A stretch of 37,454 nt of DNA, from positions 1 through 37,454 of the forward strand of contig JAAZDH010000115.1 of assembly GCA_012512865.1 (NCBI GenBank). The letters run 5' to 3'. The DNA is from Clostridiaceae bacterium (lineage in GTDB: Bacteria > Bacillota > Clostridia > Acetivibrionales > DUMC01). The position numbers and the translations under genes were made by a program. Shown here in pieces: positions 1-37,454 of the stretch. The stretch's first letter is position 1. Each line of letters begins with the position of its first letter. The notes under the pieces were generated by a model, which had not been told where the DNA came from, searched no databases, and was given only the letters and a program-made list of their open reading frames with translations.

Positions 1-62
1 CCGAGATACTGGAGGCCATATACACATCGTCGAAAACAGGGGAGCCGGTATATTTTAAGTAA
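1..62 (+). CDS. 3-prime end of a gene starting left of the window; tail resembles Gfo/Idh/MocA-family oxidoreductase C-termini
   Basis: The frame is open from the window edge and reads EILEAIYTSSKTGEPVYFK, then TAA at 60-62. Only 19 residues are visible, so the family call is pattern memory only. Confidence 0.3.
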   Translation, partial: EILEAIYTSSKTGEPVYFK

Positions 63-114
63 GAAACTGCATGGGAAATGCACTTGAATAATTTGGATAA
101 AAATGTTGCTTGCT

Positions 115-143
115 TTGACTTGCTATGGTGTTTTAAATAAAAT
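115..143 (+). promoter_or_regulatory. sigma-A-type promoter candidate for the isomerase gene
   Basis: TTGACT (115-120), a 17-nt spacer, then TAAAAT (138-143). It is followed by a roughly 150-nt purine-rich leader. Confidence 0.4.
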
Positions 144-298
144 GTGAAGCTCGATGGAAAAAAGCAAAACATAACAAGAAAACAGGAAATAACAGAAAGA
201 AAGCAGAGCAATAAAAAAAGATAATAATAGAGAATAATCACGGTGGATAAAAAACAGTGAAAAATTAAAGGAAGAAAAGGAAGAAAGGGTTGATAAAT

Positions 299-1219
299 AT
301 GAAACTGGGGTTTTTAACAGTATGCCTTGGAAACATGCCCTTGGAAGAAAAGGCAAAGTGGGCTTCCGAGAATGGATTTGAAATGCTGGAAGTCGCATGT
401 TGGCCGCAGGATAACGAAAGGGATTATTCGTCATGCGACATTGACGTGACAAATCTTAATGAAAAGGAAGCAGAAAGGATTAAAGCATACTTCAAGGAGT
501 ACAACTTGGAAATTTCATCCCTTGCATACTATGACAACAACCTTCACAACGACCCCGAAAAAAGAGCTTTCATAAACAACCACCTGAAGAAGTGTATTGA
601 TGCGGCGGTAATGCTTGAAACTCCAATGGTGGGAACTTTCGTGGGCAGGAATATCGATAAGAGCATCAAGGATAACTTTGACGAATATGAAAAAGTATTC
701 GGGGAAATCGTGCGTTATGCAGAGGACAGGGGCATTAAAATAATAATCGAAAACTGCCCGATGGAAGGATGGCAGGTACCTGACCTTCCCGGCACCATAT
801 CCTTTACGCCGGAGCTCTGGGAGGAAATGTTCAGGAGAATCCCGAGCAAGAGCCTGGGACTTAATTTTGATCCTTCGCACCTGCTGTTCCAGCTAATAGA
901 TTACTATGCCCCGGTATCCAAGTTTGCCGACAGGATATTCCATGTGCACGCAAAGGACGCACAGGTATTCGAGGATAAACTTAAATGGTATGGGGTATTT
1001 AACAGGCAGTTGGGCGGCAGACATAGCGGAGGTTACTGGATGTTCCGCATGCCTGGTCTCGGACAGGTGGATTGGGGCAAATTCATTGGAGAGCTTAAAG
1101 CTGTGGGCTATGACGGGGTGATAAGCATCGAGCATGAAGATCCGCTGTACGAAGGAAGCATTGGGAAAGTAAAAGAAGGCCTCATCCTTGGCAGAAAGCA
1201 CCTTGAAAAGTTTGTATGA
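299..1219 (+). CDS. sugar phosphate isomerase/epimerase family protein (xylose-isomerase-like TIM barrel)
   Basis: The ORF spans 290-1219; I prefer the ATG at 299 (MKLGFLTV...). Motifs typical of the AP-endonuclease-2/xylose-isomerase-like TIM barrel are present: GFEMLEV, IIIENCP, LNFDPSHL, HVHAKD, SIEHED. Confidence 0.85.
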   Translation: MKLGFLTVCLGNMPLEEKAKWASENGFEMLEVACWPQDNERDYSSCDIDVTNLNEKEAERIKAYFKEYNLEISSLAYYDNNLHNDPEKRAFINNHLKKCIDAAVMLETPMVGTFVGRNIDKSIKDNFDEYEKVFGEIVRYAEDRGIKIIIENCPMEGWQVPDLPGTISFTPELWEEMFRRIPSKSLGLNFDPSHLLFQLIDYYAPVSKFADRIFHVHAKDAQVFEDKLKWYGVFNRQLGGRHSGGYWMFRMPGLGQVDWGKFIGELKAVGYDGVISIEHEDPLYEGSIGKVKEGLILGRKHLEKFV

Positions 1220-1245
1220 CACGTTTGCCCAAAATGCCAGGGTAC

Positions 1246-2130
1246 TTAAGGCTCCTTGTCGCGCAGCAGGGAGCCTTTAAATTTTGAAGGGGGGCTGCCG
1301 TAATACTTCTTAAAGAGCTTGCTGAAATGGTAGGCATCATCGTAACCTACGCTTTTAGCAACCACCCTTATAGGCAGATTGCCCTGCTTAAGCAGTTCCA
1401 TGGCTTTTGCCAGTCGCATTTTTATCAGGTAATTAATGGGGGATTCGCCGATTTCCTCCTTGAATATTTTTGATATGTACGCGGAGCTTAAATACATATT
1501 CTTTGATATTTTTTCAAGGGAAATGTCCTTCATGTAATTCTCGTTTATATATGAAACAATCGAATTAACAACATTTATCCTGTCATACGATTCAAGGTTG
1601 AATATGTAGTTTTCATTTCTTGGTTCATAGGAAGAAAAGTCACTTGAAGCCATGAATAATTCCCTTAAGAAAATGACAATCAACCTCATCAGCATGGATT
1701 TAAGCATGAGGCCGCTACCCGGCTCATCTTTTTCCTGCTCCGCGATAATTTCACTGCATTGTCTTAGAAATTCCTGCTCATACCTGGAAAACCTGAATAT
1801 GGGGCTGGTATTTTCAGAAACCAGGAAATCAGGGGGAAGGCCCTTTATGCGGATATTAGAAAAGCCTGCATGAAATTCCATTGATTCCTGTCCCGGGCCC
1901 ATTAACCGGCAATGGTATACTCCCGGGTTGATTATGAGCAAGTCGCCCTTCCTTGACTTGTAAAACACGCCGTTTATATTGTAGGTGCCTTCGCCTTGCA
2001 GGAAGTACACGATTGAAGGGAAATCATGGCAGTGGTACTTTGTGTTGTTGAGATCACCGTACTTCCTCTTGAAAATATACATTATCCTTGGATAAAAATC
2101 CTCTTCATCTATACCCAAATCATGCAACAT
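1246..2130 (-). CDS. AraC family transcriptional regulator with N-terminal cupin-like sensor domain
   Basis: The C-terminus carries a double HTH of AraC type (ISLEKISKNMYLSSAYISKIFKEEIGESPINYLIKMRLAKAMELL ... VGYDDAYHFSKLFKKYYGSPPSKF). The N-terminus has a cupin-like segment (YKSRKGDLLIINPGVYH). Confidence 0.9.
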   Translation of the reverse strand: MLHDLGIDEEDFYPRIMYIFKRKYGDLNNTKYHCHDFPSIVYFLQGEGTYNINGVFYKSRKGDLLIINPGVYHCRLMGPGQESMEFHAGFSNIRIKGLPPDFLVSENTSPIFRFSRYEQEFLRQCSEIIAEQEKDEPGSGLMLKSMLMRLIVIFLRELFMASSDFSSYEPRNENYIFNLESYDRINVVNSIVSYINENYMKDISLEKISKNMYLSSAYISKIFKEEIGESPINYLIKMRLAKAMELLKQGNLPIRVVAKSVGYDDAYHFSKLFKKYYGSPPSKFKGSLLRDKEP

Positions 2131-2343
2131 AAATCACGCCCTGTCACCGCATGGATTGTACTCCGTCGTACTGGCATCCTGTCCGTTATCCCTCTAACCC
2201 TTCATCAATTCATTCATTCTATCATGCATTAAATCATCCAATCATTCGTTTAACCGGCCATTTATTCAACATACGGTCATTTCATCGTTTCGTGCAAATT
2301 GCTTTTTGCCGCATTTCCCGTTTCTTATTGCCTTGTACCGGCT

Positions 2344-2451
2344 CTACACGCAATATGCCTTATATCAGTTCTGCATGCAACATGCCTTGTATCAATTCTG
2401 CGTGCAATATGCCTTGTACAAGTTGTGCGTTCAACATGCCTTACATCAATT
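2344..2451. repeat. four tandem imperfect 27-bp repeats (plus a partial fifth to about 2470) in the AraC/ABC divergent intergenic region
   Basis: Units lie at 2344-2370, 2371-2397, 2398-2424 and 2425-2451. The consensus is roughly CTGCRTGCAAYATGCCTTGTATCAATT. Confidence 0.85.
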
Positions 2452-2607
2452 CTACAATATGCTGCAACATATTTGCAACTAAAGGATTATGTAAATTTGC
2501 TCGAATTTATATAAGAATGTACATCATGAAGTTAAAAAACTACATTTCATTAGATGCAGCAATAACTCATAATATTACAATGCCCTTTTAGCATTTGGTG
2601 AATTACT

Positions 2608-4377
2608 ATGAGAGTTTTTAAATTTTTTTGGCAATACTTAAAAAAATACAGGTTTGCACTGGTATCAATTTTAATATTTATGCTTGTTAATGCCCTTCTT
2701 GGACTAGTTACCCCTTACATTTCAGGGTTGATAGTCGATGAGGTCATTGTTAACAGGGAAACCGGCTTGTTCCTCAAGCTGCTGCTTTTGCTTGTTGGGG
2801 GCGTTTTGCTGAAATCAACGGCCCGGTACTTTTCTCTCATGCTGATTGAAAAAACAAGCCAGGATTTTTTGCTTGACGTAAGGTGCGAAATGTATTCCAG
2901 GATGCAAAAAATGGATTTTTCCTACTTCGACAGGACAAAGACCGGAAACATTATGACCAGGATAAGCGGTGACCTGCAAGTAGTCAGGGACTTTTTCGCC
3001 GCTTCTGCAACGGTGGTTTTTGAAAGCACCTTCAGCTTCATATTTGTTTTAGTGCTGATGATAAGGATGAACTTTCCCTTTACAATGCTTTTGCTGATGG
3101 TAACACCCTTTATCGGCTATTTTACTTTTGTCATGACAAACAAGACGAGACCCCTGCATCATGATTTGCACGAACAAATAATCAGGCTGAATTCCGTGGT
3201 GCAGGAAAATATAAGCGGTAACAGGGTTGTAAAGGCTTTCTGCAATGAAAATTTTGAAATACAGAAATTTACGGCCGAAAACCAGGGTTATAAAAATGAA
3301 TACATGAAACATGTTGATATATGGAAAAAATATTTACCCATTATTAATTTTTTAGGCGGCATGATGACCGTGATAATCATCCTGGTAGGCGGCATGTTTG
3401 TTATGAGGGGCAGGCTTTCCTACGGGCAGCTCGTGATTTTTACGAGCCTTTCCGGGACACTTAGCGTGCCCTTGAACATCGCAAACTGGTTGAGCGACCA
3501 GGTACAGAGGTTTTTCATGTCTGGTGAAAAGATTATTGAAATGATGCTGGTGGAGCCAAGGATAAAAGATGCCGAAGATTGCATGGTGCTTGAAAAATGC
3601 CGGGGAGAGGTGGAATTCAGGAACGTATCCTTTAGTTACAACGGGGAGAAGGTTTTGAAGAACATAAACATGCATGTTAAACCTGGACAGACAGTGGGCT
3701 TGATAGGTCCCACGGGCTCCGGCAAAACCACGTTGGTGAGCCTCATCTGCAGGTTTTACGATTGTACCGGGGGAGAGATACTGGTTGATGGCATAAATAT
3801 CAAGGACATTCAAAAGAAAAACCTGAGAAGAAATATAGCAATTGCCATGCAGGACACATTCCTGTTTTCCGATACGATAGAGGGGAATATTGCATACGGC
3901 GTGCCCGATGCACCGATGGAAAGTATTTACAAGTCTGCACGGGTTACCAGCGCCCACAATTTTATACTGGAACTTGAGGATGGATATGATACCATAGTAG
4001 GAGAACGTGGTGTGGGGCTTTCCGGGGGGCAGCGCCAAAGGGTTTCCCTCGCAAGGGCCCTGTTAAAAGATGCCCCCATAATTATTTTTGACGATATTAC
4101 ATCAAGCGTCGACGTGGAAACAGAGCAGGAGATCCAGGAATCCCTTAAGTCCATATACAGCGGGAAAACCACTTTTATAATATCCCACAGGATATCCTCG
4201 GTAAGAAACGCCGATGTAATATTTGTCCTGGACGAGGGGCAAATCATAGAGCAGGGTACCCATAGGGAGCTCATGGAGAAAAGAGGGTATTACTATAGCG
4301 TGTTCATGATCCAAAGCGGGAAGAGCAGGGATTTGGATGAAAACAGGAAGGAAATCGCAGCAATAAAATCAAGTTGA
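2608..4377 (+). CDS. ABC transporter ATP-binding protein/permease (exporter type, first half of a heterodimer pair)
   Basis: An N-terminal six-helix exporter TMD is followed by an NBD. The NBD has Walker A GPTGSGKTT, signature LSGGQRQR, Walker B IIIFDD and an H-loop in ISHRIS. Confidence 0.9.
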   Translation: MRVFKFFWQYLKKYRFALVSILIFMLVNALLGLVTPYISGLIVDEVIVNRETGLFLKLLLLLVGGVLLKSTARYFSLMLIEKTSQDFLLDVRCEMYSRMQKMDFSYFDRTKTGNIMTRISGDLQVVRDFFAASATVVFESTFSFIFVLVLMIRMNFPFTMLLLMVTPFIGYFTFVMTNKTRPLHHDLHEQIIRLNSVVQENISGNRVVKAFCNENFEIQKFTAENQGYKNEYMKHVDIWKKYLPIINFLGGMMTVIIILVGGMFVMRGRLSYGQLVIFTSLSGTLSVPLNIANWLSDQVQRFFMSGEKIIEMMLVEPRIKDAEDCMVLEKCRGEVEFRNVSFSYNGEKVLKNINMHVKPGQTVGLIGPTGSGKTTLVSLICRFYDCTGGEILVDGINIKDIQKKNLRRNIAIAMQDTFLFSDTIEGNIAYGVPDAPMESIYKSARVTSAHNFILELEDGYDTIVGERGVGLSGGQRQRVSLARALLKDAPIIIFDDITSSVDVETEQEIQESLKSIYSGKTTFIISHRISSVRNADVIFVLDEGQIIEQGTHRELMEKRGYYYSVFMIQSGKSRDLDENRKEIAAIKSS

Positions 4378-4502
4378 AAACAAAGCAAAAGTACAAGCCG
4401 GGATTTATTAAACTTAAAATTTATCAAATTAGGGTAGTTGCAGCCTAAAGCCGGCCGGGATGTAAAATGATTAAATGGCGAAGATTTAAAGGGTTGATTT
4501 AA

Positions 4503-6296
4503 ATGGCTAGAAATAAATATGATATTGATGAAAAACTGGAAGGTGAATTTAACCTAGATTACCTGAAAAGGATCTCGAAATATGTAAGGCCGTACAGGAA
4601 ACAAATGGTACTAACCTTGTGCCTTATGATATTAACAACGACAGCATCGCTTTTAGGTCCATACCTTATAAAAGATGCCCTGGACAACAGGATACCAAAT
4701 AATGACATGGAAGGTCTTGTATACCTGTCCATTTTGTTTACCCTTGCCCTTGGCGTGATTGCAGTATGCTCAAGGTCCAGGATTAATCTTATTAATGACG
4801 TTGGCCAAAGCATCATAAGGGATATCAGGCTTGATATATTTTCTCACTTGCAAAACCTTCCTTTTTCCTATTACGATAGCAGGCCCCACGGTAAGATATA
4901 CGTAAGGGTGATAAATTATGTTAACAGCATCGGGAACCTGCTTTCCAACGGGCTTGTACAGGTAATCATTGATTTGCTGAGCCTGGTATTCATAGTTGTC
5001 ATAATGTTTTATATCGATGTCAGGTTAACCCTTATTTGCTTGCTTGGGCTGCCCTTGCTCCTGCTTACGGTTTTTCTCATAAAGGGAAAGCAGAGGAGGG
5101 CATGGCAGGATGTGAGCGCAAAGGGCTCAAACCTGAATGCATACATCCATGAAAGCATATCAGGGATAAAAGTTACCCAGGCTTACACCCGCGAGGAGAT
5201 GAATTCGAGTATATTAAAACAGCTGGGGGAAAGATACAGGACGTCATGGATGAAAGCAGTAAGCACCAGTTTTACCCTCGGCCCCGTGGTGGAAAATATA
5301 TCGGTCCTGGTTACGTGCCTAATATACATGGCAGGAATATCGTGGATTGCTGGCGGCGTATCCCTGGGAGTAATCGTGGCGTTCACGAGCTATGCAGGCA
5401 GGTTCTGGGGGCCCATTAACAACCTCAGCAACTTTTACAACCAGATTATCACCGTTATGGCATACCTAGAAAGGGTGTTTGAAACGCTGGATGAAAAGCC
5501 GACGATTGCCGATGCGCCCGGTGCTTATGACATGCCGCCGATAAAGGGGAAAGTGGAGTTTGAAAATGTGTGCTTCAGCTATGAAAAGGGCGGGAGGTTA
5601 ATCCTTGATAATGTGAGTTTCGTTGCAAACCCGGGTGAATCCATTGCCCTGGTCGGCCCCACCGGTGCGGGCAAAACCACCATCGTGAACTTGCTAAGCA
5701 GGTTTTATAACATCGACTCCGGGAGAATCTTGATTGATGGGATTGACATACGGGAAGTAACCCTGAAATCCTTGAGAAAGCAAATGGGCGTAATGCTCCA
5801 GGACACCTTTATTTTTTCCGGTAATATTATAGATAATATAAAGTACGGTAAAATTGACGCAATGGAGGAAGAAGTAATAGAAGCTGCCAAGGCGGTAATG
5901 GCGCACGATTTCATCAAGGATATGGAAGGCGGCTATTACGCGGAGACGAGCGAGAGAGGGGCAACCCTTTCCGAGGGGCAGAAGCAGTTAATTTCATTTG
6001 CAAGGACCCTCCTGGCCGATCCTGCAATCCTTATACTGGACGAGGCCACTTCAAGCGTTGATACAAAAACAGAGATAGCCATCCAGAAGGGTATCGAAAG
6101 GCTCCTGCAAGGACGTACATCATTTATCATTGCCCACAGGTTGTCTACCATCAAGAATGCCTCGAAAATTTTATACATAGATAACGGCAGGATTGTCGAG
6201 CAAGGAACCCACGATGAGCTAATGGCAAAGAAAGGCGCATATTGGAGGCTTTACACGGAGCAGTACCGGTATCTTGGAGGGGATGCGGAGGAGTAA
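4503..6296 (+). CDS. ABC transporter ATP-binding protein/permease (exporter type, second half of the pair)
   Basis: A TMD is followed by an NBD with Walker A GPTGAGKTT, signature LSEGQKQL, Walker B ILILDEATS and H-loop IAHRLST. It is adjacent to and co-directional with the first half-transporter. Confidence 0.9.
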   Translation: MARNKYDIDEKLEGEFNLDYLKRISKYVRPYRKQMVLTLCLMILTTTASLLGPYLIKDALDNRIPNNDMEGLVYLSILFTLALGVIAVCSRSRINLINDVGQSIIRDIRLDIFSHLQNLPFSYYDSRPHGKIYVRVINYVNSIGNLLSNGLVQVIIDLLSLVFIVVIMFYIDVRLTLICLLGLPLLLLTVFLIKGKQRRAWQDVSAKGSNLNAYIHESISGIKVTQAYTREEMNSSILKQLGERYRTSWMKAVSTSFTLGPVVENISVLVTCLIYMAGISWIAGGVSLGVIVAFTSYAGRFWGPINNLSNFYNQIITVMAYLERVFETLDEKPTIADAPGAYDMPPIKGKVEFENVCFSYEKGGRLILDNVSFVANPGESIALVGPTGAGKTTIVNLLSRFYNIDSGRILIDGIDIREVTLKSLRKQMGVMLQDTFIFSGNIIDNIKYGKIDAMEEEVIEAAKAVMAHDFIKDMEGGYYAETSERGATLSEGQKQLISFARTLLADPAILILDEATSSVDTKTEIAIQKGIERLLQGRTSFIIAHRLSTIKNASKILYIDNGRIVEQGTHDELMAKKGAYWRLYTEQYRYLGGDAEE

Positions 6297-6310
6297 AGTG
6301 GAAGTACCAG

Positions 6311-7225
6311 CTATGTTGGCAGGACCACTTTTATTCCCCCGGGTATTATCTCAAAATCCACCTTTCCTTCAATAATGCTCGTCTCTCCGTCTACATTCAT
6401 CGTTATTTTATCTTCGCTGAAAATACTTAAGCTGCTGCACCTGTGAAAAGATACCTCTTCTGCTTCAGCATGGTTGCCTTTGATAAATTTTGGGAGGAAT
6501 CTCATTATTCTCATTCTTCCAACGTACTCGATCAAGCAGACGTCCAGGAAACCGTCGTCTATCTCTGCCGAGGGGGCAGGCTGCATACCGCCGCCGTAAT
6601 ATTTACCATTCGCAACAGCAACCAGGAGGATGTCTTTCTCCATGTTAACCCCGTCCATTGTTATTTTTACCGGGTGGTGCTTGTATCTGAGAAGGGTTCC
6701 AAAAACACTTAGGGTGTAGGCAAAAAGGCCGGACACGAAGGGCAGGTTTTTTATTTTTTGACAATTGTGGGCAACATCGGCATCAAACCCCAGGGAAGCT
6801 ATATTTATAAAAAACCTGTCATTTATCTTGCCCATATCTATTGTTAACTCGCTGCCGCAAACCAGCATTTCCAGCAGCTTATCCTTGGAAACCTGCTTTT
6901 CCAGGATATTTTTGCCAGGCGAATATTTTGCAATGCTTTTAAAATAATCGTTTCCGCATCCTGATGGAATAACCGCCAGGGAGCTATCGCTTCCTGTTAT
7001 GCCGTTTAAAACCTCGTTGACGGTGCCGTCACCTCCTATAGCATAAACCCTGAAGGTATCCTTGGATACATATTGCTTGACCAGTTCGGTGCCGTGCCCG
7101 GGGTATTTTGTAATCTCCAGGAAGTATAAATCATTTTTCCCGGCAAAATATTTCTCAATTATATCAACATATTCCAAGGTTTTACCTTTCCCGGCAGCCG
7201 GGTTTATAACAAACAAGTGTTTCAT
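6311..7225 (-). CDS. diacylglycerol kinase family lipid kinase (YegS/BmrU/DagK-like)
   Basis: The N-terminal FVINPAAGKGK and GGDGTVNEV motifs of the DAGK catalytic domain are present. A strong SD (GGGGGAAGG) precedes the ATG at 7225. Confidence 0.85.
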   Translation of the reverse strand: MKHLFVINPAAGKGKTLEYVDIIEKYFAGKNDLYFLEITKYPGHGTELVKQYVSKDTFRVYAIGGDGTVNEVLNGITGSDSSLAVIPSGCGNDYFKSIAKYSPGKNILEKQVSKDKLLEMLVCGSELTIDMGKINDRFFINIASLGFDADVAHNCQKIKNLPFVSGLFAYTLSVFGTLLRYKHHPVKITMDGVNMEKDILLVAVANGKYYGGGMQPAPSAEIDDGFLDVCLIEYVGRMRIMRFLPKFIKGNHAEAEEVSFHRCSSLSIFSEDKITMNVDGETSIIEGKVDFEIIPGGIKVVLPT

Positions 7226-7531
7226 TGGCCTTCCCCCACAGTTACAGTAAATTTTTTGTATTATACCTTTCTTACAGCTTCGTGCTCGACTTTAGGATCT
7301 AAAAATTTAGCGATAAAATTTCACAAAAAGCTGCTTTACATTTCATAATATACCAATATTAGCGAACATACAATATGTTAGCCCAAAATTTACGAGGTGT
7401 GATTTAAAAAACCGGATGATGGGCGGAATGTTTGAGATGAGTGTCAACCCCCTGTTTCCATACTTTCGCTGTTATACGTGCAAAATCATAGGTGTGAGAT
7501 AACAAGAAAAGGAATAAAATATTATTTTATT

Positions 7532-7559
7532 TTGAAATAACCGGTTAATTATGTATAAT
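7532..7559 (+). promoter_or_regulatory. sigma-A-type promoter candidate for the mannitol-dehydrogenase-family gene
   Basis: TTGAAA (7532-7537), a 16-nt spacer ending in TG, then TATAAT (7554-7559). Confidence 0.4.
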
Positions 7560-7646
7560 AGAATTGTGCCACGGCATAATGTAACAGTGTTGCAGTGTCA
7601 CAGGATTATACCACGTATAAAAATACATATAAAGAGGTGGCTTATA

Positions 7647-9263
7647 ATGCTCAAACTAAACAAGGAAAGCTTAAAGAATAAAGAAGCATTTGTAAAGGCT
7701 GGCATAGAAATACCGGGTTTTGACGCGGATGCCATGATTTCGGATACTGTTGAAAACCCCGTATGGGTGCATTTCGGTGCAGGCAATATTTTCAGGGGGT
7801 TTATAGCGGTTCTCCAGCAGGAGTTAATAGAATCAGGTGAATCCAACAAGGGCATTACCGCGGTCGAGACATATGATTTTGAAATTATTGATAAAATATA
7901 CTCGCCATACGACAACCTGTCCCTCCTGGTAATACTTTATCCCGATGGAAGTTTTTCCAAGAAGGTTGTTGCAAGCGTGGCAGAATCCCTGGTTGGAGAT
8001 CCTGCAAGAGGGGAAGACTGGAAAAGGCTGAATGATATTTTCGCAAAACCTTCCTTGCAGTTTGCAAGCTTTACGATAACCGAGAAGGGATATAATATCC
8101 GGAAGCTTACGGGTGAGTTTCTGCCGGAAGTGGAAAAAGATATGGCGGAAGGTCCTGGCAACCCTTTGAATGTTATGTCAAAAGTAGCTTCCCTCGCATA
8201 TACCAGGTTTAAAAGCGGAAAACTTCCCATTGCCCTTGTAAGCATGGATAATTGTGCCGAAAACGGGAGAAAACTTTACGAGGCCGTTATAAGCATTGCA
8301 AGCGCATGGGCTGAAAAAGGCCTTGTTGAAAAAGAGTTTATTGATTACTTGAACGATACAAGCAAGGTTTCTTTCCCATGGACCATGATAGACAAAATAA
8401 CCCCGAGGCCTTCTGATGATATAAAGAAAATGCTGGATGATACCGGCATGCAGGGCATGGATATTTTAAGAACAGAAAAAAATACATTTATCGCACCCTT
8501 TGTTAATGCCGAAGGCCCGCAATACCTGGTGGTGGAGGATAGTTTCCCGAACGGCCGCCCGCCCCTTGAGAAAACAGGAGTGATATTTACAGACAGGGAA
8601 ACGGTTGACAGGGTGGAAAAAATGAAGGTGGGGACATGTTTAAATCCTCTCCATACGGCTCTTGCAATATTTGGCTGCCTGTTGGGATACAAGACCATTG
8701 CCCGGGAAATGAAGGATGATATTTTAAGAAAACTGGTGGAAAAGATCGGGTTAGAGGAAGGCATGCCGGTTGTTGTCAACCCGGGCGTAATTAATCCCGT
8801 TGATTTCGCAAAGGAAGTAATAGAGAAGAGACTGCCAAATCCATATATACCCGATACGCCGCAAAGAATTGCCACCGATACGTCACAGAAGATGAAGGTA
8901 AGGTTCGGCCATACCATAAAAGCGTACATGAACAGGCCTGACCTGGATCCTGCCTCCCTGAAGTATATACCGCTGGTGATTGCAGGCTGGTGCAGGTATC
9001 TCATGGAAATAGACGATTCAGGAAACGAGATGACCCTAAGCCCTGATCCAATGCTTGATACATTGAGGCAGTATATAGGCGGTATTAAAATCGGGGATGT
9101 TTCCAGTGTTGGAGACAAGCTTAAACCCATATTGTCAAACAGCGAGCTTTTTGGCTTGGACCTGTACAAGGCAGGGCTTGGCGAAAGAATAGAGAATTAC
9201 TTTAAAGAAATGATAGCGGGTAAAAATGCCATAAGGGAAACATTGAGAAAGTACCTGGGGTAA
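7647..9263 (+). CDS. mannitol dehydrogenase family oxidoreductase (fructuronate/tagaturonate-reductase-like; substrate not assignable)
   Basis: Family motifs are present: VHFGAGNIFRGF (Rossmann start), TITEKGY, VSMDNCAENG and IDKITPRP. I moved the start from 7551 to the ATG at 7647 because it follows the SD AAAGAGGTGG (7631-7640), and because the candidate promoter lies inside the longer ORF. Confidence 0.8.
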   Translation: MLKLNKESLKNKEAFVKAGIEIPGFDADAMISDTVENPVWVHFGAGNIFRGFIAVLQQELIESGESNKGITAVETYDFEIIDKIYSPYDNLSLLVILYPDGSFSKKVVASVAESLVGDPARGEDWKRLNDIFAKPSLQFASFTITEKGYNIRKLTGEFLPEVEKDMAEGPGNPLNVMSKVASLAYTRFKSGKLPIALVSMDNCAENGRKLYEAVISIASAWAEKGLVEKEFIDYLNDTSKVSFPWTMIDKITPRPSDDIKKMLDDTGMQGMDILRTEKNTFIAPFVNAEGPQYLVVEDSFPNGRPPLEKTGVIFTDRETVDRVEKMKVGTCLNPLHTALAIFGCLLGYKTIAREMKDDILRKLVEKIGLEEGMPVVVNPGVINPVDFAKEVIEKRLPNPYIPDTPQRIATDTSQKMKVRFGHTIKAYMNRPDLDPASLKYIPLVIAGWCRYLMEIDDSGNEMTLSPDPMLDTLRQYIGGIKIGDVSSVGDKLKPILSNSELFGLDLYKAGLGERIENYFKEMIAGKNAIRETLRKYLG

Positions 9264-9277
9264 ATTTGAATATATTC

Positions 9278-9348
9278 TTTATAGAGAATAATTGAGAATA
9301 GTTTTTGTAGAGAATAATTGAGAATAGCATTTGTAGAAAATAATAGAA
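9278..9348. repeat. about 26-bp tandem repeat (two good copies plus one degenerate) in the 3-prime UTR of the reductase gene
   Basis: RTAGAGAATAATTGAGAATAG occurs at 9281-9301 and 9307-9327, with a degenerate copy at 9333-9348. Confidence 0.8.
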
Positions 9349-9437
9349 CGAGGGGCATAATTATCCAGGGAACTTTAAGGTACAGCAATCGTCTAATTAT
9401 ACAAAGCAGCCACGTGGCAGAAGCCATAGAACAGCTT

Positions 9438-9472
9438 AAAAAAAGGAAGGCAGGAATCTCCTTCCCTTTTTT
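9438..9472. terminator. rho-independent terminator candidate, possibly bidirectional
   Basis: A-run (9438-9444), stem GGAAGG (9445-9450), 9-nt loop, stem CCTTCC (9460-9465), then CTTTTTT. It is directly followed by three 11-bp TTAAGAAATTT-like units (9471-9505). Confidence 0.5.
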
Positions 9473-10017
9473 AAGAAATTTTTAAGAAATTTCTAAGAAA
9501 AATTTAATTAAGATTTTAGCTAAAAATGTGTTATTATTTATGTAGGAAAAACATAGAAGAAATTGCAACATTAGAAAATCCGGGCGGGGGATTGATATTG
9601 CTCTGTGGGAGATGGTCTTTGCATTGGGATTGACGGGGAGCAACGTGATAGATATTTGAGTAATGCGAGACAGTCATAATATTGCCAGGCTGTTGATATA
9701 CTTTTGATATATATTTTATATATAAATATGCTGTTGATGTGAAAAACTAATACCAGGGCGGTAAAAGGCATTAAAGCGGTAAAAAGGTAAGAACATGCTG
9801 GCAAAGGTAAAACTGGTGAAACTGGTAATGATTAGATAAAAAAGAAGTTGATATTAAACTTCTATTGATAGATAATAATAGTACAAGGTTATAAAGTAAA
9901 TATAATAATAAATATAAAATATTTAAATATGTTTAAAACGATACGCTTAAAATGACACGCTTGTAACAATATATTGCTATATTGCTGACAGCTGGTGCAT
10001 AAGGAGGAGAAATAAGT

Positions 10018-11922
10018 TTGGAAGAACTTGTTTACAGGAAAAATGCCGGCAGCAACATTATAAAGAATATGCAAGATAAACTGTTATCCAGGGAATTATT
10101 CTACTGGTTGTATTTTTTCCTGTCTATTATGCTGAAGTGCCTGTATTTCCAGTTTACAACCAAGATTAATACCGGGCCTGTTTTTTCGCAGGAAAACATC
10201 CCGATGTTTTTTGCATCGTTTTTTATACTGGTTATAATAACATCGCCAATCAGCCTGCTCCGCGGTAAGAACCGGCTGACGGCATTATTCATTCTTAACC
10301 TGGCACTATCCGTGCTTCTTGCAAGCGATACCAATTTCTTTAGGTACTACTATAGCATACTGACCATCCCCGTTATACTCCAGGCGGATATCAAGCTTTT
10401 GAACTCCGTTAATCAAAGCATAATCAGCCTTTTTAAAATAAAAGATTTAATTTATATTGCGGATTTGCCGGTTTTACTTATTTGGCTTGTAAGCCTGCGT
10501 AAAAGGGAAGTATTGAAAACACGCTTTCCAGTTAGACTTGCGGGATTTGTCATGTCCTTTTTACTAGGTTTGTCGGGATTTTTGGCAGTATACAGCGGCA
10601 TAACGCTTGATGCACTCGTTTACAGCGGGAATTTCGTGGCAAAAAAGCTTGGCGTGTTGTATTCCCATCTAGACAACACGAAAATGTATATCAGGGACAA
10701 TATTATTGATGAAAACGAATTAACAAGCAAGGAAATAGAATATGTCAGGAAATTCTTCAACCAAAAGACCGACCCGGGAAGAAAATTCAGGGGTGTCGCA
10801 AAAGGTAAAAACTTAATCGTGGTGCAGGTGGAAGCCCTTCAAGGCTTTATGATCAACACCGAGGTGGGAGGAAAGGAAATCACCCCCAACTTAAACAGGT
10901 TGATCAAGGAAAGCCTGTATTTTGACAATATGTATTACCAGATTGCAGGGGGTAATACTTCTGATTCCGAGTTCGTGTTTAATAATTCTTTGTTTCCTGC
11001 TAGGGAAGGGGCTGTATATATAAGGTACCCGGAAAACATGTATCACTCGCTGCCTAAAATATTGAATGAGCAGGGATATAATACCTATGCTCTCCATGCC
11101 TTTACGGCCCATTTCTGGAACAGGACCGAAATGTACAAATCACAGGGATTCAACAAGTTTATTGATTCTGATTACTACGAAATGGATGAATTTGCATGCT
11201 GGGAAGGGAATGCATTAAGCGATTCATCCTTTTTCAGGCAGTCCTTTGACAAGATTGATACGTCATCGGCGCCTTTTTATACGTTTTTCGTAACTCTTTC
11301 CAGCCACCATCCCTTCAACTATTTCGAGGATTATGAATTTGATGTGGGGGAACTGCAGGGAACCTTTCTTGGCAATTTCATAAAGGCTATAAACTACGCG
11401 GATAAATGCCTGGGAGAATTCATAGAGCAGCTTAAGGAGAGAGGATTGTACGACAATTCCCTCCTTGTCATATACGGGGACCACTCGGGCGTACCCAAGC
11501 ACGAGGCTGACCAGCTGATGGATTTTTTGGGGCTTGAATACAGCGAGGTGGAATGGATAAAGCTGCAAAAAATACCGTGCATTATACATTACCCGGGGCT
11601 TAAGAATGGAGAAGTTGTAAGTACAACCTCAGGAATTATCGACCTGTTGCCTACCATTGCCAACCTAATGGATTTGGAAGCGCCTTATACGCTTGGAAGG
11701 GATTTTTTGAATTCAAATGAAAAGGGCCATGTTATCTTGAGAAACGGCAACGTGATTACAGACGATTATGTCTATTTTAATGAACTGGGAGAAGTTTATG
11801 ACATTAAAACCGGGAAGCTTTTGAAAATGAAGGACTATGAAAAGAAACTCAAAACCTTGCTGAACAAGCTTTATATCTCTGATTTAATAATCGAGAAAGA
11901 TGTCTTTTGCGTGCTTAAATGA
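10018..11922 (+). CDS. LTA synthase family protein (LtaS-like sulfatase-domain phosphoglycerol transferase)
   Basis: An N-terminal multi-TM region is followed by an extracellular sulfatase/alkaline-phosphatase-like domain (VVQVEALQ, GNTSDSEF, LSSHHPF, YGDHSG). The TTG start at 10018 sits 10 nt after AAGGAGG (10001-10007). Confidence 0.85.
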   Translation: MEELVYRKNAGSNIIKNMQDKLLSRELFYWLYFFLSIMLKCLYFQFTTKINTGPVFSQENIPMFFASFFILVIITSPISLLRGKNRLTALFILNLALSVLLASDTNFFRYYYSILTIPVILQADIKLLNSVNQSIISLFKIKDLIYIADLPVLLIWLVSLRKREVLKTRFPVRLAGFVMSFLLGLSGFLAVYSGITLDALVYSGNFVAKKLGVLYSHLDNTKMYIRDNIIDENELTSKEIEYVRKFFNQKTDPGRKFRGVAKGKNLIVVQVEALQGFMINTEVGGKEITPNLNRLIKESLYFDNMYYQIAGGNTSDSEFVFNNSLFPAREGAVYIRYPENMYHSLPKILNEQGYNTYALHAFTAHFWNRTEMYKSQGFNKFIDSDYYEMDEFACWEGNALSDSSFFRQSFDKIDTSSAPFYTFFVTLSSHHPFNYFEDYEFDVGELQGTFLGNFIKAINYADKCLGEFIEQLKERGLYDNSLLVIYGDHSGVPKHEADQLMDFLGLEYSEVEWIKLQKIPCIIHYPGLKNGEVVSTTSGIIDLLPTIANLMDLEAPYTLGRDFLNSNEKGHVILRNGNVITDDYVYFNELGEVYDIKTGKLLKMKDYEKKLKTLLNKLYISDLIIEKDVFCVLK

Positions 11923-12250
11923 AGATAGAGAGTTTAAGCGGGCTTTTTCCCGTCAAATCCTTCCTGGCGTTTTGCGGCATTTTGCCAGTGTTTTTCGACC
12001 TGGGTAACCAAGTTCACGGATTGCATCTTCTACATGTTTGTCATACTTGTTGTAGTGCTGGATTTGCCTTTTCATATTCTTTTTTAATGCGTATGGATAT
12101 TCTCTATACTCATGCAGGGTCCATAATTTTTCTCATGTAGGAGTCTATAGTTTTGTTAGCATGTCCAATCTTTTTTTAACAAGCGCAAAACTTCCTTTAA
12201 GCGGGAAAATATCCCATATTATAACCAAAAATACCCAAATATATTTAATA

Positions 12251-12279
12251 TTGACAAGTTGAATTTCGTCATGTATAAT
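12251..12279 (+). promoter_or_regulatory. consensus sigma-A promoter in front of the Tad-like block
   Basis: TTGACA (12251-12256), an exactly 17-nt spacer, then TATAAT (12274-12279). It lies about 95 nt upstream of the first gene. Confidence 0.6.
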
Positions 12280-12370
12280 ATTACCATAATAGGTAGTTAA
12301 TATATAAAATGGCATATATATAGAAATTCCATGAAATTATTAAAGGCAGTGTAATTAATTAATTATATGT

Positions 12371-13795
12371 GTGATGGAGAATGTGATGAACAGGGGGATT
12401 AATACTGCTATGATGAGGTTGAGCTTGGTAATTGCAGACAAAGATAAAGCATACGTTGAAAGCCTTACGGGGTTTTTAACGGATAAATATCCGCAAAAAT
12501 TTAGAGTCAGCTTTTTTACAGATAAAAATCATCTTGCAGATTTTCTTATGAAAAGCGGTGAAAAAGTGGAGGTGCTCCTAATTTCCCCCGAACTATACGA
12601 TGAGTTGAAATCCTGTTGTCATGCATTCTATGCCAATTACAAAAAAATCAATGTGAATTGTCATGGGATTAACGGCAATCATCAAGAATTTAATACAAAT
12701 TGCCGCGAATTTAACGGCAATTACCATGGACCCGGTGCAAGCCACCATGAATTCAATACCGAAGAGTACAAGGAAAAAGTTCCTGTTATCATACTGCTGG
12801 TTGGCAATGATGTTCCCCGCGAGTCCTATGCCTTTAATACCATTTTCAAGTACCAGCATGGAGATAAATTAGTGAGTGATATTATCGGCATATACGAAAG
12901 CAAGTATGAGAATTCAGGGCTGTCTTTAAAACATGCGGGGAAATGCGAAGAATACAGTGAGAAAAAAGGACAAGGGGATGTGAATAAAACATGGCTGGTT
13001 TCAGTCTATTCACCTGCCGGGGGTGCAGGAAAGACCACGATTGCAGTGAATTCATGTATTCAATGCGCACGGGAAGGGATGAAGGCATTGTACCTGAACC
13101 TTGAGAGTATTAGCTCGACACCATGTTTTTTTGAATGCGATTTAAACAATGAACCCAGTAATAATTTCTCAACCATTATACTGGCGGCAAAAGAAAAGAA
13201 TAAGAACCTGTATGCCAAAATCGAGGGCATGAAACTTGTTGACGCGGTGCATAATATCCACTATTTGCTCCCGCCTGACAGCTCACTGGAGGTGGAGGAA
13301 ATGCTGCCGGACGAAATCAAGTACTTGCTTCGAGAAATTACATTGACGGGGTATTATGACGTAGTTTTTGCGGACCTGGACAGTTCCCTGGCCGTACGAA
13401 ACCTGGCCGTAATGGAAGAGAGCGACAATATAATATTGGTCCATACCCCTGGAATTGTATCAAGACAGAAAATACTGGGTTTTTACAAGGAGCTTGGAAT
13501 TTATCGCCGGCTAAAGGGAGTGAATTTGCAAGAGAAACTGGTTTTGGTAGTGAACAGGTACGATGAGAGCATCCCGGAAAAAATCAAGGATGATATTGAT
13601 GTGATATGTGCAACCATGGGAATAGAGCAATATTTTAAAATCCCGGTTGGCAACCAGGCTGCAGGATACACGGGGGACTATCTTAGGCTGGGTTTGCATG
13701 GCAGGAGCAGGACGGGGGAGCAGGATGGGCTAACCAGGGAAATACGCAAGCTCGTGGACAAGTATATAAAGGCAGGAAGTGCAACCGTAATGTAA
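12371..13795 (+). CDS. tadZ: TadZ/CpaE-like ParA/MinD-family ATPase with N-terminal pseudo-receiver domain
   Basis: - The N-terminus (MRLSLVIADKDKAYVESL...VEVLLISPEL) is receiver-like, but the phospho-acceptor position is Ser.
- The C-terminal half has a deviant Walker A, SPAGGAGKTTIAV, and a MinD/ParA-like fold.
- It sits immediately upstream of CpaF.
- The start is uncertain: GTG 12371, ATG 12386 or ATG 12410. Confidence 0.75.
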   Translation: MMENVMNRGINTAMMRLSLVIADKDKAYVESLTGFLTDKYPQKFRVSFFTDKNHLADFLMKSGEKVEVLLISPELYDELKSCCHAFYANYKKINVNCHGINGNHQEFNTNCREFNGNYHGPGASHHEFNTEEYKEKVPVIILLVGNDVPRESYAFNTIFKYQHGDKLVSDIIGIYESKYENSGLSLKHAGKCEEYSEKKGQGDVNKTWLVSVYSPAGGAGKTTIAVNSCIQCAREGMKALYLNLESISSTPCFFECDLNNEPSNNFSTIILAAKEKNKNLYAKIEGMKLVDAVHNIHYLLPPDSSLEVEEMLPDEIKYLLREITLTGYYDVVFADLDSSLAVRNLAVMEESDNIILVHTPGIVSRQKILGFYKELGIYRRLKGVNLQEKLVLVVNRYDESIPEKIKDDIDVICATMGIEQYFKIPVGNQAAGYTGDYLRLGLHGRSRTGEQDGLTREIRKLVDKYIKAGSATVM

Positions 13796-13839
13796 CAGCA
13801 TGGCGTACTGCCGAGGGGGAGAGCTACTGGAATGAGGGG

Positions 13840-15081
13840 GTGGCAGTGATTACGCGTAATATTGATAATATTGTAGAAGATATAAGGGAAAGTGTTAACG
13901 ATAAGGTGGATGCCGGGAAGGCCATATCCGATGAGGAGATAAAAGAATTAATAACCACAGAGGTTTTTAAAAAGTCACGGGATTCTTATATCAGCATGAA
14001 AGAAAAACAGGAAATAATCAGGGTGATTTTTAATTCCATGAGAGGTTTGGGGATTTTACAGCCTCTTATCGATGACCACACCATAACCGAAATAATGGTA
14101 AACGGCCCCGGGGATATTTTTATCGAGCGGGACGGGTGCATATACAAGCAAGATATAAAGTTTGAAAGCGAGGAAAAGTTGGAAGACATAATCCAATCAA
14201 TAGTTTCAAGGGCCAACAGGACGGTGAATGAAGCATCGCCCATCGTGGATGCCAGGCTCAAGGATGGCTCGCGGGTGAATGTTGTTTTAAAACCTATAGC
14301 GCTAAACGGGCCGGTCATGACGATACGAAAGTTCCCGGATGAGCCCGTTACAATGGATAAGCTGGTGGAACTGGGTTCCATAACCCGTGAAGCGGCTGAT
14401 TTTTTAAGGAAGCTCGTGAGGGCGAAATACAACATTTTTATATGTGGAGGTGCAGGCTCGGGGAAAACCACGTTTTTAAACGCCTTGTCAAATTTTATAC
14501 CGGGGGATGAAAGAATCATAACCATTGAGGATTCTGCCGAGCTCAGGATAACAGGCGTAAAAAACCTTGTCAGGCTGGAGACGAGAAACGAGAACCTGGA
14601 AGGCAAGGGAAGGATAAGCATGCGTGACCTTATAAGGACAAGCTTGAGAATGAGGCCTGAAAGAATAATCGTCGGGGAGGTAAGGGGTGAAGAAGCCCTG
14701 GACATGCTTCAGGCAATGAATACAGGCCATGACGGGTCATTATCAACGGGCCACGGGAATTCTCCCAAGGATATGCTAAGCAGGCTCGAGACCATGGTGC
14801 TGAGTGCGGCGCCATTGCCGCTCCAGGCAATACGCCAGCAAATAGCTTCCGCGATTGAAATAATAGTGCACCTGTCAAGGATGAGGGACAAATCAAGGAA
14901 AACCTTGGAAATAACCGAGGTCTGCGGTATCGAGGATGGCCAGGTGGTATTGAATCCCCTGTTTATTTTCGAGGATGAAGGCGATACAAAAGAAGGCCTG
15001 GTAAAAGGCTCCCTGAGGAGAACGGGCAATGAAATGAGAAGAAAAGCCAAGTTCAAAATGGCAGGGATGGCAGCGGGATGA
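13840..15081 (+). CDS. tadA: CpaF/TadA family type II/IV secretion ATPase
   Basis: Walker A is GGAGSGKTTFLNAL. IITIEDSAEL and RMRPERIIVGEVRGEEALDMLQAMNTGHDGSLSTGHGNS are the diagnostic T2SSE/CpaF boxes. The start is GTG 13840 or GTG 13846, after GAGGGGG. Confidence 0.92.
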   Translation: MAVITRNIDNIVEDIRESVNDKVDAGKAISDEEIKELITTEVFKKSRDSYISMKEKQEIIRVIFNSMRGLGILQPLIDDHTITEIMVNGPGDIFIERDGCIYKQDIKFESEEKLEDIIQSIVSRANRTVNEASPIVDARLKDGSRVNVVLKPIALNGPVMTIRKFPDEPVTMDKLVELGSITREAADFLRKLVRAKYNIFICGGAGSGKTTFLNALSNFIPGDERIITIEDSAELRITGVKNLVRLETRNENLEGKGRISMRDLIRTSLRMRPERIIVGEVRGEEALDMLQAMNTGHDGSLSTGHGNSPKDMLSRLETMVLSAAPLPLQAIRQQIASAIEIIVHLSRMRDKSRKTLEITEVCGIEDGQVVLNPLFIFEDEGDTKEGLVKGSLRRTGNEMRRKAKFKMAGMAAG

Positions 15082-15335
15082 AAGCCGTACTGAAAGGAGG
15101 GTATGAATTAAAGCCAAGGCCGGTTGTATAAAAGGCAGTGCAAAAGTCAGCAAAAAGCCAGTATAGAAGGTGATATGAAAGGCAACATGGAGGTATGAAA
15201 GACGGCATGAAAGGGGGTATGAAAGAGGATGTGAAAGGAGGTGTGCAAGACAGCATGAAAGGGGGTATGGAAGGTGGTATGAAAGACAGCATGAAAGGTG
15301 GTATGGGAAGCAGTATGAAAGGCGGTATGAAAAAC
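15078..15335. repeat. purine-rich degenerate 12-nt tandem array (ATGAAAGGNGGT-like) filling the tadA-tadB spacer
   Basis: Eleven phase-exact 12-nt units span 15195-15326. Out-of-phase copies lie at 15078-15101 and 15175-15194. Read in frame, the array gives (M-K-G-G)n. Confidence 0.85.
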
Positions 15336-16078
15336 ATGGACTATAATACATACGTCATGCCCGTGAGAGAAAAACTGTTCAACATTATTAAAATAGCACC
15401 GTTGATTTACCTTCTTGGATTTTTGTTTTACAAGAATCACCTATTGAGTACCGTGCTTTGCATGGGTGCCTTGTTTTATCCCCGTTTGAAAGTAAAGGCA
15501 ATAATAAGGAAAAGGAAGGAAGAGCTTAACTTGCAGTTTAAGGACATGCTTTATTCCCTTAAATCTTCCCTGTGGGCCGGAAAGCCTATCGAGCTTGCCT
15601 TCGGGGAAGTAACAAAAGACCTTTGTATCCTTTATCCCGACCCTTCAGCTCCAATTATACAGGAGAGCTCCCTTATAGTAAAAAAGCTTGAAATGAATAA
15701 CACGGTGGAATCGGCGTTTTCGAATTTTGCCGAAAGGTCCGGGGTTGACGACATTAAAGATTTTGCAGAAGTGCTTAAAATTTGCAAGAGAACGGGGGGG
15801 GAAACCTGGTTGAAGTTGTAAAGAGAACCTCTTCCATTATTAGCGACAGGATTGAAATGGAACAAGATATTAACACGATGCTTGCCCAGAGGAACCTGGA
15901 GAGGAGAGTCCTGAATGTGGCGCCTGTCATCGTCCTTGCTCTTTTGTCAATTTCCGCTGCAGATTACATGGCCCCGGTGTATAACACCGCTGCCGGGATG
16001 ATGGTTATGACAGTGGCAGCGTTATTGCTTGTTGGAGCATATTATTTATCAAAAAAGATAATGGACATTAAAATATGA
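15336..16078 (+). pseudogene. tadB: TadB-like type II secretion system F-family membrane protein, interrupted by a frameshift in a G8 run
   Basis: - ORFs 15195-15821 and 15782-16078 overlap at GGGGGGGG (15794-15801).
- Joining them gives ...LKICKRTGG(G)NLVEVVKRTSSIISDRIEMEQDI..., the conserved T2SSF core.
- The frame is restored by G9 or G6.
- The probable true start is ATG 15336 (MDYNTYVMP...), downstream of the repeat array. Confidence 0.7.
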
Positions 16079-16297
16079 TGCAGAAAAACGCGGTGTTTGT
16101 CCCTGGAAACCTTTGATGAGGCAGCTTTACGGGTAATAAAGATTTAGCAATAGCAACATGGAATAAGCAACATTGGAGTGAGCATATAAAAATATGCAAA
16201 TAAAGTTTAAAAATATACAAATTAAGTTTAAGAAGCAAAACATACAAGTAAACCATACAAAAAAGACGAAATTAAATGAAACGGGGATGCGGTTGGG

Positions 16298-17209
16298 ATG
16301 CTGGTATTGTTTTTTGTCACGCTGCTTGCAGTAAGTATATTTCTTCTTCTTTCGTCCGGGAAGTATGATGAACTTGTAAAATGCGTGGATGAAAAGCAGA
16401 ACAAGTTAATAAGAATGCTTTTGCCTGTCGGGTTTTACATCATGGACATGATTGGATATAAGTATACCACCCGTTATGACAAGCTGTGCCTTGCAAAACT
16501 GACAGAAATCCACGGGGCAAAACGTGCGAGGCTCTACTTGAAAATCCATTGGGCTGGTAAAATTGCGGTTTTAATACTGGGGATTCTTACGGTTTCATTA
16601 ACAGGTATGGGGATGGAGATGGGACCCAACCGTGTTGCAAGCGGAGGGGAAGGGGGAAAAGGAAGCGGTGATATAGCATTTATTATATTTGGAGTTTTAT
16701 TAATTGCAAGCATGGCTTTCTTACATGACAAGGAACTGGAAAAAAGGCTAAAGAAAAGACGCCTTTCAATAAGCATAGATTTCCCGGGATTTTTAAACAA
16801 GATGACTCTCCTTGTTAATGCCGGCCTTACGGTAAGAAAAGCGTGGGAAAAAATAGCACAGGAAAGCCCCAGCGATTCAGATTTTTACAAGGAGGTAAAC
16901 GCCGTGATTGGTGAAATAAATGCGGGAAAACCTGAACTGAAGGCATATGAAGACTTTGCAAGAAGATGCAGGACGGCGGAAGTGGCAAGGTTCGTTACAA
17001 TTCTCCTTCAGAACATCAGGAAAGGCAACGAGGAAATGGTGTCAATTCTGCGGGTGCTTTCAAACGAAAGCTGGGATACGCGGAAAAATATTGCCAGGAA
17101 ACTGGGCGAGGAAGCTTCCACGAAAATGATAGTACCTTTAATGCTTATGTTCATTGCAATATTAATTATTGTTGCAGCACCTGCCATAATGGCAATTTCG
17201 GGACTGTAG
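16298..17209 (+). CDS. tadC: TadC-like type II secretion system F-family membrane protein
   Basis: An N-terminal TM helix is followed by a cytoplasmic T2SSF-type domain (FLNKMTLLVNAGLTVRKAWEKIAQES ... ARRCRTAEVARFVTILLQNIRKGN) and C-terminal TM helices. The position after tadB is typical. Confidence 0.75.
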   Translation: MLVLFFVTLLAVSIFLLLSSGKYDELVKCVDEKQNKLIRMLLPVGFYIMDMIGYKYTTRYDKLCLAKLTEIHGAKRARLYLKIHWAGKIAVLILGILTVSLTGMGMEMGPNRVASGGEGGKGSGDIAFIIFGVLLIASMAFLHDKELEKRLKKRRLSISIDFPGFLNKMTLLVNAGLTVRKAWEKIAQESPSDSDFYKEVNAVIGEINAGKPELKAYEDFARRCRTAEVARFVTILLQNIRKGNEEMVSILRVLSNESWDTRKNIARKLGEEASTKMIVPLMLMFIAILIIVAAPAIMAISGL

Positions 17210-17236
17210 GCAGGCCATAAAATACGCTGAAATAGT

Positions 17237-17323
17237 ATGATTGCAATAGGACGGCTTGAGGTTCTTGAATTGCGATAATCAGCTTGCATAGCCCGCTTGC
17301 AATGATTAGCCTGCAATTGATAG
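17237..17323. repeat. five TTGCAAT-core repeats (about 14-bp period) upstream of the pilin gene
   Basis: The cores are TTGCAAT at 17241, TTGCGAT at 17270, TTGCATA at 17284, TTGCAAT at 17297 and CTGCAAT at 17311. The last three are contiguous 14-15-bp units. Confidence 0.75.
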
Positions 17324-17437
17324 TCAGGGTGCTAAATACGTTGCAGCCCGCAGTGGCTATAAAATGCTTCAACGCTACCCAGTGCTGTACTAAGAACTAT
17401 AATGTGTAATTTTGTAAATTTAGCGAGGTGATAAGGG

Positions 17438-17653
17438 ATGATGATACCGTTAAAAGCTTTTATAAGAAGGGAAGAGGGCATAGGAACGGTTGAAATCGTG
17501 ATAATCATTGCCGTGCTGGTTGGAATTGCCCTCATTTTCAGGGACGCGATTATTAATTTTGCAGTAGAGCTGATGAGAAGTATTTTCGGAAATGAAAATA
17601 TTATTAATGATATAAACAGCAGCGGCATAAGAGATAACAATCCTGTCAATTAA
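17438..17653 (+). CDS. flp: Flp1-like (Firmicute type) Tad prepilin
   Basis: This 71-aa protein has a short charged leader (MMIPLKAFIRREEG) and then IGTVEIVIIIAVLVGIALIF. Cleavage after Gly14 would put Glu at +5 of the mature protein, as in type IV/Flp prepilins. A strong SD (GAGGTGA) is present. Confidence 0.65.
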   Translation: MMIPLKAFIRREEGIGTVEIVIIIAVLVGIALIFRDAIINFAVELMRSIFGNENIINDINSSGIRDNNPVN

Positions 17654-17713
17654 GAATCCAAGTAATTGAAAGTTTGAGAACAAGGTAAAGAACCAGGGAG
17701 GGGATGGACATTA

Positions 17714-19417
17714 ATGGCTACGTTGGCAATGCCGAGTACCTTGGAAAGTACGGCAAGCTTTAGTTATGAGAGGGATGACTATGCAAGCTACTTGGTTGTC
17801 AAGGTTGAAGATGTAAGCAAAATAATCAATTACCAGGCCGACATGATCCTGAATAATAAAATACCGGGCTTGCTGCCTTTTGATGTAAGGAGAAAAAACA
17901 ACGAGGTATATTTCTATTACAATATAACTTCAAAATTTGCACTTTCGCAGTTTTTAAACAGGGTGAGAATAAAAAAGGAGCAGCTTATAGATATTATGCT
18001 GCAAATTACCAGGGCTATGCTTTCAGGCATGAACTTCCTTTTATACAACAAGTGCTTTATTTTCCATGAAAACTACATGTTCGTAAATCCTGCAACCTGC
18101 GAAGTCTACCTTGTATATTTGCCGATACAGGTTGATGCCGATGTGAACAAGGCATTAAGGGATTTTATTATCAACATGGTGATATATTCTGCCGACATCT
18201 CGGAAGATGATGGCACGGAAAATTACATATGCAAAATCCTAAATTACGTGAAGTGTGAAACCTTTAATGTTGCTGATTTTAACAGGTTGCTGGTGAGATT
18301 GGAAAATGAAGAGGCAAAAGGAACAACGGCGGAAAAAAACCAGGGGAAGGGTAAACATGCGGGCACCGGTGAAGAATACCATGCGATGAATGATAATGGG
18401 AATGTAGCTAAAAATTTGGCATACAGCGGTAGTGATGCTAGGAATAGGTGCAGCAAAAAGGGAAAAAGGCATGGTATTGCAAAGGGTGATTTTAAGACTA
18501 ATTTCCAGTCCATGATGCGAAAAAATTGCATTGCATATGCAATTTTGGCGGTTTTGCAGGTTATATTGGTTTTGCTCATCCTCTCATGCGGCAACTTTCT
18601 AAGGTGCCTGGGAGGAGATATAAGAACGTCATACGTTGCTGCTGGCCTAATTGTTGTTGCGGTGGAAGTACTTGCTTTTAAGAACTTACTTTGGAAGCTT
18701 AAAGCAGGGGGTAAGAATGAATGTCGGGGGGCGGGGGCGGATGTGTACACGGGTAAGGGTGTATGTAGAAGTTTGACCGGAGTTGGGATTGGGAGTATGG
18801 CTGGGGATCCAGGCACCTGTAGGAGTGTTGACATGAATGCAAGTACGGATGAGAACTTGGCATGGAATGCCGGCGGTAATATAAGTGAGGGTATGGAAGA
18901 GAAATATGGCAGCTTTGTTGAAGATTTGTACGATTTAAACAATACAAGACCGGATGGCCTGGAAAATGAAAATTACAGCATTCAACCCACGGAAAGAAGG
19001 AACTGTGAACATGAAAGCAAGGGAGGATATTCAGCATGTACAGATGTTCAAGGGGGGCAATGGGGGATTGATGCCGGATTCGGAGATAACACTGTTTTCC
19101 TGGCAGTTGAAAGGAACAAAAAACCATTTCTTAGGCAGGAAGGCGATGGGTTCGTTGAAGAGACATTAATCAACAAGGAGGATTTCTTGATAGGAAGGCT
19201 TGGCGGCCAAGTCGATTATGTAGTTAAAAACAAGGCCGTAGGTAAAATACATGCACAGGTTATAAGCCGTGGGGGCAAGTATTATATTAAAGACTTAAAT
19301 TCCAAGAACGGGACGTATATAAACCATACCAGGATTGACAGCAATATTGAGTACGAGATAAAGGACGGGGACAGGATTACGTTTGCCAATAGCGAGCATA
19401 TTTTCATATTGAAATAG
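17714..19417 (+). CDS. FHA domain-containing two-TM membrane protein with DUF6382-like N-terminal domain
   Basis: The C-terminal FHA domain reads FLIGRLGGQVDYVV...HAQVISRGGKYYIKDLNSKNGTYINHTRI...DGDRITFAN. Two hydrophobic helices lie near aa 272-294 and 306-327. The N-terminal roughly 190 aa resemble the domain found on Firmicute FHA proteins next to Tad loci. Confidence 0.8.
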   Translation: MATLAMPSTLESTASFSYERDDYASYLVVKVEDVSKIINYQADMILNNKIPGLLPFDVRRKNNEVYFYYNITSKFALSQFLNRVRIKKEQLIDIMLQITRAMLSGMNFLLYNKCFIFHENYMFVNPATCEVYLVYLPIQVDADVNKALRDFIINMVIYSADISEDDGTENYICKILNYVKCETFNVADFNRLLVRLENEEAKGTTAEKNQGKGKHAGTGEEYHAMNDNGNVAKNLAYSGSDARNRCSKKGKRHGIAKGDFKTNFQSMMRKNCIAYAILAVLQVILVLLILSCGNFLRCLGGDIRTSYVAAGLIVVAVEVLAFKNLLWKLKAGGKNECRGAGADVYTGKGVCRSLTGVGIGSMAGDPGTCRSVDMNASTDENLAWNAGGNISEGMEEKYGSFVEDLYDLNNTRPDGLENENYSIQPTERRNCEHESKGGYSACTDVQGGQWGIDAGFGDNTVFLAVERNKKPFLRQEGDGFVEETLINKEDFLIGRLGGQVDYVVKNKAVGKIHAQVISRGGKYYIKDLNSKNGTYINHTRIDSNIEYEIKDGDRITFANSEHIFILK

Positions 19418-19611
19418 TAAAGTAGTGAAACAATGCTTGAAATAATAGGTTAGTATTTGAAAAAGTGAAACAGCGTTTTTGGAATGGTTCAAATATCCAT
19501 TAAGAAATAGCATCGGAAACAGTGGTTAAAAATCACTAATTAATAATCACTAGTATAAAAAATATCGATGAAAATGCAATTAACACAGGGGAAAACGGGA
19601 GGTTGCAAGCA

Positions 19612-20643
19612 ATGAAAAAGAAATGCATTGCAATTATGATGATGACAATTGCGATAATACTGGCAAATAGCGTTATGATGGGGTTCAATACTGCTGCAGA
19701 AGGAGTTGACGAGTTTACCGATACCCATGAGCACTGGAGCAGGGAATATGTAAACAGGCTGGCACAGCTTGAGATAATAGCTGGCTACCCCGACGGCAGG
19801 TTTGGACCGGAGGATACTTTAAAGGTTGATGAATTTCTTAAAATGACCCTGAGAGCGATTGGGCACAAGGTGGAAGAAGGAATGGATTACTGGGCTGAAT
19901 CGTACATAAAACTGGCCAAGGATGAAGGAATTATCGGTGAAAACGAGTTCACCGATTACAGGCGTCCGATACGCAGGGAAGAAGCAGCGGTAATAATAGT
20001 AAAGGCAGCGCTAAAGATAGAAGATGCACCCATACCCAACCATACAAGCTATGCGAAACGGAGAATACCTGATTATTACGACATAGGCGACGAATACAAG
20101 CAGGAAGTGTTGTATGCCTATTCCATGGGATTCATAACAGGTGCCGGCGATGGTGCGTTTTTGCCCAAAAAAACACTCACCAGGGGCGAAGGCGCAGCAA
20201 TAATAATGCGCTACCTGGATAAAAGCATGAGAAGGCCAATGAGACCGGAGGACAGTGAGATTGTAATTGTATCAAATACTTTTAATGGATTAACTTATGA
20301 AATTTATCAACCATCAAAACCTGAGGTGATAGATGTAATAAGGTTAATGCAAAGTAATATGAGTAAAAGCAAAGGATTTGCTTCTTTAGCATATAACTCC
20401 ACGGATGAAGTTATATTTTTTGACTTTTATATAAGTAAAGAAGGATACGAAGAAAGTACCATATTTACTGATTGTAGTTTAATTATACGAATGGCCGAAT
20501 GGGATCTTGACAATTACTTTTTTATTGTATCTAATCCCGAAAACACAAAAGAACTACACAGGGATGTATTTGTAGATATGTTTAAACATCCGTTCGGCAA
20601 AGATGCAGAGAAAGTAATAAATGATTTTGATTACTTTATTTAA
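19612..20643 (+). CDS. S-layer homology (3xSLH) domain protein with signal peptide and unknown C-terminal domain
   Basis: A signal peptide (MKKKCIAIMMMTIAIILANSVMMGFNTAAEG) is followed by three SLH repeats: FTDTHEHWSREYVNRLAQLEIIAGYPDGRFGP..., YIKLAKDEGIIG... and YKQEVLYAYSMGFITGAGDGAFLPKKTLTRGEGAAII. The ATG at 19612 sits 9 nt after GGGAGG. Confidence 0.85.
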   Translation: MKKKCIAIMMMTIAIILANSVMMGFNTAAEGVDEFTDTHEHWSREYVNRLAQLEIIAGYPDGRFGPEDTLKVDEFLKMTLRAIGHKVEEGMDYWAESYIKLAKDEGIIGENEFTDYRRPIRREEAAVIIVKAALKIEDAPIPNHTSYAKRRIPDYYDIGDEYKQEVLYAYSMGFITGAGDGAFLPKKTLTRGEGAAIIMRYLDKSMRRPMRPEDSEIVIVSNTFNGLTYEIYQPSKPEVIDVIRLMQSNMSKSKGFASLAYNSTDEVIFFDFYISKEGYEESTIFTDCSLIIRMAEWDLDNYFFIVSNPENTKELHRDVFVDMFKHPFGKDAEKVINDFDYFI

Positions 20644-20786
20644 TTGAGCATCCAGGGTATGGGCGGAATAACAAGAAAATATATGCTTAACAACAGGGAA
20701 GTATGGTTTACAAAAATAGAAAATAATTCAAGATTCAGCCTGACAATAGATATTCTTAAATAAAAGAAGGCAGGTGAAAGCCCATA

Positions 20787-23700
20787 ATGATGCAGAGAAT
20801 AAGATCAGTATGCCTTATAGTTGTAATACTATTACTGGTATTCATGCTTTCTGTACCTGTTGTATATGCAGCAGATGAAAGCGTAATGTATTATGAAAAG
20901 GGATTTTCCCCGGAATTTTATGACGAAAGCAATAAAGACGTGTTTGAAAGTATAAAAAGTGAATTGCCTGCAGGAACGAAATCAACAATAACGGCAAAAG
21001 GCAATGTGCTCCCGTTTAACTACAGGCTATGGCTTGCTAAAAATATCGTAGTATATGGCAACTATTTAATGGTACCTGGGAACGACTTCAAGGCGGAAAG
21101 CGACAGCCCGTATGGCGTAGGATATTATAGTAAGAACGGAAAGCGTGGCGAATACCGTTACCATGGTTTTGATGCAGCAGGAAACCATTATAGTAATACC
21201 TGGTGGACAATAGACACAGCACCTGATCCAAATATAAATGATAATAGATGGATATATAGACCATGGGATGATCCATATAGATTAGTTGATGCAAGTGATT
21301 ATAACGAAGCAGCAGAAAGAAATGTTTCACTAGAAGATAAAAAAACCAGGGATTGGATAAACCGGCCTATAGTAAAGCCTAGCGATGTAACAGGTGAGCC
21401 AGTAATACTCACATTTGAGAATGTAATAGCTAAAAGTGGTGTAACTCCGCAAAGGCTGGCACATAATATTATACATATAATGTCCCCTCCAAGCATACTA
21501 TATCCCGGGGAAGGGAAAGCATGGCACAGGGGGCGGAACAACCAGATATACTATCGCACCTTTACCCTGGACAAGCTGGAACATGCAGACAAGGAAATGA
21601 CAGATGTTGAAGCAACTATAAGAATACTGACACCTGAAGATAAATTAACAGTATTGGATTTTGGCACGCTTAACACGCAAGAATACCTGGATAGCGAAAT
21701 AACTGTTGAAATAGAAGTAACAGGCATACTAAGGGATGAAGAGTATTACAACGATCCTGTGAAGAAAGTTGTAAGGTATACCAGGGATGATATAAAGGAT
21801 TGGACAATATCCCTCGGCAGCGATAATGTAATGGATAACATTAAGTCTATAGACTATAACAAAGGAAAGGCCGTATTCACGAAAAAATACCAGGTAAAAA
21901 CCATATTTGCACAAAATACTTTCCCTCTAAACGGCAACGCCAGGGTTAACTTCAAGAACAATGCTAACAACAGTGCAGATGCCAGTATTGACCTTGTATT
22001 TAAAATTGAAAAAATACCCGTACCGACAAAAGTAATAAATAAGCAAATGACACCCGTTGCTGCAACACTGGAAGTACTTGCATCCCAAGAAGATTTAACT
22101 ATTATGGATTACGGGGAAAAGAATACCCAGGAATATCTTAACAGCTTAGTACCGGTACCTATTAGGGTAAAGGGAATACTCATGGATGAATCCTTCTACA
22201 ATAACCCTGAAGAAAGAGAAAAGAAATACAACAGGGATGATATCCATAGCTGGACCATGAGTATAAATGATGAAACATACCACAACATCCAACCTGGTAC
22301 ATATCATAAAAACATAGGGGAAGCTATAATAACTCTTGCTTTTACCAGGGGAGATATATTAAGTAAGCAAACATGGATCCTTAACGGGTATGCTGAATCC
22401 CTGTTCCTGGACAGGAAAACAAGCAGGGGAGATGCATCATGCACGGTAACTTTTAAAATACAACAGGCTCCACCGGGGGAAATACCACAACCGGAAGATC
22501 CTCCAGGACCACCACCTGAACCACTGCCACCGCCAGTTATAATACAACCAAAATGCAATGTACCAGAAATAGGCTTTGACATAATACCATTTCCTGCTTT
22601 CGATGAAACAGAAATGGAACAGGTTGCTTCAAGAAAAGTCTTTATAAACGGGGTAGAAATCGACGGTGACAAATTTTTCAGTGGAAATTACGTATTCGGC
22701 GATGGAAAAGATGGAATAAAGAAAATAGACATTACTTATGAGAGCACTGATGGCATTATCAGTGCAGTGACCGAATGGGCATATATATACAGCACAAAAC
22801 CGATAGCACAGTTTAAACTTGATGGAACATTCAAAGAAAACAGGAAACTTACTGTGACAGAAAACTGCCAGGAGGGCAATGTTAGCTTAGTCCTGGAAGA
22901 GTACCCTATAGTATCATATGAATGGAGATTAACAAGCGTAGATGCAAACCCAGGCTCACTCAAGGTAAAAGCGCCGACATCCAGCAAGTACCGGGAATTT
23001 CTATGCATAGAACCTGGCATATACAGGGTGGAGCTTACTGTAACAAATACGCTCGGCAGACAATCAGATCCTTATATCCTGGATTTTGTTATATACGAAG
23101 ATACACCGCCCGCAATAGAAATGAACATATGGAATGGCGTGCTGACCAGGGGAGAACAGCTGAGCCTTTACTATTCAACAAGCAGTGTGGATGGGGATAC
23201 AATAGCTGCAAATACCCTAAAACTGTATTATGACAGTGATAATGATGGGATATGCGAACAACTGCTAATGACATTCACAAATGGCGATTTTACTGGATTT
23301 GCACCGGATAGACTGGGTAAATATAAACTTGCGGCCACGGCAGCGGAAGAATTTGGCCAGGACACGATACCGGAGTTTGTAACAGCATCAGACAGGAAGA
23401 CAAAAACCCTGGAAAGTGAATTTTGGGTAGATAATCTTATCCCAATAACTGACCTATATGTTAATATCCCGATAATAAAACCTGAAATAGACCTGTTTAT
23501 AATGATGGACAAAAACTTAAACGATACATCAAAGCAATATATCATGTCAAATAGGATAAACTTCAATAACTACCTTAGAAGCAAAAACATACTGTCCAAG
23601 GTAGAAAACTGGGATATGAAAACCTATGAATATTCTCAAACGGTAAGCGATACCAGGCGTACAGGAGAATCGTACCCGCCATCAAGCATATCATATTCCA

Positions 23701-26384
23701 GCGGAGGTTATTCCGGTACATTAACCAGGTATAACGTAGTAGATAACGGGGAATACAGGGATTTTGGAAGGTATGTAACCAGGACCGAATCAAAGGAGTT
23801 TAAAAGGACGCACTCAAACACGATAACAACAGAGTGGTGGAACGATTATGGAACCTGGGAGATATTCCGCAGGACAGAATCCAACCCCGAACCTTCAAGT
23901 TACTATATAAACGAAGACGGGTATTCAGGAAGCATACCAAAAGTAAACAGAAACGGCCCATATAATTACAGAGAGTATGACAAAGAGTATGCCCCAAAAG
24001 AATTTGCAAGATACCACAGCAACACCGTAACAGATTATTATTCCGTGGAATATGGTTATCTCATAGATAGTATTAACAGCAGCCCTGCACCTTCAAGCTA
24101 TTATATAAACGAGGACGGGTATTCAGGAAGTATACCAAGAGTAGGCACAAACGGACCATATAACAGGACAGAAGGTTACACGTATTATATGGGGTATTAC
24201 TGCTGGTACGTAAGGCAAACATTTGAAGCTGTATATAGGGGTACTCTTACGAAGCTAAAATACTACAAAACCGATGAAACATATATAAGCACATATAGGG
24301 GAACACTGACAAAATCAATTACGGTATGGGAACCTGATGTTAGATGGGTAAGCGATTACGTAGGCTATTATTCAGGGAAGGTATATAAATATGTACGGCA
24401 GCCGTATACTAATCCGTTTAGGCCTACATCGTATAAATATATTGTATATGTAAGTGATAGCAAGGTAAATGAACTCTCGGATCTTCAGATGGTAATGTCA
24501 AAAGCAGATGCAAAATTAATCCTTGTAGGCAATGAAAGCATAAAATCGCAGGTAAGCCATGATCTATACATATCAAAAGACAAACCTGTAAATGAAATAA
24601 TGCAGGAAGTAATGGACTATATAGCTACAAGCTGTCCGGCTGTAGAAAAGTATTATGTTCTTGCCGGCATTGATACATTTGAAATAAAAACAATGAACTA
24701 CGACGAGGAAGGGGACCCGATAGTCGAGGAAAAATTCCAGTACGTGCAGGATCCTTACTACTATGATAACCCAACAGGGATGGAAAGCTTTGCAGCAGCC
24801 GAGTTCTCGGAGGACAACAACTGGACGGATACCAAGGTTGGCATGTTCAATAAGACGGGTGAATTCAGGATATTTAGAAGGATCAAGGATATGCCTTCAA
24901 CGGATCCTAATTTTGCAAATTATTCATATTATTCCGGGATACCTGAACTGATAATATACGCCCATAGAAAACCCATTGCAAACGCTGTATTGGACTGGGA
25001 TTATAATACTAGCAGGGGCGTGTACAAAACCAGGTGGGTGGACTTGTCATATGACCCGGACCACCAGTATTCAAGGGAAGATAGAGGGATTACAGGGAGA
25101 AAAATTATGTTCAGGAGGAACATGGGCGAGTGGTATTATTATATCCCCGAAGAACTTGTGCCCGGTAATTATGAGCTCAAATATTTCGTAAAAGATGTTG
25201 AAGGTGTATGGTCCGACCCGTTTACCATGAACTTCACCTTGGAACAAGCACCTTCCGTCCAGTTTATTGATGCAAAGCTGAGACCTAAAGATCCGCAGTT
25301 TACCCTTGATGCAATACCTGCCTCGGAATACCTGGAAGTGTATGATGCGTGGACAAGGTACCCTTATGATATAAAACTGGAAATGGCATTATATAAGGGA
25401 AGTACCAGGATATACCCCTTGAAGACGGTATACTATGATAGCTCTGCCGGAACCAGGGAAGGCAACGACATACGGTGGAATAATATAAGCTACATGATAC
25501 CGGAAACGGTGACGGACGGAAGTTATACTTTCAGGATTGCTGCAGTGGATGTCAACGACCCAGGCAAGCGGGAAGAAAAAAGCTTTGATGTAACGGTATC
25601 TACACCGGTCAACCTGGTGCCTGTTCTACCCGAAAAGGCGATGAGCGGGATGAACATTGATGTACGTGCAAGCACCAGCAAGTATGCCAATACCGTAAGG
25701 GCCGTTTTGTTCCACGGTACAGGCAACCAGTCCTCTATAAACCTTTCGGGCGTACTTTCAGGTAATGGGAAAGAGTGGACAAGCACATTCAGCGTCCCGG
25801 CCAGCATACCTGATGGAACATATACGGCCAGGTGCACGGCAACAACCCCGGCAGGGAAAAGTGAAACGAAGGATGTCCAATTTAAGATTGAGTCGTTGAA
25901 AATCACCGGGGTGACCATCGAGGGATACTGGAACCATTGGAGAGGGCAGATGGATATGTTTGAGAATAGGCGTCTCACAAACGAGCCTCACAGGTTCTTA
26001 AGCCTTGAAAGGGTGAAGATAAACGTGTATACTGACGGGTACGCGGACAGGGTTGAGATAAGATTCAGCCCGGAACTTGAGTCAATGAAATATAGGGACA
26101 GCAATAACAACTGGTATAATTACAGGGAGGACTTCGGGCTGGAATATGTTTATTTCCCCGTGGTTTTTGAATTGGACAATACCAGGAAAGAAAACCATGT
26201 ATACTGGGAATATATACTTCCCCTGGCGGATAGCACGGTATCATGGGATAACGTGAGGAAAAAGCCACCATATAAAATGGAGGTGACGGTGTGGAAGGGT
26301 GAAAAATCGGCAACCTGGGTGGTGGATGATATTGATATAACGGGCAATATTTATGATTTAACCCACATACAGCCGCTTAATTAA
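20787..26384 (+). CDS. giant (1865 aa) secreted multidomain surface protein, function unknown (adhesin-like; PKD/Ig-like modules)
   Basis: - One uninterrupted 5.6 kb ORF.
- Signal peptide with a VYA/AD cleavage-type site.
- Duplicated roughly 140-aa domain (aa 272-409 and 422-560).
- Pro-rich linker (aa 561-585).
- PKD-like module (YEWRL...GIYRVELTVTNTLGRQS).
- Duplicated roughly 66-aa Tyr-rich module (aa 1003-1136).
- Beta-rich Ig-like C-terminal modules.
- No LPXTG, SLH or terminal TM anchor. Confidence 0.85.
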   Translation: MMQRIRSVCLIVVILLLVFMLSVPVVYAADESVMYYEKGFSPEFYDESNKDVFESIKSELPAGTKSTITAKGNVLPFNYRLWLAKNIVVYGNYLMVPGNDFKAESDSPYGVGYYSKNGKRGEYRYHGFDAAGNHYSNTWWTIDTAPDPNINDNRWIYRPWDDPYRLVDASDYNEAAERNVSLEDKKTRDWINRPIVKPSDVTGEPVILTFENVIAKSGVTPQRLAHNIIHIMSPPSILYPGEGKAWHRGRNNQIYYRTFTLDKLEHADKEMTDVEATIRILTPEDKLTVLDFGTLNTQEYLDSEITVEIEVTGILRDEEYYNDPVKKVVRYTRDDIKDWTISLGSDNVMDNIKSIDYNKGKAVFTKKYQVKTIFAQNTFPLNGNARVNFKNNANNSADASIDLVFKIEKIPVPTKVINKQMTPVAATLEVLASQEDLTIMDYGEKNTQEYLNSLVPVPIRVKGILMDESFYNNPEEREKKYNRDDIHSWTMSINDETYHNIQPGTYHKNIGEAIITLAFTRGDILSKQTWILNGYAESLFLDRKTSRGDASCTVTFKIQQAPPGEIPQPEDPPGPPPEPLPPPVIIQPKCNVPEIGFDIIPFPAFDETEMEQVASRKVFINGVEIDGDKFFSGNYVFGDGKDGIKKIDITYESTDGIISAVTEWAYIYSTKPIAQFKLDGTFKENRKLTVTENCQEGNVSLVLEEYPIVSYEWRLTSVDANPGSLKVKAPTSSKYREFLCIEPGIYRVELTVTNTLGRQSDPYILDFVIYEDTPPAIEMNIWNGVLTRGEQLSLYYSTSSVDGDTIAANTLKLYYDSDNDGICEQLLMTFTNGDFTGFAPDRLGKYKLAATAAEEFGQDTIPEFVTASDRKTKTLESEFWVDNLIPITDLYVNIPIIKPEIDLFIMMDKNLNDTSKQYIMSNRINFNNYLRSKNILSKVENWDMKTYEYSQTVSDTRRTGESYPPSSISYSSGGYSGTLTRYNVVDNGEYRDFGRYVTRTESKEFKRTHSNTITTEWWNDYGTWEIFRRTESNPEPSSYYINEDGYSGSIPKVNRNGPYNYREYDKEYAPKEFARYHSNTVTDYYSVEYGYLIDSINSSPAPSSYYINEDGYSGSIPRVGTNGPYNRTEGYTYYMGYYCWYVRQTFEAVYRGTLTKLKYYKTDETYISTYRGTLTKSITVWEPDVRWVSDYVGYYSGKVYKYVRQPYTNPFRPTSYKYIVYVSDSKVNELSDLQMVMSKADAKLILVGNESIKSQVSHDLYISKDKPVNEIMQEVMDYIATSCPAVEKYYVLAGIDTFEIKTMNYDEEGDPIVEEKFQYVQDPYYYDNPTGMESFAAAEFSEDNNWTDTKVGMFNKTGEFRIFRRIKDMPSTDPNFANYSYYSGIPELIIYAHRKPIANAVLDWDYNTSRGVYKTRWVDLSYDPDHQYSREDRGITGRKIMFRRNMGEWYYYIPEELVPGNYELKYFVKDVEGVWSDPFTMNFTLEQAPSVQFIDAKLRPKDPQFTLDAIPASEYLEVYDAWTRYPYDIKLEMALYKGSTRIYPLKTVYYDSSAGTREGNDIRWNNISYMIPETVTDGSYTFRIAAVDVNDPGKREEKSFDVTVSTPVNLVPVLPEKAMSGMNIDVRASTSKYANTVRAVLFHGTGNQSSINLSGVLSGNGKEWTSTFSVPASIPDGTYTARCTATTPAGKSETKDVQFKIESLKITGVTIEGYWNHWRGQMDMFENRRLTNEPHRFLSLERVKINVYTDGYADRVEIRFSPELESMKYRDSNNNWYNYREDFGLEYVYFPVVFELDNTRKENHVYWEYILPLADSTVSWDNVRKKPPYKMEVTVWKGEKSATWVVDDIDITGNIYDLTHIQPLN

Positions 26385-27553
26385 CGAACCTGGGACCTGA
26401 ACTCTGCAGGCCTTTCATTAGACAGGCCGAATTCATATAGAATAGCCTTGACTATCCTTTTGGAGGCATTGCCGTCACCGTACGGGTTTACTGCCCTGGC
26501 CATCCTGTTATACTCGTCCTTGCTCTCCAGCAGCCTGGAAGCAAGGGCGATGATGCCGTCCATGCATGTCCCTGCCAGGGCAACTGTCCCGGCTTCCACA
26601 GCTTCAGGCCTTTCTGTTTCGTTCCTGAGCACAAGGACAGGTTTTCCCAGGGCAGGAGCTTCTTCCTGGAGCCCTCCCGAGTCGGTCATTACCATGTAAG
26701 ACCTATCGATGAGATTGTGCATGTCTTGCACGTCAATGGGATCTATGAGGTGCACGCCTGGACAATCACCAAGGATGCTCCATGCGGTCTCCCTTACTGC
26801 AGGATTCAGGTGGACAGGATACACCGCTATTGTATCTTCGTACCTTTCTGTAATTGCCTTGACAGCCTTGCAGATGTTTTCCATCGGCGGGCCCAGGTTT
26901 TCCCGCCTGTGGGCTTCCACTACGATCAGCCTTTTACCGGCAAAGTCAATGCTGCGAAGTTTTTCATCATGGAATATGTAATCTTCCCGGACCGTTGTTT
27001 TTAAGGCATCTATAACTGTGTTACCGGTGACATATATACTTTTTTCGTTTACTCCTTCCCTCAGCAGGTTTTCCTTGTTTAAAGGGGTGGGAGCGAAATG
27101 AAAATCCGCCAGGACGCCGGCGAGCCTCCTGTTTATTTCCTCCGGGAAGGGGTAGTACTTGTCGAATGTCCTCAAGCCCGCTTCCACGTGGCCTACCTTT
27201 ATCTTCTTGTAAAAAGCGGCAAGGCTTGCCGCAAAACAAGTGGTTGTATCGCCGTGAACCAGGACTATGTCGGGCCTTTCCTTCTCAAAAACGGATGCCA
27301 TGCCTTCAAGGGCCTTGGTGGTAATATGCTCGAGGCTTTGCCTTTCCTGCATGATATCAAGATCATAACCCGGCACAAGGTTGAAAATATCAAGGACCTG
27401 GTCAAGCATCTGCCTGTGCTGGGCCGTAACACATACAATAGTGTCAATACTGCTGCTGTTCATTTTGAGTTCTTTTACAAGGGAAGCCATCTTGACGGCA
27501 TCGGGCCTTGTGCCGAAGATTACGGCTGCTTTTAATTTGCGAATTGTATCCAA
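26381..27553 (-). CDS. wecB: UDP-N-acetylglucosamine 2-epimerase (non-hydrolysing)
   Basis: The N-terminus AAVIFGTRPDAVKMA, the motifs HGDTTT, HVEAGLRT and DSGGLQEEAPALGKPVLVLR, and the length are all typical of the WecB/MnaA family. The TTG start at 27553 sits 7 nt after GAGGT. Confidence 0.9.
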   Translation of the reverse strand: MDTIRKLKAAVIFGTRPDAVKMASLVKELKMNSSSIDTIVCVTAQHRQMLDQVLDIFNLVPGYDLDIMQERQSLEHITTKALEGMASVFEKERPDIVLVHGDTTTCFAASLAAFYKKIKVGHVEAGLRTFDKYYPFPEEINRRLAGVLADFHFAPTPLNKENLLREGVNEKSIYVTGNTVIDALKTTVREDYIFHDEKLRSIDFAGKRLIVVEAHRRENLGPPMENICKAVKAITERYEDTIAVYPVHLNPAVRETAWSILGDCPGVHLIDPIDVQDMHNLIDRSYMVMTDSGGLQEEAPALGKPVLVLRNETERPEAVEAGTVALAGTCMDGIIALASRLLESKDEYNRMARAVNPYGDGNASKRIVKAILYEFGLSNERPAEFRSQVR

Positions 27554-27582
27554 TATTTTTACCTCAGCTTTTCTTTTTTCGT

Positions 27583-28875
27583 TCAGCGGTTAACCGCTTT
27601 TCTCAGCACCTTCATAATCGGGTTGATATTTCCCTGCCTGATATTTCTTTGCCCGTCGTTTTCCTGGCTGTCATTTCCCTGGCTGACACTTCCTTCGGGA
27701 GATTCCTTGGAAAAATTCCTGATGATATTTTCCCTGACTGCCTCTTCTTCTTCGTCTTTCCTTGGGTTTATGCCCTTGAGATACTCCGGGTCAATATCAT
27801 CAGTATCATTAGTAATGCCAACCATGTACCTTGCGCCTGCTATAATAAATGCCGAGACCAGGAGAAGCAGTATGATAGCACTTAAAGCACCCCTGTCCGT
27901 GAGGACAATAGCACACAGCCCCAGGGCTGCGCTTGCAATATATAATATAACCACCGATTGTTTCTGGCTTAATCCCATATCTATAAGCTTGTGGTGCAGG
28001 TGCCCCCTGTCCGCGCACATTACCGGCTTTTTATTTATTATTCTTCTAAATACCGCGAATGCCGTGTCAAATATGGGCAATCCCAGTGCCAGCACCGGTA
28101 TTGCTATGGAAATTGCCGTGTAAGATTTGAACATTCCTTCCACTGATACCACGGCAAGGGTGAAACCTAGAAAATACGCCCCCGTGCTGCCCATAAATAT
28201 TTTCGCAGGGTTGAAGTTGAATGGAAGAAATCCCAGCGTCGCTCCTGCAATCGCCGCGGTAATAATCGAAGAAAACGGGCCTACAATGGGGGTAAGAAGC
28301 GATATAAAAAACAGGGTCAATGAAGATATTGACGCTACCCCGGCTGCAAGGCCGTCAAGCCCGTCTATAAGGTTGAGAGCATTGGTTACACCGATTATCC
28401 ATAGTATAGTAAGAGGATATGAAATATAAGGACTAAGCTTTGTGACCCCTACGGGTGAAAAGGGGTTGGTTATAACCTCGATTCTTGTGTTTGATATAAG
28501 TATTACTGTAAGGGCGGCCAAAAGCTGGAAAACAAGCCTTGCCTTGGCGCTTAAATGCTTGATGTCGTCAAGGGCGCCTATGAAAATAATTATTATTATT
28601 CCAACAAGAAGGCCGGCAATATCCCTGAAAGACTCAAGCCATTGGTTTCCGGTTAAAAAAGAACTAAGAATGGTAAATAATATCGAAATGACGAATCCGC
28701 ATACTATGGCCAGCCCGCCCATTAAGGCGATAGGCTTTTTGTGCAGGTTCCTGCTTTTGCTAGGTATATCAATAGCTTTAAGCTTAATTGCTATTTTCCT
28801 GACTACCGGTGCAGCTGTGAATGCAACAATAAAAGCTACTGCGAAAGATATAATGTATTCATAAATCATATTCAT
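27583..28875 (-). CDS. tagO: glycosyltransferase family 4 undecaprenyl-phosphate GlcNAc-1-phosphate transferase (TagO/WecA-like) with extended hydrophilic C-terminal tail
   Basis: This is a polytopic MraY/WecA-family protein (GALDD, NALNLIDGLDGLA, FMGSTG, HLHH motifs). I prefer the ATG at 28875 (MNMIYEYI...), preceded by GAAGGTG, over the ORF start at 28965. It lies 29 nt upstream of wecB. Confidence 0.85.
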   Translation of the reverse strand: MNMIYEYIISFAVAFIVAFTAAPVVRKIAIKLKAIDIPSKSRNLHKKPIALMGGLAIVCGFVISILFTILSSFLTGNQWLESFRDIAGLLVGIIIIIFIGALDDIKHLSAKARLVFQLLAALTVILISNTRIEVITNPFSPVGVTKLSPYISYPLTILWIIGVTNALNLIDGLDGLAAGVASISSLTLFFISLLTPIVGPFSSIITAAIAGATLGFLPFNFNPAKIFMGSTGAYFLGFTLAVVSVEGMFKSYTAISIAIPVLALGLPIFDTAFAVFRRIINKKPVMCADRGHLHHKLIDMGLSQKQSVVILYIASAALGLCAIVLTDRGALSAIILLLLVSAFIIAGARYMVGITNDTDDIDPEYLKGINPRKDEEEEAVRENIIRNFSKESPEGSVSQGNDSQENDGQRNIRQGNINPIMKVLRKAVNR

Positions 28876-28980
28876 AGCAGAACAACACCTTCTTTTGTAT
28901 AAAGTACTTAACTCAAGCAAGTTTTCAAGCAACTTTTCAAGCAAGCTCCCAAGCAGGACAATCAAACATTGTCACATGGC

Positions 28981-29065
28981 GTCGTAAATAACGTTAATAA
29001 ATAACATCGTAAACAGCATCATAAATAACGTCATAAGTAACGTCATAAATAATATAATATAAAAT
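28981..29065. repeat. six to seven degenerate 12-nt tandem units (GTCATAAATAAC-like) in the tagO upstream region
   Basis: Units lie at 28981-28992, 28993-29005, 29006-29017, 29018-29029, 29030-29041 and 29042-29053, followed by a decayed AT-only copy. Confidence 0.85.
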
Positions 29066-29242
29066 TATGCGGTGCAATATTATGTTTTCATTTTTTCACA
29101 GTATAATTATTTCCCTTATGCAATAATAAATACCTGGAGCGGCACCTGAAATAACTACCTGAAACAATTATTTTTTTAAAGCCATCAATGTCGTTAAAGT
29201 AAGCCATCAATATCATTAAAGCATGATGATATCCGGCATTAT

Positions 29243-29268
29243 AAAAAAATCCAGGTGTGGCGGATTCA
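29243..29268 (-). terminator. weak rho-independent terminator candidate after the dCMP deaminase gene
   Basis: On the - strand: GAATCC, a 9-nt loop, GGATTT, then a T-run. It begins 4 nt after the stop at 29272. The stem is only 5-6 bp. Confidence 0.35.
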
Positions 29269-29271
29269 ATG

Positions 29272-29769
29272 TCAATCCTGTATAAAACTCAATGGAGGCT
29301 CGTATTTTATCACCCGGATTTCAGCTTCCCTCAAAATCGACATTGCCAGGTCGTCAGGGTAATCGCCCTTAAAAATGATTTTCCTAATTCCTGCATTAAC
29401 TATCATTTTTGCACACAATATGCAGGGCTGCGTGGTAACATAAAGAGTTCCGCCTTTTACGCTTACACCGGAATAAGCTGCCTGGATTATAGCGTTTTGC
29501 TCGGCATGAATGCCCCTGCACAACTCGTGCCTTTCACCCGAAGGAATCCCAAGCTGCTGTCTCAGGCAACCTACCTGCGTACAATGTTTACAGCCCATGG
29601 GAGCCCCGTTGTAACCTGTGGCCAGTATACGCTTGTCCTTCACTATCAAGGCTCCGACCTGCCGCCTTAAGCATGTTGACCTTGTTTTGATCAACTCTAC
29701 AATTTCCATAAAATATTCCTCCCATGTAGGCCTCAAGACCCTGCTACCCCCATTTTCCCATGCCGGCAC
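29272..29769 (-). CDS. comEB: deoxycytidylate (dCMP) deaminase, ComEB-type
   Basis: [31 protein letters not shown] and the zinc motifs HAEQNAI and PCILCAKMI are present. The GTG start abuts the rpiB stop. Confidence 0.85.
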
Positions 29770-30243
29770 TTATTCACCGGCATTTGTTTTTAAATATTTC
29801 ATCTCGATTTCCGCTATTTTGTCAACCCTTTTTTTATGCCTTTGATGGTTGTCCATTTTAAAACCTGTTTTCAGCCATGTATCTACAATATCCAGGGCAA
29901 GGTCTACTCCAAGCACCCTGCTGCCGAGAGCCAGAACGTTGGAATCATTATGCTCCCTGCTCATTCTTGCCATGTAGCAGTTGGTACATAGGGCGGCTCT
30001 TATGCCGGGGACCTTGTTGGCGGATATTGAAATGCCTATGCCTGTCCCGCAAATTATAATACCTTTTTCATATTCTCCCCTTTGGATTGATTTCGCTACA
30101 AGAAGTCCAAAATCCGGGTAATCCACGGATGTTTCCCTGGAATCCGTCCCAAAATCCTTTACTTCATAGCCTTTTCTGGTAAGATAGTCAATTATTTCTT
30201 TTTTTAGTTCATATCCTGCATGATCGCTTCCTATGGCAATCAT
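29770..30243 (-). CDS. rpiB: ribose-5-phosphate isomerase B
   Basis: MIAIGSDHAGYELKKEI...GIIICGTGIGISISANKVPGIRAALC...ARMSREHNDSNVLALG is the RpiB/LacAB signature. The length is about 157 aa. Confidence 0.9.
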   Translation of the reverse strand: MIAIGSDHAGYELKKEIIDYLTRKGYEVKDFGTDSRETSVDYPDFGLLVAKSIQRGEYEKGIIICGTGIGISISANKVPGIRAALCTNCYMARMSREHNDSNVLALGSRVLGVDLALDIVDTWLKTGFKMDNHQRHKKRVDKIAEIEMKYLKTNAGE

Positions 30244-30502
30244 AATTCTACATTCTACCTCCGGTATTTATTTTACAGCATTTTACACGTTTAGTCAAAG
30301 GCAGTTTTATTACAAAACCATTAATATTTCGATAAGATTTCATTTTGTTTATATATTCTTGTTTATGCAATTATATATATATTACGTACTTATGTTATTT
30401 TCTTAGCACTTATGTTATTTTTTTATGTCGCAAGTTTATATTTTTTCGTTACGTGCTTTTCATACTCCATATACTCATTTTATTGTAGCCCATTTTATGT
30501 GC

Positions 30503-31045
30503 CTATATGTCAGTTTCCTGTTCCAACCTGCGCAATAAGCCATCTATAGCTTTTTTTACGTCCATGGCGCATTCCTTGTATGTTTGTAAAGGCATGCCGT
30601 AGGGGTCAAGTATATCCAGGCTAAAATCATAATCATCGGCTATACCGTTTCCGAGGCATTTACCGGGGCATTCATCGTTGTCTTTTCCCCGGGCATATTC
30701 CTTCAGGGTGAACACCTTGGATTTAGTATCGGGAAACATGCGTATAATAGCATCCTTATGGTTGCGAGTCATGGTTAATACAAGATACGCATCCCTTATA
30801 TCCTCATATTTTATAAGCCTTGCTTTGTGGTTGCTTATATCAATGCCCCATTCTTCTTTAAGGACCTGGATCGAATTTGCTGAAGCTGGATTACCGTTTA
30901 TTGCCATCAATCCTGCTGAGAACGCTTCAAAATGCTTTGCAAGTATAGGATGATCTTCCAAGGCTTTACTGAAGAAACCTTCCGCCATGGAACTCCGGCA
31001 GGTATTTCCCGTGCAAACAAACAAAATTTTTCTCAAATGCACCAC
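30503..31045 (-). CDS. low-molecular-weight protein phosphatase (YwlE-like arginine/tyrosine phosphatase)
   Basis: The P-loop is ILFVCTGNTCRSSMAEG and a DP motif lies near the C-terminus (DILDPYG). The start is uncertain between GTG 31045/31042 and TTG 31036. Confidence 0.85.
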   Translation of the reverse strand: MVHLRKILFVCTGNTCRSSMAEGFFSKALEDHPILAKHFEAFSAGLMAINGNPASANSIQVLKEEWGIDISNHKARLIKYEDIRDAYLVLTMTRNHKDAIIRMFPDTKSKVFTLKEYARGKDNDECPGKCLGNGIADDYDFSLDILDPYGMPLQTYKECAMDVKKAIDGLLRRLEQETDI

Positions 31046-31188
31046 CGCCTTGTATCAAGTTGCACCGCTTAAAATCAAGTCACTTGAAATCAAGTTGCGC
31101 TGCTTTGTATCAGGTTGCACCGCCCTATATCAAGTTGCTCGCGCTGCCTTGTATCAAGTTGTGCCGCCTTGGGCCTGGTTAGCCTGGC
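31046..31188. repeat. six degenerate copies of an ATCAAGTTG-core repeat (15-23-bp spacing) filling the tsaC-phosphatase spacer
   Basis: Cores start near 31054, 31074, 31089, 31109, 31129 and 31153. The longer consensus is CACCGCCTTGTATCAAGTTG. Confidence 0.8.
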
Positions 31189-32298
31189 TTACACCCTTAT
31201 TATATTATAACCTGACGCTTTAATAAGCCTGTTCATGACAGCCAGCCCGATTCCCGTTTTGTCAATGGATTCTGCCAATACCACTTGCATATTGAAATTG
31301 TCAAATTCCCTGAAGCAATTAAACAGGTTTGACGCAATTGTATCAGGATGGTTCCTGTCCCCCATGGAAATGACCGTGGAGGCCTTGTACAAATCCTTGG
31401 TCTGGTTTGTTGCCAGGACACCAACCCGCACCTGTTTTTCCTCGTAGCGCACAACTAATTCATTTATTTTATTTATGACTTTTTCCAGTTCCCCTTCCAC
31501 GGTTATTATCTTTGCGGCAGGAGAATAATGCTTGTATTTAAGCCCCGGGGATCTTGGAATTTCGCCGCAGTTTCCAGCACAGTTGTTCTTGTCTTTGCCT
31601 TTGGCGTAACCAGGGTTTTTTCCGTCTTCTGCATAATCTTCTATGTACTGTCTTACTTCCCCCAGTACATCCCGCAATTGTTCCAATGTTATTCCGCCTG
31701 GTCTTAGTACTACAGGCGGATAAGATGTTATATCCAACACCGTTGATTCAATACCCACCCTTGTAGGTCCGCCGTCTATAATCAAGTCTATTTTTCCCGC
31801 CAGGTCTTCAAAAACGTGGGCTGCTGTTGTCGGGCTGGGCTTTCCTGATTTGTTCGCACTGGGCGCAACAATTGGAAGCCCGGATTCGTCTATCAGCGAA
31901 AGGGCAACAGGGTGGGCAGGCATCCTTATTGCCAGCGTCTCGAGACCCGCGGTTATTTCATCCGGCACTGACGGGGTTTTTTTGAAGATAAGGGTCAGGG
32001 GACCCGGCCAGAAATTATCAACCAGCTTTTGTGCCCATGAAGGAACCCCGGTAACAAGATTGTCAATTGAATATTTACTGGAAATATGAACAATCAAGGG
32101 GTTGTCGGAAGGCCTTCCCTTGGCTTTGAATATGTTTTTCACCGCTTCCCTGTCCATTGCATTTGCACCAAGACCATATACCGTTTCCGTGGGAAATGCA
32201 ACAAGACCGCCATTTTTAATAATTGCGGCGGCGTAGGAAAGCTTATCCTTTTCATTTTCAATGTTGTTTGGATCAATTATTATTACTTCCGTCTTCAA
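31189..32298 (-). CDS. tsaC: L-threonylcarbamoyladenylate synthase, long form (Sua5/YwlC: YrdC domain plus Sua5 C-terminal domain)
   Basis: The YrdC core is GGLVAFPTETVYGLGANA...KGRPSDNPLIVHI...PGPLTLI...RMPAHP...APSANKSGKPSPT, followed by a C-terminal Sua5 domain. The TTG start is at 32298. Confidence 0.9.
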   Translation of the reverse strand: MKTEVIIIDPNNIENEKDKLSYAAAIIKNGGLVAFPTETVYGLGANAMDREAVKNIFKAKGRPSDNPLIVHISSKYSIDNLVTGVPSWAQKLVDNFWPGPLTLIFKKTPSVPDEITAGLETLAIRMPAHPVALSLIDESGLPIVAPSANKSGKPSPTTAAHVFEDLAGKIDLIIDGGPTRVGIESTVLDITSYPPVVLRPGGITLEQLRDVLGEVRQYIEDYAEDGKNPGYAKGKDKNNCAGNCGEIPRSPGLKYKHYSPAAKIITVEGELEKVINKINELVVRYEEKQVRVGVLATNQTKDLYKASTVISMGDRNHPDTIASNLFNCFREFDNFNMQVVLAESIDKTGIGLAVMNRLIKASGYNIIRV

Positions 32299-32590
32299 TT
32301 TCCGTGCATATGCTCCTTGCCATCTCTTGTTTGCGGTGCTTTTCCAAATACCCTTTGCATTATGTTATAATAGGACACCCATTATTAAGTATAATACAAC
32401 AACAAGAAGATTGCACTATATTTTTTGCTGCTGTTTTCCCGTCAGCAGTGCCTGGACCTGTAAAAAAACGGTAAAAAAGAATAATAAAGGATGAACAAGG
32501 CCATACTTTAAAGTACAATAAAAAAGTACAATAATTTGATGAATTTGATGCCATTATCCCGCCTGATTTGTTTATAACTCCGCAATGCCA

Positions 32591-32599
32591 TGATATAAT
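32591..32599 (+). promoter_or_regulatory. extended -10 promoter candidate for the first DUF2961 gene
   Basis: TGATATAAT matches TGnTATAAT exactly, about 55 nt upstream of ATG 32653. No good -35 element is present. Confidence 0.4.
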
Positions 32600-32652
32600 G
32601 TACTTGGGACACAAACCAAAAACCAGGACAAAAACCTGAAGGAGGATGTAAA

Positions 32653-33750
32653 ATGTTTGAACTTGTTAACAATTTTCCAAGTTCCTTGATTCTCCCGAAA
32701 AATTTCAAGGTAAAAAGGGTTAGCAGCTATGATGTAACCGGGGGAAACGTTGATTGCTGGCAAATAAAGGCAGGAGAGACAAAGGTTATTGCCGATATTG
32801 ACGGGCCCGGCATAATAAGTCACATATGGTTTACGATTGCATCACCGGACAAGTACTATTTAAGGAAAATACTGCTCAAGGTGTATTGGGATAACGAAGA
32901 AAACCCTTCCATATGTTCACCGGTTGGCGACTTCTTTGGCCTTGGACATGCCGTGCCTTATACATACCAATGTGCAGTTTTTAGTACATCCTGCAATGAT
33001 GATGGAAAGCCTGGCATGGGAGTTGCCATGAATTGCTGGCTGCCTATGCCGTTCTTGAAAAATGCAAGGCTTGAAATTGTCAACGAGCAGGAAGAGGATA
33101 TACGGAGCTTCTATTTCTATATTGACTACCAAAAATATAATTCCTTGCCAGGTGATGTACTTTACCTTCATGCCCGGTGGAGACGCGAAAACCCGTGTGA
33201 TGGATGGACAGGCCCAGGCAGCATAGTTGGTTCTCCTGAATGGGAGTTAAGGCACCAAGGGCCGGAAGGGAAAAACTTAAGCGATGAGGGAAATTACCTC
33301 ATCCTTGAGGCCGAGGGCAGGGGGCATTATATTGGCGTGAACATGAGCATTGACCACTTGCATAAAGGCTGGTGGGGCGAAGGCGATGACATGATTTTTA
33401 TTGACCGGGACGGGGAACGTACGTGGCCTCCGGATTTGCATGGGACCGGAAGCGAAGATTACCTGTGCCATGCATGGGGAATGCAAAAGGTGGCACACAT
33501 GTACTCCGGGGAACCCTGGTGTGAAATAAAAGAAGGGAATGAACATCACTACTGGGGGAAGGTATGCGTTTATAGGTATCATATCGTGGACCCCATACCT
33601 TTTGAGAAAAATATCAGGGTTAGCATTGAACACGGGCATGCCAATGACAGGAGCGACGATTATTGTTCTGTTGCATATTGGTACCAAAATGAACCCCACA
33701 AGCCGTTCCCGCCCATACTGCCTGCAAGGTTGAGACTGCCCAACCCATAG
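32653..33750 (+). CDS. DUF2961 / glycoside hydrolase family 172 protein (cytoplasmic)
   Basis: N-terminal SSYDVTGGNVDCWQIKAGETKVIADIDGPGIISHIWFT, central WWGEGDDMIFID and LHGTGSEDY motifs match the DUF2961 pattern. There is no signal peptide. The SD is GAAGGAGG. Confidence 0.8.
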   Translation: MFELVNNFPSSLILPKNFKVKRVSSYDVTGGNVDCWQIKAGETKVIADIDGPGIISHIWFTIASPDKYYLRKILLKVYWDNEENPSICSPVGDFFGLGHAVPYTYQCAVFSTSCNDDGKPGMGVAMNCWLPMPFLKNARLEIVNEQEEDIRSFYFYIDYQKYNSLPGDVLYLHARWRRENPCDGWTGPGSIVGSPEWELRHQGPEGKNLSDEGNYLILEAEGRGHYIGVNMSIDHLHKGWWGEGDDMIFIDRDGERTWPPDLHGTGSEDYLCHAWGMQKVAHMYSGEPWCEIKEGNEHHYWGKVCVYRYHIVDPIPFEKNIRVSIEHGHANDRSDDYCSVAYWYQNEPHKPFPPILPARLRLPNP

Positions 33751-33896
33751 GCCAATCCGCAGGGCTTACAGGGCTGCCTAACAAGCAAGGTTAATAAAGT
33801 TCAAAAGATAAATCGTAAAATGATATGTAAAATGGTATATGCTTAAAATAGCATGCACAATGACATGCAAATAATATATAACAGGAGGTATTTTCC

Positions 33897-34979
33897 ATGG
33901 AAATAGGGATGACTTCTCTTGCAAATCTTGCAAAACTGGGAAAGGGAGTAAAGAGCAGGCGTTTTTCGTCTTATGACAAAACAGGCGGAAATGCCGATTG
34001 GTGGAATATTAAGGCCGGTGAAACCGTGGTGCTGGCTGAAATGGCAGGAGCAGGCGCTGTCCGTCATATCTGGATGACTACAAGGGAGGATGACCATAAT
34101 CTAAGGGGACTTGTTCTAAGGATGTATTGGGACGGTGAAGAAACACCCTCGGTGCAATGCCCGTTAGGGGACTTTTTTGGACTGGGGCATGGGAAGGCAA
34201 CTTATTTTACTTCTTTGCCGCTGCAGGCATTTTATTTGGGCATGAATTGCTGGTTCCCGATGCCTTACGCAAATGGCGCCAGGATTACCGTAACCAATGA
34301 TATGGAAAGGGATACCTTCCTCTATTTCTATATCGATTACCAGGAATGGGATGAGTGCCCGGCAGATTTGGGACGCTTTCATGCTTGCTGGAGGAGGCGG
34401 ATGGTATTCAAGGAAGAAGGGATGGAAGAAGTTACGGTTGGAAATAGAACCGAGCGCTTGAATACTACGGGAAAGGGGAATTATGTAATTCTTGACGCGG
34501 AAGGCAAGGGCCATTACGTGGGTTGTGTGCTCCATATTGACACTGACGAGCCTGGCTGGTGGGGCGAAGGCGATGATATGATATTTGTGGACGGAGAACC
34601 ATGGCCCCCCGGGCTTCACGGAACAGGAACGGAGGATTATTTCTGCGGTGCATGGAACTATAACCGGCTCAACCGTACCTATTGCACACCCTATTATGGA
34701 TATCATTTCAAGGGAAATTGCGACTACACCGGAAAGCATTCCCAGTACCGCTTTCATATTGAAGATCCGGTATATTTTGAGAAGTCTATAAAGGTTACCA
34801 TAGAGCACGGGCATGCTAACAATAAACAGGGCGATTGGTCCAGCACGGCTTACTGGTATCAAGTTAACAGGAAAAAGGCTTTGCCTGATATGGGGGCTTT
34901 CAAAGATAGAATACCCTATGCTTATGGCGGAATTGAGTATTATCCCGGCAAGGATCGCAAGGTATTGCCGAGAGGATAG
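33897..34979 (+). CDS. DUF2961 / glycoside hydrolase family 172 protein, paralog 2 (cytoplasmic)
   Basis: It has the same architecture as the upstream gene (SSYDKTGGNADWWNIKAGETVVLAEMAGAGAVRHIWMT, WWGEGDDMIFVD, LHGTGTEDYF, TIEHGHAN). The SD is CAGGAGG. Confidence 0.8.
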   Translation: MEIGMTSLANLAKLGKGVKSRRFSSYDKTGGNADWWNIKAGETVVLAEMAGAGAVRHIWMTTREDDHNLRGLVLRMYWDGEETPSVQCPLGDFFGLGHGKATYFTSLPLQAFYLGMNCWFPMPYANGARITVTNDMERDTFLYFYIDYQEWDECPADLGRFHACWRRRMVFKEEGMEEVTVGNRTERLNTTGKGNYVILDAEGKGHYVGCVLHIDTDEPGWWGEGDDMIFVDGEPWPPGLHGTGTEDYFCGAWNYNRLNRTYCTPYYGYHFKGNCDYTGKHSQYRFHIEDPVYFEKSIKVTIEHGHANNKQGDWSSTAYWYQVNRKKALPDMGAFKDRIPYAYGGIEYYPGKDRKVLPRG

Positions 34980-35014
34980 TACTTGGCACTTTTAACTACC
35001 ACCAGTACTGCCGT

Positions 35015-35077
35015 CTTGTTTTGATTTGCCGGTATGTTTCCGGCACGTACCAAAACAAAGGGTGGCACCGGTTTTTT
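35015..35077 (+). terminator. compound hairpin plus T-run, terminator candidate after the GH172 pair
   Basis: Outer stem TTGTTTTG (35016-35023) pairs with CAAAACAA (35051-35058). Inner stem GCCGG (35028-32) pairs with CCGGC (35040-44). CACCGG then TTTTTT follows at 35072-35077. Confidence 0.35.
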
Positions 35078-35160
35078 CTATGCTTTTTTATAATTATATT
35101 CTGCGTGCATTATTTAATTTAAAACAGGCACAAGTACACTCCTGGTATTGCTTATAATAT

Positions 35161-35294
35161 GTTTATTTTGTTTAATTTATGTTTATTTTATATTTATTTA
35201 TATTTATTTAAATATGTCTATTTTGTGTTTAATTATGATTACACCTAATTAGAAATAGAATAAATATGCTTTATTATAAATAGAATAAGCATGC
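35161..35294. repeat. AT-rich degenerate tandem repeats downstream of the ZIP gene
   Basis: Units of about 20 bp resembling ATGTTTATTTTGTTTAATTT span 35160-35236. AAATAGAATAARYATGC occurs twice, at about 35253-35270 and 35278-35294. Confidence 0.7.
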
Positions 35295-36056
35295 CTAATT
35301 ATAAATGGACACAAGTATGCCGCAGATTATCCCAAGTACGCTGCCGATCGAGGACAGGCGGCCGAGATATATTTTTTTTGATTCCGGGACAAGCTCCACG
35401 AAAACTATGTAAAGCATGGCCCCTGCTGCAAAACCAAGGCACGCTGCAATGAAGCCACTGGATATTCCGCCAAGAAGGGCCCCAAAAAGTGCTCCTATTC
35501 CCATGGGGATGCCGGACAGCAGGGTATAAAAGAAAGTCTTTGCCCTGGTAAAACCGCCGAACTTCATGGGTATGGCCATGGCAATTCCCTCGGGGATATC
35601 GTGTATGACAATAACCAGTGTGACTGTTGCCCCAAGCTTTAGCGAAGCCTGGAACCCGGACCCTACGGCAAACCCTTCAGGGAAGTTATGCAGGGCGATT
35701 CCTACAGCCACGAGAATCCCGGTTTTCAACAGGTTGCCCCTTCCCTTGCTTTTATTAAAAATGGCTAGCTTTTTTACATGGCTTTCAATTAGTATAATTG
35801 CTGCAATTCCTGAAAAAATGCCTGCAAAAGTAATGACAGGTCCGCTAAGTTCAAGGGCTTCCGGTATTAGCTCGAAGCAGACCACGGAGGTCATCAATCC
35901 GCCCGAAAACTCCAGGATAAAGCCCATAAAGCGGTTGCTTATCTTATTTATGAAGAGAGCCAGTAAAGCGCCAATACCCGTACCGGTTATTCCCGATATA
36001 AAACCCAGGAGCGTTATTTTTGCCATGTAAGCCGCCTGCGACAAAAAATTACCCAT
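35295..36056 (-). CDS. ZIP family divalent metal transporter (ZupT-like)
   Basis: The protein is polytopic, with the paired motifs HNFPEGFAVG and HDIPEGIAMA. The start may be ATG 36026 (MAKITLL..., preceded by AGGCGG) rather than 36056. Confidence 0.85.
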   Translation of the reverse strand: MGNFLSQAAYMAKITLLGFISGITGTGIGALLALFINKISNRFMGFILEFSGGLMTSVVCFELIPEALELSGPVITFAGIFSGIAAIILIESHVKKLAIFNKSKGRGNLLKTGILVAVGIALHNFPEGFAVGSGFQASLKLGATVTLVIVIHDIPEGIAMAIPMKFGGFTRAKTFFYTLLSGIPMGIGALFGALLGGISSGFIAACLGFAAGAMLYIVFVELVPESKKIYLGRLSSIGSVLGIICGILVSIYN

Positions 36057-36253
36057 CGATCATAAATCTTAATCTTTAATCTATTAGCTCCTTACATTAA
36101 CTTAATCATTTTCTTAACCGGGGCAATTATTTAAGCAACTGTCAAGGCTTGGCATTAAGACAAGCCCTGCTTCCATTTGCCATTTACATATATATTCTTG
36201 AGTTTGCTGTAAAATGATTTTTTTGCCGTTCAATACCTGTTTCACTGTATTAT

Positions 36254-37333
36254 TTATTCGTTGCTTGCGGCGCCCATGGCTAATTTTTTCGCCTGATCGT
36301 TGGTGGCAAGGGCATCAAAAATCTCTTCCAGGTCTCCATCCAATATTTCTTCCAGCTTGTATAGAGTTAACCCTATCCTGTGATCGGTAACCCTTCCCTG
36401 GGGGTAATTGTAGGTACGAACCCTTTCGCTCCTATCACCGGTACCGACCTGGCTTTTCCTTGCCTGGGCAATCTCGGTTTCCTGCTCTAGCTGCGCAAGT
36501 TCATAAAGCTTAGAGCGCAAAATTTTCATGGCTCTTTCCCTGTTTTTATGCTGTGAGCGCTCATCCTGGCATGTAACAACTATTCCGGTAGGTATGTGCG
36601 TAATCCTTACGGCGGAATCGGTTTTATTGATGTGCTGGCCTCCCGCTCCTCCTGCCCTGAAGGTGTCAATTTGAAGGTCTGCTGGGTTGATTTCAACCTC
36701 GACTTCGTCAACCTCGGGGAGCACAGCCACCGTAACGGTTGAAGTATGAATACGCCCGCTTGCTTCGGTGGTGGGAACCCTTTGCACCCTATGGACACCG
36801 CTTTCATATTTCAGCCTGCTGTATGCACCCTTGGCATCTATGGAAAACACAATTTCCTTGAAGCCACCAAGTTCCGTGGGATTCGAGTCCAGGATTTCCA
36901 TTTTCCAATGCCTTCGTTCTGCGTAGCGGCAATACATCCTGAAAAGCACGCCTGCAAATAGTGCGGCTTCTTCTCCTCCTGCGCCGGCCCTGATTTCCAT
37001 GATGACACTCCTTTCGTCATTAGGGTCCTTGGGGAGAAGAAGTATTTTAAGTTCCGTTTCCACCTGCTCAAGTTTTGTGCGGGCTTCATCAAGCTCAGCC
37101 AAAACCATTTCCTGGAATTCCTTTTCAAGTTTTTGATTTAGAAGCTCCCTTGCATCGTCAATATCCTTCTTTACCTTTTCATATTCCCTGTATTTTAAAA
37201 CAATTGGCTCCAGGTTCGAATACTCTTTCATAAGTTTCTTGTATTCTTCATAGTTGTTTACAACTGAAGGATCGCCCAATCTATTATTTATTTCTTCGTA
37301 CCTGTTTTCTGCATTTTTCAGATTGTCAAACAC
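36254..37333 (-). CDS. prfA: peptide chain release factor 1
   Basis: The GGQ loop is [25 protein letters not shown], the RF1-type tripeptide region is [17 protein letters not shown], and the N-terminus is [22 protein letters not shown] prefer GTG 37333, 6 nt after GAGGTG, over the long ORF start at 37408. Confidence 0.92.
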
Positions 37334-37422
37334 GCATTTCACCTCAAGTTCGCCTATTTTTCCTATCTTTATGCGAGATATGGGTAAGACAATACCCTTT
37401 ATCTTCACATTTTGCCTTTACT

Positions 37423-37449
37423 ATTCTACCATAAAAAAAGATGGCACAA
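37423..37449 (-). promoter_or_regulatory. extended -10 promoter candidate for prfA
   Basis: On the - strand: TTGTGC, a 15-nt spacer, then TGGTAGAAT (TGn plus TAGAAT). Confidence 0.3.
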
Positions 37450-37454
37450 AAGAA

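Follow-up and report, generated by a model that had tools for sequence, protein, structure and literature searches.

A 12-nt tandem repeat between tadA and tadB of a clostridial Tad-pilus operon is probably an in-frame coding minisatellite that mimics ribosome-binding sites and start codons

Translational coupling junctions of the type ATGA or TAATG and ribosome standby sites are known translation features, and methionine-rich "Mets" motifs belong to copper-handling proteins. In-frame intragenic tandem repeats (coding minisatellites or VNTRs) of bacterial genes have been surveyed, for example, in M. tuberculosis (PMC12817950) and N. meningitidis (PMC5084427). Our literature search turned up no TadB described as having tetrapeptide repeats at its N-terminus. 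Here, we describe an array of 12-nt units between tadA and tadB of a Clostridiaceae bacterium that looks, at first sight, like a series of start codons and Shine-Dalgarno (SD) sequences. A sequence-only reading had offered three explanations, a ribosome standby or re-initiation platform, a variable-length N-terminal extension of TadB, or slippage debris from an ancestral ATGA junction. The explanation we favor, with a probability of roughly 0.6, is that a 12-nt minisatellite expanded in the N-terminal tail of TadB, that its 3' part is translated and disordered, and that its 5' part decayed and thereby disconnected the ancestral start.

The window, that is the whole stretch of 37,454 nucleotides that was analyzed, comes from a fragmented metagenome-assembled genome (381 contigs, 89% completeness) with relatives among the Clostridia, for example Acetivibrio and Herbivorax. 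A Pfam scan of the window revealed a Tad-pilus operon on the plus strand in the order tadZ-tadA-tadB-tadC, with tadB in its place between tadA and tadC. The features are as follows:

12371-13795, plus strand: TadZ-like ATPase (Pfam: ARD plus ParA-type ATPase)
13840-15081, plus strand: tadA/cpaF secretion ATPase (Pfam T2SSE, E = 2e-61), whose stop overlaps the ATG at 15078 as ATGA
15078-15131, plus strand: putative relic ORF of 17 codons in the TadB frame, opened by the ATGA at 15078-15081 and ended by the TAA at 15129-15131
15078-15194, plus strand: about ten decayed 12-nt units, most likely a non-coding spacer now (wrap-around alignment, in-frame stops)
15195-15335, plus strand: 11.75 indel-free 12-nt units that would encode a (M/V)-K-G/D-G/S tetrapeptide tail of TadB of 47 aa (TRF, frame, self-identity)
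15336-15821, plus strand: first part of the TadB core with the DYNTY motif, the transmembrane hairpin and the GspF-like cytoplasmic domain, up to a premature stop
15782-16078, plus strand: second part of the TadB core in a shifted frame, matching residues 197-293 of the conspecific protein P0084
15794-15801, plus strand: run of eight G (G8) that frameshifts tadB, also present in the conspecific contig L060
16298-17209, plus strand: TadC (T2SSF protein; Pfam)
17714-19417, plus strand: FHA/DUF6382 membrane protein (Pfam)

The tadA product matched the NCBIfam model of the TadA-family ATPase with E = 1.3e-92 and 310.6 bits, a score below the model cut-off of 373 bits, and no NCBIfam family was assigned to TadB or TadC. 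The AT-rich spacer between tadB and tadC (16079-16297) is likewise long, at 219 nt, and at about 16189-16230 a sequence of about 21 nt is repeated directly and almost perfectly (AAAATATGCAAATAAAGTTTA / AAAATATACAAATTAAGTTTA).

The statement of the sequence-only reading that the tadA-tadB spacer consists almost entirely of array is fair: with lenient TRF settings and wrap-around alignment, the complete stretch 15073-15332 comes out as 21.9 copies of period 12, at 57% matches and 6% indels. Its 3' part is far more regular. Eleven units stand in perfect phase at 15195, 15207 and so on up to 15315, followed by a 9-nt unit, ATGAAAAAC, at 15327 and by the ATG at 15336. The first codon is ATG in nine of the eleven units and GTG in the other two (15231 and 15243), and here positions, TRF (period 12, 15192-15332, 11.8 copies) and self-identity at lag 12 bear out what had been read by eye. 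The lag-12 value is 0.67 as compared to 0.32 +/- 0.04 in shuffles (shuffle maximum 0.44). Individual units agree with the consensus, ATGAAAGGCGGT, at 7-12 of 12 positions. Self-identity at lags 24 and 36 is slightly higher than at lag 12 (0.72 and 0.73, respectively), which argues for duplication in blocks of two or three units. We infer that the array is translated and that it originated by slippage or unequal recombination.

The array is in the same frame as the TadB core, as had been claimed, and 15195-15335 is free of stops, indels and frameshifts. The open frame was considered as evidence for coding and rejected, since half of the simulated neutral arrays of the same divergence also stay stop-free (P = 0.5). 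Changes between units fall on codon positions 1, 2 and 3 in numbers of 9, 6 and 9, with no excess at the third position. The array has a purine content of 77% A+G and its RNA is no more structured than shuffles (MFE z = +0.78). Neither promoter-like nor terminator-like sites were detected in a scan of the array region, and no Rfam family matched it at E <= 1. A 19-nt motif that spans two units was found, with up to two mismatches, at five positions of this genome inside the array, whereas two further matches with two mismatches, on other contigs, are unrelated. On the minus strand, three ORFs of 94-152 aa cross the array (14893-15351, 15053-15337 and 15147-15440). None has a Pfam match; these frames are open because the complement of the repeat unit is devoid of stops, and they are likely spurious.

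Upstream of position 15195 the picture changes. The 117 nt from 15078 to 15194 carry at least six indels in the wrap-around alignment, with at least six units affected, and the TadB frame is broken by TAA at 15129 and TGA at 15171. The periodicity is still visible (lag-12 identity 0.41 vs 0.29 in shuffles). In contrast, the 141-nt array has no indel at all; the probability of finding every indel in the upstream part is 0.009, a value calculated post hoc, and the 3' units could simply be younger. The ATGA at 15078-15081 indeed overlaps the stop of tadA and opens an ORF of only 17 codons. Its product begins MKAVLKGGYELK and resembles the first residues of TadB from the same genus, MGVALRGKLYGGNY. 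In that same-genus genome (G001) the distance from tadA to the core is 56 nt, and a TAATG overlap with tadA provides the start of tadB, which reads MGVALRGKLYGGNYNKMQN ahead of the core. This likeness points to the 17-codon ORF as the stranded, putative ancestral start of tadB, which would once have been coupled to tadA and is now interrupted by the TAA. The idea of slippage debris from an ancestral ATGA junction fits here, with decayed 5' units and an ORF homologous to the TadB start of the same genus. Within the ORF, CTGAAAGGAGGGTATGAA at 15090 is nearly identical to a unit junction, and it is tempting to speculate that this ancestral LKGGY segment may have been the seed unit of the repeat, which is plausible. 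The same region (15090-15111) has a strong SD-like sequence, GAAAGGAGGG, followed by ATG AAT TAA; this two-codon mini-ORF probably arose by chance from the repeat seed.

The events could then be ordered as follows. A 12-nt minisatellite would have grown within the 5' end of tadB, in the N-terminal tail that varies naturally and precedes DYNxY and the first transmembrane hairpin. The 3' 11.75 units (15195-15335) stayed in frame and are most likely translated, giving TadB a disordered, cytoplasmic (Met-Lys-Gly-Gly)n tail of 47 residues. The roughly ten 5' units (15078-15194) would have decayed by indels and the two stops, leaving the tadA-coupled ATGA start stranded. With this start lost, initiation would have to occur at one or several ATG/GTG codons within the array, or at 15327 or 15336. 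The resemblance to start codons and SD sequences results from the codons themselves, since ATG-AAA-GGN-GGT spell the repeat.

Inspection of the SD-like elements revealed that their geometry is not that of usual ribosome-binding sites. The sequence-only reading had ascribed an AAAGGRGG core to most units, which is an overstatement; AAAGGRGG is present in three and AAAGGNGG in five of the eleven. The core was also said to lie 2-3 nt from the next unit; in fact, it directly adjoins the next ATG after GGT (0 nt) and is 12 nt away from the next-but-one start. At ATG 15195, for example, GGAGGT is directly adjacent (0 nt). The strongest matches to the anti-SD, GAAAGGAGGT (-16.5 kcal/mol) and GAAAGGGGGT (-15.6 kcal/mol), as computed against a canonical 16S 3' end, are found 12 nt upstream of 15231, 15255 and 15279. 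By the same measure, the other genes of the window have gaps of 6-11 nt between SD and start. The only conventional geometry in the region is GAAAGGCGGT with 9 nt to ATG 15336, and this is also the only start with a distance in the range of about 5-10 nt that a translation platform should have. Where gene calls begin at 15195, this start was assigned by an algorithm and not by experiment. Computation does not fix the start or starts of TadB, and a ladder of starts is possible.

The same array is present in other assemblies of the species. An independent metagenome contig of 2445 nt (L060) is 99.84% identical over 14218-16662 and differs by four SNPs, one of which is within the array (15243 G/A, Val/Met). 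The proteins P0080 and P0084 (293 aa), from two further assemblies, also have these eleven units. Thus, the number is eleven in all four conspecific assemblies (window, L060, P0080 and P0084), and the comparison of unit number among strains that had been suggested gave no variation. Of the proposed variable-length N-terminal extension, the N-terminal extension gains support, as the in-frame 3' units resemble a translated tail, but the variable length does not hold within the species. In scans of genomes and metagenome contigs, the conspecific L060 was the sole match to the array. In the family-wide search of five genomes the array was found in no other species; the same-genus species lacks it, and so do the family's other four species genomes. 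The order-wide search of 149 species genomes with this query gave no match in the other 148, a set to which the sister species described below does not belong.

The tadB gene of the window is itself not in one piece. The G8 run divides it, in the window and in L060 alike, into ORFs of 208 and 98 aa, so that neither has an intact frame. P0080 and P0084 are intact and read through this site as KRTGGNLVEV; therefore, the G run needs two bases fewer in total. The split is a matter of phase variation or else marks tadB as a pseudogene in this population. Homologs of the protein are named TadB and many have PF00482 (T2SSF). The split ORFs of the window have no Pfam match, and the intact P0084 scored 24.1 bits with PF00482, just under the cut-off of 25.2. 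The predicted model of the core superimposed on the cytoplasmic domains of EpsF, OutF and PilC with target-normalized TM-scores of 0.71-0.79 and a probability of 1.00. AlphaFold2, run with an alignment of 32 sequences, predicts residues 1-46 to be disordered (pLDDT 34-50) ahead of a confident GspF-like core (pLDDT 83-94). The positive-inside pattern after the transmembrane hairpin would place the tail in the cytoplasm.

What is conserved in the repeat can be judged from a sister species. In its protein (P0085), whose core is 89% identical, the corresponding position is taken by 15 tetrapeptide units, for example IESN, IKNN, MKSN and VKNR. Position 1 of the unit is hydrophobic (M/I/L/V) in all 15, 15 of the 17 K/E residues of the tail are at position 2, and positions 3 and 4 have small polar residues; the lag-4 class autocorrelation of the tail is 0.83. 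Met opens only six of the 15 units and Gly-Gly occurs in none; conservation thus apparently does not concern the ATG and SD-like features. Judged from the protein sequence, the sister species seems to have kept the amino-acid pattern and to have lost ATG and GGNGG for the most part. P0004, which belongs to the same 90% cluster as P0085, has one unit fewer. With the tail of P0085 (residues 1-90) as protein query, matches were confined to its own cluster. A third repeat, differently ordered and of the NKxG type (NKAG, NKVG, NKIG), is present in P0009.

Tails as such are common. An in-frame start ahead of DYNxY is present in 16 of the 18 relatives whose locus has both tadA and tadB, with tails of 5-52 aa (0-52 aa over all 18), which makes a poorly conserved, translated N-terminal tail the norm of this TadB clade. 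In most of these relatives tadB starts no more than 40 nt from the tadA stop, in some with a clear SD. The nearest tail-less homologs, P0005 and P0007 (249 aa), begin with M-x-N-I-DYNTY, which aligns with MKN-MDYNTY at 15327 of the window; the tail is thus an add-on. In some TadB homologs of the order (P0018, P0028, P0039, P0059, P0061, P0070, P0073 and P0079), DYxxY is preceded by an additional transmembrane helix at the N-terminus and by a linker rich in K/R. The structure of this region is therefore plastic throughout the clade.

These data have to be weighed against other explanations. TadB could start only at 15327 or 15336; an untranslated leader of neutral slippage debris, without any role, would then make up the entire 254-nt spacer. 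Indeed, ATG 15336 has the best SD geometry of the region, the nearest homologs without a tail begin at the equivalent of 15327, the 5' half is plainly decaying, and the open frame is what chance alone would give. However, the strongest anti-SD matches sit in the array, 12 nt before in-frame ATG or GTG codons, N-terminal tails are the norm among the relatives, the array of the sister species keeps an amino-acid and not a nucleotide pattern, and 141 nt have remained without indels. We consider an untranslated leader unlikely, though worth keeping in mind. That the array is an artefact of assembly or sequencing is hardly credible. The genome is fragmented and repeats are prone to misassembly, but 141 nt is shorter than a read pair, and assemblies from other sources, L060 among them, give the same units.

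The array could also be a device of translation, as had been proposed. A module of SD and start codon would have been amplified and would capture ribosomes that leave tadA and initiate at several in-frame starts, which would give robust expression and/or a ladder of TadB isoforms. The loss of the ancestral coupled start, which calls for a replacement, speaks for this, as do the thirteen in-frame ATG/GTG codons, the strong SD-like core 12 nt upstream in alternate units and the purine-rich, unstructured region. It is difficult to reconcile with the sister species, in which the repeat persists even though most units lack ATG and all lack GGNGG; AAAGGRGG is present in only three of the eleven units, distances of 0 or 12 nt fall outside the usual optimum, and the array is confined to this species among the genomes of the family and, with this query, of the order. 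A standby or re-initiation platform is thus not supported and is, in our view, rather improbable. The same doubt applies to the variant in which a module of ribosome-binding site and start replaced the lost tadA-coupled start and now produces an N-terminal isoform ladder or, by redundancy of starts, buffers further slippage. The expanded minisatellite with a translated 3' part accounts best for the findings.

The chief value of this case is cautionary, since a Met-Lys-Gly-Gly repeat, which is necessarily written ATG-AAA-GGN-GGT, closely mimics an array of ribosome-binding sites and start codons. It also indicates that the N-terminal tail of Firmicute TadB is tolerant and fast-evolving, with 12-base repeats expanded in at least two or three related lineages, and it provides an example of how a start inside a repeat would have taken over from a translationally coupled one that was lost. 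Should several starts be in use, the locus would be a simple natural system for studying the choice of start sites.

How does the array compare with known systems? By gene order, names of homologs and the EpsF/OutF/PilC fold, the protein that carries it resembles the TadB/CpaG and GspF/PilC platform proteins (PF00482, T2SSF); it differs in the tetrapeptide repeat, for which the literature search gave no TadB precedent, and in the PF00482 score of its intact conspecific form, just under the cut-off. Like a translational coupling junction, the locus has an ATGA on the tadA stop, but the coupled ORF ends after 17 codons, 63 nt before the first usable tadB start. The unstructured and purine-rich leader is reminiscent of ribosome standby sites, from which the array differs in its SD-to-start spacing. 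As in Mets motifs, Met recurs at every fourth residue, flanked by Gly and Ser. However, most of these residues are Ile, Leu or Val in the sister species; a Met-specific role of the tail, such as metal binding, was therefore rejected as unlikely. The gene context is not copper-related. With coding minisatellites and VNTRs the array shares a unit length divisible by three, an in-frame place within a gene, higher-order blocks of 24-36 nt that point to slippage or unequal recombination, and the difference of one unit between two sister-species assemblies (P0004 vs P0085). It differs from them in the constant copy number among the four conspecific assemblies, in its location at the extreme N-terminus of a platform protein of the cytoplasmic membrane and not in a surface protein, and in the potential start codon in every unit. 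Taken together, the array is most likely an ordinary in-frame coding repeat or low-complexity extension and not a new device of translation.
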